From contig CAVPIW010000007.1 in NCBI GenBank assembly GCA_963705105.1, forward strand, positions 1 to 64,000: a stretch of 64,000 nucleotides of DNA, given 5' to 3'. The notes below the pieces were generated by a model, which saw nothing but the letters and a program-made list of their open reading frames with translations, made no database searches and was not told the DNA's origin. The translations under genes were made by a program, and so were the position numbers. Shown here piece by piece: positions 1 through 64,000 of the stretch; within the stretch, counting starts at the first letter, position 1; every line of letters begins with the position of its first letter. This DNA is from an uncultured Nitrospiraceae bacterium. Its GTDB lineage: Bacteria; Nitrospirota; Thermodesulfovibrionia; Thermodesulfovibrionales; Dissulfurispiraceae.

Positions 1-106
1 GTCGCCCGCGACGGCCGCTGTCAATGACATTGAGACACCAAAGCCGAGTCAATCAAAGAAGCGCCGCGATCGATCACGATGCGGGTCGATCGGGGTGTGG
101 CCCGGA

Positions 107-1138
107 CTATCCGGCCATGCGGCGGGCGGTCGGGTCGGGCGATCGTGGTCCTGGGCGATCCTGGCCGGCGTGTTTTTCACGGGCGGGTTGATCCAGACGG
201 CTTCGGGAGATCGGCGGGGTGCGGACGGCCTTCATGAAGCGCTCCGGATGCGCGGCATAGGCCGCGGCGAACACCCAATCGCGATGCGCGCGCACCGTGC
301 CGGGTCGGCCGAGGTGGACCACGGCCGGCGTGAGGAAGCCGAGGCCACTGGGATGACGCCCTGGCTTACGAGGGAAAGAACACCTGGCCGAACGCGTCCG
401 CTCCATCGATTCGAACCGTCGGGAAATCTGGGACATAATTTCAGCGTTCTGAACTGGGATTCGGAAAATGGGTCGTCGTTGCACATGTACGGGCCGGCCG
501 CGGCGTCTTGACCACCCCGAGATCGCGACAGCAGGGCGACGGCTTCCGTGCGCATCGCGCCGCCCCGGTCGGCATGCAGCGTGAGTTGGCCGGGCGAACG
601 CGGACGGGCGCACGTCTCGGCGATGAGCCGCTCGGCGAGCGCGGCGCTCTCGTGGGGCGCAATATCCAGCCGATGATGTACCGACTGAAGATGTCGAGGA
701 TGATGTACAGAGAAAGGTACGTCCACTTGACCGGGCCGAGGAGCTTCGTGATGTCCCAGCTCCAAATCTCGTTCGGCTGCGTCGCGAGCAGCTCCGGCGC
801 GGCGTACCGGGGGCGCCGGACCTGATTGCGCCGCTCCTTGACCTCGCCGGCGGCGTCCAACAGCCGATACATCGTCCGCGGCGAGCAGAGATAGGTCCCT
901 TCGTCGAGCAGGGTCGCGTGGACCTCTGCCGGGGCCGGATCAAGAAACCGGACGCTGTCGAGCGTCTCGAGCACGACGTGCCGCTCGGCCGGATCGAGGG
1001 CCCGTGGTGGTGTTGGCCGCGGGGCCGGCGGACGGGGTGGCTGGCGGCGCCGGTACAGGCTCGCGCGCGAGACGCCCAACGCGTCGCACGCCGCCGTGGC
1101 GCCCAGCGTCCGCTCGCCGTCTCCACAGCCGTCATCAA
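107..1138 (-). pseudogene. IS3 transposase OrfB (DDE/rve integrase core), frameshifted
   Basis: PELLATQPNEIWSWDITKLLGPVKWTYLSLYIILDIFSRYIIGW, LHADRG and NDDPFSESQFRTLK motifs spread over several frames. Confidence 0.88.
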
Positions 1139-1227
1139 TCGTCCTCGTCGCTCGGCAGCGGATTCAGGGGGATCTCCAGCAGCGTGGCAACTTCACCTAG
1201 AAAGTCCCCCCCGCCGGCCCCGTCCGC

Positions 1228-2448
1228 CTACGCGGCCAGCGTGACCTGGCTCACGTCCACCCGAGGTCCGCCAGGCGCCGGAGATGATAGCGCGGCAATT
1301 TGCGGGTGTTCATCCGGTCGAAGTAGTCGGGACCGAGGTCGAAACGCCACGCCGTTCTTGAGGATTGGTAGGCGATCACGAGGATGCTGTGCGCGACCGT
1401 GATCGCGGCCCGCTTGGGACCTGTCGCTTGCTGATGCGGCAGAATTGGGCGCCCAGCTAGTTCCTCTTGGAGTGCGAGGCCGCCCAGGCCGATTCAAGCA
1501 AGGTCGTGCGCAGCCAGTTGTTGCCCGTGCCGGTACCAGCGCTGCGTCGCTTGCCGGCGCTCTCGTGCGTGCCGGGGCAGAGGCGGGCCCAGGAGGCCAA
1601 ATGTGCCGCGGTCGCGAACCGGGACATATCGGTGCCGATCTCCCAGAGAATTACCTCCGCGGATCGCCGCCCGATGACCACCATTGTCTGCAGGCGGTCG
1701 AGGTGCGGGGCAAACGCCTGCGCGAGGTCGGCGATCGCGTATGGTAGGCGGCGATTCGCGCCGCGAGTTCATCGACCTGCGCCAGTATCTGGGTGAGCAG
1801 GAACCGGTGATGCGGCGAAAGCGACGCGCAGCGCCTCGGCGAGTTGTTGGACCTTCGGCTTCAGGCTGCCCCGGGCGAGCGCGGCCAACTGCGTCGGATT
1901 GGTGTCTCCCGCCGCCAAGGCGTCCAGCATCGCCCGTCCCGACACGCCGAGGACGTCCGACACCACGCTCGCCAGCTTGACATTGGCGGTTTCGAGGATC
2001 TTGCGGAGGCGATTGACGGTCCGCACGCGGTCGCGGATGAGGCTCTTGCGGTGGCGCGTCAGGTCGCGCATTCTGGCATCTCCGCAGGCGGAATGAAGCT
2101 CGCCCGGATTAGCCCGTGCGCGACAACTCGGCGAGCCACTCGCAGTCCTTCACATCGGTCTTGCGGCCCGGCACGGCCTTGATGTGATGGGCGTTGGCGA
2201 AGACGACGCCGAAGCGCTCCTCGAGCACGTTGAAGACGGGCTGCCATATACACCCCCGTGGATTCCATCGCGACGTGCGTGCACGCGTGCTCCGACAGCC
2301 ACGCCGACAGTCGCAGGATCTCCGCGGTCGTCGTGCCGAAGGATTGGACGGCCGTCTCCTTACGTCGGCCCTCCTGCACGCGCACACACGCCACGAGCGA
2401 GGCCTTGTGCACGTCGATTCCACAGCACCGGGGATACAGCACCTCCAT
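1228..2448 (-). pseudogene. IS110 DEDD recombinase/transposase, multiple frameshifts
   Basis: MEVLYPRCCGIDVHK, VAMESTGVY, GRKTDVKDCEWLA, EIGTDMSRF...LASWARLCPGTHESAGKRRS...GNNWLR motifs; GGAGG RBS. Confidence 0.9.
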
Positions 2449-2786
2449 AGCGGACCTCCCTGGGCGGGGCGCCGGGAGTGCCACAGGGTGAGAGTTTACC
2501 TGGCGTGCTCCGCAGTCCCACGTGGGGTGCGGGAACAGTACGGGGTGCCTGAGGCGCGGCACTCGGGTCCATTTTTTTTCCGGGCTGGCAGCACCAGTAA
2601 GCGTCGACCTCCGCCCGGCGCGCTCACCACGCCGACGGTACCACTTTCATCCCGACGTGGGTGCGTCACGGGGATGACCATTTTTTTCCGGGCTGGCAGC
2701 ACCAGTAAGGGTCGACCTCCGCCCGGCGCGCTCACCACGCCGAAGTACCAGTTTCATCCCGACTGGTGCGTCACGGGGCATGACCA
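2449..2786 (-). ncRNA. Putative IS110 bridge-RNA-encoding left end
   Basis: ~340 nt non-coding end upstream of the IS110 gene with several hairpins and an A8 tract matching the target flank; position matches known IS110 bridge RNA loci. Confidence 0.55.
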
Positions 2787-2794
2787 TTTTTTTT
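2569..2794. repeat. Tandem duplication of ~106-109 bp (two diverged units) bounded by three CCATTTTTTT(T) motifs
   Basis: Units begin at 2569 and 2678, third motif at 2784; shared CGGGCTGGCAGCACCAGTAAG...CTCACCACGCCGA...TTTCATCCCGAC...GTGCGTCACGGGG. Confidence 0.95.
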
Positions 2795-3244
2795 GGTAGG
2801 CGATGATTGTCTCCGCCCGTTGCAGGCGGCGCTCAAGTCGACGATTTTTGTGACCAGGGCCGTCTTCTCCCGCTCCAACGTCTTCACGCGCGGATCGCTC
2901 GACGTCGGCTTCCGGCCTCGCTTCTTCGGGGTCAAGCGGCGCTCGCGCTGCCGCCGCCAGGTCACCAGATGCGAGGAGTAGAGCCCTTCCTTCCGCAACA
3001 GCGCGCCGAGCTCGCCCGTGCGCGTGCACGCATCCGCGCGTCGGAGGATGTCGAGCTTGTAGGCCGTCGTGAACCGCCGCTTGGCGTGGCGCGCCGGCAC
3101 TTCGGGATCCGGCGCCAGGGCGGTCGGCGCGCGTTCGCCGACGGAAGACCCTCCGCTGCGGGGCGCCTCGCTTCGCTCGTCGCCCCTCCGCTCCGGCTCT
3201 TCCGTCGGCGAGGGGTCTCGGAGCAGACGGATCGTATTCATCAA
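2787..3244 (-). pseudogene. IS3 OrfA (HTH), 5' part; the C-terminus lies at ~1135-1191 beyond the IS110 insertion
   Basis: DPEVPARHAKRRFTTAYKLDILRRADAC...LGALLRKEGLYSSHLVTWRRQRE, then ...LQRAETIIAYQKK. Confidence 0.85.
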
Positions 3245-3403
3245 GGGCCTGGCACCTCCCCGCCCTCAACAGTAATTACGGGTGCGTGAAGTGTCTCACC
3301 TATCTTGGCAGGGAGGGCGACGAGCAGCGTGCGCACGGTGTTCAGCGGCACCGAATCGGAGTGGAGGCATCGCCGCACACCTCGTTCTCGACGTGGCTGT
3401 AGA

Positions 3404-4200
3404 TTAGCTGTTCACAGGCGACGCGCCAGTGCCATTGACGGGAGTTCGCGCGGTACGAGATGACGGTGTACTTCCGTCCGTGTGCAAGCCCTTGCTGCAG
3501 GAAGACGAGGATCTCGTGATCTGCGGGATGTGCGGAATCAGATCGTGTGGTGCCCGGCGCGGCGCGATCCCCGTTGACGCGACCGGGCCCTCCTCGAGCG
3601 AGGCAACGAGATACCGCGTCGCCACGCCGAGCTCCAGTCGCCGGCCGATGGGCGTTCTGACCACCACCTCGTATTGCTCGTACGGCGGCGCCGGCACGTT
3701 TACGGGGCGGTGAGGCTTGTCGTCTTCGCCAGAGACGGCGATCCACCTAAGTTGCAGCCTCAGCGCGGCACGTTGCGCGACGGTTCCACGCAGCGCCCAG
3801 GCGACCAAGCAATGGTCGAGCGCCCTGTCCATGGCCGTTTGATCCCGTCATCGGATGCATGTATGGCCTCCCCCGCCAGCCGCTGACGGGTGTTGCCACG
3901 GCAACCAGGTTCAGCGCATTCCTGAAGCGGTCGTAGGTCAGCCGACCGGTGACGGCGAGATCCGCAAAGGCGGTCGCACGATTGACCATCGCCGCGCGCG
4001 CCTCGCCCGCCGCTGTGCGGTCGGCTCTCAAGAACTCTGCCGCGGCGTGCGCCAGGACCACGTTCGGGTCGCGAATCGTGGCCCGGCCGCGCAGTTCAGC
4101 GATCAGACCATCTTGTTCGCCGCGTCGACGAATTGTTCGGGCGCCCGAAAGAAACCCGGGTGCGGCGGTTCGCTCCACGGCGTCAGCGACGATTCGAGTC
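3404..4200 (-). pseudogene. Fragmented hypothetical protein, possibly the N-terminal part of an alpha/beta hydrolase
   Basis: Protein-like segments ADLAVTGRLTYDRFR and WIAVSGEDDKPHRPVNVP...TRYLVAS in adjacent frames. Confidence 0.4.
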
Positions 4201-4253
4201 TCATCGTCTGCCCTCCCGATTGGCGCACGATCATCTGGGCCCGACGGCTTCGG

Positions 4254-5670
4254 TCAGAATGCTGCGCACGGCATCCACACAGCGGCGCCGATCCCGTGGT
4301 CGAGCGCCCAATAGGATGAATGCGCCCGCAAGAGGCTCGATCCTGAGAGCTCGACGTCCTTGATACCCGTGCCAAAGACCGGCTCCAACTTGCCGCCAAC
4401 GATGTCGTGGGTAAAGTAGAAGTTGGTCCAGCGGGTTACGGCGAAGAACGCGTGATGCTGCAGCACCAGGACATCGCGGATGCGCGCCGTCTCGATCGAC
4501 AGGTTGATCGTGAACCTGCCGGGCTTCACCGAATGACTGCGATCGGGCGGACACGTCGGGAGCTCGCGCATGTGCTTCTTGGCTTTGAACTGGTCGATCC
4601 CGTCCGCGAGGAGGATCGGCGCGTAGGCGAGCGGGCTGCCCATCGTGACGAGGTCGGTGACGATCCAGCGGCCGTGCGTGCATGTCTCGGACGGGAGCTG
4701 GATGCCCGACGGCGTGTGCCGCGTGAACAAGCGCCACGCCGGCCGCTGGTTGGTGCGAAATGTCTCGGGTCGTGTACGGCGGCGCACCGGCGAACTCCGG
4801 CACACCGTTACTGCCGCTGAAGTTCTCGACCTGCGCGAAGTCGCTTCGGACACGGGCATCCTGGAGTGCACCTCGTGGAAATAGTGAGTGAGGATGTCGT
4901 AGGCGATGACGCTGCCCAGGCTGTGGCCGACAAGCACGATACGGCCATAGCGGAACATCACCACGTCGCCCTCCTGGTTGTGATCCTCGTGCAGCTTGCG
5001 CAGCATCGCGACACCGCCGCGCAGGATGTCGTAGCGCCGGGCGACGTTCTTCGGATTGACGTCGAGGTAGCGCGCGGCGTCTCCAGCCACGTCGAGAATC
5101 GCGCCCAGCGCCAAGGGCCGGACGGTGTATCTCAAGAGCACACCGAGAACCGCGATCACCATCGCCGCCCAGCCGGCGTCCATGATCTCGAGCGCCGGGC
5201 ATGAGCCACGCTCGTGGCAGTACACCGGATACGCCAGGATGCCGACAACCAGGATTACGACGACGATCGCGATCGCCCAGACCATGTACACGAGGCGCGA
5301 GAGCCGAGGTGGAAGCTGGTCAATGCTCTCGCCTGGGGCGGTCCACCCGCGCTTCATGACGAGCCAGCCCCACGACACGATGTGCGAGATGAGCGTCCTG
5401 CACATATCGTGCGCCCAGCAGACCGGTAGAAATCGGTATCGGGCCAATCCTCCACCTCCGGGTCGTCCGCCGGCCGGCGACGGAGCTTCAGCCGCCGCAA
5501 CTCAATGAATCGGAGATCTCGTCCGGTTTGCTGTAATACGCGCCGCCGGGAAGAAGCGCTTGAACGAACCGGCGCAGCGTCTCCATCGGCCGCTGCTCGC
5601 CGATGCCATGGATGAACACGACCGCTTGCCGCGGCTGCGCCGGCGCCGCCCCGTCGTCGCGGATGGCCAT
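4254..5670 (-). pseudogene. Membrane-associated alpha/beta-hydrolase-fold protein (frameshifted or internally deleted)
   Basis: RQAVVFIHGIGEQRP N-terminus, TM helices, IVLVGHSLGSVIAYD nucleophile elbow, LVTMGSPL, DIVGG, AHSSYW. Confidence 0.75.
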
Positions 5671-5905
5671 GATGGTGGGCTCAGCGAGGAAGTTACGCGA
5701 TCGCCCTTTCGGTGCGCGCGGACTCTACCGACGGCGGTCTACGCCGCCACAGCGCCAGGTTGCACCTATTCCCGTTTCGCACCGTTTGGAGTTGTGCTGG
5801 CGCTCCTTCGAGCCGGGTTCCGGTGAACGGACCGCGCCGCCATGAGCGAGCCTCCGGCTCTCCGAAGGCAAGATGGAAGCGAGTCGAATGGTGAGCCCAA
5901 CTTTA

Positions 5906-6340
5906 CTAGGCTACCGCGGCCATGGCGGTCGGTTGCCGCCTTGGAAAGGGTTCGGTGGCGGCGGACCACGGCAGCGCCGCCCACGAGCTTGTAGCCGAGG
6001 GCCCGTACACCGATTCGACAAAGTGCCAGTCATCCGTCACCCCCGGTTCCGGAGTGCCCTTGTTCCAGCTGAGCGCCTCCGCGAGGATGCGTGAGGAGAA
6101 CGGCACAAAAAGAGCGCCTCTGTCGGCGAAGGAGGTCGGGCAAGAGCATCCCTGAACCGGCAGTCGTTCAGGTTCACGCCAACCAACCTACAGCCCTTCT
6201 CAATCGCGACCTCGATTTCGTCTTTGACGAACTGCGTCTTCGGGTGCGTATCTCTTCCGATCAGAAGGACGAAAGTGTCGACGCGGCGCATTTTCGCGCG
6301 ACAGACCTTCTTGACGCAGGAACGGTCCATCGATTTGATC
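5906..6340 (-). pseudogene. TIR-like (DUF1863/MTH538, ThsB-like) protein remnant
   Basis: KMRRVDTFVLLIGRDT...FVKDEIEVAIEKGCRLVGVNLN with the conserved Glu; N-terminus lost, C-terminus in another frame. Confidence 0.7.
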
Positions 6341-6439
6341 GCCTATCCAGCGCGCCCCAGGAATCGGCCGTTGCCCGCGCGAGGCGAGTCCGCCTCCTGA
6401 CTCCGCGCACCTGTCACACCGCGACAAGTCGCGCTGTGG

Positions 6440-6776
6440 CTACGATGGCAGGGCCAGGGTGATGGCGATCGCCTCATCGACCCGTGTCATCTCTGCTGGC
6501 GTCAGGGTGCCCACCCGAGCCTTCAAGCGGCTCTCTAGATCGATCGAATCTGATCGCCGAGCGCACGCCCCTGCTTCCCCTTGACGTGATCAAGGCTTCG
6601 CCCGGAAAAAGCGAACTGACATTGCTGGTGATCGGGAGCACGACCACTCGAGTGCCGTGGCGGTTGCAGGAGTCGTTGGACACGATCACGGCAGGACGCG
6701 TCTTGCGAATCTCGGTCCCGATGACCGGGTCGAGGCCCACCCTGTACACGTCGCCTCTGCGCGGCCGGCGGTTCAC
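6440..6776 (-). CDS. PemK/MazF family toxin (frameshifted near the 3' end)
   Basis: RRGDVYRVGLDPVIGTEIRKTRPAVIVSND...VVVLPITS; continues RALGDQIRSI...VDEAIAITLAL. Confidence 0.88.
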
Positions 6777-7003
6777 GCTGGCCAGCCCTCCCCGTCCATG
6801 GTGCTCCAATCGTCGACCTCGGCTTGTCGCCAGTGTTCCTTGGCTGCCGCCTGGTACGCGCGGTCCAGTTCGTCGCGGCCTGGTCGCACGCGGGCGCGCA
6901 CGGCGTCACTGATGAAGCGGCTGATGCCTTTTGGCGGCAGCTCGCCCTCTTCAAATGATCGAAGACGTCTTTCGTCGATCGTGATGTTGAGACGGACGGC
7001 CAT
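6773..7003 (-). CDS. RHH-type antitoxin partner of the PemK toxin
   Basis: 76 aa MAVRLNITID...ISRFISDAVRAR...YQAAAKE...DDWSTMDGEGW; overlaps the toxin start. Confidence 0.8.
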   Translation of the reverse strand: MAVRLNITIDERRLRSFEEGELPPKGISRFISDAVRARVRPGRDELDRAYQAAAKEHWRQAEVDDWSTMDGEGWPA

Positions 7004-7013
7004 GACATCAATC

Positions 7014-7028
7014 CTGTATTCAATACAG
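7014..7028. promoter_or_regulatory. Palindromic operator upstream of the antitoxin
   Basis: CTGTATT-C-AATACAG perfect 7-bp inverted repeat 10 nt upstream of the start codon. Confidence 0.55.
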
Positions 7029-7151
7029 CATCACGAGTCGAGCCGACACGGACGACCCGAGTTGTGCACGTGACCCGTTCGGCGTCGTGCCCGCGCTCAA
7101 GTAACGCTCAGTCGCGCAGGGCGGATTCTGGATCCGCCCTGCCGTTCCCGG

Positions 7152-8105
7152 TCACGCCGCATCGGGCTCGATCCCAAGCCGGTCGTTCACGGCGTGCCGG
7201 AGCTTCTGCTTGCAGCCGAGGTAGCGTTCGGTCGTCTGAATCGACACGTGGCCCAGGAGGAACTGAATCTGGTCGAGTTCGCCGCCGGCCAGGTGGCAGA
7301 GCCTGGCGCACGTGCGACGTAGGTCATGAGGCGCGAGCTTCTCGATGCCAGCCTCGGCCGCTGCAGTCCGGACGACATCCCAGAGCACTTTGGCGGTCAT
7401 GCCGTTCCCCCAGACGCGCCCGCGGCGGTCGATAGCCCTGAACACGGCGCCGTCTCTGATGCCGGCCACGGACGTCCAGGCGTCCATCGTGGCCTTGACC
7501 CACGTCGGGATCGGCACCGTGCGGACATGCCCGCCTTTCCCAATCAGGTCGGCGATGACCCAGTGCTCTTCCCGCTGTTGAATGGACTTGAGGTCGAGCG
7601 CCAGCAACTCGCCGCGGCGGAGCCCACAGCCGAGGAGCACGGCCAGCATGGCGTGGTCGCGCAATTCGCGCGGCGTGGTCGGCGTGCGTCGGGTGAGCAG
7701 CCGCCGTCCCTGCTCCGACGTCAGCCAGTTGCCCAGCCGCACACCGAGACGGCGGACGCCCTTGACGCGGCGAATGCCGGCGGCCAGTTCGGGACTGAGG
7801 AGACCGGCGTCCGCAGCCTCGTACGCGACGCGCCGGACGGCCGCGAGTCGAAGGTTGATGGTGGCGGGGGCGTAGTGCTGCTGCTCGAGGTGGATCCGAT
7901 ACCGGAGCACGACCGTCCGGTTGAACGCGAGCCGCGGCTCCGAGCAGTACCAGGTGACGAACTCCCGGATCGCATGGTCGTAGGTGCGCTGGCCACTGGC
8001 CGACGTGAGGCTGGCGAGTACGGCACCTTTGGCGTGCTCGAGGTCCGGCAAGGCGAGCACGCGCTTCGGAGCCTTCTTCCGCGTTCGACTCGGGGCATGG
8101 GGCAT
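7152..8105 (-). CDS. Tyrosine recombinase/integrase (XerC/D-like)
   Basis: RDHAMLAVLLGCGLRRGEL (R), GKGGHVR (K), PHDLRRTCA (H-x-x-R), LLGHVSIQTTERY (H/Y). Confidence 0.93.
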   Translation of the reverse strand: MPHAPSRTRKKAPKRVLALPDLEHAKGAVLASLTSASGQRTYDHAIREFVTWYCSEPRLAFNRTVVLRYRIHLEQQHYAPATINLRLAAVRRVAYEAADAGLLSPELAAGIRRVKGVRRLGVRLGNWLTSEQGRRLLTRRTPTTPRELRDHAMLAVLLGCGLRRGELLALDLKSIQQREEHWVIADLIGKGGHVRTVPIPTWVKATMDAWTSVAGIRDGAVFRAIDRRGRVWGNGMTAKVLWDVVRTAAAEAGIEKLAPHDLRRTCARLCHLAGGELDQIQFLLGHVSIQTTERYLGCKQKLRHAVNDRLGIEPDAA

Positions 8106-8164
8106 GTGGGACGGCCTCCAGGTCCGTCGCCTGTGAGCATGCCGCATTCCGTATATACTGAATC

Positions 8165-8449
8165 GTGTTCGAGTGGGACGCGCAGAAGGCCGCGGCCAAC
8201 GCGGCGAAGCACGGCGTCACGTTCGACGACGCCGTGACGGTGTTCGTCGACGCTAACGCACTGGATGGCCCCGACCTCGCGCACTCCGAGGCGGAGCCGC
8301 GCTACCTGCGTCTGGGCACTGCCGCCGACGGGCGCGTGCTCATGGTGGCTTACACGATCAGGAGACGAGCCGATGTCGAAACAATCCGCCTCATCAGCGC
8401 GCGGCGTGCGAGCCGGCGGGAGCGCGCGGCGTACCGCGCGCAGAATTGA
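8165..8449 (+). CDS. BrnT family toxin
   Basis: FEWDAQKAAANAAKHGVTFDDA...HSEAEPRY...IRLISARRASRRER. Confidence 0.92.
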   Translation: MFEWDAQKAAANAAKHGVTFDDAVTVFVDANALDGPDLAHSEAEPRYLRLGTAADGRVLMVAYTIRRRADVETIRLISARRASRRERAAYRAQN

Positions 8450-8666
8450 CTTCAGCGACATCCCCGAGGCGTCGGCGACCCAGCTGGGGGCCATGCGCCG
8501 GGTGGGGCGACCGCCGCTTGGGGAGACCGCCCGCCAGTTGATCGCGATCCGGCTCGACGCCAAGGTCCTGGCGCGGTTCCGCAAGGAAGCGCGGCGCCGC
8601 GGTGTGGGCTACCAGACGCTCATCAACGAGGTGCTGGCCGAGCACGTCCGCAAGGACGTAGCGTAG
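8373..8666 (+). CDS. BrnA family antitoxin
   Basis: IDFSDIPE...GRPP...IAIRLDAKVLARFR...GYQTLINEVL. Confidence 0.9.
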   Translation: MSKQSASSARGVRAGGSARRTARRIDFSDIPEASATQLGAMRRVGRPPLGETARQLIAIRLDAKVLARFRKEARRRGVGYQTLINEVLAEHVRKDVA

Positions 8667-8749
8667 CGGTCACGGGCAAGAACATCCCTTCGGCGTTAAT
8701 CGCGGGTAACGGCGGAACCAACGGAGTATCCTCCGCGGACTGCCCTGAA

Positions 8750-9145
8750 TCAGGCCCAATTCTCGAGCTTGAATTCCGTGATGCGAGTGAAGTGCTTGGT
8801 GTTGTTCGTCACCAAGGTCACGCCGCACGACAGGGCATGCGCCGCGATGAGGGTGTCGAAGGTTCCGACTGGGTTTACCCTTCCGGGCGATACGCTTGCG
8901 ACGGTACTGAAGCGGCCTCAGCCCCTTGATTGAATGGGCATGACACTGACCGCCGAGACGAACGTCTCGATGAGGCGGTGGCGGAAGTCTCCTCGACCGC
9001 TTGGCATCGGCTCCGAAGCGCAGCTCAGCAAGCGTGATTGAGCTGTTGCGACGGTCTGTGTTCGAGGACCCGTGGAAGCGACCGCGCCTTGGCCGCGCAG
9101 GGCCCAACTGACCATGTCCGTGTCGAGCATGAACTCGAGCGTCAT
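8750..9145 (-). pseudogene. vapC: VapC PIN-domain toxin, frameshifted
   Basis: FMLDTDMVSWALRG start; SITLAELRFGA; DTLIAAHALS...LVTNNTKHF...LENW in shifting frames. Confidence 0.8.
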
Positions 9146-9417
9146 GGCAGCGGGCTTCGCGCGTCGCCGATTGGGCGCTGTCGAGGCCGTGGAATGTCGT
9201 CATCCCATGCACCCAAGCATGCCCGGAATTCCGCGGGCCACTCGTCGGCCGGTTCCAGAATGACCACGCGGCCCTGCCGATGTACCAGCACTTCCTGCTC
9301 GTCGGGAAAGCTGCAGGCCTTCGGTAAACGAACTGCGGGGCTACCGCCGTTCTGGAAGAGCTTCGCGCGGACTATGCCGATGTGCCGAATATATACTCCG
9401 GCATGGACTGGCGTCAA
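9142..9417 (-). CDS. vapB: VapB/AbrB-type antitoxin (start uncertain)
   Basis: AKLFQNGGSPAVRLPKACSF...VLVHRQGRVVILEP. Confidence 0.82.
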   Translation of the reverse strand: MTPVHAGVYIRHIGIVRAKLFQNGGSPAVRLPKACSFPDEQEVLVHRQGRVVILEPADEWPAEFRACLGAWDDDIPRPRQRPIGDARSPLP

Positions 9418-9669
9418 CGGCCGACGGCGTGCGCGCCGTAATGGCCAAGTGGGCCGCAGCTCGCTGGATTGTCGTCACACGTTACCAAGGTCGTCGTATC
9501 GGGATCGGGGGCAACATCCGCCCTCACTCTCGCGCGATTTGTGCCGTCGGACCGCCCTTGGTAGCACGAGGGCAGTTCTCGGCGGCGCAATCGGTGCCTT
9601 TTCGTTGATCAAGGGTTCTCCACCTGGCCGCGATGCCGCCGGCCGGACGGACCTGCATGCCTGGCGTCG

Positions 9670-9790
9670 CTACGCGGGCGGCGGCGGCACCTCCCGTGCG
9701 ATCGCCCAGATGAACCCCGTCAGCTCGCGGGCAATGGCGATCGCCACCTTCGGCTTGGCTTTGCTGTTGCCGCATCCTGGCGTTCCTCTT
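9670..9790 (-). pseudogene. C-terminal remnant of a second IS110-type transposase
   Basis: KPKVAIAIARELTGFIWAIAREV motif. Confidence 0.65.
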
Positions 9791-9859
9791 TGGCCCACTA
9801 TCGGGCAGCGACAGCATCCGTCAACCGGCGGCGGCTGAAAACATGGGACGACCGGACGC

Positions 9860-9980
9860 TTACACCGAGTCGGCGCACGCCTTTCACGCATCGAATCCCG
9901 GCCGCCAGTGCGGGACTCAGCAGCCCGGCATCGGCCGCCTCGTAGGCGACGCGGCGCACCGCGGCGAGTCGGAGGTTGAT
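9860..9980 (-). pseudogene. Fragment of a paralogous tyrosine recombinase
   Basis: INLRLAAVRRVAYEAADAGLLSPALAAGIRCVKGVRRLGV, nearly identical in protein to 7741-7860 but with many synonymous changes. Confidence 0.85.
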
Positions 9981-10149
9981 CGGTGAGGCGTCATTCGCAC
10001 CCATTCGCACCGAATCCTCAATTCGCGCTTTTGTTATCCCCCGGCTAGTGCATCGTCTGGTTAGTTCTTTACTGTATTCGCCGGTCGGCGGCTGGGCCGC
10101 CTGCGACGGCGACGTTTCGGGATCTGGCCTGTGTCCGCGAGCCGCCTTG

Positions 10150-10720
10150 GTCGCTTCAATGATGCTCTGGAGTTTCTCAGGCCCTTTGGTTGACTGTGAA
10201 GGGGACACTGGTCGCGTTGTAGGTTGCCAGATACTGCAGGAGAAAGGCCCGCAGGGAGTGCGATGTCGAGCAACTTCGCTTCGAAATCCGGGTCCGGACT
10301 GAACGGAAAGGTCCGCACCCGATGCGGCTGCAGGCCCGACGCGCTGAGCACCTCATGGACCGTCGCGGGGGGCAAGCCCAAGTCGCGGGCCAGCGTCCGC
10401 ACCGTCCAGCCACTCGTAGGCCTCGGGTTGCTGGCAGACCCGCTCTTCGATGCGTTGCCACACCTCCGGGCCATGTTTGGGCGGCCGTCCCGCTCGCGGG
10501 GCATCCTGCAACCCGTCGATCCCGGCCGTCGCAAACGCGCGCCGCCACTTCCCGGCGGTGACTTCCGGCATCCCGAGCGTCGCGGCGATCTCCTGGTTCG
10601 ACCGGCGGGTAGTCGCGGCCAGCACAATCCGGCTGCGCAGCGCCAGCGCTTGCGGCGTCGAGGGCAGCGGACCAAGTGCTGCAGCATCGAGTCGGTGACC
10701 GGGTTCAGCGTGATGGCCGG
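10150..10720 (-). pseudogene. IS630-family transposase remnant (HTH part plus extreme C-terminus; DDE core deleted)
   Basis: SNQEIAATLG...KWRRAFATAGIDGLQDAPRAGRP, WTVRTLARDLG, LQPHRVRTF..SPDPDFEAKLLDI, then YLATYNATSVPF. Confidence 0.8.
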
Positions 10721-10779
10721 CGCGATTGGTGGCATCGCGGCGACTCTACACGAACCGGCAAATAACAAAAAGAACTAAC

Positions 10780-12176
10780 AGTACAATGACCAGTAAGCGG
10801 TACTTCGCCCTGAGGAACCTCACGAGATTGCTGGCCGCTGCGGCGCCGAAACGCTTGATGCGTTCGCCCGCCTCGATGACGACGGGGTCATCGCCATGCA
10901 GCGCGATCCCGCTAAGCGGATTGAGTCTCGTGTTCTTCATCCATCTCCGAGCGCGGGTGGGCAGCGCGGGCCCGATCGTTCGAAAAGGTCGCCAGGAAGG
11001 TTGACCAGTAGTCGGCGTTGGCGTCCCAGTATGCATGGGCGGACAGAGCTGATTCTTCTGGTCTTCGCTGTCCACGGTAGCCTCGATCACGCCGAGCGTG
11101 GCGAACTGGTAGCAAGCAAGGCCACGAAGTGACGGCTGGACGGTCACCCGACCGGGCTCGAAGATCGGCCGCAGCACAGGCCGCGCCAGCCCTGAAGCCG
11201 CGCAGTGCACATGAACTGTCTCGCCTGTCGGCACGCTGCCCTCGTCCAGGACGATCCGGTCGCGCTCGATGCGGCGCACATGGCCCAGGCGGACGACGTT
11301 GTCGATGCAGCGCAGCAGCCCCAGTTCGGCCTCGCTGATCAGTGCGCCGCGAAACATGGTCGGAGCGCGCCTTCATCGATGCGAAGGAACAGGCCTCCGC
11401 TTCGACGCGCGCAAACAGATCCTGCATGGACGTGGCTTGCGCCACGGCCTCGAACTGGATCGCCATGCCGCGATAGAAATGCGGGAGCTGGTCATGCGGC
11501 TGGTAGAAGCGGCGGTTCGTCCACCAGGCCTCTCGCGGCCGGATCCATTGGATCGCCGAAGCGTGCACACCCTGCTCCAGCAGCCAGACGCAGGCGTCCA
11601 GGGCCGTCTTGCCCGCGCCGATGATGACGAAGCGCTCGGGGCGCTCGCTGAGGCGCGCGATCTCGCCTGCGGGCACCCAGCGAACGCCGTCGGCCACCTC
11701 GAACGGAGGCGCGCTGGTCGCGGGAATCGTCCCTTCAAATACGTAGTGTCGACCACCTTCCGTCGCACCCGCATTCCACGATTCCTGTGCGAGCCGGGAA
11801 ACAAAGCGGTCCTCCCCCAGGTATTCGCTGCTCGGAAAGTAGCGAACACGGCCGCTGGGCAAAAAGTGGCGATGCATCACGTTCGCGAAGTAAGCCCGGA
11901 TCTCGTCCGCACCGGCCAGCTCGTAGAAGCCGGCGTTGGGCCGGCCATATCGAGGGCGTCTTGCCCAAGCGGGACCGAACTCACTCCATAGAAGGCGGAC
12001 GGCTGATGGAGTCGGACATAGGGATAGGCATCGATCCAGTGTCCGCCTGGGGCGTGGCGGCGGTCGACGATAGTGACCCCGGCGTCGGAATGCGCGAGCA
12101 GCGCGTCGGTGAACGCCATGGCCGCGGCCCCGGCACCGACCACGAGATAGTCCGCTTCGAGCTCTTCGTCCACCAT
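10780..12176 (-). pseudogene. FAD/NAD(P)-binding oxidoreductase, frameshifted
   Basis: DYLVVGAGAAAMAFTD...PGGHWIDAYPYVRLHQPS; second Rossmann motif VIIGAGKTALDA. Confidence 0.85.
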
Positions 12177-12546
12177 TTGGCGATGATACTCGTCGTGGCG
12201 CCAAAGCCGCGCCTAACCGTCGAATGACCGGATGGCGCTAATTCCCGGGTTCCGGTCGCCACCGGGTAGTCCACGGATCCGAATGGCGTGTCGCGGGTGG
12301 TCATTCTATGGGCGCCATCCACGGAGTCAAGACCGGGCGCAACAGCGAGTTGCTCGGACGCCCGCGCGTTCGACCTCCCGAATGGCGCCGGCATCATGAG
12401 CACGGGGTTCAGAGGATAGGCCGCTGGTGCCACTTACGGTTGAGCGCGGATGTCATGGTCTCGCAGGGTTACTCCTGGCTTGTCGCGGTGGCCTCGGCGC
12501 ATCCCAACACCCGCACCTCTGCACGCGATGAGGTTCGGAACGGGGC

Positions 12547-13389
12547 CTACCGCTCGACCAAGTCCACGCGTCGGTTCTTCGCCCTGCCATCCTCCGTCCG
12601 GTTCGAGGCCACGGGCGCCGCAGGGCCCACGCCCATCGCCTTGAGGCGGGAGGCCGCAATGCCGTGATTCGCGACCAGGGCGGTGACCACAGACCCCGCC
12701 CGCGCCTGCGACAGCTGCATGTTGTGCTCGAGCGTTCCCACGCTGTCGGTGTGGCCGACGATGAGCACAGTGAGTGCCGCGTTGGCGTTCAGCAACTTGG
12801 CGATCTCCGTGAGCGCGGACGCCGACTCCGGCTTGATCTCGGCCCTATCCGTATCGAAGTAGATGCCGTAGACCGCCACGTGGCCCGCCGCGGTGATGTC
12901 GCTGGCCATCGCTGCGGCGGAGGCCCGCATCTCCTGCGCCATCTCCTGGGCCTTCACCGAGGTTACCCAGTATCGTCCGCTCCCGGTGGACACAGCGATC
13001 CACTGCGGCCCCTTGCGGGCGGTGAGCGCGGGGTCACCTTCCCACTGGCCGGAGAACACGATCGTGTAGCCGCCCTGGCGCAACGCCGTCTCCGCGTTCC
13101 GAACCACCTTGAGGCGGCTGTAGGACTCGTCGGCGCACTCGTAATAAATGTGCAGCTTCTCGCCCTCGATCGACTCGACCTTGCCCGCCGCGTCGACCGG
13201 GATCTTCACCGCGTCCCACTCCTTCCGCTGGCAGTCGTAGATACGGCAGCCCGAGACCCGACTCAGGAGCGGCGAGTCGCTACAGCCTCGCTTGTCGGGC
13301 GGTGCGTTCTGTCCGCCGAGGGCGGCCGGGGCGAGCGACCAGAGAGCCAGGAGCATCCAACCAAAACGCGCGTTCTTGCAGCGTTCCAT
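12547..13389 (-). CDS. Exported OmpA-family peptidoglycan-binding protein
   Basis: Signal peptide; C-terminal GIYFDTDRAEIKPES...IVGHTDSVG...NMQLSQARA...GRAKNRRVDLV. Confidence 0.9.
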   Translation of the reverse strand: MERCKNARFGWMLLALWSLAPAALGGQNAPPDKRGCSDSPLLSRVSGCRIYDCQRKEWDAVKIPVDAAGKVESIEGEKLHIYYECADESYSRLKVVRNAETALRQGGYTIVFSGQWEGDPALTARKGPQWIAVSTGSGRYWVTSVKAQEMAQEMRASAAAMASDITAAGHVAVYGIYFDTDRAEIKPESASALTEIAKLLNANAALTVLIVGHTDSVGTLEHNMQLSQARAGSVVTALVANHGIAASRLKAMGVGPAAPVASNRTEDGRAKNRRVDLVER

Positions 13390-14061
13390 ATGTCCTCCAG
13401 CTGTGTCTCGGCCAGCATCCAGACCCGTGCCCAACTCCCGCCTCCGTGGGACGCCGGCGCCAGCCTCGGGCGGCGACCGCGGCGGAGTGCCGTCGCGTGC
13501 GAGACACGACAGGTCAGTGTGCGGGAGCCAGCCACCGGCAGGACACCGGCGGGGACCGCGCGACCACAAGGAACCCAAATCGGACGAGGCCAGAGACCAA
13601 GCCTCCCTCCCTGGCGCGTGGCGCGCGACGGGGGCGAACAAAGGTACGCTACGCCCCTGCTGAGGCGCGGTCAATGCTCAGGTCCCGGCATGCGCAGGGC
13701 CCGGCGCGTCAGATCCCGGCCAGATTCCCGACCACCACCGTGAGGTTCGCGCTGCTGCGTCGCGTGGCCGACATGTCGGCACTCGACCGCTTGCGGACCC
13801 TGATCATCGGGGCCTACACTGCACAGGTCGCGGCGGCCGATCCCGCCGAGTAGGCGACTCACTCACCGGATGAACAGGCCACGACTGGCGCATCCTGGTA
13901 TCTCGCCCCACCCCCTGATCCAACCCGAGGACCACGGCCAGGCGTTGAACGTCGGCGGACCCCCTGGCCCCCTCCTGCTCCGGCAACGCTCGTCCCTATC
14001 CCGGGCGAGACGTGGGTCCTCGATCCTGCGCCGCCTACAATGACGGCGAAGCGCTCGGCTC

Positions 14062-14300
14062 ATGGACCCCGACCTCGTCGCCGGGATCACCCGCAAGCAC
14101 GGCATTGGACTGCTGCTCCAGTTCGGGTCGACGGTCACGGGTCACGAGCACCCGCACAGCGACGTCGACCTCGCCGTCGAGTTCGGGGAAGTCCCCGAGT
14201 CGTTCGCCTTGCTCGGCGAGGCGATGGAGGATCTGCAGTCGCTCTTCCCAGGGCGCGAAGTGGACGTCGCCGTCGTCAATCGGGCCGATCCCCTCTGTCG
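14062..14300 (+). pseudogene. Minimal nucleotidyltransferase (MntA-like antitoxin), truncated
   Basis: LLQFGSTVTG...HSDVDLAV...EVDVAVVNRADPL; no HEPN partner follows. Confidence 0.75.
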
Positions 14301-14868
14301 ACGAAGATATCCACGTACCCTGCGCCACCGCGCTGGTCGTCCAGCTCGAATCCCATGTCGATGACCGTCTCGAGCGCCTTCCGATCGAGGATGCGGTCGG
14401 ACAACCGAATGCGAACAACCGGATCGCCGAACTGGCCGACTGCGTCGGAGGCGAAGGCATCCACGACCCTGAGCGACCTGCCGCTCTCGGTGATGACGCC
14501 CGTCGCCTCCGGAGCGGCAGTCCGCGTCGCGGCCAGGACATCGCGAGGTAGCCATGTGACGCACGCGTGACGTCAGGTGCTCACCTGCCGTTGGAGCAGC
14601 CGTGCCAGGGCAACGGGGCGCTGGACGAGCTGCTGGCGCGGTTCCGGCAGACAAAGGGCGTTGCGCTGCGTCAATCGCTCGGTGGACCGCTGCGCGGTGG
14701 CGGATTCAGCCGGACGATGGACATGACGATCGTGAGGATGAACGCGCCGTCGCCCTCGGCGTCAGGCAGGTCCTGGCCTGGTGCCAGCAATCCCCGGGCT
14801 TTGCCGCAACGCAGAAACAGCCTATCGTTGCGATCAACTCTGACTGGAGACAGGTGGAGACAGGACGA

Positions 14869-16566
14869 ATGGAGCAGCCCTCGATGACCCCCGAGGCAGA
14901 CGAGCCAGGCGCCCCGGCGTTGCGCCTCGACGTGATCGCTGGACTCACGGCCGCCGCCGTTGTCCTGCCCAAGGCGATGGCCTACGCGACGGTGGCCGGC
15001 CTGCCGGTGGCCGTGGGGCTCTATACCGCGTTCGTCCCGATGATCGTCTACGCCCTGCTCGGCTCGTCGCGGGTGCTAAGCGTCAGCTCCACCGCCACGC
15101 TGGCGATCCTGGCCGGCACACAGCTCGCGCTCGTGGTGCCGGACGGCGACCCGGCGAGACTCGTCACCGCCGCGGCCGCATTGACCGCGTTGGTCGGCGT
15201 GATGCTGATCCTGGCGGCCGTGCTGCGCCTGGGATTCGTCGCCAACTTCATCTCCGCGCCGGTGCTGACGGGCTTCAAGGCCGGCATCGGCCTCGTCGTG
15301 GTGCTCGACCAGGTGCCCAAGCTGCTCGGCACGCACATCACCAAGCAGGGCTTCTTCCTCGATCTCGTGAGCATCGCCCAGCAGGTGCCCGAGGCCTCGC
15401 TGATCACGCTTGCGGTGGCCATGGCGACCTTCGCGGCGCTGATCGGCATGGAGCGGCTGTGGCCGCATTCTCCTGCCCCGCTTGTCGCCGTCGGGGGCGC
15501 CATCGCGGCGTCCTGGCTGTGGGGACTGCATGCGCAGGGAGTATCCACGGTCGGACTGATTCCGCAGGGACTGCCGTCGCTGACCCTGCCGGACCTCACG
15601 CTGATCGGGCAGTTGCTGCCCGGTGCACTCGGCATTGCGCTGATGAGCTTCACCGAGTCGATCGCGGCCGGGCGCGCGTTCGCCCGCCCCGCCGACCCGC
15701 CGATCGACGCCAACCGCGAGCTGATCGCCACCGGGGCGGCCAATCTGGGCGGAGCGCTGCTCGGGGCCATGCCGGCGGGAGGCGGCACCTCGCAGACGGC
15801 GGTCGTGTGCTCCGTCGGCGGGCGGTCGCAGACCGCGTCGCTGGTCACGGCGGGCGCCGCCGCGGCGACGATGCTGCTGCTGGCCCCGGTGCTGGGCCTG
15901 TTGCCCTACGCGACGCTCGCGGCGGTGGTCATCACCTACTCGATCGGGCTGATCCAGCCGGCGGAGTTTCTCGCCATCCGCAAGGTGCGCACGATGGAGT
16001 TCCGCTGGGCGATGGTCGCCTGCGCGGGCGTGCTGGTGTTCGGGACGCTCAAGGGCATCGTGGTGGCGATCGTCGTGTCGATGATCAGCCTCGCGAGCCA
16101 GACCGCCCGTCCGCCCGTCTCAGTCATCGGCCGCAAGCGTGGCGCCGACGTGCTCCGGCCGCTGTCCGCCGAGCATCCGGACGACGAGACGTTCGAGGGT
16201 CTGCTGATCGTGCGGCCGGAGGGGCGCCTGTTCTTCGTCAACGCGCAACACGTGGCCGATCGGATCCGCGCGCTGGTCGCGCAGCACCAGCCACGCGTGC
16301 TGGCGCTGGACATGAGCCGCGTGCCCGACCTCGAGTACTCGGCGTTGCAGATGCTCATGGAACGCGAGCAGCGCTTGACCGACGCCGGTGCCGTGGTGTG
16401 GCTGGTGGGGTTGAACCCAGGGGTCCTCGAGACGGTGAGTCATGCCGGGCTGGACCAGCGACTCGGCCGCGAGCGGATGCTGTTCAACGCGCGCGCGGCG
16501 ATCGAACGCTACCAGGCGCTGCAGGAGGCGGCGGGCGGCGGGATGCCACCACCTGCAGCGCTCTGA
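14869..16566 (+). CDS. SulP/SLC26 anion transporter with STAS domain
   Basis: DVIAGLTAAAVVLPKAMAYATVAGLP..GLYTA...GSSR; C-terminal GRLFFVNA...LDMSRVPDLEYSA STAS. Confidence 0.95.
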   Translation: MEQPSMTPEADEPGAPALRLDVIAGLTAAAVVLPKAMAYATVAGLPVAVGLYTAFVPMIVYALLGSSRVLSVSSTATLAILAGTQLALVVPDGDPARLVTAAAALTALVGVMLILAAVLRLGFVANFISAPVLTGFKAGIGLVVVLDQVPKLLGTHITKQGFFLDLVSIAQQVPEASLITLAVAMATFAALIGMERLWPHSPAPLVAVGGAIAASWLWGLHAQGVSTVGLIPQGLPSLTLPDLTLIGQLLPGALGIALMSFTESIAAGRAFARPADPPIDANRELIATGAANLGGALLGAMPAGGGTSQTAVVCSVGGRSQTASLVTAGAAAATMLLLAPVLGLLPYATLAAVVITYSIGLIQPAEFLAIRKVRTMEFRWAMVACAGVLVFGTLKGIVVAIVVSMISLASQTARPPVSVIGRKRGADVLRPLSAEHPDDETFEGLLIVRPEGRLFFVNAQHVADRIRALVAQHQPRVLALDMSRVPDLEYSALQMLMEREQRLTDAGAVVWLVGLNPGVLETVSHAGLDQRLGRERMLFNARAAIERYQALQEAAGGGMPPPAAL

Positions 16567-16634
16567 TCAGGAAGGCACCTGCCGAAGTTCCCAAGTCGGT
16601 TCTCGAGGGCCTCGAAGTCGGCCCCGGCCTTGCC

Positions 16635-17444
16635 TCAACCTCCCCACTGCCTGATCCAGCCGCCGATGTTGCGTCCCAGCCAGCGGGGCTGGTGCTGCAT
16701 CCAGAACGTGGCGACCTGGTTGAGCAGACCGCCGACCTGCACCGCATCGCCACGCAGACAGGCCTCGTAGGCCTCGCGGGCGACCTGCGCCGCATCGCCG
16801 ACCACCAGGCCAGGCAGGGGCGCCGCACGACCGGTGGTCACCGACTCCGTGTGCACCATTGTCGTCTCCGTGAAGCCAGGACAGAACGCCGTCACCGTCA
16901 CGCCGGTCTCTCGCAGTTCGACCGCGAGCGCTTCGCTGAACGACAGGACGTACGCCTTGGAGGCGGCGTAGACGGCAATCGTCGGAACCGGCTGAAAGGC
17001 ACTGACCGACGCCACGTTCAGCACGCGCCCGCGCCGCCTCTCGATCATCGGCCGCAAGAACAGGTGCGTCAGCGCCGTGAGCGCGCTGATGTTCAGTTGG
17101 ATCAGGTGCACGTGACTCTCCAGCGAGATGTCCGCGAAATCGCCGTGCACACTGACCCCGGCGTTGTTGACCAGCACGTCCACGTCGATCTTCCGCCGCC
17201 GCACCGTCTCGAACAGGGCCCGCGGCGCAGACGGTCTGGTCAGATCGAGGGCGACCGCGCTGACGTCGATGCCATGCCGGGAGCGCAGGGACGCCGCCAG
17301 GGTCTCCAGTTCGGGTCCTCGGCGTGCCACCACGACCAGGTCAAAGCCCTGGCCCGCGAACACGGACGCCAGTTCGCGGCCGATGCCGGCGGAGGCGCCG
17401 GTGATCAGGGCCGTGTGACGGGGTGCTCTGGTGTCGTCCGCCAT
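16635..17444 (-). CDS. Short-chain dehydrogenase/reductase
   Basis: TGASAGIG, LVNNAG and YAASK motifs. Confidence 0.95.
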   Translation of the reverse strand: MADDTRAPRHTALITGASAGIGRELASVFAGQGFDLVVVARRGPELETLAASLRSRHGIDVSAVALDLTRPSAPRALFETVRRRKIDVDVLVNNAGVSVHGDFADISLESHVHLIQLNISALTALTHLFLRPMIERRRGRVLNVASVSAFQPVPTIAVYAASKAYVLSFSEALAVELRETGVTVTAFCPGFTETTMVHTESVTTGRAAPLPGLVVGDAAQVAREAYEACLRGDAVQVGGLLNQVATFWMQHQPRWLGRNIGGWIRQWGG

Positions 17445-17721
17445 GCTCCGGCGTCGGCTGGGGGCATCGCGCTGATGATCGCGAAGGCGACGCGAGTCGG
17501 CGGTGGCGCGGGGACCCATCGAGCTGAGTCATTGTGGATCAGTTGGTCAAGTGTTGGTCGCGCCCCCCCCCATTTGGCCACGCCACCTACCGGTTCGTGC
17601 TCGCAGCGGTGCTCCCTGCCGACTCGCGGCCCCTATAATCGCAACCACCCGAACATCGTGGTGCTTCATTGCATCGAGGACGAAGACGGCGTCCACTCGT
17701 GGGCTGAGCGGACACGGGTGC

Positions 17722-19166
17722 CTACCGGGAATCGTCCACGGCCCGCACGTCAACGCCGCCGATCGTCGAGGGGAGCTTGCGCAGGACGTAGTCACAAGCC
17801 TCGTCGTCGCCCGCCCCGCACGCGCGCCTGAAGAGGCCCATCGCGACCTCCTCGTCCGGCTCCACGCCGAGACCACGCGAGTACGCGACGCCAGCGTTGA
17901 AGCACCCGAGCCGTCGCCCTGGTCGCAGCCCCAGCTCGAGAAGGCGAGGCCTTGGGTGGCATCGCGCTCCACGCCGCTGCCGACCAGATACATCGAGCCG
18001 AGCAACGAGCACCCGCGGGCCCGCTGCCTGACGGGCTCGACGTCGTCGGGCGGGAGGGTGCGGTTGCAGAGTGCACGGAAGATCCCCGCGGTCCTCGCGG
18101 GATCCGCCGCGACGCCGATGCCGTCCCGGTAGGCCCTCCCGAGGTTGAGGCATCCCAGCAGGTTGCCGGACTGACAGGCCGTTCCGACGCAGGCGCGCTC
18201 GTACAGCTTCACGGCGAGCGCCGGGTCTCGAGCGACGCCGCGCCCGTGCTGCCGCATGAAGCCCTCGTCCGCGCAGGCGGTACTGCTTCCCATGGAGCAT
18301 CCCTCCGCGTACGCCCGAAAGGCGCGATCGTCGTCGACTGGGACACCCCGGCCCTCGTTGTACATGAGCCCGGTGTTGTAGCAGCCGAGCGCGCTCCCGA
18401 GGTGGCAGGCCTTCTCGTAGATGGGGGTGGCCCTGGCGTCGTCGCGGGGCGCCAGGGTGCCCATCGCAAGGGCCGACGCATACAGCAGGCACGCCTGAGG
18501 GTCGTCGAGCGCGCACCCGCGCTCGAGCAGCGCCAGGGCTTCGTCGCGACGCTCGGCTTCCGGACTGAGGATCCGCCCGAGTTCCCCACACGCGGCGCCG
18601 CTTCCGATCCGGCACGCCTCGCGGTACGACGTCATGGCCCGCGCCTCGTCTCGGGGCACGCCACCTCCGGACCACGTGAGCCACGCGAGGCGGTAGCAGG
18701 CCGAGTGCGCGCCCCCTTCACACGCCGCCTCGAAGAGTGCGGCCTCGGGGGCCGGCGTGATCTTCGGCTGAATGAGCGTGGCGCCCCGATACACCTCGAG
18801 ATCGTAGGGCTCGCAGCTGCGCCCGAGGGCGAACTCGCTCGCGCACGCGGTGGCGATGGTGAGCCCGTTCACCGCCGTGATCACGTCGCCGACGCGCAGC
18901 CCGGCCCTCATGGCTGGACCGTCCGGCAGGAGTTCGGCAATCACCGCACCCTGGACGTGGTCCGGCACGGCGAATCGCGTCCGCCACGCCCCGGAGAGCC
19001 CGGTGACCTCGATGCCGACCGCCCCGCGACAGTTGGCGACGTCCTGGCCGACGCGGCCGTCGAGCGCGCGACGCACCACGACAGTGCCAATCGCGATGGC
19101 GGACGCGATCACGAGCACCAGCGTGACGACCCCGGAGGTCCTGACCATCGTGGCGACATCGTACAC
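17722..19166 (-). CDS. Membrane-anchored PDZ plus Sel1-repeat protein (frameshift near the C-terminus)
   Basis: N-terminal TM, GPAMRAGLRVGDVITAVNG PDZ, repeated AC.LG...GCYN.G.MY..G.GV..D Sel1 units. Confidence 0.85.
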
Positions 19167-19495
19167 CGCCGGCGCGCGCGTCCCCCGGAGGGTCGTGGCA
19201 GCGGCCGTCGAAGACGCAGCTCCGGGTCAGGGGCGATCCCCGTCGGATTGGTGTTACGCTGCAGCATTCGTCCACCTGCCCCATCGTTGGTCTTCCACGG
19301 GGAATGCCGGCGTGACGCGACGACCGGCGACGAGGTCGCGTGGACGACCCGGGACGCACTGCCGCACGATCGCCGCCACCAACAGGGGCGGCGTCGACTA
19401 CGCCGGGCTGTGACGGCGCGCGCCTGGCACATCCTGGCGGCTGTCGCCCCCGGAAGCCCGGTACCTGTTGTGGTCCGAAAGGAGGCGTCGGGTCA

Positions 19496-21352
19496 ATGTC
19501 GCTGAGCAAGCTTCGCATTTTGGTGGTCGGGGCGGATCGCGTGTGGCTGCGCTTCTCGAGGTTGCCCAGGGCGGGCGAGTTCCGGTCCGATCGATGGCCG
19601 CACGAGCCCCTGTCGGACACGGGCAACGGCTGGTGGGAGGCGGACCTCGCCACCCTGTCGCTTGCGGACGGCTCGTACGAGTACGAGTTCGTGATCGAGC
19701 GACCGGGCCAACGGCCACGCGCCGTCGCAGACCCGTATGCGGAGAGCATCACCCGGTTCTCCGGCCACCGCGGGGTGTTCCACGTCCGCAACGGTCACCG
19801 CGTGCGGCTGCCGTTCGACTGGAGCGACGAACTCCCGCCCTCCGGGCTCCCGCAGAACAACCGGCTGGTCCTCTACGAGCTCCCCATGCGCTGGGTCGAT
19901 GCCGGCGAAGACGGGCTGAGCCGGCAGGTCGGCCTGGGCACGTTCGACAAGGCCGTCTTCGAACTGCTCGACGCGACCATCGTGCCGCTCGGCGTCAACG
20001 CCATCGAACTGCTGCCCGTTCAAGATTCTCCAGACACGCTCAATTGGGGCTACGGCACCCGGTTCTTCCTGGCTCCGGACGTGGACATGGGCGAGCCTTT
20101 CGACCTCAAGCTGCTCGTCCGCGAGTGCCATCGCCGCGGGATTCGCGTGATCCTGGACGTCGTGATGAACCACGCGAAGAAGTGCCCGTTGAGAGAACTG
20201 GCGTTCAGCTCGTTCTTCCTGGACGACGGAGGAGAAGAGCCCGACCCCAACGGGGACCCGAGATCCGGGTGGGGCGGCGACATCTTCCGCTATCGGTCCG
20301 TCGGCGCGGCGCGCGCATTCCAATTCGGCGTCGCCGAGTTCCTCGTCAAGCAGTACCACATCGACGGATTCCGCCTCGACGAATTCAAGGGCATTGACAA
20401 CTACGAGTTCGTCCAGGACTTCACCGACCACGCATGGGCGGTACAGCAGGCCACGTTCCCCGGACGCCCGTTCATCGTGATCGCAGAGGACTCGTGGCGG
20501 CGGTCGGCCATCACGGGAACCAACGCCTACAGAAGCCGACGCGTGGTCGACAGCATGTGGGACTTCGACTTCCGCGACGACGTGAGACGGCTCGTGTCCG
20601 ACACGCTCTGGACGAAGCCCGGCGAGGACTCACGCAGCGAGCGCGTCCGCAAGCTGCTGCGGACCGGCGACTTCGCCGACCTGGCGCAGCACGTGGTCTA
20701 CTGCACGTCCCATGACGTCCAGGCCGACCTGGAGCAGCGCCTGTTCTCGTTCTTCCTGCAGGTGTCTGGAGCGGAGCCGCTGGAGCGGCCCGACGTGACA
20801 TCGCTGGCCCTCGAGCAGGTGCATGCCGCGTTCGCGCTGACGCTCACCGCGGCGGGCCTCCCCATGTTCCTCGCAGGTGAGGAGTTCGCCGACCTCCACG
20901 ACACCGATCGTCGAGACTGGCGCAGGAAGATGTCCGATCCCGTCGATTGGGCCAGGGCGAGGTTGCCCGGCCGGCGGGAACTCCAGGCCAGGATTCAGGA
21001 TCTGGTGCGGTTGCGAACAGCGCACCCGGCACTGCACCGCAACGAGGTCGAGTTCTTCGGCTTGAACACGAGCCACAATCCCGGGTTCCATCCTGCATTC
21101 GACGACAACGAGTCCGAGCGCCTGTTCGCGTGCTGCCGCACGGGCGGCCAGCCGCTCGGCTCCGGCGGCCAGGTGATCGTCGTGGCGAACTGCCGCGGGC
21201 AGGACTACCCGTCCGTGTCACTGGATTGGCCTTGGGGCTTTCGACCGAGCCTGCGGGAACGCGGCGGACGCAACCAGACGATGCCATTTGTCTCGGCTGG
21301 GCAGGCCACGTTCCCGCTGTCACCCTTCCAGGTGCGGGTGTTCGAGGTGTGA
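19496..21352 (+). CDS. GH13 alpha-amylase-family glycosyl hydrolase
   Basis: DPYA, GVNAIELLPVQ, NWGY, LDVVMNH, DGFRLDE, IAED, SHD motifs; AAAGGAGG RBS. Confidence 0.93.
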   Translation: MSLSKLRILVVGADRVWLRFSRLPRAGEFRSDRWPHEPLSDTGNGWWEADLATLSLADGSYEYEFVIERPGQRPRAVADPYAESITRFSGHRGVFHVRNGHRVRLPFDWSDELPPSGLPQNNRLVLYELPMRWVDAGEDGLSRQVGLGTFDKAVFELLDATIVPLGVNAIELLPVQDSPDTLNWGYGTRFFLAPDVDMGEPFDLKLLVRECHRRGIRVILDVVMNHAKKCPLRELAFSSFFLDDGGEEPDPNGDPRSGWGGDIFRYRSVGAARAFQFGVAEFLVKQYHIDGFRLDEFKGIDNYEFVQDFTDHAWAVQQATFPGRPFIVIAEDSWRRSAITGTNAYRSRRVVDSMWDFDFRDDVRRLVSDTLWTKPGEDSRSERVRKLLRTGDFADLAQHVVYCTSHDVQADLEQRLFSFFLQVSGAEPLERPDVTSLALEQVHAAFALTLTAAGLPMFLAGEEFADLHDTDRRDWRRKMSDPVDWARARLPGRRELQARIQDLVRLRTAHPALHRNEVEFFGLNTSHNPGFHPAFDDNESERLFACCRTGGQPLGSGGQVIVVANCRGQDYPSVSLDWPWGFRPSLRERGGRNQTMPFVSAGQATFPLSPFQVRVFEV

Positions 21353-21482
21353 ACGACGCGCCGGCGGACCCTGAAAGGGCCGGCTGCCCACCCGACGCGC
21401 TGCCCCACATCGAGGCCTCCTGGCGACGAAGCCCGAGGAGTCCACCCGACACGCGGGTGGTTCCTCATCGCCTTGTCTTCCT

Positions 21483-21872
21483 CTACCCGCCTTTCGGGCA
21501 GGGCCACTGCGGGCACTTCGCCAACCGAACCACCTTGAAGATCGCATACATCAGGTCGGCGGAGCCGGGCTCTTCCGTGGGACTGCTGTCGTCACCGGAA
21601 CTCGGACTCGCGGACACCTTGACCGCCTTGGCAGCGCCGCGCCCGTCCGTGTAGCTGAGAACCAGTTCCTTGACCTCCTCGCGCTCCGCAAGCGACAGCG
21701 CGACACGCGGGCTGGCCTCGAACTCGTCGATGAATCCGTCGACCTCGTCACCGGCGCTGTCCTTGTCTCTGTCGAACAGGGCCTGAGCCCAAGCCTCACT
21801 GAAGCACATTCGGCCAATCATCGCCTGCAACAGGGTCTTCTGAACGGTCGTCAACTCAGCTCGTGTCGCCAT
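21483..21872 (-). CDS. Small hypothetical protein (129 aa) with a C-terminal CPQWPC motif
   Basis: ATG overlaps the kinase stop (TGATG) with an AAGGAG RBS; helical N-terminus LLQAMIGRMCFSEAWAQALF. Confidence 0.75.
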   Translation of the reverse strand: MATRAELTTVQKTLLQAMIGRMCFSEAWAQALFDRDKDSAGDEVDGFIDEFEASPRVALSLAEREEVKELVLSYTDGRGAAKAVKVSASPSSGDDSSPTEEPGSADLMYAIFKVVRLAKCPQWPCPKGG

Positions 21873-24760
21873 CACGGTCTCCTTTCCTTGCGTCCGTCGC
21901 CGGGCGCATCGGGCCCGCCCTCTGCCACCGCCGCCGCGGGCGCCGAGGTTCGGGCGACCAGTGCTTCCCACTCCCGCCTGAGACCCGCCTGCAGCCGGTC
22001 TTGGTCGCCGTCCTTCCAGGCGGCGAGCGCGTGTTCGAAGCTGCGGCGCGCCTGTGCCGGGTCGCCGAGCCTCACCAGCATCCGGGCCGCACCCACGTGC
22101 GCCAACACCCAGTCGGCGGGAAACCCGTAGCGCAGAATCTCGCCGCGCGCGCCGACGACCCGCTGCCATTCCGCGAGTGCCCCGCGCCAGTCTCCCCGGG
22201 ATTCGAGCCACTGGGCGAGTCCCAGGTGCGAGAGGTAGTTGGGGAACGCCGCGGCCGCCTCGCGATACAGCTCGGCCGTCGCCTGGTGTCCCGCGGTCGC
22301 GGCAATCCCCGCCTCGAGCAGCAGCACGCGGCTCCGGCCGAAGGCGCCCGGGCGCTCCGGCACCGCCCTTTGCACCCGCTCCAGCGTCCGGCGTGCGGCG
22401 GCGACGTTGCCGGCCAGCAGTTGCAGGTGCCCGGCGTTGTGCAGTTCCTCTACGCTCGGCTCTCCGCCGCCGGTCGTCAACTCCCGCCCTTCGCGGAGGG
22501 CTCCGGCGCGGTCGCCGTCGAGCAGCGCCAGGCGACCCAGCAGGTAGCGCCGATGGCGTTCGGGGTACGCGCGGCCCGCCAGGCGATCGGCACGCGCCGC
22601 ACGAGCGAGCTCGTCACGGGCTTCCCGCCGGTGACCCTCCAGGATGGCGAGTCTCGCGAGGTACAGCCCGCCGATCGATCGGTACGACTCCTCCGCTCCG
22701 TGGGCCAGGTTCTCGAGCTCACGCCGCGCCTCACCGGCTGCGCCCTTGCCCATGAGCGCCATGGCACGCCCCCAGCGCAGTTGCGGCGTGTCGAAGCCAC
22801 GGGCCGTCAGCTGGTCGAACGTGGCAAGCGCCTCGTCGTTCTCGCCGACCTCCGCAAGCAGGTGGACCAGCCCGGCGGCCGCTTCCGAGGCGTGCGGGTC
22901 GAGCGCCAGCGCCTGCCGGAGCTGCTCGATCGCATCCCGAAGCCGGCCGACATCCCTGAGCCCGAACGCGAAGTCGCTGCGTGCGACGGGGTCGTCGGCG
23001 AAGAGGCCCACCAGCGTCTGCAGGCTCTCGACGGCCCGGTCGTAGTCCTCGCGCGACGAGTGGTACGCGCCCTCGATCGTCAGGCGTTCGCGGTCGGTGA
23101 GTTTGGCGCGCAGGGCGTAGGCCCGTTCGCGGTGCGCGCGTTCCTGGCCGGGTTCGCCCATCCGGTTGTAGACCTCCGCCAGTTGCTGGTGCACCATCGC
23201 GAAGTCGGGGTCGAGTTCGGCCGCAGCCAGCAGCGAGGCCTTCGCCTCGGCGACCCGGCCGCGGGCCAGCTGGTCCACGGCCCGGGAGTACCGCTCGAGC
23301 GCCGCCGTGGAACGTGTCGTGACCTGCGCGAGCGGCAGGCTCGCGTCGACCTGCGCGCTGGATTCTCCGAGTTCCCGCCTCACGCGGTTCGACAGCGCAT
23401 CGACCTTCCGGACCGCGTCCTCGGGGCGCGAGGCCGTTTCGCGGACCGTGAACAGCAGCCGGCCGTCGTGCGACAGCGCCCGCACGGTGATGTGCGTGCC
23501 CCCCTGCTCGGCCGCCACCCGGCCCGACAACAGGACCTGCGCTCGCTCGCGGCGGCAGAGGTCCAGCCCCGTGGCCTCGTCGATCGCGGCCTCGGGTGGG
23601 CGTTCCATGCGATGCAGCGCCTCGATGACGCGCTGACGCGGCAGGACGTTGAGGAACCGGGACTGTTCGAGGGCGATCGTGAGGGCTTCGCGCAACGCGT
23701 CGCACGTCTCGGCGCCCTGCGTGCAGCCGCCGAAGTCGCTGATCACGACCCACCCCCGTGGCGTGAAGTCCCGGGCGGCGCGTGCGGGCATTCCCGCTCC
23801 CCCCAGCCACGCCGCCACGCCGAAGGCGACCAGCCCCACGCACGCCACCACCGCCGCCGCTGCCTTCCTGGCGCGGCCGCCTGCCGCCGCCTCTGCGGTC
23901 TGGCGCGGCGAGAGTCGTTCGAGATCGAGCGCCAGCTCGGCGGCACTCTGGTGCCTGCGATCGGGGTCCTTGTCGAGCGCCTTCAGGATGACGCGCTCGA
24001 ACTCCGCGGACACCTGAGGGTTGAGGGCACGCGGCGAAGCGGGCTCGACCGCCAGGATGTTGTGAGTGAGGGCGATCAGGTCGTCGCCGCTGAATGGGGG
24101 CGCCCCCGTCGCCATCTCGTAGAGCACCGCGCCCGCACCGTAGATGTCGCCGCGCACCTCGGCGGGCGCGCCACGAATCCGTTCCGGCGACATGTAACGC
24201 GGCGTCCCGGGGCGCTCGCCGACGGCCTCGGTCGCGAGGCAGGTCGGGTCGTCGTGGGCGATGCCCAGCAGCGACTGCGCCAGCCCGAAGTCCAGGATCT
24301 TGAGCCGGCGATCGGGGGTGACGCGCAGGTTGCCGGGCTTCAGGTCCCGGTGGACGATGCCCTGCTCGTGGATGGCCGACAGGCCACGGGCCATCTGGGT
24401 GCCGAGACGCACCGCGTCACGCTCGGGCATCGGCCCTTCGCGCAGTTGCTCGGCGAGCGTCCGGCCCGGGACGTACTCGGCCACCAGCACGTCGAGGCCG
24501 TCGTGCCAATCGAAGTCGTGGATGGTCTCGACGTTGGGGTGATTGAGCTTCGAGAGCGCCAGCGCCTCTCCTCGGAAGCTGGCGCGGACGCGGTCGTTGG
24601 CGAGCAGGGCGGGCCTGATGACCTTGACGGCAACGGTGCGGTCGAGCCGTTGGTCGTGGGCGCGGTACACGACGCCCATCCCCCCGGCCCCGATCACCTC
24701 GGTGAGACGGTAGTGCCCAAGCGTGCGGCCGACCAGCCCCTCGCTGTCCGCCGTCATCAT
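21872..24760 (-). CDS. Membrane Ser/Thr protein kinase with C-terminal TPR repeats
   Basis: IGAGGMGVVY, VAVK, HRDLKPGN, DFG, GTPRYMSPE, DIYGAG; TM segment, then TPR arrays. Confidence 0.95.
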   Translation of the reverse strand: MMTADSEGLVGRTLGHYRLTEVIGAGGMGVVYRAHDQRLDRTVAVKVIRPALLANDRVRASFRGEALALSKLNHPNVETIHDFDWHDGLDVLVAEYVPGRTLAEQLREGPMPERDAVRLGTQMARGLSAIHEQGIVHRDLKPGNLRVTPDRRLKILDFGLAQSLLGIAHDDPTCLATEAVGERPGTPRYMSPERIRGAPAEVRGDIYGAGAVLYEMATGAPPFSGDDLIALTHNILAVEPASPRALNPQVSAEFERVILKALDKDPDRRHQSAAELALDLERLSPRQTAEAAAGGRARKAAAAVVACVGLVAFGVAAWLGGAGMPARAARDFTPRGWVVISDFGGCTQGAETCDALREALTIALEQSRFLNVLPRQRVIEALHRMERPPEAAIDEATGLDLCRRERAQVLLSGRVAAEQGGTHITVRALSHDGRLLFTVRETASRPEDAVRKVDALSNRVRRELGESSAQVDASLPLAQVTTRSTAALERYSRAVDQLARGRVAEAKASLLAAAELDPDFAMVHQQLAEVYNRMGEPGQERAHRERAYALRAKLTDRERLTIEGAYHSSREDYDRAVESLQTLVGLFADDPVARSDFAFGLRDVGRLRDAIEQLRQALALDPHASEAAAGLVHLLAEVGENDEALATFDQLTARGFDTPQLRWGRAMALMGKGAAGEARRELENLAHGAEESYRSIGGLYLARLAILEGHRREARDELARAARADRLAGRAYPERHRRYLLGRLALLDGDRAGALREGRELTTGGGEPSVEELHNAGHLQLLAGNVAAARRTLERVQRAVPERPGAFGRSRVLLLEAGIAATAGHQATAELYREAAAAFPNYLSHLGLAQWLESRGDWRGALAEWQRVVGARGEILRYGFPADWVLAHVGAARMLVRLGDPAQARRSFEHALAAWKDGDQDRLQAGLRREWEALVARTSAPAAAVAEGGPDAPGDGRKERRP

Positions 24761-25066
24761 GCCGAGCCTCCCGCACCGCTGGGATGGGCTACCAACGCCG
24801 AGGCCACGCGGCGGCGCCCGTGCGGCCACGGCTGGCGCGCACGACGGGATCCGTGCAATGGCTGTCAGGGCGGATTATAGCGCCGGCGGGTCCCGGGCGC
24901 CCGACGGGTCTGCTTGCGACGGGTCTGTCAGCGGGCCTGGCGACGGGCGGCCAGGTGCTCTGTCGGGTGCGACAAGTCGACGACGCCGCCAAGACGTGCT
25001 CGTGAACTACGCCGCCCAGACGAACTCGAGACTACCGGGATATCAAGGGCGAAGCCCCTGGCTGAT

Positions 25067-25310
25067 CTAGCGGGTGAATCGCAGCACGCCGCGCGCGGAC
25101 GAGAGCTCGAGGGTGCTCCCCGAGAGCAGCACGGTGCTCTCTCCACTCAGGAGGGTCGTGTACTCGTTTTCGAAGGCCATCGTCGGGCAGAGACTCTGCT
25201 CAGCCGCTCAGCCGTGGAACTGCGGACGTCATGCGGCGAGCCCGCGCGGCACGCGCGCGGCGTATTCCGGCGCGCGAACTCGTCAACCGAGACCGCGTGT
25301 CACACGGCCA
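25067..25310 (-). pseudogene. C-terminal remnant of a META/HslJ-like protein
   Basis: CPTMAFENEYTTLLSGESTVLLSGSTLELSSARGVLRFTR* read manually; upstream part broken. Confidence 0.45.
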
Positions 25311-25650
25311 GCCCCCAGCGCCGTCTACGGCGAACCAGCATCTTGCACCGCCCACCCAATGGCTGGCTGGACGGACATGTCCGCGCTCTGGCCAGAGCCC
25401 GCAAGGCCCGCGATGAACTCCATCGGGTACTTCGTCCAACCAAGTCCCACACGCTGATCGGGTTCGCCGTCTGGGAGCGCCGTGGCGGCACGAGGCGCAA
25501 CGTCACGTTCCCGGCGCGCGAGCACCTTCAACAGACACGGCGGCGGTGAGCGCGGCACCCACTGCCTCAGGGCCCGCGTCCTTGCCTGCGGCTCAGGGGC
25601 CATCCACCCCTGGTCCGAGAGTCGCCAGGTCACCTCGAGCGAAGGGGTCC

Positions 25651-25995
25651 TCAGGCTTCGATGCTCCGGGTCTTGATGTCTGCGCCACCAGCTTTGATAG
25701 CGACCTTGACCGCATCTTCCATCGGGTCTTTGAAGGGCACCTCGATTCGGAGCAGGCCGTGCTCGTAGATCGCCTCGGCCTTGTCAGGTTTCACCGACCA
25801 AGCGAGAGCCAGTGCTGAGACATACTCGATGTCCCTTGCTGGCGCAGTCAGGTGGACGCTGTCGGGCAGGAGCTTCAGATCGATGGTATCTGTGGGGGCT
25901 CCTGGGATGGCGAACTCCACGACGAGCTTGTTGTTCTCCCCGTCGGCATACGCGACGGTGTTGGGCGCAACCCTAATCCGGTTCTCCTGCATCAT
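25651..25995 (-). CDS. Hsp20/alpha-crystallin small heat-shock protein
   Basis: VEFAIPGAPTDTIDL...AEAIYEHGLLRIEVP; AAGGAGG RBS. Confidence 0.88.
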   Translation of the reverse strand: MMQENRIRVAPNTVAYADGENNKLVVEFAIPGAPTDTIDLKLLPDSVHLTAPARDIEYVSALALAWSVKPDKAEAIYEHGLLRIEVPFKDPMEDAVKVAIKAGGADIKTRSIEA

Positions 25996-26488
25996 GGCAA
26001 CCTCCTTCTTGGTTGTCTCTAGAGCGTCGCTCTTCGGCCCGGCGGCGCGAGTTGGCCACGTGCTTCGCGCCCTCCCGCATCCGACCAAGGCCCGCCCCTG
26101 CGGCAACGAGCCGTCACTCCTGGCACTGCAGACCAAAGGCTACAGCGCAGCTCCGATGGCCGCTGTCCTCTTTGGAACACGTTGGTAAACGACGCGAGCG
26201 GCCCGGCAGGGACCGACGCGCCGGCCGGCTCACTGGGCCTACGCCGCGGTCTCTCGATCGACCATCGCCTGGATCTCGAGTTCGGGCTTCACGTCAGGCT
26301 CTCGTCAACCCCGAAACCCCTTCTCCCGGGGACACCATCTCCTTCGCGCCCATCGCCGACGACGTCCCGGTAAGTGCTGCGGTCCTGGTGGCCCTGCATC
26401 TGAACCTGGTCGCCGCCGCCGACCTGCGGCGCCAGCGCGGCCGGCCATCTCGGATCACAACGCGGCTCGTTCTTCCAGCGACTTCGTG

Positions 26489-29400
26489 TCAAGGTGTCTG
26501 GACTCGTGGCCTGCAATCCATGTCTCCTGGTCCTGGGACCGCGGGCAGACCCGCACGTCGCCGCGTCCACTGTTCAAGGTCGAGCACCAGCAGCGTGTCA
26601 TCTGCCTCGCTGAAACCGAGCCTTCGGCACAGCGCGTCGTCGACCAGGCCATCCTTCACCGGGCTCTGCCAACGCTGTTCGCGGAAGCCGATTTTCCGGT
26701 ACTGCTCTACGAACACCCGCCGATCGTCGCAGCGCCACCTGGTGACGCGCCCCCTTGGGAGGCCTCTTCACGACGACATGACACCACGTCGCCCCATTGC
26801 TGAGTTCCACGAGGAGGTTGTCGAGGAAGTACCAGCCGATGCCAGCGCCCCAGAGGCTGGGCGGCACGAAGAAGTCGTCGCTGGTCCACCCCACGTGCGT
26901 GCCGTGCCGCGTGACGGCCACGATGCTGACCTGCATGGGCACGAGTGCACCGTCGGGCCCCGGGAGGTCGAGCACGTTCTGGTAGAGCGTCCTGGCGAAC
27001 GGCGGGTCGTCGTAGGTGTCCCAATTGGCGGGCTGGGCAGAGCGTTGCTTCCACCAGATCGCCGCCAGGCCCGAAGCCTCCGGGTTGGCCAGTCTCTCGA
27101 CGCGCCCCTGTTGCGGAATCGCGACCGAGGTGCCCGCCTCCGCGCCACGGTGAGGCGCGGGGAACCGTTCCTGAATGAAGCGAAGGAATCCCGGGCTGAA
27201 CATCGGTGACAGCAGGGGCCACCAGAAGCGGAACGGTGCCGAGGTCGCCCAGCGTGCGAACAGGTTGATCCAGCCGAGGTTGAGTGGGTGGGTCCACCAC
27301 TGGTCCAGCTGGCACGTGAGCCACACGTCCTCCATCAACTGCGTGACACGGAGCAGCAACGCGAGCTCACACGCCATGCGGGTCCCGGCGTCGATGGACG
27401 TGGAGGGGAGGCGGTCTGTGGGCGGCCCCAGCCGGCTGCGCGGCGCACGCGTCGCGCACGTCGGCCGGCACATGCTCCATCTCCGGGAACACCTCCCTCG
27501 AGGAGCCCGCTCGCCGGCCGCTGATGCAATCTCGGCCTCCAGGGCCCCGAAGCGCTGGTTCATCTCGAGCACGCGGTCTGCGAGGCCCGGCGGGGTGGGG
27601 CTCCAGTGGTGGCTGGCTTCAGCGAACACCCAATCGGCCGTGCCCGCGCGGGGGGTGCCGTCCTCGTGCGCAGTGAACTGGAAGGCAGACTCGGCGGCAT
27701 GCAGACCCAGCCGCCGGTATGACTCCCACTGCGCTTCGTCGTAGAACTGGTCGCCGGTCCCTTCGTGCGGGAAGGCCGTGTTGCGGGTCTTGTACCTGCA
27801 ACACGTCCGGCGGTTCGTCGCCGGTGATCGACGGCTTCACATACAGCAGAATCCCGCGGTCGGTCGGCGAGTAGTGAATCGTGCCGACGGCGACGTGCTG
27901 CCGGGACCGGCCATCGGGGCCCGGACGCAGCGGCGACACGTCGAGGGAGATCTCCACGCCGAAGTCCTCGCGAATCCGCCGCAGCGCATTGCCCAGATCG
28001 TCGAAGGCCACCGTCGGGTCCGCGCCGCAGTCCGACACCAGCACGTAGCGGCAATGGCGGCGAATCAGCTCGTACAGCGCCAGATTCTCGAAGTGCGCGC
28101 CGTCGGACAGATGCACGTCGCGAAGGTAGGTGGACGGCATCGCCGCCGGGCGGGATACGGCCCGACGCCGACGTGAGCGCGAACATCTCGCGATAGAAGA
28201 GCAGACCCGGCCACCGGCGCGGCTCGGCCGCAGGCGCAGCCGGATGGCGCAGCCAGAGCCCGAGTCGCAGGTTGAGCATCGTCATCAGGAAGGACACCGC
28301 CGGGCCGACGCGCGCCGAGATGTGTCCCATGTTGGAGTTGAACGCGGCGGCAGACGCCGTGATGGCCGATCCGAGGCGCGGCACGCTGATCGGCGTCCAC
28401 TGGTGGAAATGGCGGCCGAGCGAGAACCCGTGTTTCGACAGCACGACGCTTCTCGCGCCGCGCCCGAGCGTCTCCACCTGATCGCCGCTGAGGTCGTTGG
28501 CCGCGCAGCACACCAGATGGAGCGGGCCGGCCGGCCAATTCGGTCATCAGGCGGTCGTCTCCGTCCTGCGGTTCGGTGCCGCGGTTGTCGCCGGCGTGCT
28601 TGCCCCTCAGCCAGGTTGCACGCACCGGCGTACGCGCGGCTGATGCGGTCGCGATAGAACGCGTGCAGGCCAAACTCATCGGGCTTGATGAACAGCGCCA
28701 GGACGAGGAGCCCGATCATCACGGCCGCCGCCGTCCACCATCGCAGCCAGTCGTCCCCTCCGAGCCTGATGAGCAGGCCACCCATGACGACCGCGGTCAG
28801 CGAGATCGTGAGGTAGGCCAGCACCTGCGGCAGGTACGGCTTCAGGCGGTCCACGATGCCGGCCTCGGCCGGGCGGCGCAGCGCAACACCAAGCCAGTTG
28901 CGCAGTGCCGCGAAGGCGCCCGCGGACACGACCGCCGCGCTCGCCGCGGCGATGAGGCCGGGCAGATTGACCGAGACGTGCCACAGCGCGGCACTGCCGC
29001 GACCAGGACACGCCGAGGGCCAGCACCCGCATGAGGACACGGTCGAACGCGGCGAGGGTCTCGCGCGTCCAGGACCACGGCCAGACCGAATACGCCAGCC
29101 GCGCCAGCACGAGCAGGAACGCGGCTGCCAGCCACACCAGCCCGAAGTCGAACAGACGCGGGCTGAAGATCCAGGCGGGCCCAGAGTCCGAAATGCCGGC
29201 CACGGCCCACCATCGCACCAGGCCGCTCTCGCCGGGTGCCTGCTGCCAGGCGCCACCCCGAAAGACAGGCCAGGGGCATCCGAAGCGCGTCGAGTATGCG
29301 AGGGGCAGTCACCAACTGGATCGCGGCGACCAGGCCGAGACCGGCCAGGCTCACCAGCCGATAACGCGAGCGGCCGCGTGCGGCCGCCTCCGCGTCGGAG

Positions 29401-29665
29401 CGCGTTGGAGTGGCCGGGCCGTGACCCGCACTCTCCCTCTTGAACTCCTGCCAGATGCGTTCGCAGAGGTAGAGGGTGACGGCCGTGACAAGGACGATGA
29501 CCGGCACGGGCGCGAGGTCCGACTGACTCGCGAGCGCGATAGGTCAGCGACCAGCCAGCCCATGATCGCGACGCCAGTCACGGACAGGCCGATCAGCAAC
29601 GCCGGCAGGAGTCCGGCCAGCATCGCCACGATGGCCGTCCACGTCTCCACTTCGAAGAAGCCCCA
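26489..29665 (-). pseudogene. Large membrane patatin/cPLA2-like phospholipase with a C-terminal GNAT-like domain; frameshifted and 5'-truncated
   Basis: LHAFYRDRISRAY, SAAAFNSNMG, LNLRLGLW, VHLSDGAHFENLALYELIRR, FPHEGTGDQFYDEAQWESYRRLG; FVPPSLWGAGIG and YRKIGF near the end. Confidence 0.8.
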
Positions 29666-29672
29666 TAAGGGT
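29660..29672. other. Abrupt junction between two unrelated genomes
   Basis: hemG stops mid-gene (ASGIYAGDP) and the patatin gene begins mid-gene (WGFFEVETW); composition and frameshift density change here. Confidence 0.85.
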
Positions 29673-30156
29673 CTCCCGCGTAGATGCCCGAGGCCATGGG
29701 ATCGATGAACATCTCGAAGACCTCCCTGCCGAGGCGTCTGACAGCGAAGGACTCGAGCGTCTCGTCGTCACCCTGCCCTTTCGGGGCGAAGAGCTCTCCG
29801 ATGATCCTGAGTTTGCCGGGAAGACTGAGCAGTTTCGATTTCAGAAAGGCCGGCGGCGATTCGGGGAGTTTGTGCAGCCTTGCCCCGGCGTAGATAAACC
29901 TCCGCCTTGCGTTGTCATTGCTCCGCAGCGGCGGAAGAGAGAGTTTGGCGGCTACCTCGAGGGTCTTCGGCCTGTTGTCCAGAAACCCGTTCACACCCCG
30001 TTCACAGAGGAAACCATCGGCCCGCTCGGTCCAGATCTTTCCGCCGGCCCGGTCGCCCTCCTCGAGGATCATGACATCGAGGCCGCGGTCCCTTTCCAGC
30101 ATCTCATACGCGAGGGACAGGCCCGAAATGCCCCCTCCGACGATGGTTATTCTCAC
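29668..30156 (-). pseudogene. hemG: Protoporphyrinogen/coproporphyrinogen oxidase (HemY/HemG/CgoX), N-terminal third only
   Basis: IVGGGISGLSLAY, RAGGKIWT, DETLESFAVRRLG...IDPMASGIYAGDP; cut at the junction. Confidence 0.9.
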
Positions 30157-31121
30157 AGCCACCCTGCCTTCATCACACCCGTCTTAACGATGTCCGTAAG
30201 GGCCTCGATGAAAGTCGGCGACGTGTTGAGGGATGCGGATCTCTTGAGGGTCATGCCCATGCCCTCGGCCATGTCACGGTAGAGGATATCGATCTCATAG
30301 AGGGTTTCGATATGGTCGGAGACGAAGCTGATCGGCACGACGAGTATGTTCTTCACGCCTTTTTTCGAGAGGTCATGGAGCATCTGCTCCGTCGAGGGTT
30401 CGAGCCATGCCACGGGTCCGCTTTTGCTCTGGTAGGACAGGTACCATTCCACCTCCATCTGCGCTGCAATCCTGTCTATGGTCCCCTTCGTTTCCTTTTC
30501 ATACGGGTCACCCTCGTCGATGAACTTCTTCGGCAGGCTGTGGGCGCTGAAGAGGACGACGGGCCTCTCCGGAAAAAGCCTCATGCCCTCTTCGATCTTT
30601 TCGACGAGTGATTCGATATAGAGGGGGTGGTCATACCAGGAATCCCTCCGCGCGACCTCGACGGGCAGCCCTTTGACGCTCTCGCCGAAGGCCCTGACGG
30701 ACGACCCCGTCGTGGCGACGGAGTACTGCGGGTAGAGGCTGAGCGCGAAGACCCTGCGGATGCCGTCGCGGTGCATGTTCGCCACGGTGTCGTGAATAAA
30801 GGGATGCCAGTACCGCATGCCCACGGTGACCTTGAAGAGCGGCGGCGTCCCCTGGAGGACCGACGGCGCGTTCAGCGACTGCTCAAGGGCGACGGCCTGG
30901 GCTTCCGTTATCTCCCTGATGGGGGACTTCCCGCCGATGAGGTCGTAACAGGCGATCGTCTTCTTCGACCGCGTCGCGGCGATGAGCGACGCGATCGGTT
31001 TCTGGAGGAATGCGGGGCCGAGCCTGATGATCTCCCGGTCTGAGAAAAGGTTATAAAGAAAGGGCTTCACGGCGGATTGCGAATCGGGACCGCCGAGATT
31101 CAGGAGAATGACGCCGATCAT
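30153..31121 (-). CDS. hemH: Ferrochelatase
   Basis: LLNLGGP, GMRYWHP, LYPQYS, FSAHSLP, FVSDHIETLYEID. Confidence 0.97.
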   Translation of the reverse strand: MIGVILLNLGGPDSQSAVKPFLYNLFSDREIIRLGPAFLQKPIASLIAATRSKKTIACYDLIGGKSPIREITEAQAVALEQSLNAPSVLQGTPPLFKVTVGMRYWHPFIHDTVANMHRDGIRRVFALSLYPQYSVATTGSSVRAFGESVKGLPVEVARRDSWYDHPLYIESLVEKIEEGMRLFPERPVVLFSAHSLPKKFIDEGDPYEKETKGTIDRIAAQMEVEWYLSYQSKSGPVAWLEPSTEQMLHDLSKKGVKNILVVPISFVSDHIETLYEIDILYRDMAEGMGMTLKRSASLNTSPTFIEALTDIVKTGVMKAGWL

Positions 31122-31702
31122 GATGACCCCCATCGCCTGAACAGGAAGTGTTCGACTCCGACGCTGTCCAGGATCTTGCCGGCGACAAAGTCGATGATAT
31201 CATCAAGGCTCTCGGGCCTGTGGTAGAAGGCCGGGATGGGCGGGGCGATGGTGACGCCGAGCCGGGAGAGCCTGAGCATATTTTCGAGGTGGATGGCGCT
31301 CAGGGGCATCTCGCGGGGGGCGAGGAGGAGCCGCCTGCCCTCCTTGATGGTGACGTCCGCGGCGCGCTCGATGAGGTTGTTGGCATAGCCGTGGGAGACT
31401 GCGGCAAGGGTCTTCATCGAGCAAGGGACGACGAGCATGCCCTCGGTGAGGAAAGACCCGCTCGCTACGGGCGCTTCCATGCGGCGGTCTTCGTGAAAGA
31501 AGAGCCTGTCCGTCCCGAAGTGTCTCCTGACGGCGCCCTCCGTGTCTGCCGACCAGTCGATGCCTGTCTCATCGTGTATGATGGGGAAGGTGTTGGAGGA
31601 GATGACGAGGTGGACCTCGCTGTTCTTCAGGAGCTCCCCGAGCACCCTGATGCCGAAGACGGAGCCGCTCGCGCCGGTGATGGCAAGGATGTATCGTTTC
31701 AT
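31118..31702 (-). CDS. ubiX: Flavin prenyltransferase
   Basis: ITGASG, ASGS, PCSMKTL, RAADVTIKE, PREMP, PAFY. Confidence 0.96.
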   Translation of the reverse strand: MKRYILAITGASGSVFGIRVLGELLKNSEVHLVISSNTFPIIHDETGIDWSADTEGAVRRHFGTDRLFFHEDRRMEAPVASGSFLTEGMLVVPCSMKTLAAVSHGYANNLIERAADVTIKEGRRLLLAPREMPLSAIHLENMLRLSRLGVTIAPPIPAFYHRPESLDDIIDFVAGKILDSVGVEHFLFRRWGSS

Positions 31703-31734
31703 CTATTCATTATAAACGATTCAGGCATGTGTGA

Positions 31735-33306
<1,572 letters not shown>

Positions 33307-33349
33307 CCGCCCTGCACCCTGAGCAGCGACCGGACAACAGGCGATTGCC

Positions 33350-34891
33350 ATGACCCATCCTGAAAAGATACTCGTTCTGGACTTCGGCTCCCAGTACACC
33401 CAGCTCATCGCCCGCAGGGTGAGGGAAAGCAAGGTCTATTCGGAGATTTACCCCTTCAACGCCCCGATCGCCAAAATCAGGGACTTCAGCCCCAAGGGCA
33501 TCATCCTATCCGGCGGCCCGTCGAGCGTCTACGAGGAAGGAGCACCGGCGCCGGACCCCGCCATTTTCGACCTCGGCATACCCGTCCTCGGCATCTGCTA
33601 CGGCATGCAGCTCATGGCCCATTACCTCGGCGGCGAGGTTGCCCGGGCTGCGAAAAGGGAGTACGGCAGGGCGGAGCTGTCCGTCGATTCCGATGCCGAT
33701 CTCCTCTGGGGCCTATCGCAGAGGACACGCGTCTGGATGAGCCACGGAGACAGGATCGAGAGACTCCCCGAGGGGTTCACGGTCATCGGCCACACGGACA
33801 ACTCGCCCATAGCGGCCATTGCCCGCAGGGACAGGAAGTTTTTCGCACTCCAGTTTCACCCCGAAGTGATCCACACCGACGAGGGGACGCGCATCCTGCA
33901 CAACTTTATCTTCGACATCTGCGGCTGCGAGGCGACATGGGAGATGTCGTCCTTCATCGCATCGTCCCTCTCGGACATTCAATCCGCCGTGGGAGACAGG
34001 AAAGTGATCTGCGCGCTGAGCGGAGGTGTCGATTCCTCCGTCGTCGCGGTCCTCGTCCACAAGGCCATCGGTGACCGCCTTACCTGCATCTTCGTCGACA
34101 ACGGGCTGCTCCGCCTCGGAGAGTCCGACAAGGTGAGAAAGACCTTTCAGGAACATTTCCACGTCCATCTCATCCACGTCGATGCTCGGGACAGGTTTCT
34201 CACCCGATTGGAGGGTGTGACCGATCCGGAGCAGAAGAGGAAGATCATCGGCAACGAATTCATCGCCGTCTTCGAGGAGGAGGCGCGGAAGATCAAGGGA
34301 GTGGACTTTCTGGCCCAGGGCACCCTCTATCCCGACGTCATCGAGAGCGTATCCTTCAAAGGCCCCTCGGCCGTCATCAAGAGTCACCACAATGTGGGAG
34401 GACTGCCGGAGGTGATGAAGCTCCGCCTTGTCGAACCGCTGCGGGAGCTCTTCAAAGACGAAGTGCGGATCCTCGGCGAAGAACTGGGGCTCCCCGAAGA
34501 GATCTGCTGGAGACATCCCTTCCCGGGGCCGGGACTCGCCATCCGGTGCATCGGTGACATCACTGCGGAGAAGCTCGACATCCTCCGTTTGGCCGATGCC
34601 ATCGTGCTCGAGGAGATCAAGGCCGCCGGCCTGTACCGGTCCGTCTGGCAGGCCTTTGCCGTTCTGCTTCCCGTCAGGACCGTCGGCGTCATGGGCGACG
34701 AGAGGACCTATGAGCGGGCCGTGGCCGTCCGGGCCGTCACGAGCCAGGACGGGATGACGGCGGACTGGGCGAAACTGCCCTATGATGTCCTCGGGAGTAT
34801 GTCCAACAGGATTATCAACGAGGTGAAGGGCGTCAACAGGGTTGTCTTCGACATCAGCTCGAAGCCGCCGGGGACGATCGAGTGGGAGTAG
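33350..34891 (+). CDS. guaA: GMP synthase (glutamine-hydrolysing)
   Basis: [46 protein letters not shown]. Confidence 0.98.
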
Positions 34892-34925
34892 CGGCATCCC
34901 TTCGTGACGGCGCTCCCGGAGGAAA

Positions 34926-35834
34926 ATGATACAGGGCGGGACGAAGGGCCTGGACATCAAAAAATACCTGCGGGAAAAGAAGGATCTCATCGACTCGTTT
35001 ATCGACTCCTGTTTCCGCGATGTCCGACCCGAAAGGCTCCGGTCGTCGGTCCTCTATTCGCTGACAGCGGGAGGAAAGAGGATCAGGCCCGTCCTGTGCA
35101 TCGCGGCATATGAGGCCTGCGGCGGCGACGGCGATATCGTTCCCTGCGCCGCGGCCCTCGAATTCATCCACACTTACTCCCTCATCCACGACGACCTGCC
35201 TGCCATGGACGACGACGACCTGCGAAGGGGCAAGCCGACGAATCACAAGGTTTTCGGGGAGGCCATGGCCATCCTGGCAGGCGATGCCCTCCTGACGGAA
35301 GCCTTTGCCCTGATCGCCCGTCATGTCGCTGCGGACCCGCTCATACCCGCTTCATCGGGCCTTTGGGTCATACATGATCTTGCGACGGCCGCGGGGATCC
35401 GGGGCATGGTGGCGGGACAGGCTCAGGACATACTGTCTGAGGGGGAGGAGCCCGATGCGGAGACCCTTGCCTTCATCCATACACATAAAACGGCGGCGCT
35501 GATCACGGCTTCTGTCCGCATCGGCGGCATGCTTGCGGGCTGCAGCGACGACATCCTGGAGAGCCTGACGCGGTATGGCCGGGCCACGGGCCTCGCCTTC
35601 CAGATCACCGACGACATACTCGATGTGGTCGGCGATACGGGGGTGCTCGGCAAGACGACGGGGTCAGACGAGGAGAAGAACAAACTGACCTATCCGAGGC
35701 TCTTCGGCATCGCGGCAGCTCGGCAGAAGGCGCTGCAGCTCGTCGATGAAGCCGTCGATGCCCTTTCGTCCTTTGACGGGAAGGCCGACCCTCTGCGGGA
35801 AATCGCGCGTTTTCTGAGCACGAGGGTGTCGTGA
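34926..35834 (+). CDS. ispA: Farnesyl/geranylgeranyl diphosphate synthase
   Basis: GGKRIRP, SLIHDDLPAMDDDDLRRG, FQITDDILD. Confidence 0.95.
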   Translation: MIQGGTKGLDIKKYLREKKDLIDSFIDSCFRDVRPERLRSSVLYSLTAGGKRIRPVLCIAAYEACGGDGDIVPCAAALEFIHTYSLIHDDLPAMDDDDLRRGKPTNHKVFGEAMAILAGDALLTEAFALIARHVAADPLIPASSGLWVIHDLATAAGIRGMVAGQAQDILSEGEEPDAETLAFIHTHKTAALITASVRIGGMLAGCSDDILESLTRYGRATGLAFQITDDILDVVGDTGVLGKTTGSDEEKNKLTYPRLFGIAAARQKALQLVDEAVDALSSFDGKADPLREIARFLSTRVS

Positions 35835-35838
35835 TACG

Positions 35839-35868
35839 ACAGTGTGAGTGTCTGTGTGAGTGTCAGCA
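35839..35868 (-). repeat. CACT(C/G)(A/T)-type hexamer array
   Basis: ACAGTG TGAGTG TCTGTG TGAGTG TCAGC immediately after the ispA stop. Confidence 0.8.
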
Positions 35869-35887
35869 AAAAACACCTGTTCTTATT

Positions 35888-36225
35888 ATTGCGACAGGGA
35901 CTCCGGAAAGGCGGGGCGTATGCGCCACATAACACTAATTATTACCATGGCAATCAAACAGATGAATCGACGGGATGGCTGATGTGGTGAAAAGCCTTTC
36001 CTCTACGATACCTTATTCATCCCCTGACCACCCTTCGCCGTGTCTGTCGATACCAGGAGCCCGTCAGGCAACAGGCGCTGAACACCTGGAGATGTCTCAT
36101 CATCGCATTGGAAAGGCGTTGAACCATATCTGCCTTCCCGGAGACCGCGCAGATATAAGAAATATTCCTTTCACTGACACTGACACTTTTTTTTCAGAGT
36201 GCTTCGCCCCGCCTTTTTATGTAAC
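35888..36225. mobile_element. Degenerate, enlarged copy of the MITE-like family
   Basis: Left end TTGCGAC...CCGGAAAGGCGGGGCG and right end GCTTCGCCCCGCCTTTTTATGTAAC match the 198-bp copies. Confidence 0.55.
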
Positions 36226-36252
36226 TTTACATGATTCCTATGAGGTGAGTGA

Positions 36253-38181
36253 ATGCTCATTGAGACAATAGCATCTCCGCAGGATCTCAGGAAACTTTCG
36301 CTTAAAAACCTGAACGTGCTGGCCGACGAGCTGCGTCAGCTCATTCTCGAGCGTGTCTCCCGGAACGGCGGACACCTGGCCTCGAATCTCGGCGTCGTCG
36401 AGCTCACCATCGCACTGCATTATGTCTTCAACTCCCCGGAGGACAAAATCGTCTGGGATGTGGGCCACCAGAGCTACACGCACAAACTCCTGACGGGCAG
36501 GCATAAAGTGTTCGATACGCTCAGGCAATACGGGGGCATATCGGGCTTCCCCCGCCGTCAGGAGAGCCCCCATGACGCCTTCGGAGCGGGGCACAGCTCG
36601 ACGTCGATTTCAGCGGCCCTCGGCATCAGGGAAGGCAGGGATTTCAGGGGAGAGCGGTTCAGGGTGATCGCCGTTATCGGCGACGGAGCGCTGACGGCCG
36701 GTCTTGCCTTTGAAGGTCTGAATCATGCCGGTCACCTGAAGAAGGACTTCCTCGTCATTCTGAACGACAACGAAATGTCCATATCCCCGAACGTCGGCGC
36801 CCTCTCGTCGTACCTGAGCAAGGTGCTGACAGGCACGTTCTACAAGAAGTTCAAGCGCGAGACCAAGGCAATCCTCGAGGGCATCCCGCGCATCGGCGAA
36901 TCCTTTGCAAAAATAGCGCAGAGGGCCGAGGGCAGCCTCAAGGGGTTCTTCCTTCCCGGTGGGCTCTTCGAGGACCTTGGGTTCAACTATCTCGGTCCTA
37001 TCGACGGTCACGACATCGGTTTTCTAATCGAGACGCTGAGCCGTATCAGGGACGCCCAGGAGCCGATCCTGATGCACGTCGTCACGAAGAAGGGAAAGGG
37101 GTACCGTTTTTCCGAGGAGGACCCGTGCATTTATCACGGGACGGGCCCCTTTAAGGTAGAAACGGGGCTCACATCTCCCAAGGAGTCGATCGCCGATCTG
37201 CGGCAGGAGCGCAACCGGTCCATCACGTTCAATGAGGCCTTCGGCCTCGCCCTCACCCGTATCGGATCGATGAACAGGTCCGTCGTGGCAATCACCGCCG
37301 CCATGAAGGAGGGGACCTGCCTGGGGGGCTTCGCAGAGAGATTCCCTGACCGGTTCTACGATGTCGGCATCGCCGAACCCCATGCGGTTACCTTTGCCGC
37401 CGGCCTTGCCACACAGGGTATGAAGCCGGTCGTCGCGATCTACTCCACATTTCTGCAGCGGGCCTACGACCAGATCATCCATGACGTCTGCCTCCAGAAC
37501 CTCCCCGTCATCTTTGCCATCGACAGGGCGGGCGTCGTCGGCGAGGACGGCGCGACGCACCAGGGCCTGTTCGACATCTCCTTCCTCCGTCATATACCGA
37601 ACCTCGTCGTGATGTCGCCGAAGGACGGGGCCGAGTTGATGGAGATGCTGGCCTTCGCTTCAGACCAGGATGGGCCTGTGGCCATCCGCTATCCGAGGGG
37701 CAAGGTCGATGCATCAGGCCTCGATATTGCCGATACCGACATTCACCTGGGCAGGGCGGAGATCCTCGCCGATGGAGACGACCTCGCCGTCATCGCCGTA
37801 GGGAACACCGTCTACCAGGCCCTCAGGGCGGGACAGATGTTACGGGAGCGTGGCATTCATCCGTGCATTGTCAATGCCCGTTTCATCAAGCCCCTCGACG
37901 GTGAGCTTTTCTGCGATCTTGCAAAGCGTGTGAGGAAAATCATCACCGTTGAGGAAAACATGCTTGCCGGGGGCTTCGGTTCCGCCGTCCTGGAGCTTCT
38001 CAATGAAAAGGGGATCCACGATGTCGCCGTCAGGAGGATCGGCATCGGAGATGCCTTTGTCGAGCACGGCAAGCAGGGCATCCTCCGTGAGAAACTCGGT
38101 CTGGACGCCGACGGGATCTGCCGCGCCGCCGAAGAGCTTATGAGCCGGTCAGCCTATATCAAAAAACTGATCCTTCACTGA
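36253..38181 (+). CDS. dxs: 1-deoxy-D-xylulose-5-phosphate synthase
   Basis: GGHLASNLG, WDVGHQSY, GDGALTAG...NDN, DVGIAE, DRAG. Confidence 0.98.
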   Translation: MLIETIASPQDLRKLSLKNLNVLADELRQLILERVSRNGGHLASNLGVVELTIALHYVFNSPEDKIVWDVGHQSYTHKLLTGRHKVFDTLRQYGGISGFPRRQESPHDAFGAGHSSTSISAALGIREGRDFRGERFRVIAVIGDGALTAGLAFEGLNHAGHLKKDFLVILNDNEMSISPNVGALSSYLSKVLTGTFYKKFKRETKAILEGIPRIGESFAKIAQRAEGSLKGFFLPGGLFEDLGFNYLGPIDGHDIGFLIETLSRIRDAQEPILMHVVTKKGKGYRFSEEDPCIYHGTGPFKVETGLTSPKESIADLRQERNRSITFNEAFGLALTRIGSMNRSVVAITAAMKEGTCLGGFAERFPDRFYDVGIAEPHAVTFAAGLATQGMKPVVAIYSTFLQRAYDQIIHDVCLQNLPVIFAIDRAGVVGEDGATHQGLFDISFLRHIPNLVVMSPKDGAELMEMLAFASDQDGPVAIRYPRGKVDASGLDIADTDIHLGRAEILADGDDLAVIAVGNTVYQALRAGQMLRERGIHPCIVNARFIKPLDGELFCDLAKRVRKIITVEENMLAGGFGSAVLELLNEKGIHDVAVRRIGIGDAFVEHGKQGILREKLGLDADGICRAAEELMSRSAYIKKLILH

Positions 38182-38219
38182 CACTGTCCCTCTCACTATT
38201 TTCAGAGGCATGGACCCGG

Positions 38220-38255
38220 CGCCCCCGCATCATGTGCGGGGTTGCGGGAATGACA
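38220..38255. repeat. Partial REP-like hairpin repeat
   Basis: CGCCCCCGCAT-n4-TGCGGGGTTGCGGGAATGACA, shared with 48123-48158. Confidence 0.75.
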
Positions 38256-38325
38256 GACGAGGGACTGCGCGGGCATAGCCGTTTGATTGCATGGGCCTCT
38301 GCCCAAAGGCGCGAAATTCTCCGTT

Positions 38326-38360
38326 CACTGTCACTGACACTCACACTGACACTGTCTTAA
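38326..38360 (+). repeat. Hexamer array, first copy of a 34-bp direct repeat
   Basis: ACTGTCACTGACACTCACACTGACACTGTCTTAA, identical at 38591-38624. Confidence 0.9.
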
Positions 38361-38367
38361 CCTTATC

Positions 38368-38565
38368 GTTGCAATAGGACATCCGGAAAGGCGGGGCGAA
38401 GATGCCGAAAAGCCTTGGTGCTGCGAAACCTTTGCCTTCCCATAGGGATCATTTCAAGCGTATGATTGATCGCATAAAAGATGGGATCCCGAATGTCCAG
38501 TTTCAAATGATCATGCTCGCTATCAGCAAGGTATTGAGGCACTTCGTCCTGCCTTTTCATGCAAC
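38368..38565. mobile_element. 198-bp MITE-like element
   Basis: GTTGCA...TGCAAC ends with subterminal GAAAGGCGGGGCGAAG-like motifs in inverted orientation. Confidence 0.7.
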
Positions 38566-38589
38566 AGGAAGGTTACGTTATTCTCCTTT

Positions 38590-38624
38590 GACTGTCACTG
38601 ACACTCACACTGACACTGTCTTAA
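38590..38624 (+). repeat. Hexamer array, second copy of the 34-bp direct repeat (overlaps the hisG stop)
   Basis: Identical to 38327-38360. Confidence 0.9.
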
Positions 38625-39496
38625 GGGATGACCTTGCTCAGGGGATATTCGACGATCCCCGATGCGCCGGCGGCCTTCAGTTTCGGTATCAGGTCGCGGG
38701 CGATCTTCTCGTCAATCACCACATCGATAGCGTACCACCCCGTGTCCGACAGAGAGGAAACGGTCGGCGAATGCATGGCCGACAGGAGGCTGAGCACCCT
38801 CTTGAAGGACTCCTGGGGGACGTTCATCTTGAGGCCCACCTTCTCTTCCGCTGCCAGTGCTCCCTGGAGCATGAGGGCGATGTTCTCCATCTTCCGGCGC
38901 TTCCACTTGTCCTGCCATGACTTCCTGTGCGCGATGAACCGTGTCGTTGATTCGATGACCGTCTCGACGATGCGGAGATTATTTGCCCGGAGAGATGTGC
39001 CCGTTTCCGTCAGCTCGACGATCGCGTCTGCCAGGAAGGGAGGCTTCACCTCCGTGGCGCCCCAGGAGAAATCGACGTCAGCCTTGACGCCCCTCGATTT
39101 CAGAAACCTCTTGGTAAATCCGACGAGCTCCGTTGCGATCCGCTTTCCCGCCAAATCCTCCACTCGCTTTATATCAGAGTCCGCCGGTACCGCGACGACC
39201 CATCGTACCGGGCGAAACCCCTCCTTCGCGTATTTCAGTTCGGCAATCTCTACAACATCCGCATTCTGTTCGAGGACCCAGTCATGGCCCGTCAATCCGC
39301 AGTCGAGGTACCCATCCTCGACGTAGCGCGCCATCTCCTGGGCGCGGATAAGCATCGATTCGATCTCGGGGTCATCAAAGACGGGATAATAGGAGCGGGA
39401 TGAGACGGTGATGTGATAACCGGCCTTCCTGAAGAGCCGCAGCGTCGATTCCTGGAGGCTCCCCTTGGGAAGCCCGAGTTTGAGTATGGTGCTCAT
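38621..39496 (-). CDS. hisG: ATP phosphoribosyltransferase (long form)
   Basis: [35 protein letters not shown]-terminal regulatory domain. Confidence 0.96.
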
Positions 39497-39539
39497 GGTT
39501 CAGTGCAGTCCTTTCTCTTTCCTGACATTCAATTTAACA

Positions 39540-39574
39540 GACAAGAAGGGCGGCACCGAGATGCCGCCCTTCCC
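39540..39574 (-). terminator. Intrinsic terminator after cooS
   Basis: GAAGGGCGGCA-n6-TGCCGCCCTTC stem followed by a U-containing tail on the minus strand. Confidence 0.7.
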
Positions 39575-39620
39575 GTGTATACGACGTCCCGCGGCGATGT
39601 CGCGGGACTGTTTCGGTGAC

Positions 39621-41627
39621 TTAGACGCCCATATGAGGCTTTCCGCCTTTGTGGATCTCGCGGCGGGCGGCCATGTCCATAAGGACCTTCTCAGTCCCGA
39701 ACTTGCCGGGCTCGTACTTCCGCAGCTTGAGCTCATCCCTTGCTGCGTCGATGTAGTTGAGGGTCCTCTCGAGCATCTTCTCGACTTCCTTCTCGAAGAC
39801 GAAGCAGCCCTTGAAGCGCTCGTACCAGACATCTTCCATGATCCTCTTCACCTCGCTGCTCGCCTCGGCGATGTGCTCGCCGCCGAAGATGACGGGGCAG
39901 CCTGACGCGGCGCAGTAGCAGGCGATGGTGACGGCCTTCTCGGACATCCACTCGGGTGCGATACCGACTGCCGGCATGCCGCCGATCTCATCGGAGAGTC
40001 CGCCCTCAGCCGCCATGGCAGAGGCGATGGTGAGGATCCTCGAGTTGTCGACGCAGGAGCCGAGGGTGAGGATCGGGGGCATCCCCGTCGCCTCGCAGAC
40101 CTGCCTCAGGCCGGGACCGGCCATCTCGAAGGCCATCTCGGGGGTGATGAATCCGGCGAGACCGCAAGCATGGGAGCCGCAGCCCGTGGTGATGACGAGG
40201 ACGTCCCTCTTGATCAGCTCCGTCACGAGGAAGGTGTGGTTCTTCGTGGCCGGGAACCTCGTGTTGTCACAGCCGACGACGGCGGCGACGCCGCGGATCC
40301 TGCCCGACATGATGGCGTCGTTGAGGGGCCTGAAAGACGCCCTCCACTTGCCGCCGAGCATGTACTCGATGTACTCGTGAGAGAATCCGGTGATGACGGG
40401 GTACTTGTCCCTGACGTCCCTGATGCCCTCTTTCGTCCTGTTCGGGTAGTTGTCTATGGCGACCCTCATGATCTCCCTCGCAAGCTCCTTCGACCGGGCA
40501 TCATCCACGTTCGGCATGTGGATGGCGCCGGGCATGTGGGCCTTCGGGGAGGTCGTAATGACCTTGGTGTGGAACTTCTTGGCGACCTCGGCGATAGCCG
40601 GCATGATGCACTGGACGTCGACGGTCATGGCGTCGACAAGGCCGGTGAGGATGGCAAGCTCCTGGTTGGTAAAGCCGCCCATGGTCGGGATGCCGTGCCT
40701 CATGAGGATCTCGTTGGCGGTGCAGCACTGACCGGTGAGGTTGATGCCCGCGGCGCCCTTGGACTTGGCATAGGCGACGAGTTCAGGCTCCGATGCCACC
40801 TCGACCATTTTCTCGGCCAGGTTCGGCTCGTGCCCGTGAACGACGATGTTCACCATGTCTTCCTTGAAGACGCCGAAGCTCGCCTCGGCCCTTATCGGCT
40901 GAGGTGTGCCGAAGAGGATGTCCGTGATGTCCGTGCCGATCATCGATCCGCCCCAGCCGTCGGCAAGGGCCACCCTCAGACCGCAGAGGAGCAGTTCGTC
41001 CGGATCGAGGTCGACGCCGGTATGGGTCCTATGCATGGCCTCCATAATCTCTCTCTCTGCGCCCCTCGGAACGATGCCCCACTTTCTCCATCTCTCCTGG
41101 GTTTTCTTCGGGGCCCTGGAGATGTAGCTCATCTCGCCCTTCTGCTGGGTGTAATCCAGGAGGAACCTGTCGGCGACATCCTTCGCCACAGCCAGGACCT
41201 CGCGGCCCTCGAACTCGATGTTGAGGTAACCGGCGACCTTGTACAGCTTCTTCACGTCCGTGATCTGGAAGTCCTTTGTATGTCCCTCGGCGACGGCGAG
41301 GAGGGTCATCGCCATGTCGAGACCGTGGTCGGTGTGCGCAGCGCAGCCGCCGGCGATCATCCTGACGACGTTCCTCGCTGCAACGGTTCCCATTGTGGCG
41401 CCGCAGACGCCGCGTGCGTTCATATCGGCATCCTTGCCGACGAGACGGCAGGGGCCCATGCTGCAGAGTTTGCAGCACGCGCCGGTATGACCGATGGGAC
41501 AGGCTTTTACTTTGTCGGCCCTGCCGAAGCAGGTCTCTATCTCATGCTCTTCGGCCCACTTGAGAATCCTCTCTGCTGCCGGATTCGCAGGCCTTGATTT
41601 CTTCTCTTCCTTTTTCTCCTTCTCCAT
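39621..41627 (-). CDS. cooS: Anaerobic Ni,Fe carbon monoxide dehydrogenase catalytic subunit
   Basis: CPIGHTGACCKLCSMGPC (D/B clusters); C-cluster ligands HGH, CCT, DVQC, VGCDN, TGC, GSCVD; SEKA. Confidence 0.97.
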   Translation of the reverse strand: MEKEKKEEKKSRPANPAAERILKWAEEHEIETCFGRADKVKACPIGHTGACCKLCSMGPCRLVGKDADMNARGVCGATMGTVAARNVVRMIAGGCAAHTDHGLDMAMTLLAVAEGHTKDFQITDVKKLYKVAGYLNIEFEGREVLAVAKDVADRFLLDYTQQKGEMSYISRAPKKTQERWRKWGIVPRGAEREIMEAMHRTHTGVDLDPDELLLCGLRVALADGWGGSMIGTDITDILFGTPQPIRAEASFGVFKEDMVNIVVHGHEPNLAEKMVEVASEPELVAYAKSKGAAGINLTGQCCTANEILMRHGIPTMGGFTNQELAILTGLVDAMTVDVQCIMPAIAEVAKKFHTKVITTSPKAHMPGAIHMPNVDDARSKELAREIMRVAIDNYPNRTKEGIRDVRDKYPVITGFSHEYIEYMLGGKWRASFRPLNDAIMSGRIRGVAAVVGCDNTRFPATKNHTFLVTELIKRDVLVITTGCGSHACGLAGFITPEMAFEMAGPGLRQVCEATGMPPILTLGSCVDNSRILTIASAMAAEGGLSDEIGGMPAVGIAPEWMSEKAVTIACYCAASGCPVIFGGEHIAEASSEVKRIMEDVWYERFKGCFVFEKEVEKMLERTLNYIDAARDELKLRKYEPGKFGTEKVLMDMAARREIHKGGKPHMGV

Positions 41628-41653
41628 AAAATCTTACCTCCGCCCTGAGATTT

Positions 41654-41686
41654 CGCGCAAAAAGTTTGCACGCTCTTAGTATACCA
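41654..41686 (-). promoter_or_regulatory. Putative internal cooS promoter with an adjacent operator-like palindrome
   Basis: TGGTATACT extended -10 on minus (41678-41686); CGCGCAAA-n3-TTTGCACG inverted repeat at 41654-41672. Confidence 0.5.
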
Positions 41687-41702
41687 TGTAATTGTAATTT
41701 TA

Positions 41703-43901
41703 CTATATCATCGACTCCATCTCGAGCGCCGGGTGGTTGACCTTCTGGAGGAACTCGACGAGCTTCTCGGAGTCTTCACAGATGGTCTCATCGGCGATCT
41801 TGTCGATGAGGTCAGGCATACCGGCTTCCTCGCACCTCTTCTTGAACTCTTCGGCGACCCTCTCCTTGAGCTGTTTCGGCATCCAGACGATCCTCTTGAT
41901 GCCGCCGTCGCCGTAGAGGAACTTCTTGCTTGTGACGAAGTTCACGCCGATGCCCATAAAGCCGGGGTTCTGCGTACCGCCGCCGACGGAGCCGGCGAAG
42001 GTGGAGAACTTCATGCCCACGGGGGTCATGCCCGTATGGCCTCTGTTGACGAGCATGACGCCGTTGGCCTCGGGCAGGATTGCGACGATGCACTCGAAGC
42101 AGCCGCAGGAGGTCATGGGGTTCTGCATGATCGTGTAGAGGTTGAGCGACTCGACGGCGCCGCCCGTCGTCTTTGTAAGATACTCATCGACGCCGGTGAA
42201 GTGGCCGAGATTCGCATCGAGGACCTCGCCCTTCCGGATCGGCTGGTTACCGCCGCTCGGGTCGATCTCGAAAGCGGCCTTGCAGTCGAGCCAGTTGAAG
42301 GCGCCGCAGAGGCCGAGCCGCTCCGGAGAGACAACACAGGCATGGCTCGGCGCGAAGGACTGGCAGAGCAGGCAGGAGTAAAACTCCTCGACGCTCTCGT
42401 CGGTGAGGCTGCCCAGCCTCTGGTCGCGCTCGTAGTATGCTGCGCGGGCTGTCTCGAGGCCCTGCTTCACATCCGCCTCGTCGACGGAAATGGTGACCTG
42501 CACCTTGTCGACGATCGATTTGAACCGGTAGTGGATCATGGTGGTATGAATGATGCCGAGGTGCTCCAGGTCGAACCCCGCCTGCTGGGCGGCGTTGCTG
42601 ATCCTGACCCAGTTGACGTCACGCTGTCCCATATGGAAAATGCCCTGGGCCTCGTTAAGGTCGGAGTGGATCTTCCTCTCGATAACGGACTCGAAGTCCT
42701 TCTGCATCTTGCGGCCTGCCACCTGGATGGTGATGCCGAGGGGCATCCTGCCGCCCTTCCCAAAGATCTCTTTCCAGTTGTCCGGCTTGATGATGATCTT
42801 GTTGTCCTCGATGTCCTCCATCTCCTTCATCTGGACGAGCTCGAAGGCCGGGGTCTTCTGTCCGCCCATCTCGGCGAAGGTGTCTTCCTTCCTGATGCGC
42901 TCGCCCTCGAAGGCGGGACCGTAGGAGACGGGGATCGGCGGCTTCTCGACGACGATCTTGAGACCCCTCACCTCGATCGCCTTCTGGACGATCTTGGTGT
43001 GATCGAATTCCTTGTCCACGTGCTCGTACGTGCAGACGCCCGTCGGGAGGATGACGGGGACGTCGGTGTCGCAGACGGCCGGGAAGCCCATGTTGATGGC
43101 GCCGGCGCCGGTGGCCCACTTGATGTCGTCCATCGGGCCGAGGGCGATGGCGAAGGCGAAGACCCTGTCCTTCTGATACTTGAGGTGTCCCTTAAAGTCA
43201 CCCGGTTTTTTCGCGCCGAAGATGAGGGACGCCCTGATGGCCCAGTCTGCCGCGTAGAGGATATGCTCCGTGTCGGGTCCAAGGGGGACGATACGGGCAT
43301 CCCAGCCGAGATCGATGTTCTTCCTCAGGAGCTGCTTCGTCACGCTGTCGCCGTTGGACGAACCGGCGAGGAAGGTGAGGATGTTCTTCTCCTGGAGCTC
43401 GCGGCAGATGCTGACCGCTATGTCCTCATTCGGGGCGGCCCCGAGGATGCAGGCAAAGCCCGGCATGGTGCCGTCGACGAGCGTAATACCGAGGTTTCTC
43501 TGGATGGTGTCCGTAATGAAGCCGTTGTAGACGTATCCGGTCTCGGGATCGGTCATGGGCTCCAGACCCATGATATTCTTGCAGGAGAGAATAATCTCCT
43601 CTGCAAAGAGAGTGGCCATACCGCAGTCGAGGGTCTCCCCGAGATAGGGTGTCCAGAGGTGCTCCTCCGGAACGGGGTGAAGCAGTTCTTTGGCAAAGCC
43701 GACGGCCTTTACGAGATCTCCCGTCGTCTTGACGGGGAATGCCGTCATCGCATAAATCATGGGGAGATAGTACGCCGTGTCAGGCAGTTCGATCTTGAAA
43801 TCGGTGCCCTTCTCGGCGATGACCTTCCCCACCCATTCTTCAGCCTGGGCGGTGAGATGTGTTGCGCCCCGGATAACAGCTGATGCAATAATCTTTGACA
43901 T
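41703..43901 (-). CDS. acsB: Acetyl-CoA synthase, bacterial type
   Basis: 732 aa; PDTAYYLP, CLLCQSFAP..C, GLCGA, TSCGCFEC A-cluster ligands. Confidence 0.97.
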   Translation of the reverse strand: MSKIIASAVIRGATHLTAQAEEWVGKVIAEKGTDFKIELPDTAYYLPMIYAMTAFPVKTTGDLVKAVGFAKELLHPVPEEHLWTPYLGETLDCGMATLFAEEIILSCKNIMGLEPMTDPETGYVYNGFITDTIQRNLGITLVDGTMPGFACILGAAPNEDIAVSICRELQEKNILTFLAGSSNGDSVTKQLLRKNIDLGWDARIVPLGPDTEHILYAADWAIRASLIFGAKKPGDFKGHLKYQKDRVFAFAIALGPMDDIKWATGAGAINMGFPAVCDTDVPVILPTGVCTYEHVDKEFDHTKIVQKAIEVRGLKIVVEKPPIPVSYGPAFEGERIRKEDTFAEMGGQKTPAFELVQMKEMEDIEDNKIIIKPDNWKEIFGKGGRMPLGITIQVAGRKMQKDFESVIERKIHSDLNEAQGIFHMGQRDVNWVRISNAAQQAGFDLEHLGIIHTTMIHYRFKSIVDKVQVTISVDEADVKQGLETARAAYYERDQRLGSLTDESVEEFYSCLLCQSFAPSHACVVSPERLGLCGAFNWLDCKAAFEIDPSGGNQPIRKGEVLDANLGHFTGVDEYLTKTTGGAVESLNLYTIMQNPMTSCGCFECIVAILPEANGVMLVNRGHTGMTPVGMKFSTFAGSVGGGTQNPGFMGIGVNFVTSKKFLYGDGGIKRIVWMPKQLKERVAEEFKKRCEEAGMPDLIDKIADETICEDSEKLVEFLQKVNHPALEMESMI

Positions 43902-43956
43902 CCTTACCTCCTGCTATTGTAAATGTAGGTTCTCTTCACGATTAAGAGAACTGTGG

Positions 43957-45294
43957 TTAACGCTGTTTCAGGAAGACGGGGATCCCGTTTGCTTCCCTCG
44001 GCCCGACGGTGATCTTCCAGCCCGGCAGCTTCTCCTCGATGGCGCCGCTCATCAGGGCGACATAACCGGGTATGATAAGCTCCCTGTGACTCACCGTGTT
44101 CTCGACGCCGCTCTCCTGCATGAAAGCGGCGATCTTGGCTGCGGTGAACTTGCCTGCAGCCCAGGACGTCAGGACCGAAAGTCCCTCCGTGTCCATGACG
44201 GCCAGCCAGCTCGGCACCTTGCTGTTCTCGATCTCGCCCGACACGATGAAGTAGGTGAGAGAGAAGTTCGAGGTGATCATGAGCGGCGAATCGGCAGTCG
44301 CCTCGCCGATCTTGTAGATGTTCTGCTTCACCTGCATCGGCACCTGCGGGTCCGTGTAGATGTTCTGCCTCAGGGCGAAGAGGGCGACGTTCTTCCACTT
44401 CTCGATGCTGCTCAGGACGATGACGGAGGCGTACTTGGCGACGCCGAGGGTGGCGATGAGGGCTTCAACCATCGAATCTCCCCTCTGGGCAAAGCTGATG
44501 GTGGGGAAGCCGACGGACTTCACGCCCTTCTTGACCGCCGCACGCCTGATGAAGGTGTTGTCACGCAGCATGTCCTTAGCGGTCCTGGCCCCGGAATCGA
44601 GCACCATATCGTTGACCCCGAGTCCCTTGATCTTGTCGGTGAGGTCCGTGAGTTCATCGAGGTTTTGCGCAACGACGCCGAGGGAGGCGCCGTAGGTCTT
44701 CGCCAGGTTCGCCATGGCGTCGGCATTGGCGGCATTGGCGCCATACAGGAGAGGCTTCTTGTCCTTGACGACCTTGAGTCCCGCCTCTGCTGCGGCGGCG
44801 TCGGTCGTCCCGAGGATGACAGCCACGTCGGGCGCCGTCGCGGCGACGACCTTCACGGCGTTCTCGAACTTTCCGGCATCACCGGAGGCGTTATTGACGA
44901 AAACGGCGTCGATGCGGAGCATCTGGCCGACCCTCTCCATCTCGGAGGCGGCGACGTCCTGCGTTTTCTGCTTTATCTCATCATCGCTCAGGGTGTCCGC
45001 AATCTCGAGCGCAAAGGCGCAGGGGTTGACGAACTTCTTCTCATGCCTGAAGAGGACCGTTTCCTCTCCGACCTTGAAGGCCTTGTCGCCGGCGCCGACG
45101 GTGATCGCCCTGATCGGCGGAGCGGACGCTTCACCGAGGATCTTCTTTGCCTCTTCGGACACGTCCGGGCAGGCATCGAGGGCCACCTGGTTCGACGCGA
45201 GTTTCATCGCGAAGGCGAGACAGGTGGGAAAACCGCATTTCTTACAGTTTGTTTTCGGGAGCAGCTTGAATATCTCAACTCCAGTCAGAGCCAT
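43957..45294 (-). CDS. acsC: Corrinoid iron-sulfur protein, large subunit
   Basis: LPKTNCKKCGFPTCLAFA...CP, GEETVLFRHE, NIYTDPQ, GLSVLTSWAAGKF. Confidence 0.97.
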   Translation of the reverse strand: MALTGVEIFKLLPKTNCKKCGFPTCLAFAMKLASNQVALDACPDVSEEAKKILGEASAPPIRAITVGAGDKAFKVGEETVLFRHEKKFVNPCAFALEIADTLSDDEIKQKTQDVAASEMERVGQMLRIDAVFVNNASGDAGKFENAVKVVAATAPDVAVILGTTDAAAAEAGLKVVKDKKPLLYGANAANADAMANLAKTYGASLGVVAQNLDELTDLTDKIKGLGVNDMVLDSGARTAKDMLRDNTFIRRAAVKKGVKSVGFPTISFAQRGDSMVEALIATLGVAKYASVIVLSSIEKWKNVALFALRQNIYTDPQVPMQVKQNIYKIGEATADSPLMITSNFSLTYFIVSGEIENSKVPSWLAVMDTEGLSVLTSWAAGKFTAAKIAAFMQESGVENTVSHRELIIPGYVALMSGAIEEKLPGWKITVGPREANGIPVFLKQR

Positions 45295-45306
45295 ACGTAT
45301 CCTCCT

Positions 45307-46245
45307 TTACATTAACTCGTCGATGAATTTGTCTACTGCCGCTGCGGCTTCGGGGTGTCTCATGATGAGGAGTTCGGCGCCGGCGATCATAAGGGACGCC
45401 GCAGTGACCGCCTCCCAGAGAACGGCGCGCTCCTTGAGTGCGCCCAGTTGCGGGAGATCGGCCTCGGGGGCCTGGGCTTCCTTCGTCTTCCACGTGAACA
45501 TGCCCACATCGGCGACCATGGGTGTCATCATGGTGGCGTCGTTCTGGGCGAGCGCGGTCAGGCGGATCCTCTCCATGACCGAATAGGTGTATTCAAGGCC
45601 GTAGCCGAGGGCCGAGCACATCGGGTCGGCGATGAGCCGCTCCTTGTCGAAGCCCATCTGGGTGATGAGGATATTGAGCTGCTTCGAGAGGTTGATGTCC
45701 AGCTCCGACATGGCGATCAGTTTGTGGTCGTGCGCCATTGCCGCAGCCGCTATGGTCTTGTAGTTGGCTTCCTGGGCCTTTCCGATGATGAAATTCTTGC
45801 CCTTCGCCGCTTCTGCAGCGGCGACGAGTACCTGGGCGTCCTTCTCCGCGTTGTTGCTGCCGAGGATGATGAGCGGGACGGACACGGCGTTCATGACGTC
45901 CGTGACGGTCTTCGCCGCATCGGCGGGGGAGCGGTTTTCCCTGTCGGGATGGGTGCCGATCAGCCTGAGGCAGATCATCTTCGCGCCCAGGGTGTCCTGG
46001 CAGTATTTCGCCCATGTGACGGGGTCGCCGGAAACGCTCGCATACACTGCCTTTATCGTATCCGCCCAGTCTTCCGGCGGAACATCCTGGACCTCAAAGG
46101 CTATGACGGGTCTGTTCGGGAAGTTCCCCTCAAAGGAGTTGAACGGCAGGGAATTTTCCCCCCCGATGACGACCGGTGAATCCGTTCCTACTGCGAGTTG
46201 GTAGACTTTGCCCGCGTACGTGTCTTTCGGTGCAGTAAAAGCCAT
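45307..46245 (-). CDS. acsD: Corrinoid iron-sulfur protein, small subunit
   Basis: GGENSLPF..FEG, DINLSKQLN, ALGYGLEYTYSVMERIR, MRHP. Confidence 0.96.
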   Translation of the reverse strand: MAFTAPKDTYAGKVYQLAVGTDSPVVIGGENSLPFNSFEGNFPNRPVIAFEVQDVPPEDWADTIKAVYASVSGDPVTWAKYCQDTLGAKMICLRLIGTHPDRENRSPADAAKTVTDVMNAVSVPLIILGSNNAEKDAQVLVAAAEAAKGKNFIIGKAQEANYKTIAAAAMAHDHKLIAMSELDINLSKQLNILITQMGFDKERLIADPMCSALGYGLEYTYSVMERIRLTALAQNDATMMTPMVADVGMFTWKTKEAQAPEADLPQLGALKERAVLWEAVTAASLMIAGAELLIMRHPEAAAAVDKFIDELM

Positions 46246-46254
46246 ATATTCCTC

Positions 46255-47037
46255 CTACATTTCGAGATATGAATGTGCATAGAGGGTTTTGCCCATTATG
46301 ACATCGATTGTTTTCGCCGTTTCAGCCACCTCGTGGGAGTCGGCTATCGCCGCTGTCAGGCCCTCGTACTGGAGAAGGGCAAGGTAGTACTTGTTAAGGA
46401 TCGGCCTCAGTGCCTTGGGGCACCCGTTGGAGATGTTGCTCAGTCCGACGACGGTCTTCATCGGGGGGTCGTTCAGGTCCTGGAACATCCGGATGGTCTG
46501 GAGGACTTTGATCGCCTGGTCCTGCGTCGTGGCGATCTGCAGGACGAGGGGATCGAGGTAGAGGTCCTCGACGGGCATACCGTACTCCATGGCCCTCCCC
46601 ATGATCTCGGCCGCGATTCCGGACCTTTCCTCTGCATCGGCTGGCAGTCCGCCCTTGCCGACGGTGAGTCCGATACAGAGCGAGTTGTACTTCGCCGCAA
46701 GCTCAAGGATGGGGAATCTCTCGGGGTCATTGGAGGTTGAATTTATCAGCGGCCTCCCCCACTCACTGTTATGCACTTTGAGACCCGCCTCGATGGCCGA
46801 GGCGTTCGTCGTATCGAGGCATACGGGAAGGGACACCACTTCCTGTATCGTGGTGACCATCCATTCCATGAGGGCCTCTCCACCGCTCTCCGCAGGGCCG
46901 ATGTTTGCATCGATCATGCCCGACCCCTCTTTCCACTGTCTGATCGCGATTTCCTGAATCGGTCCCTTGTCCCGGTTCATCATAGCTTCACGGACCCGTT
47001 TCGCTATGACACTCAACTTCTCGCCAATGATCAGCAT
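46255..47037 (-). CDS. acsE: Methyltetrahydrofolate:corrinoid Fe-S protein methyltransferase
   Basis: MLIIGE, CLDTTN, LINS, DPL, VGLSNISNG pterin-binding barrel in acs context. Confidence 0.93.
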   Translation of the reverse strand: MLIIGEKLSVIAKRVREAMMNRDKGPIQEIAIRQWKEGSGMIDANIGPAESGGEALMEWMVTTIQEVVSLPVCLDTTNASAIEAGLKVHNSEWGRPLINSTSNDPERFPILELAAKYNSLCIGLTVGKGGLPADAEERSGIAAEIMGRAMEYGMPVEDLYLDPLVLQIATTQDQAIKVLQTIRMFQDLNDPPMKTVVGLSNISNGCPKALRPILNKYYLALLQYEGLTAAIADSHEVAETAKTIDVIMGKTLYAHSYLEM

Positions 47038-47106
47038 ATTCCTCTCCTTTCTTCTATGTTAGGATAACTGCCAAGCGCGAGACATACCTCGGTCAAGACG
47101 GAAACA

Positions 47107-47135
47107 AATATATCACATCATGATTTATAAGTAAA
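47107..47135 (-). promoter_or_regulatory. Putative sigma70 promoter of acsE-acsD-acsC-acsB
   Basis: TTTACT-N17-TATATT with TGn extension in an AT-rich spacer. Confidence 0.55.
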
Positions 47136-47210
47136 GTTTATTTTTTTAAGCAGTGCATAATAAAAAATTATAGGTCCCCCGGTCCACATTCCCGCCTTCA
47201 GAGAGCCCTT

Positions 47211-47978
47211 TTACGGGATCTGCAGTCCGTCCAGAATGTTGAAATACGCCTTAACCGACGGGCTATCTTCAGGCAGATGGGCGACAGGCTTGCCCTCCAG
47301 GTCGTACCTGAAAACCATTTCATCCTGGGGCACTACACCGCCGACGGTCAGGCCGTATTGCTCGGCGACTTTTGTCAGCACGACGGCATCCTCATCTCCA
47401 TGCACCCGGTTGATGATGACGATGCGCCTGTCGATGTCGAGCTGGATCTCGTCCACGAGTTCATTGATTCTCTTGCACGTGAGCACGCCCTTTGCCGTCG
47501 GATCGCTCACGATGAGGAGGATGTCCACCTTGTGCGTCGTCCTCCTGCTCAGGTGCTCCATGCCCGCCTCATTGTCGATGACGACATAGGGGTATTTCTC
47601 GGAGAGGATGTCCGTGTACTTCCTGATGATGTTGTTCGCAACGCAGTAGCAGCCGGAGCCTTCGGGCCTGCCCATGACCATCAGATCGATGCCCGTCGAC
47701 TCGATGATCGACTGCTGTACCTGGTAATCGAAATACTCTTCCGCCGACATCCCGCCGGGACGTTCGCCCTGGCGCACCTTGATGACGGACTCCTCCCTCA
47801 TCCTCCCGATCGTCGTGTCAACGGCGATGCCGAGGGCCTCGTTGAGGCATGAGTTCGAGTCCGCATCGACGGCGAGGACAGGCCCTTTCCTCTTCGTCGT
47901 CAGGTATTTGATGGTCAGTCCCGCGAGACTCGTCTTTCCCGTTCCCCCCTTGCCTGCAAAGGCGATCGTAAATGCCAT
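47211..47978 (-). CDS. cooC: CooC/AcsF nickel-insertion ATPase
   Basis: GKGGTGKT, DAD, GRPEGSGCYC, DNEAGMEHLSR. Confidence 0.95.
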   Translation of the reverse strand: MAFTIAFAGKGGTGKTSLAGLTIKYLTTKRKGPVLAVDADSNSCLNEALGIAVDTTIGRMREESVIKVRQGERPGGMSAEEYFDYQVQQSIIESTGIDLMVMGRPEGSGCYCVANNIIRKYTDILSEKYPYVVIDNEAGMEHLSRRTTHKVDILLIVSDPTAKGVLTCKRINELVDEIQLDIDRRIVIINRVHGDEDAVVLTKVAEQYGLTVGGVVPQDEMVFRYDLEGKPVAHLPEDSPSVKAYFNILDGLQIP

Positions 47979-48080
47979 CTATTCAGTCCTCCTCGTAGTG
48001 ATACGTAAGCTATAGGCTCCTGGCCAAAACAAACTTCTTAAAATGCAGTCAATAGCAAAGCATCAATTGGTATATAATTC

Positions 48081-48158
48081 TGTCATTCCGGAATCTTTCT
48101 TCAGTTTCAGAAGGATTCCCGACGCCCCCGCATGGAGTGCGGGGTTGCGGGAATGACA
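48081..48158. repeat. REP-like palindromic element
   Basis: TGTCATTCC...GGAATGACA outer IR with internal GAATCT/AGGATTC and CCCCGCA/TGCGGGG hairpins. Confidence 0.75.
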
Positions 48159-48250
48159 AACTGTGTGATCTCCTTTGCATATCCCCGCTGGTCCTGATCA
48201 TTTGGGACGCCATTACAAATAATACGTTTAAATCGCAGATACCCCGCCCC

Positions 48251-48904
48251 TTAATGCAGTTGCAGCGACGCAAGCACGTCCGGCAATTCCGCGAACCGGT
48301 CTATGAGCACATCGGCGTCTCCGAGCATGTGCCGGGGACGATACCCGTAGGTCACCGCAACGGTTTTCACCCCCGCCGCCCTGCCCGCCTGGATGTCGTA
48401 CGTGCTGTCACCCACCATGACCGCCTCCCCGGCAGAGAGTCCGAACTTCTCGATAACATACATCAGGGGCCGGGGCGAAGGCTTTCTTTCGGGAGTGGTG
48501 TCACTCCCGACGATGACATCGAAGAAGCCGGTGAGGCCGAACTCCCTGAGCACCCCTGCGGTGAGCAACTCCCGCTTGTTCGATATGACAGCCTTACGGT
48601 ACCCGTCAAGCCTGTGCAGGGTCTCTGTCACATCGGGATAAACAGTCGTAAAATCAACAAGATGAGCAGCGTAGAAGCGAAGATAACGTTCGACTGCCCC
48701 GTCTGTGTCGATCGTGACTTTCTCCCTCTCGGCAAGTTTTTCCATGAGCCGGGAAATGCCCTCGCCAACGAGGGCCGTAATCTCCTCCACCGTCGCCGGA
48801 CTGATCCCAACCGGGGCTAATGCGTGGTTGACAGCATTCGTGATATCTCTGCGGGAATCGACGAGGGTACCATCGAGATCAAAAAGTATCAGCCTGACGG
48901 ACAC
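48251..48904 (-). CDS. HAD-family phosphatase (phosphoglycolate phosphatase-like)
   Basis: FDLDGTLVDS, ISNK, KPSP, VGDSTYDI. Confidence 0.93.
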   Translation of the reverse strand: MSVRLILFDLDGTLVDSRRDITNAVNHALAPVGISPATVEEITALVGEGISRLMEKLAEREKVTIDTDGAVERYLRFYAAHLVDFTTVYPDVTETLHRLDGYRKAVISNKRELLTAGVLREFGLTGFFDVIVGSDTTPERKPSPRPLMYVIEKFGLSAGEAVMVGDSTYDIQAGRAAGVKTVAVTYGYRPRHMLGDADVLIDRFAELPDVLASLQLH

Positions 48905-48962
48905 CGGTTAGTTTACACGAAAACGACAGAAAACCTCAACAGGGAAGCAGGCTGACCTTTCA

Positions 48963-49160
48963 GTTGCATCGAAAGGCGGGGCGAAGCGCCTCAAAGCCCT
49001 GCTGAAGGCGACGATGAGCCTCGCCAGGTTCGTCTTTCATGATTCCACTCTCTGTGCGATGGACCATTAGTCTGAAGCCTTGTCTTCTGCAACTATTAAG
49101 GTGTCGCCACATCAAGGTTTTCGGCACATACACCCCGCCTTTCGATCTGGCGCATGCAAC
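48963..49160. mobile_element. 198-bp MITE-like element (inverted relative to 38368-38565)
   Basis: GTTGCATCGAAAGGCGGGGCGAAG...CCCCGCCTTTCGATCTGGCGCATGCAAC. Confidence 0.7.
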
Positions 49161-49171
49161 AATCAGGTTGA

Positions 49172-49208
49172 CTATAAAAATAAAAGGCGCTGCCGTTGCA
49201 GCGCCTTC
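49172..49208 (-). terminator. Intrinsic terminator ending the alpha operon
   Basis: AAGGCGCTGC-n4-GCAGCGCCTT followed by TTATTTTT on the minus strand. Confidence 0.85.
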
Positions 49209-49237
49209 CGTTCACGGGGAAATCGTTGTCGTATGCC

Positions 49238-49372
49238 CTATTTGCACTTTTTCCGGTCTCCCGAACCGGGTTGGGGAACGGCTCAGGTCGGTACGCCGAG
49301 TTTCGGAAGGATGACGAACTGCAGGAGCACCCAGACGATCGCGATACCGGCACCGATCAGGATCTCGCTCAT
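49238..49372 (-). CDS. Small membrane protein, 29 aa to UGA or 44 aa with Sec readthrough (candidate selenoprotein)
   Basis: MSEILIGAGIAIVWVLLQFVILPKLGVPT-UGA-AVPQPGSGDRKKCK-TAG; ATG overlaps the rplQ stop; SECIS-like hairpin after the UGA. Confidence 0.65.
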
Positions 49373-49788
49373 GCCTTCTTGCTCTCCTTTTTGCCCTCTT
49401 TCTTCTTCTCCTGCTGCGATGGCCTGACGGTCTCGTAATCGATGAATTCGATGACGGCCATCGGCGCCCTGTCCTTCAGTCTCTGCCGGGTCTGAACGAT
49501 TCTCAGGTATCCCCCGTTTCTGTCGACAAAGCGGGGGGCTATATCGGAAAAGAGTTTTGCCACAACGGCGCGGTTCGGTATGTACGAAAAGACCATCCTC
49601 TTTGCGTGCAGGTCCCCTCTCTTTCCGAAGGTGACGAGCTTTTCCGCTATTCCCCTGATCGCTTTTGCCCGTGCAAGGGTCGTCTCTATGCGCTGATACT
49701 CGAAAAGCGAGGCCACAAGACCCCGCAGGAGCGCTTTTCTCTGATTTGCCGTCCTGTTGAAGTGACGGGTCCCCACATTATGACGCAT
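49369..49788 (-). CDS. rplQ: 50S ribosomal protein L17
   Basis: MRH...RIETTLARAK...RNGGYLRI. Confidence 0.98.
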   Translation of the reverse strand: MRHNVGTRHFNRTANQRKALLRGLVASLFEYQRIETTLARAKAIRGIAEKLVTFGKRGDLHAKRMVFSYIPNRAVVAKLFSDIAPRFVDRNGGYLRIVQTRQRLKDRAPMAVIEFIDYETVRPSQQEKKKEGKKESKKA

Positions 49789-50812
49789 TGTTTGCCCTCC
49801 CCCCTCTCTGAAGTGCCGTGCCGCCCTCGGCGTCGGAGTTCTCGATCCTCATGCCGAAATTGAGTCCCATGGTCGTCAGGATATCCCGGATCTCGTTCAG
49901 AGACTTCCTGCCGAAGTTCTTCGTCCTCAGCATCTCGTGTTCGGTCCTCTGCACCAGATCGGCTATTGTCTTGATGTTGGCGTTTTTCAGGCAGTTGTAC
50001 GCCCTGACAGACAGTTCAAGCTCATCAATGTTTTTCATCAGGTTCTCATTGAAGGCCGGGTTCGAGGCGCTGAGGCTCACCGTCCCGACATGCTCGCTCG
50101 CCGCGGTGGGTTCCTGAACGAAAATGAAAAGATCAAGATGATCGATAAGGATGAACGCCGCGTCACTGACTGCGCGCTCAGGACTCACGCTGCCGTCGGT
50201 CCAGATCTCCATGATGAGCTTATCATAATCGGTTGAACGGCCGACTCTCACCTTATCGACCCAGAAATTGACTTTCCTGATGGGGGTGAAGACGGAATCG
50301 GTCACAATGACATCCACCGGGAGATCTTCCTCTTTGTTGAGCTCGGCCGGCGCATACCCTTTCCCCTTTTTCACATAGAGTTCCATCTCCAGATTGGTTC
50401 CCTCATCGACGGTGGCCAGATATTGCTCCTTGTTCAGCACATCCAGGCCCGAGTCGGTCCGGAGGTCATCGGCGGTGACGACCTTATGGCCTTTGACCTG
50501 GACGGTGACGATCCTTCTCTCATCGCCGTACATCCTGAACCGCAGCTTCTTGACGTTCAGGATGATATCGACGACGTCTTCCTTTACCCCTTTTATGGCC
50601 GAAAATTCGTGAAGCACACCGGGAATCCGGATCCCTGTGACAGCAGCACCCTCGATCGATGAGAGTAAAACCCTGCGGAGAGAATTGCCGATTGTGGTCC
50701 CGTATCCCCGCTCCAGCGGCTCGACTACCAGCTTTCCGTACGACTGTGTCAGGGTTTCTTCCTCAAAGGTGATCTTCTTGGGTAACTGAAATCCCATTTT
50801 CACAAGATCCAT
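49778..50812 (-). CDS. rpoA: RNA polymerase alpha subunit
   Basis: EPLERGYGTTIGNSLRRVLLSSI, LELSVRAYNCLK, NFGRKSL. Confidence 0.98.
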   Translation of the reverse strand: MDLVKMGFQLPKKITFEEETLTQSYGKLVVEPLERGYGTTIGNSLRRVLLSSIEGAAVTGIRIPGVLHEFSAIKGVKEDVVDIILNVKKLRFRMYGDERRIVTVQVKGHKVVTADDLRTDSGLDVLNKEQYLATVDEGTNLEMELYVKKGKGYAPAELNKEEDLPVDVIVTDSVFTPIRKVNFWVDKVRVGRSTDYDKLIMEIWTDGSVSPERAVSDAAFILIDHLDLFIFVQEPTAASEHVGTVSLSASNPAFNENLMKNIDELELSVRAYNCLKNANIKTIADLVQRTEHEMLRTKNFGRKSLNEIRDILTTMGLNFGMRIENSDAEGGTALQRGGRANNAS

Positions 50813-50901
50813 AACAAGGCCTCCTCTGCCCAAACTCTATGAGTTACTTCAATTAATCCGCTCCGCATCGACGGGACAGCCGGCGAGCCGGCCGGCACAG
50901 T

Positions 50902-51528
50902 TTACTTCGAATAGAATTCGACGATGAGCTGTTCCTGAACGGGCAACTGTATCTCTTCCCTCGATGGAATTCTGGTGAACCTTCCCCTGACCTGCTGCAG
51001 ATCCAGCTCGATCCATGCAGGGAATCCCCTCTGCTCGGCAACGGCAAGGCTGTCCAGGATTGTCTGGTTGGTCCTGCTCTTCTCCCTTGCTTCGACGACA
51101 TCGCCGGGCCGGAGCAGGTAGGACGCAATATTCACGGGTCTGCCGTTTACGAGAAAATGCCTGTGCGTCACGAGCTGCCGCGCTTCCCGTCTGTTCTTCG
51201 CAAAACCCATTCTGAACACCGCATTGTCGAGCCTTCTCTCGAGCATCTGGAGCAGGACTTCACCGGTGATACCCTTTGTCTTGGAGGCCTTCTCGAAATA
51301 AATCCGGAACTGGTTCTCCATGATCCCGTATATCTTGCGGACTTTCTGCTTCTCCCGCAGCTGCACCCCGTAATCGGAAAGCTTTCCTCTGCCCTGCCCG
51401 TGCTGTCCCGGGGCGTACTTACGCCTTTCAACGCCGCACTTCTCCGTGTAACAGCGCTCTCCCTTCAGGAAGAGCTTTTCCGTCTCCCTCCTGCACAGCC
51501 TGCACAATGGTCCCGTATAGCGTGCCAT
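50902..51528 (-). CDS. rpsD: 30S ribosomal protein S4 (Cys-containing form)
   Basis: [34 protein letters not shown]. Confidence 0.98.
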
Positions 51529-51529
51529 G

Positions 51530-51916
51530 TTACACTCTCCTCCTCTTGGGAGGCCTGCAGCCATTGTGCGGGACAGGAGTCACGTCCTTGATGAGCGTGA
51601 TCTCGAGACCCGCCGCCTGGAGGGCCCGAATCGCCGTCTCCCTGCCTGCGCCCGGTCCTTTCACGTATACCTCGACCTGTCTGAGCCCCATTTCCATCGC
51701 CTTTTTCGCAGCAGTTTCAGAGGCAAGCTGGGCTGCAAAAGGGGTTCCCTTTCTCGACCCCTTGAAGCCGAGGCTTCCGGCACTGGACCATGCGATCACG
51801 TTGCCGATCAGGTCGGTGATGGTTACGATCGTATTGTTGAAGGTCGTCTGTATATGGGCCGCACCGTTGGGTATATTTTTCTTTACTTTCTTTCCGGTCC
51901 TCTTCTTTTGAGCCAT
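51530..51916 (-). CDS. rpsK: 30S ribosomal protein S11
   Basis: [33 protein letters not shown]. Confidence 0.98.
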
Positions 51917-51934
51917 ACCGTACTGTCCTCCTCG

Positions 51935-52300
51935 TTACTTTTTCTTGATCACAAGCCTTCTGGGACCCTTCCTCGTGCGGGCGTTGGTCCGTGTCCGCTG
52001 CCCCCTGACGGGAAGATGGGCGTGATGTCGCTGCCCCCTGTAACACCCGATATCGGTGAGCCTCTTTATATTCATGGCAATGTCACGGCGAAGATCACCC
52101 TCGACCTGATAGTCCTTCTCAATGAGATTCCTGATCTTGACGATGTCAGCGTCGGTCAGGTCCTTGACCCTCACGTTCGGATTGACGTCCACGTCCTTCA
52201 GTATCTTGTTCGACAGCGGTCTTCCGATGCCGAATATGCGTGTGAGGCCGATCTCCACCCGCTCGTTTTTCGGCAGATCAACACCTGCGATTCGCGCCAT
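51935..52300 (-). CDS. rpsM: 30S ribosomal protein S13
   Basis: [27 protein letters not shown]. Confidence 0.98.
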
Positions 52301-52320
52301 ACACTGCTCCTTGTCTTAGA

Positions 52321-52352
52321 AAGTAATTAAGTAACTAAGTTATTAAGTTATT
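52321..52352. repeat. 8-bp AT-rich tandem repeat, 4 units
   Basis: AAGTAATT AAGTAACT AAGTTATT AAGTTATT in the rpsM leader. Confidence 0.85.
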
Positions 52353-52450
52353 GATAATCGGACAGCCAAACTGTTCAACACCGGGTCATCAGGCATCCCG
52401 CCGTGACGTCCCGGTGAACACATCGACCCCGCTGTTCAATTGTCCTGATG

Positions 52451-52564
52451 CTATCCCTGCTTCTGTTTGTGCCGTGGATTTTCGCAGAGAATCCTGACGA
52501 TGCCGCTTCTCTTGACGATCTTGCACTTCGTGCACATAGGTTTTACAGAGGGTCTGACTTTCAT
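52451..52564 (-). CDS. rpmJ: 50S ribosomal protein L36 (not in the ORF track)
   Basis: Manual translation [37 protein letters not shown]. Confidence 0.97.
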
Positions 52565-52632
52565 GCTCCATCCTCCAGAGAGTGTAATCACAGCGAAAAG
52601 GGAGCGGCCGTCATTCACCGGCCCCTCTCATC

Positions 52633-52851
52633 TCATTTGAATCGGTACGTAATACGCCCTTTCGTGAGGTCGTAGGGTGACAGCTCGACAGTCACCTTGT
52701 CGCCGGGCAGAATCTTTATGAAATGCATCCTCATTTTACCGGACACGTACGCAAGAATGATCTGGCCGTTCTCCAGCCCAACCCTGAACATAGCATTCGG
52801 AAGGGTTTCGATAATGGTTCCCTGGACTTCTATATTCTCTTCTTTTGACAT
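52633..52851 (-). CDS. infA: Translation initiation factor IF-1
   Basis: [36 protein letters not shown]. Confidence 0.98.
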
Positions 52852-52877
52852 ATTAACCTTAAAGTATACCTACCGGC

Positions 52878-53627
52878 TTAGATTATAGTCAAGATTTCAG
52901 GACCGTTCTTCAGCACCGCAATGGTATGCTCGAAGTGTGCCGAGAGGCTGCCGTCAGCTGTAACGGCGGTCCATCCGTCCTTCAGAAGGGTCACATCGGA
53001 CCGGCCCGCATTGACCATCGGCTCGATCGCGAGGGTCATCCCTTCCCGTAACCGGGCGCCTTGCCCGGGTTTCCCGAAATTCGGCACCTGGGGGTCCTCG
53101 TGGAGGGACCTGCCTATTCCGTGACCGACAAAGGCACGTACGACGGAATAGCCGTGGGACTCGACGAACTGCTGGATAGCAGCCGAAATGTCCGATACCC
53201 TGTTGCCGACTACGGCCTTCTCTATCCCCGCACAGAGGGCCTTCTCCGTCACGGCGATGAGCCGCTCGGCCTCGGGGCCGATGTCGCCGACGGGAACGGT
53301 GACGGCGGCATCGCCGTAAAATCCGTCCAGGAGAACGCCGATGTCTATGCTCACAATGTCGCCCTCTTTCACTCGCATCGCCTGAGACGGTATCCCGTGG
53401 ACGACCTGGTCATTCAGCGACAAGCACACGCTCGCGGGATAGCCGCGGTAGCCCCTGAAAGCGGGAATCCCTTTCCGTTCACGGATGGCCCTGTCGGCAA
53501 AGTTCTCTATGTCCGATGTCGTGACTCCCGCCCTGATATAAGTCTTCAAGCAGTGAAGCACCTCTGCGACGATCCTGCAGGCCTCCCTGATCCGGGCGAT
53601 TTCCGTTGGCGACTTGACGATTATCAC
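52878..53627 (-). CDS. map: Methionine aminopeptidase type I
   Basis: VVHGIP, DIG...GDAA, GHGIG, AIEPM, SAHFEHT. Confidence 0.97.
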   Translation of the reverse strand: MIIVKSPTEIARIREACRIVAEVLHCLKTYIRAGVTTSDIENFADRAIRERKGIPAFRGYRGYPASVCLSLNDQVVHGIPSQAMRVKEGDIVSIDIGVLLDGFYGDAAVTVPVGDIGPEAERLIAVTEKALCAGIEKAVVGNRVSDISAAIQQFVESHGYSVVRAFVGHGIGRSLHEDPQVPNFGKPGQGARLREGMTLAIEPMVNAGRSDVTLLKDGWTAVTADGSLSAHFEHTIAVLKNGPEILTII

Positions 53628-53646
53628 TCCGCGCCGGTCTCAGCAA

Positions 53647-54954
53647 TCAGCCCCTGCGGCCTCTCAGCCTTCCCTTCTTCAGAAAGCCTTCATAGGAACG
53701 GGTTATGAGATGGGACTCTATCTGGGAGACCGTATCGAGAGCCACTCCGACGGCGATGAGAAGAGACGTCCCGCCGAAATAAAAGGGCACGTTGAACCGG
53801 CTGATCAGGAGTTCCGGGATGATACAGACAACGGCCAGGTAGAAAGCACCGACAAAGGTCAGCCTCGTCAGGACGCGATAGATGTATTCCGATGTCTTCT
53901 GTCCCGGTCGTATGCCCGGAATGAACCCTCCGTGCTTCTGGAGATTCTCTGCGATATCAACGGGATTGAAAATGACGGCCGTATAAAAATAGGAGAAAAA
54001 GAAGATCAACCCGACGTACAGGAGAGAGTATACCAGTGTGCCCGGAGAAAGCTGTCTGGCAATGTCCTGTACCCAGGGAATGGCGATGAAGCCCGCCACC
54101 GTCGCCGGGAACATGATGATCGACGACGCGAAAATGGGGGGAATGACACCGGAGGTGTTGATCTTCAGGGGGAGGTGCGTGCTCTGCCCCCCGAAAACGC
54201 GTTTGCCGACGACCCTCTTGGCATACTGGACAGGGATCTTTCTCTGTCCGCGCTCGATGAAGATGATGCCTCCGACGACACCGACCATCATGACGACGAG
54301 GATGAGAACGAAAAAGATCGAGAGCTCCCCTGCCCTGACGAGGTTGATGGTGCTGACGATGGCCGCCGGAAAGCGCGCGACGATGCCGGCGAAGATGATC
54401 AGCGATATGCCGTTGCCGATACCCCTTTCCGTGATCTGCTCACCGAGCCACATCAGGAACGCAGTGCCCGACGTGAGGGTAATCATGGTAAGAAGGCGGA
54501 ATCCCCAGCCCGGCTGGGCAACAAAGCTTCCGCCGCCCATGTCCTCAAGCCCGACGGCGATGCCGAAGGACTGGATCGCCGCCACGACGACGGTGGCATA
54601 CCGGGTATACCTGACGATCTTTTTTCTGCCTGCATCGCCCTCCTTTGCAAGCTTCCCCAGGAAGGGGATGACGACGGTCAGGAGTTGAAATATGATGGAC
54701 GCGCTGATGTACGGCATGATCCCCAGGGCAAAGATGGTCATCATTGAAAGGGCCCCGCCGGAGAACATGTCGAAAAACCCCATCATGGCGCCGCCCTTTT
54801 CGGTAAGAAACTTGCTGAGCGCCTCGCCGTTTATCCCCGGCGTGGGAATATGGGCGCCGATCCGGTATACAGCGAGCAATGCGAGGGTGAACAAGACCCG
54901 GTTCTTGAGCTCGGGGATCTTGAAAATATTCTGTATACTCGCCAGAACGCTCAA
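53647..54954 (-). CDS. secY: Preprotein translocase SecY (TTG start)
   Basis: IFALGIMPYISASII, WLGEQITERGIGNGISL, IPGIRPG, FGGTSLLI. Confidence 0.98.
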   Translation of the reverse strand: MSVLASIQNIFKIPELKNRVLFTLALLAVYRIGAHIPTPGINGEALSKFLTEKGGAMMGFFDMFSGGALSMMTIFALGIMPYISASIIFQLLTVVIPFLGKLAKEGDAGRKKIVRYTRYATVVVAAIQSFGIAVGLEDMGGGSFVAQPGWGFRLLTMITLTSGTAFLMWLGEQITERGIGNGISLIIFAGIVARFPAAIVSTINLVRAGELSIFFVLILVVMMVGVVGGIIFIERGQRKIPVQYAKRVVGKRVFGGQSTHLPLKINTSGVIPPIFASSIIMFPATVAGFIAIPWVQDIARQLSPGTLVYSLLYVGLIFFFSYFYTAVIFNPVDIAENLQKHGGFIPGIRPGQKTSEYIYRVLTRLTFVGAFYLAVVCIIPELLISRFNVPFYFGGTSLLIAVGVALDTVSQIESHLITRSYEGFLKKGRLRGRRG

Positions 54955-54955
54955 T

Positions 54956-55399
54956 TTACAGCACCTCCGCCTTGCCTCCTGCGGCGCCGATCCTCTCCGA
55001 AGCGGCTGCGCTGAAGGCATGGGCCCTGACGACGAGGGGCCTGGTGACCTCTCCGACACCCAGGACCTTGACTCCGTCCTTTATGTCTTTGATGATCCTC
55101 CGCTGCAGAAGGACCTCCGGCGTGATCATGTCCGTACCCTCAACCATGGCCAGGTCCCTGAGATTCACGATCGCATATTCCTTCTTAAAAGGCATATTCC
55201 TGAAGCCCCGTTTCGGGAGCCGTCTCTGGAGCGGCATCTGGCCGCCCTCGAAGCCGGGGCCCTTCGTCCCCCCGGAGCGGGCTTTCTGCCCCTTGTGCCC
55301 CTTTGTTGACGTTTTCCCGTGACCCGACCCGGGACCGCGGCCGATCCTCTTCGGCTTGTGCCTGCTGCCCTCGGCCGGCTTTAATTCCTGTATCTTCAT
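54956..55399 (-). CDS. rplO: 50S ribosomal protein L15
   Basis: [28 protein letters not shown]. Confidence 0.98.
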
Positions 55400-55413
55400 G
55401 GCTCTTTGTCCTC

Positions 55414-55938
55414 CTATGCGCTCACTTCTTCAGCGGCGGGCTCTTCTTCCGTCTTCCCCCGGAGCCTCATGACCGTTTCCGGGTCCTTGAGGTCGAGCAG
55501 CCCGTTCATGGTGGCCTTCACGGTATTGAAGGGGTTGTGGCTGCCGAGGGACTTGGCGACGATGTCCTGGATGCCCGAGACCTCGAAGACCGCCCGGACC
55601 GCCCCGCCGGCGATGATGCCCGTCCCCTTCGGCGCGGGATTGATGACCACATTGATGGAACCGTAGCGGCCGATGACACGGTGAGGTACCGTCCCCTCCC
55701 TGAGAGGGAACCGGATCAGCCGTTTCTTCGCCTGTTCAATGGCCTTTCTGATCGCCTCGGGAACCTCGTTCGCCTTGCCCTTTCCCATGCCGATGATACC
55801 ACTCTCGTCCCCGACAACGACAAGGGCGCTGAAGGAGAATCTCCGTCCGCCCTTCACCACCTTTGCGACCCTGTTTATGTAAACGACTTTATCCTTTAAA
55901 TTGAGCCCTTCGGCATCTATCCGCTCGGTCTTCACCAT
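55414..55938 (-). CDS. rpsE: 30S ribosomal protein S5
   Basis: [31 protein letters not shown]. Confidence 0.98.
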
Positions 55939-55951
55939 ACCTCCTTCGTGA

Positions 55952-56311
55952 TCAGAATTGCAATCCGCCTTCTCTGGCGCCCTCGGCGAGTGCCTTGACA
56001 CAGCCGTGATATTTATAGCCGCCGCGGTCGAAAACAACCTTACCGATTCCCGCCTCGATCGATTTGCGCGCTACGAGCATTCCCACCTTCTTCGCCATCG
56101 TTGCGTTTCCCCTGTGACCCTGCACCTCTTTGAATTCACCGTCGAGGCTCGATGCGGAGATGAGCGTGTGACCCTTCACGTCATCGATGACCTGCGCATA
56201 AATGTTGTTGAGGCTCTTGTGGATGCTGAGCCTCGGTCTCTCCGGAGTTCCGGCGACGCTTTTCCTGATGCGCGTGTGTCTCCTCGTTCGTGCCAGTTCC
56301 TTCTGGTTCAC
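55952..56311 (-). CDS. rplR: 50S ribosomal protein L18
   Basis: [20 protein letters not shown]. Confidence 0.98.
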
Positions 56312-56323
56312 CGACTACCTCCT

Positions 56324-56866
56324 CTATTTCTTGCCTGTCTTCCCGGCCTTGAGTTTCATTCTCACTCCGGCATACCGGACGCCCTTGCCCTTATATGCAT
56401 CCGGCGGCCTGAGCTTTCTCAGATTCGCCGCCACCTGCCCGATGAGCTGCTTGTCGATACCTGTCAGGGTGATCGTCGTCTGCCTGTCATCAACCGTGGC
56501 CGATACGCCCTCGGGAAGCTTGAACTCGACGGGATGAGAGTATCCGAGAGTGAAGGTGATGCTGTCTCCCTTGACCTGTGCCCTGTATCCGACGCCCGAT
56601 ATCTCGAGCACCCGTTTGTAGCCCTCGGAGACACCGCTCACCATGTTCGCGACGAGACTCCTGACGAGGCCGTGCAACGCCCTGTCGACCTTCGAGTCCG
56701 AGCGCCTCGCGACAAGGATCCTGCCTTCGGCGACGTCGACCTGAACGCTTTCGGGCTTGGAATAGGTGAGTTCACCCTTCGGGCCCTTGACTTCGATCAC
56801 GTCCCCCCTGAGCCCGATCTGCACTCCCTGAGGGACCTCTATAGGCTTTTTTCCGACTCTCGACAT
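56324..56866 (-). CDS. rplF: 50S ribosomal protein L6
   Basis: MSRVGKKPI, GVGYRA, PDAYKGKGVRY. Confidence 0.98.
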   Translation of the reverse strand: MSRVGKKPIEVPQGVQIGLRGDVIEVKGPKGELTYSKPESVQVDVAEGRILVARRSDSKVDRALHGLVRSLVANMVSGVSEGYKRVLEISGVGYRAQVKGDSITFTLGYSHPVEFKLPEGVSATVDDRQTTITLTGIDKQLIGQVAANLRKLRPPDAYKGKGVRYAGVRMKLKAGKTGKK

Positions 56867-56876
56867 CTCTCACTCC

Positions 56877-57272
56877 TTACCATATATGACATAATACCTC
56901 GCCGCCCACACCTTCCTGACGGCACTCCTTGTCAGTCAGTATGCCCCGCGAGGTCGTGAGAATCGCCACACCCATGCCGCCGATGACCTTGGGGATCTCT
57001 TCCTTGCCGACGTAGACCCTTCTGCCCGGTGTGCTGATCCGTTTCAGTCCCGTGAGGATCGGCTCGTTCGCCGGCGTGTATTTGAGGGTGACGCGGAGGG
57101 TACCTTGTTTCCTGTCCTTGATGATCTTGTAGGATTTTATGAAACCCTCTTCCTTGAGGATCTTCGCCATCTCGACCTTTATCTTCGAGGCGGGAATGTC
57201 CACCTTCTCCATTTTTATGAGAATTCCGTTCCGTATCCGGGTCAGCATGTCTGCGATTGGATCAGTCAACAT
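56877..57272 (-). CDS. rpsH: 30S ribosomal protein S8
   Basis: [26 protein letters not shown]. Confidence 0.98.
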
Positions 57273-57282
57273 CTCGGCACCT

Positions 57283-57468
57283 CTACCAGCTTGATTTCGT
57301 TACGCCGGGGATCTGTCCCCGGAGAGAGAGAGTTCGGAAGCAAATCCTGCACATGCCGAACTTCCTCATATACGCCCTCGGCCTTCCGCACAGGTGACAT
57401 CTATTGTACGCCCTCACCTTGAACTTCGGGGGCCTTTTCACCTTCTCCATCATACATACTTTCGCCAC
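57283..57468 (-). CDS. rpsZ: 30S ribosomal protein S14, zinc-binding type Z
   Basis: 61 aa, CHLCGRP...MCRICFR. Confidence 0.97.
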
Positions 57469-57478
57469 AGTGTCCTCC

Positions 57479-58021
57479 TTACTTTCTGAAGGGTACTCCC
57501 AGGTGTCTTAACAACTCCCTGCATTCCCTGTCCGTCCTTGCCGACGTGCAGACGGTCACGTCCAGGCCGTGAACCATCTCGACTTTGTCATAATCGATCT
57601 CGGGAAAGATGAACTGCTCCTTCAGTCCGAAGGAGTAGTTGCCCCTCCCGTCAAAGGACTTCTGCGACAGCCCCTTGAAATCGCGGATCCTGGGCAGGGC
57701 GGCGCTGATAAGCCTGTCCATGAATTCATACATCATCTCACCCCTCAACGTCACCTTGCAACCCAGCGGCACGTCTTTCCTGAGCTTGAACCCGGCGATG
57801 GCCCTCTTGGATTTCGTCACGAGCGGTTTCTGTCCCGTAATCACCGCCAGTTCCTTCTCCGCCGCATCGAGGAGCTTGATGTTCTGAGTGGCCTCTCCGA
57901 GAGTCACATGGACAACGACCTTTTCGACTTTCGGAACCTGCATGACGTTGCTGTAGTCGAACTCCTTCATGAGAGCAGGAATCACTTCGTTCTTGTATTT
58001 ATCCTTCAGCCTCGGCGCCAT
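57479..58021 (-). CDS. rplE: 50S ribosomal protein L5
   Basis: ITGQKP, KVTLRG, LPRIRDF, FDGRGNY. Confidence 0.98.
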
Positions 58022-58024
58022 TCC

Positions 58025-58342
58025 TTAATCTATGACCTCCTTACACTTCTTACAGTTCCTGACTTTTCTTCCCGTATCGAGGACCTTATTCCCGATGCGC
58101 GTCGATTTATTGCATTTGGGGCAGACAAGCATGACATTGGAGATGTGAATCGGGGCCTCCTTATCGATGATCCCGCCCTGTGCGTATTTCTTGCTGGGCT
58201 TCATGTGCTTCTTGACGATGTTGGTGCCTTCGATGATGACCGTCTCTGCTGCAGGCGTCACCGAGAGCACCCGTCCCTTTTTGCCCTTGTTCTTCCCGGT
58301 GATGACAACGGCGGTATCTCCCTTCTTGATCCTCAGACCCAC
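58025..58342 (-). CDS. rplX: 50S ribosomal protein L24
   Basis: KOW motif [28 protein letters not shown]. Confidence 0.98.
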
Positions 58343-58424
58343 TTCATCCTCCCTTTCTTCAATTCATCGCTCTCATGATGCCCGCCCTTGTCCCTACCGG
58401 CGAAAGGGCGGCCGGCACATTCCC

Positions 58425-58793
58425 TTAGAGCACCTCAGGGGCAAGGGAAATGATCTTCATGAATTCCTTCCAGCGCAGTTCCCGGGCAACAGGGCCGAAT
58501 ATTCTCGTTCCGATGGGCTCCATCTGGTTGTTGATGAGGACGACGGCGTTCTGGTCGAACCGGATATACGTTCCGTCGGCCCTTCTCGTCTCCTTCTTCG
58601 TCCTCACGACAACGCCCTTTGCAACGGTGCCCGCCTTGACATTTCCTTCGGGCATCGCCTCCTTGATCGTCACGACGATAATGTCACCGAGCCTCGCGTA
58701 TCTCCTGTTGGAACCGCCGAGAACCCTGATGCACTGCGCCCTCTTGGCCCCCGAATTGTCTGCTACCACGAGCATGCTTCTTGGCTGTATCAT
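58425..58793 (-). CDS. rplN: 50S ribosomal protein L14
   Basis: [27 protein letters not shown]. Confidence 0.98.
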
Positions 58794-58805
58794 CTCTCCC
58801 TGTCC

Positions 58806-59045
58806 TCACCTTTTGATGATTTTAACCACCTGCCACCGCTTTTCCTTGCTTATGGGTCTGCTCTCGATGATCTGCACGACATCACCGGTCCGGCACTCGT
58901 TCGCGTCATCGTGGGCCTTGAACTTGGTGACCTTCTTCATCGTCTTCTTGTAGAGCGGATGCTGGAATGTCCTCGTCACGGCGACGACGACGGTCTTGTC
59001 CATCTTGTCGCTCACCACATTCCCTGTATAGATCTTCTTAGGCAT
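58806..59045 (-). CDS. rpsQ: 30S ribosomal protein S17
   Basis: [29 protein letters not shown]. Confidence 0.98.
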
Positions 59046-59253
59046 TGTCGGTACTCCTCGCTGCGGCTTTCTGCTTTTCCGTTATTATCGTCAATACCCG
59101 TGCGATGTCCTTTCTGACCATGCTGATTCTCTGGTTGTTCTGGAGTTCTCCCTTGGCATGCTGAAACCTCAGATTGAAGAGCTCCTTCCGGAAATCCATT
59201 TCCTTCAGTTTCAGTTCGTCTATGCTCAGGGATCTGAGATCGGAGGCCTTCAT
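59038..59253 (-). CDS. rpmC: 50S ribosomal protein L29
   Basis: [19 protein letters not shown]. Confidence 0.97.
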
Positions 59254-59669
59254 GCCACTACCTCCTCTCGCTTCACGAATTTCGTCGCGATGGGAAGCTT
59301 CTGGGAGGCAAGCCTGAAAGCCTCTTTCGCCACCTCTTCGGTCACGCCGGAGAACTCGTAGAGGATGCGGCCCGGCTTTATCACGGCCACCCAGAATTCG
59401 GGATTGCCCTTTCCCTTGCCCATTCTCGTTTCAGCAGGCTTCTTCGTGATGGGCTTGTCCGGAAAGATCCGTATCCAGACCTTGCATCCCTTCTTTGCCT
59501 GGCGGGTGATCGCCACCCTGGCCGCCTCGATCTGACGGCTCGTTATCCACCCGGGCTCCATCGCCCTGATGCCGAACTCGCCGAAGGAGACCGACGATCC
59601 CGTATAGGCCTTCCCGCACATCCTGCCCTTCTGCATCTTTCTGAATTTTATCTTTTTGGGTGCTAACAT
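59250..59669 (-). CDS. rplP: 50S ribosomal protein L16
   Basis: [23 protein letters not shown]. Confidence 0.98.
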
Positions 59670-59670
59670 C

Positions 59671-60327
59671 TCACTCTCCTATGATGGATGTACCGGACTG
59701 CTCAGGAAGCACATCACCATGGTACAGCCAGACCTTGATGCCGATGGCCCCGTAGGTCGTCCTGGCCTCGGCGAACCCGTAATCGACGTTCGCCCGGAAG
59801 GTGCTCAGGGGCACCCTCCCCTCCCTGTACCACTCGGACCTCGCGATCTCGGCCCCGGCGAGTCTTCCCGAACACTGCACCTTGATCCCCAGCGCCCCGA
59901 AGCGCATGGCCGATGAGACGGACCTCTTCAGTGCCCTCCTGAAGGCGACCCTCTTTTCGATCTGCAGGGCAATGTTCTCGGCGACGAGCTGTGCGTCGAC
60001 CTCGGGCTTCCTGATCTCTTTTATATCAATGCCGATCTGTTTCGACGTGACAAGCTCAAGGTCCCTTTTGAGTTTCTCGACTTCGGCGCCCTTCTTGCCG
60101 ATGATGATACCGGGCCTTGTCGTGTGTATGATCACCTTGAGCTTCTGTCCGGGTCGTTCGATCTCGATTCTCGATATCCCGGCATGATAAAGCTTGTCCT
60201 TGATGTATTTTCTGACCCGCAGGTCCTCAAGGAGCTGGGCAGAATAGCCCTTTTTCAGAAACCACCTTGATTCCCACGTTCTGATAATGCCGACTCTGTT
60301 CCCGATAGGATTCGTCTTCTGACCCAA
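59671..60327 (-). CDS. rpsC: 30S ribosomal protein S3
   Basis: [27 protein letters not shown]. Confidence 0.98.
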
Positions 60328-60432
60328 ATCATCACCCCCTTGAGAGATGTCCCGCGCCGTCGCGACAGGTGTTCTTTCCTGTTCCTGCCCGCCCGGCGCC
60401 GACGACCCGATGCAGTATTGTCAATCTCATTC

Positions 60433-60768
60433 CTATTCCTCTGTCACCACGATCGTGATGTGACAGCTCCTCTTCTTGATCACGTTCGCCCTTCCCATGG
60501 CCCGCGGTTCCATGCGTTTCATCATCGGCCCCTGATCGACGAAGGCCGACGTGATCTTCAGCTTGTCGATATCGAGACGGGTGTTCTTCTGCTCCGCATT
60601 CGCCATGGCGGACTTCAGCACCTTTGCCACGACATGGGCAGCCCTGTAGGGCATGAACCGCAGGGAGACGAGGGCATCGGAAGCCCCTTTCCCCCTGATG
60701 AGATCGACCACTCTCCGCGCCTTTCTGGGAGTCATCCGCGCATATCGTAAAATCGCCTTCGATTCCAT
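60433..60768 (-). CDS. rplV: 50S ribosomal protein L22
   Basis: PRKARRVVDLIRG, SAMANAE, PRAMGRA. Confidence 0.98.
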   Translation of the reverse strand: MESKAILRYARMTPRKARRVVDLIRGKGASDALVSLRFMPYRAAHVVAKVLKSAMANAEQKNTRLDIDKLKITSAFVDQGPMMKRMEPRAMGRANVIKKRSCHITIVVTEE

Positions 60769-60771
60769 TTC

Positions 60772-61056
60772 TTAACCCTTCACTGATGTTGTCTTCTCGG
60801 AGCGCGCATGCCCCTTGTAAAAGCGGGTCGGCGCAAACTCGCCGAGCTTATGTCCGACCATGTTCTCCGTCACGTAAATGGGGATGAACTTCCTCCCGTT
60901 GTGGACCGCAAAGGTGAAGCCGATGAACTCAGGCATGACGGTGGACCTTCTCGACCACGTCTTGATCATCTTTTTCTCTCCCGTCGAGAGGAGCTCCTGA
61001 ACTTTCTTCATGAGCTTTTCTTCCACAAAGGGTCCTTTTTTCAGCGATCGTGGCAC
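60772..61056 (-). CDS. rpsS: 30S ribosomal protein S19
   Basis: [26 protein letters not shown]. Confidence 0.98.
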
Positions 61057-61066
61057 CTGTCCCTCC

Positions 61067-61885
61067 TCATGCGCGTTTCTTCACGATAAACTTATCCGTA
61101 CGCTTGTTGCTTCTTGTCCTGACGCCCTCGGGCTTACCCCAGGGAGAGCAGGCAGGCCTGCCTCCGGACGACCGCCCTTCGCCGCCGCCCAGCGGATGAT
61201 CGATGGGGTTCATGGCGACGCCCCTCACGTGGGGCCTCCAGCCGAAGTGGCGGTTCCGCCCCGCCTTTCCGAGGGATATGTTCTCATGCTCCACATTGCC
61301 GACCTGCCCGATCGTTGCCATGCAGGACAACCGCACGAGCCTCACCTCTCCCGACGGCATCTTGACCTGGGCATAGGCGCTCTCTTTCGCGACGAGCTGT
61401 GCCGAAGCGCCGGCGCTCCTGACAAGCTTGGCGCCCTGTCCCGGTCTCAACTCGATATTGTGAATGAGCGTGCCCAGCGGCACTTCCTTGATCGGGAGGG
61501 CATTGCCGGGCTTGATGTCCGCATTCGGCCCGGACATGACGGTATCACCGACCGTCAATCCCGCTGGGGCGAGGATATACCTCTTCTCGCCGTCGACGTA
61601 CTGCAGGAGCGCAATCCGCGCCGACCTGTTCGGGTCGTATTCGATCGTTTTCACGGATGCCGGGATGCCCGTCTTATCCCGTTTGAAGTCTATGATCCTG
61701 TACTGCCTCCTGTTGCCGCCGCCCCTGTGCCATGCCGTCACGCGGCCCTGGTTGTTGCGGCCGCCCCTCTTCTTGAGCGGGACCGTCAGGGCTTTATGGG
61801 GACGGTCTGCCGTTATATCCTTGAAATCGGACGCGGTCTGGAACCTCCGTCCTGGCGATGTCGGATTGAATGAGCGAATACCCAT
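61067..61885 (-). CDS. rplB: 50S ribosomal protein L2
   Basis: [29 protein letters not shown]. Confidence 0.98.
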
Positions 61886-62176
61886 CTATACCCCCTCCAC
61901 GAAATCGAGCTTTTCACCCTTTTTCAGGGTAATAATCGCCTTTTTCCGGTCCGCCGTCATCCCCGAGGACTTGCCGTAGCGCTTGAACTTGCCCCGGACG
62001 TTCACCGTGGCGACCTTCTCAATCTTCACCTTGAAGATCTCCTCCATCGCTTTCCTGATCTCGTGCTTGTTGGCATCGGGATGGACCTCGATGAGGATCT
62101 TGTTCTCCCTCTCCTTGATATCCATGCCCTTTTCCGTGAAAAGGGGCCTTTTGATGACATCGTATATGATTTTCAT
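61886..62176 (-). CDS. rplW: 50S ribosomal protein L23
   Basis: PLFTEK, ANKHEI, KKAIITL. Confidence 0.97.
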   Translation of the reverse strand: MKIIYDVIKRPLFTEKGMDIKERENKILIEVHPDANKHEIRKAMEEIFKVKIEKVATVNVRGKFKRYGKSSGMTADRKKAIITLKKGEKLDFVEGV

Positions 62177-62820
62177 GACGTTGTGTCCTCCTGTCCGGCC
62201 ACCCTCTCCTGAAGTTTCCTGAGCGCCTCGGCCGTGAAAAGGAGGGTGTCGTACGATGCCACATGCAGGGCATTGAGATCGGTGACCCGCACAATGTCCG
62301 CCTTCGGAATGTTTCTGACGGAAAGCATGAGGTTTTCATCCCTTTCGGGGGTCACGAAAAGGACCGTCCTGTCCTGGAATCCCAGGTTTCCGAGCATCTG
62401 GACGACAAACTTCGTCTTCGGTTTCTCGAGAGCGATCGATTCGATGACTCCCACTTCGCCGTCGGAGAATTTCATCGACAGGGCCTTGCACAGGGCGATG
62501 CGCCTGAGGTTCCTCGGAAGCCTCTGGGTATAGTCCCGCGGCTCGGGACCGAAAGCGATGCCGCCGCCTCTCCAGATAGGCGAACGCGTGCTGCCGTGGC
62601 GGGACCTCCCGGTGTGTTTCTGCTTCCAGGGCTTCTTGCCGCCGCCGCTCACCATGCTCCGAGTCTTCGTGGCATGCGTGCCCTGCCTCATGTTGGCGAG
62701 ATACCCCACCACTGCGGCATGCACGACCGAATCGGACGCCGTGCTCCCGAATATCTCTTCCGGGAGCGTCACTTTCCCCTTTATGGAGTTGTTTCCGTCT
62801 TTTATATCAATCTCCAGCAT
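62173..62820 (-). CDS. rplD: 50S ribosomal protein L4
   Basis: RQGTHATKTRS, KPWKQKHTGRSRHGS. Confidence 0.98.
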   Translation of the reverse strand: MLEIDIKDGNNSIKGKVTLPEEIFGSTASDSVVHAAVVGYLANMRQGTHATKTRSMVSGGGKKPWKQKHTGRSRHGSTRSPIWRGGGIAFGPEPRDYTQRLPRNLRRIALCKALSMKFSDGEVGVIESIALEKPKTKFVVQMLGNLGFQDRTVLFVTPERDENLMLSVRNIPKADIVRVTDLNALHVASYDTLLFTAEALRKLQERVAGQEDTTS

Positions 62821-62821
62821 A

Positions 62822-63436
62822 TTACGCACCCTTTCGAATCTCGACGATTGTGTTTTTTGAACCCGGCACGGCGCCCTCTATGAGAATGAGGTTCTGATCG
62901 GGCCTCACGTCGACGACGGTGAGCCCGCTGACGGTCACCCTTTTGTTTCCCATCTGGCCGGCCATCTTCATCCCGCGCCAGACCCGCGACGGGTAGGAGC
63001 TCGCGCCGATCGAGCCCGGCGCCCTGTTGAACATGGACCCGTGGCCGGAGGGGCCGCCCTTGAACCTGTGCCGCTTCATGACTCCCTGGAATCCCTTGCC
63101 TTTGGAGATGCCGGAAACGCTCACGACGTCACCCTTGCTGAACCGGTCCGCCGTGATGGTCTCTCCGACCTGAAGACCGCCCATCGGGAACTCCCTCAGG
63201 ACTTTACAGACCGGTGTCCCGCTTTTCTTAAAGACGCCGACGACGGGTTTCGTGACGTTCTTCTCCTTCCGGACTTCCTGGAACCCGACCTTCACAGCCT
63301 CGTACCCGTCCCGCTCCGGCGTCTTGACCTGGACGACGTGACAGGGTCCCGCCTCGACGACGGTCACAGGGATGACCTTGCCGTCCTCCGCGAAAATCTG
63401 TGTCATTCCGAGTTTTTTTCCTAAAATGCCGGTCAT
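62822..63436 (-). CDS. rplC: 50S ribosomal protein L3
   Basis: [30 protein letters not shown]. Confidence 0.98.
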
Positions 63437-63738
63437 AGCTTTATCTCCACATCCACCCCGGAGGCGAGCTCCAGTTTCATGAGCGCATCGACCGTATCGG
63501 GCGTCGGATCGTATATATCGATCAACCGCTTGTGGGTCCTGATCTCGAACTGTTCCCGCGATTTCTTGTCAACGTGGGGTGACCTCAGTATTGTAAACTT
63601 GCTGATCTTCGTCGGCAGGGGAATGGGGCCTGATATGCGTGCGCCCGTCCTCTGCGCAGTATCAACAATTTCCTTGACAGATTGATCCAGCAACCTGTGG
63701 TCGTACGCCTTCAGCTTGATTCGTATTTTCTGGTTCAC
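63433..63738 (-). CDS. rpsJ: 30S ribosomal protein S10
   Basis: [30 protein letters not shown]. Confidence 0.98.
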
Positions 63739-63743
63739 CTTGC

Positions 63744-64000
63744 CTACTCCAGCACTTCGGTGACGACACCGGCGCCCACGGTCCTGCCGCCCTCGCGGAT
63801 GGCGAACCGCAGCTCCTTCTCCATCGCTATGGGCCCGATCAGCTCCACCGATATGCTTATATTGTCTCCGGGCATGATCATCTCGACTCCCTCAGGCAGA
63901 TGCAGCACCCCCGTCACGTCCGTCGTCCGGAAATAAAACTGCGGACGATAGCCGTTGAAAAACGGCGTGTGCCGCCCACCCTCCTCTTTCGTCAGGATGT
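63744..64000 (-). CDS. tuf: Elongation factor Tu, C-terminal part (runs off the window)
   Basis: [25 protein letters not shown]...[16 protein letters not shown] read on the minus strand. Confidence 0.97.

Follow-up and report, generated by a model that had tools for sequence, protein, structure and literature searches.

The IS621 bridge RNA is among the closest described relatives of the system examined here, and the accounts of it (PMC11208160, PMC11208158) describe a recombinase with DEDD and Transposase_20 domains, a long left end and a short right end, a 2-nt core, and a two-loop RNA with guides for the left target, right target and left donor. The locus described below, in a window by which we mean the whole 64,000-nucleotide stretch of contig that was analysed, shares these features. 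It differs from IS621 as described there in that the recombinases of its intact homologues are 408–413 amino acids long and its core is AA, with the right-target guide lying 5' of the left-target guide and no covarying right-donor guide found, while the copy in the window also has a partial extra left end. Likewise, the seekRNAs of ISEc21 and the IS110 subgroup (PMC11187229) resemble this system in their upstream non-coding region, and the same report describes ISEc21 as also targeting other insertion sequences (IS3-family members) and places the subgroup to which IS110 belongs at 395–455 amino acids, a range into which the homologues studied here fall.

In ISPpu9/MITEPpu9 (PMC12288879), an IS110 element carries an additional non-coding module attached at its core, and tandem copies of the module are also reported. 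However, the ISPpu9 module has both ends and circularises, whereas the extra unit in the window has no right end (no CTAGGT) and therefore cannot excise as a mini-element; another locus recovered in this study, L071, is closer to ISPpu9 than the window element is. TIGR arrays (PMC12045711) offer a further likeness in their tandem units with two short guides each and in the Nop-related RNA-binding domain of their partner protein, but these are described as regular, multi-unit and processed with diverse spacers, whereas here we observe two near-identical units, one incomplete, at a single locus. There are only two units, and the gene downstream is an IS110 recombinase, whereas TIGR units lie beside a Tas gene. 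Direct repeats joined at a short perfect repeat are also described for microhomology duplications in E. coli (PMC1428787), although the amplicons in that report are kilobases long and formed under stress, while a 108-bp event, as here, would fall within one replication fork, a case which that report covers only as prior work. Two further papers were used for comparison (10.1101/2025.10.25.684509, 10.64898/2026.10.21.760802). In the literature searched, which consisted largely of openly available main texts, we came across no account of IS110 elements targeting their own guide DNA, of multiple target loops or of frameshift-site targeting.

An IS110-group element in an IS3-family host

The IS110-group insertion sequence lies at 1192–2786 on the minus strand and is 1,595 bp in length, or 1,489 bp without the extra unit. 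A contig from sequencing run X3 contains the corresponding empty site, with position 1191 joined to 2787, 1,595 bases skipped and 2 letters common to both sides, and as this fixes both ends, the element is 1192–2786 with an AA core and both units inside. Over 514 bases, the empty IS3-family copy in this run departs from the window at 15 letters and by 4 gaps. Full-length homologues measure 1,480–1,507 bp in 20/21 cases, with one of 1,584 bp, and the window element without the extra unit lies within the main range. Its left end is 338 bp (232 bp without the extra unit) and its short right end (1192–1227, minus strand) is 36 bp and terminates in ACTTTCTAGGTG plus the core, with no target duplication beyond the core. 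The recombinase gene (1228–2448, minus strand) has about eight frame changes and one internal stop, judged by eye from a three-frame translation, and matches PF01548 (DEDD_Tnp_IS110) in two frames and PF02371 (Transposase_20; E 4e-18), with 57–71% identity to an intact 408-aa homologue. In its domains, ends and core, the element conforms to the IS110 bridge-RNA group. We also noted an invariant GAAAGT (2643–2649) some 30 nt in from the left terminus, whose inverted complement, ACTTTC, occurs in the right end (1200–1205); the pair is possibly a sub-terminal inverted repeat, longer than the 2–3 bp reported for IS110-group elements.

The host is an IS3-family element on the minus strand, whose first ORF (2787–3244; HTH_Tnp_1) ends in the A8 tract that forms the left target, and whose remainder with the integrase core (107–1191; rve) is frameshifted too. 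The right end of the IS110 element adjoins this host directly. No other copy of the element was found in its own genome, and an Rfam scan of positions 1–5000 returned nothing beyond a chance match to an sRNA (E 3.1).

The window is the start of its contig (C7), and the first 29.7 kb have a GC content of 65–73%, compared with about 57% for the genome, and a tetranucleotide distance of 0.036–0.040 against a median of 0.012, which is about three times as large. A hemG-like gene, the only match in this genome, is cut at about residue 165 at the GC shift, and relatives match only from about position 29,667 onward. Positions 1–29,667 are therefore probably a chimeric, foreign contig end, and findings from this region should not be assigned to the organism of this genome. 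Judging by its contig sizes, the genome appears to be a long-read assembly. Tetranucleotide profiles as foreign as that of this contig end were also seen in G000:C6:10000–80000, G000:C4:1–10000 and G000:C3, parts of which have 65–71% GC, and these are possibly further chimeric or contaminating pieces. Elsewhere in the window, positions 6037–8666 hold an intact ORF (7152–8147) flanked by small ORFs; from their translations, we take the former to be tyrosine-recombinase-like and the latter to resemble PemK-type and BrnT/BrnA-type toxin-antitoxin genes.

The duplicated left end and the predicted bridge RNA

A tandem repeat at 2569–2794 has a period of 108, 2.1 copies, 92% matches and a TRF score of 394, which is far above chance level, and the two other tandem arrays in the 64-kb window score only 50 and 70. 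The duplication of the left end reported in an earlier, sequence-only reading of this DNA is thus present in the assembly. On the minus strand, the outer unit (U1; 2681–2786, 106 bp) runs from the left end of the element through a right-target guide and an inner hairpin to an A7 left-target guide, and the inner unit (U2; 2572–2680, 109 bp) has the family consensus except for the loss of G from CATG and A8 in place of A7. The full order on this strand is host A8, TGG, U1 ending in A7, TGG, U2 ending in A8, TGGACC, the remaining non-coding end and the recombinase gene. All three A-tracts (host A8, 2787–2794; A7, 2681–2687; A8, 2572–2579) are followed by TGG, in agreement with the earlier observation that the units end as the flank/element junction does.

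The best global alignments of U1 and U2 contain 5 indels and 3 substitutions. U2 holds the family state at 6/8 of these differences and departs from it by A8 for A7 and by the lost G of CATG, a motif intact in 45/45 homologues. U1 carries six private changes, with its variants TGAAAC, GTACTTC and ACCCTTAC found in 0 homologues, and a G-to-C change breaks its TGAAAG motif at a base that is G in 47/47 homologues and lies in the motif complementary (inverted) to the right-end ACTTTC. Conversely, U1 and U2 have motifs in common that are absent from all 48 homologue rows, and because these private motifs are shared, the two units derive from one copy and not from two siblings; a diverged sibling as the source of U1 was rejected on these grounds.

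Six of the eight differences are located in the scaffold and one is the length of the A-tract. The five indels exceed the local rate (1.7 expected, P about 0.03) and 5 of the 6 changes in U1 cluster within 26 nt (P about 0.04), and since the indels are too many and clustered, uniform error alone is insufficient to account for them. The split of changes is lopsided, with U1 keeping the terminal CATG and U2 keeping the guide, as would be expected of copies that aged under selection, but not significantly so (6:2, P 0.29; 6:1, P 0.125). The excess and clustering of changes in U1 fit either an unpolished single-read stretch or the decay of a real spare copy. In a leave-one-out analysis with deletions counted, the departure rate of the window was 4.7% compared with 0–7.3% in homologues, and the window was not singled out for substitutions; it was singled out by deletions, with 5 against 0 in each of 17 homologues, these having been selected for an intact ORF.

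None of the indexed sequencing runs contained half of the query words, and the duplication is described as it stands in the assembly. A small share of the words (0.12 at most) was present in 20/22 listed runs, and no RNA run was among those with matching words. Contigs from four runs represent relatives, none of them 99% alike, with little cover over U1, which carries no weight either way. A contig from run X2 matches U2 through the A7 tract over 51 bases, with 2 other letters and 1 gap, and its other 147 bases were not placed on U1; by tally, the relatives' contigs from this run have 11 gaps in about 1,365 bases. Three indels are common to two or three runs and therefore belong to the window.

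A single bridge RNA is predicted at 2472–2618 on the minus strand, with a target loop followed by a donor loop inside one closing helix. RNAalifold analysis of 34 aligned left ends gave 38 pairs in columns 72–223, of which 8 have two-sided changes, all outside the target-loop helices. The target loop is predicted to run GGTC, right-target guide, inner hairpin, left-target guide, GACC, and the GACC that would form the 3' arm of its outer helix (2566–2569, minus strand) occurs once, after U2 only. The GGTC/GACC helix pairs G-C, G-C, U-A and C-G in 34/34 sequences, and as the target-loop helices are invariant they have no covariation support; they are consistent with the alignment rather than proven by covariation. 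The target-loop helix was missed when sequences were folded singly (its pairs having a probability of about 0.1 in U1 and U2 alike), and the predicted fold therefore rests on the alignment.

The left-target guide of the intact target loop is the A-tract at 2572–2579 (minus strand), which together with the next TGG forms an internal copy of the left junction. This guide equals 7 bases of the left flank in 38/44 homologues, 18 of which have switched together to AACAAAA on both sides, and covariation of the A-tract with target flanks, which the sequence-only reading had put forward as a check, is thus observed; the first base of the right guide after the core likewise matches the right flank in 19/22 homologues, although all of these guide-flank counts come from related homologues and are not independent. 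The right-target guide slot is GACGCTTAC in U2 (2597–2605, minus strand), the commonest variant (15/48), and GACCCTTAC in U1 (2705–2713, minus strand), which occurs in 0/48 homologue rows, a difference between the units that had been read correctly. Also as reported, GACCCTT differs by one mismatch from GACCATT, the reverse complement of AATGGTC. However, its assignment as donor-matching did not hold, as this slot tracks the first base of the right target and the donor-matching stretch is instead the left-donor guide CCAGGTAAA (2495–2503, minus strand), which resembles the right end plus core (CTAGGTG-AA in the window compared with CTAGGTA-AA in 21/22 homologues). When homologue left ends were inspected by eye, no stretch covarying with the variable right donor was seen. 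The domains of the recombinase, the guide-flank matches and the RNAalifold result bear out an IS110 element with a left-end bridge RNA, itself a prediction, and with its fold modelled in this way the element appears to be a standard single-module one.

The sequence-only reading had also described a compensatory base pair in one hairpin, and had used this covariation to argue against read error. Alignment of the units places this 6-bp perfect hairpin at 2747–2767 (minus strand) and in U1 only. In the 4 of 72 co-optimal U1/U2 alignments from which its derivation was read, the CCAG of U1 arises from CCCAC-G by two deleted bases with no substitution at a paired position, and the stem as a whole reflects two deletions, which bring A beside G, and one substitution. 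Across 34 aligned left ends, the 4-bp hairpin of the family never changes on both sides at once, and as many as 5 sequences leave it unpaired; RNAalifold on the same 34 sequences called no pair in columns 1–71. Furthermore, when 3 random deletions and 3 substitutions were simulated in U2, a perfect stem of at least 6 bp appeared in 2,173 of 20,000 trials (~11%). Because the stem originates from deletions, lacks two-sided change and resembles stems that random edits produce at this frequency, covariation provides no argument against error. Perfection of the U1 hairpin by template switching was considered and rejected, as both arms would need to change, which is not parsimonious. Separately, a short hairpin after the terminal CATG (alignment A1, columns 8–23) is free in sequence and by eye appears self-complementary in many homologues; RNAalifold made no call of a hairpin at these columns.

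Homologues of the element

Homologues were drawn from the best 80 of 316 confirmed genome loci, from five whole genomes and from a metagenome scan with 68 pattern matches, of which 23 were dropped as unrelated (20 by filter, 3 by inspection) and 45 were kept, these giving one match each. Merging duplicates and dropping 3 false matches left 48 distinct rows, four of which share a flank with another row; all 48 are related and counts from them are descriptive. Unit number in other copies, which had been suggested as a further check, was one in 48/48 rows, and no further unit was found beyond the left end in the 39 rows with at least 110 nt of flank, apart from one chance hexamer. Many rows are short-read contigs, which could hide a 108-bp repeat, but several are in contigs of hundreds of kb to Mb. 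In a set of 401 genomes of one class, with two candidates scored per genome, 17 genomes had a match and no adjacent matches were found among 19 places; matches were strong in only 4 genomes (6 places), all single. Viral contigs gave 36 pattern matches, none of which was the element on inspection, and plasmid records gave no match to it. Among the best 80 of 316 loci, the recombinases nearest to the query piece (70–74% over that piece) comprise four from Acidobacteriota/Vicinamibacteria assemblies and a fifth from a Rhizobacter bin.

Of the best 80 genome loci, 69 have enough upstream DNA for comparison, and three of these have close repeats, one within a host gene. In L045 (positions 17–300) two bridge-RNA-like modules lie in tandem with a period of about 152 and 75% identity. 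The first of these modules (target and donor) ends at its own donor-guide slot, which reads like the target of the second element, and is followed by a typical left end; an intact 413-aa IS110 recombinase is encoded downstream, and the contig ends just upstream of the modules. As the module is joined at the donor-guide slot, guide DNA does serve as a junction site within this branch. The stretch behind the right end of L045 gave no match to a sibling remainder. In L071 (positions 65–196) an ~89-bp mini-element, comprising a left end, a hairpin and a right end, is joined at the core to a full IS110 element. Incomplete family members were also observed (L089 (G003:C8), L171, L193, L003 and L005), one lacking the 5' end, two broken in the donor loop and two without the expected right end.

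Origin of the duplication and the junction/guide rule

We lean towards slippage or template switching between short repeats, in the cell or in vitro, as the origin of the duplication. A standard single-module IS110 element inserted at the A-tract of the IS3-family element, and some 108 bp downstream of its left junction (left target, core and first donor bases; A7-8 TGG) the left-target guide DNA repeats that junction. If a polymerase slipped or switched template between these two direct repeats, be it in a living cell, in library preparation or in sequencing, it would copy the left end twice, so that U1 would be a truncated target loop and its differences from U2 would be uncorrected consensus errors or neutral decay. 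The duplication is bounded exactly by the 10–11 bp junction/guide repeat, and a perfect repeat of this kind of at least 8 bp is found in 41/46 homologues (10 bp in 28). Slippage is the likeliest origin because the repeat that bounds the duplication is built into the family, and it gives the observed structure in one step; duplications with microhomology junctions are known in E. coli (PMC1428787). We infer both the slippage step and the cause of the U1/U2 differences, and L045 stands against this explanation, as its diverged sibling module is joined at the guide and recent slippage cannot make such a join. An unlikely alternative, second in weight, is that the recombinase made the junction at its own guide DNA through the left-target half-match, leaving U1 as a remnant and not a working module. 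Two routes could lead there: integration of a circle at this site followed by collapse of the two long repeats, whether through homologous recombination or during assembly, or else a single strand-transfer step between sister copies that linked the mimic to a left end. The junction between the units is exactly of the left target/core/right donor type, the type that the self-targeting proposed in the sequence-only reading would give, and in L045 and L071 (2/69 distant loci) a full element meets a sibling piece at the core. Published reports describe half-site matches as sufficient for IS621 recombination in vitro (10.64898/2026.08.31.748434), tandem repeats of CazIS110-1 in 3/96 colonies (10.1101/2025.10.25.684509) and recombination of ISPpu9 at internal end-like boxes (PMC12288879). 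Against this, the simple form of that proposal, insertion into a sibling element, fails, since the right end adjoins the IS3-family host directly and no sibling remainder follows it, and since U1 and U2 share private motifs; as nothing left over from a first element lies behind the right end, this alternative requires a further step. The mimic also breaks a rule held at 22/22 natural sites, where the first right-target base differs from the base following the guide, neither guide variant matches it at the first right-target base, and the product is present in none of the 48 close homologue rows. Recent work favours copy-out without site regeneration (10.1101/2025.10.25.684509), and the idea that U1 began as a mini-element, left behind when excision occurred at the mimic and later re-targeted, was rejected, with no solo unit among the 45 metagenome matches. 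From sequence, slippage and a recombinase-made junction at the same place would be indistinguishable.

Two other explanations carry less weight. It is improbable that the duplication was created by the assembler or polisher and that no molecule has two units. The region does lie in a foreign, frameshift-rich contig end, and long-read metagenome assemblies have been shown to contain chimeras as well as false duplications that lack support (10.1101/2025.04.22.649783). However, the repeat ends precisely on 10–11 bp, which points to a polymerase or recombinase, and the genome itself has no second copy to merge, though the true source organism may have one. A repeat of 10–11 bp is shorter than the overlaps or k-mers used by assemblers. 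Very improbable, in our judgement, is a functional two-guide bridge RNA or incipient array in which U1 provides another right-target guide, one suited to A7-GGG or A7-TGG sites, and is maintained by selection. U1 does retain both of its guide slots together with the inner hairpin, there is one GACC arm with which its 5' arm might pair in an alternative fold (probability 0.09–0.10, equal to U2), and the change in its guide brings it closer to the left junction of the element itself (5/6 bases). But U1 stops at the end of the left-target guide, without a GACC closing arm of its own and without a donor loop, and as such a truncated target loop it adds no second guide. Moreover, 0/48 homologue rows have two units and 0 have the variants of U1, the base broken in U1 is kept as G in 47/47 homologues, and the hairpin has no two-sided change in 34 sequences. 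The U1 guide also fits the occupied site (AAGTTG) worse than the U2 guide, which retains a wobble, and its first base for A7-TGG sites is still wrong, whereas a real A7-TGG clade (L126, L137, L144) has it. The suggestion of an array of diverged working modules, or multi-module bridge RNA, is accordingly not upheld: the units do not each hold a complete loop, do not recur in homologues and do not diverge mainly in their guides, and at the level of sequence this possibility appears already largely refuted by the homologue survey. The duplication is a one-off that is probably inert and may be artefactual, and as one damaged copy at a doubtful contig end it matters little by itself; the guide/junction rule, the targeting of A-tracts in other insertion sequences and L045 merit more attention.

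Across the family, the base after the left-target guide is the first donor base in 46/46 rows and is the first right-target base in 0/22 natural sites, while the internal mimic does match, which disfavours insertion by the recombinase at the mimic. In IS621, handshake bases that pair with cognate DNA are described as blocking strand exchange (PMC11208158), and by analogy a handshake-type lock may act here as a safeguard of self-avoidance, although the geometry differs from that of IS621. A clade with the right guide TGG (L126, L137, L144) has changed the next base to C together with its donor end, as predicted by the rule, in what is a single evolutionary event. The rule (46/46 compared with 0/22) is relevant to the design of bridge-recombinase constructs in which the guide gene is on the same DNA as donor or target. 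A broader and doubtful extension is that guide DNA is a recombination hot spot at which the recombinase joins new left ends, so that modules could stack toward multi-loop bridge RNAs and TIGR-like arrays; the window would then be a young, real example dividing labour, with U1 keeping the donor end and U2 the guide, L045 would be an old one, and the lock would usually prevent the process. If recombinase-made guide junctions are common, they would suggest how guide arrays could have developed from single bridge RNAs, and in a form open to testing.

The insertion of the window element at 2787–2794 has counterparts in other members with the A7 guide, which were found at A-tracts in L002, L003, L083, L127, L134, L143, L144, L147, L151, L154, L156, L173, L181, L183, L189 and L191. 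When left flanks were scanned in one frame per flank, with flanks of <25 codons omitted and related hosts included, 16/25 from the A7-guide clade matched HTH_Tnp_1 or HTH_Tnp_IS630, compared with 0/12 from the AACAAAA-guide clade. The A7-guide clade thus behaves as a parasite of other insertion sequences, inserting where an A-tract closes their first ORF, at what we take to be the usual programmed-frameshift site of the IS3 and IS630 families.
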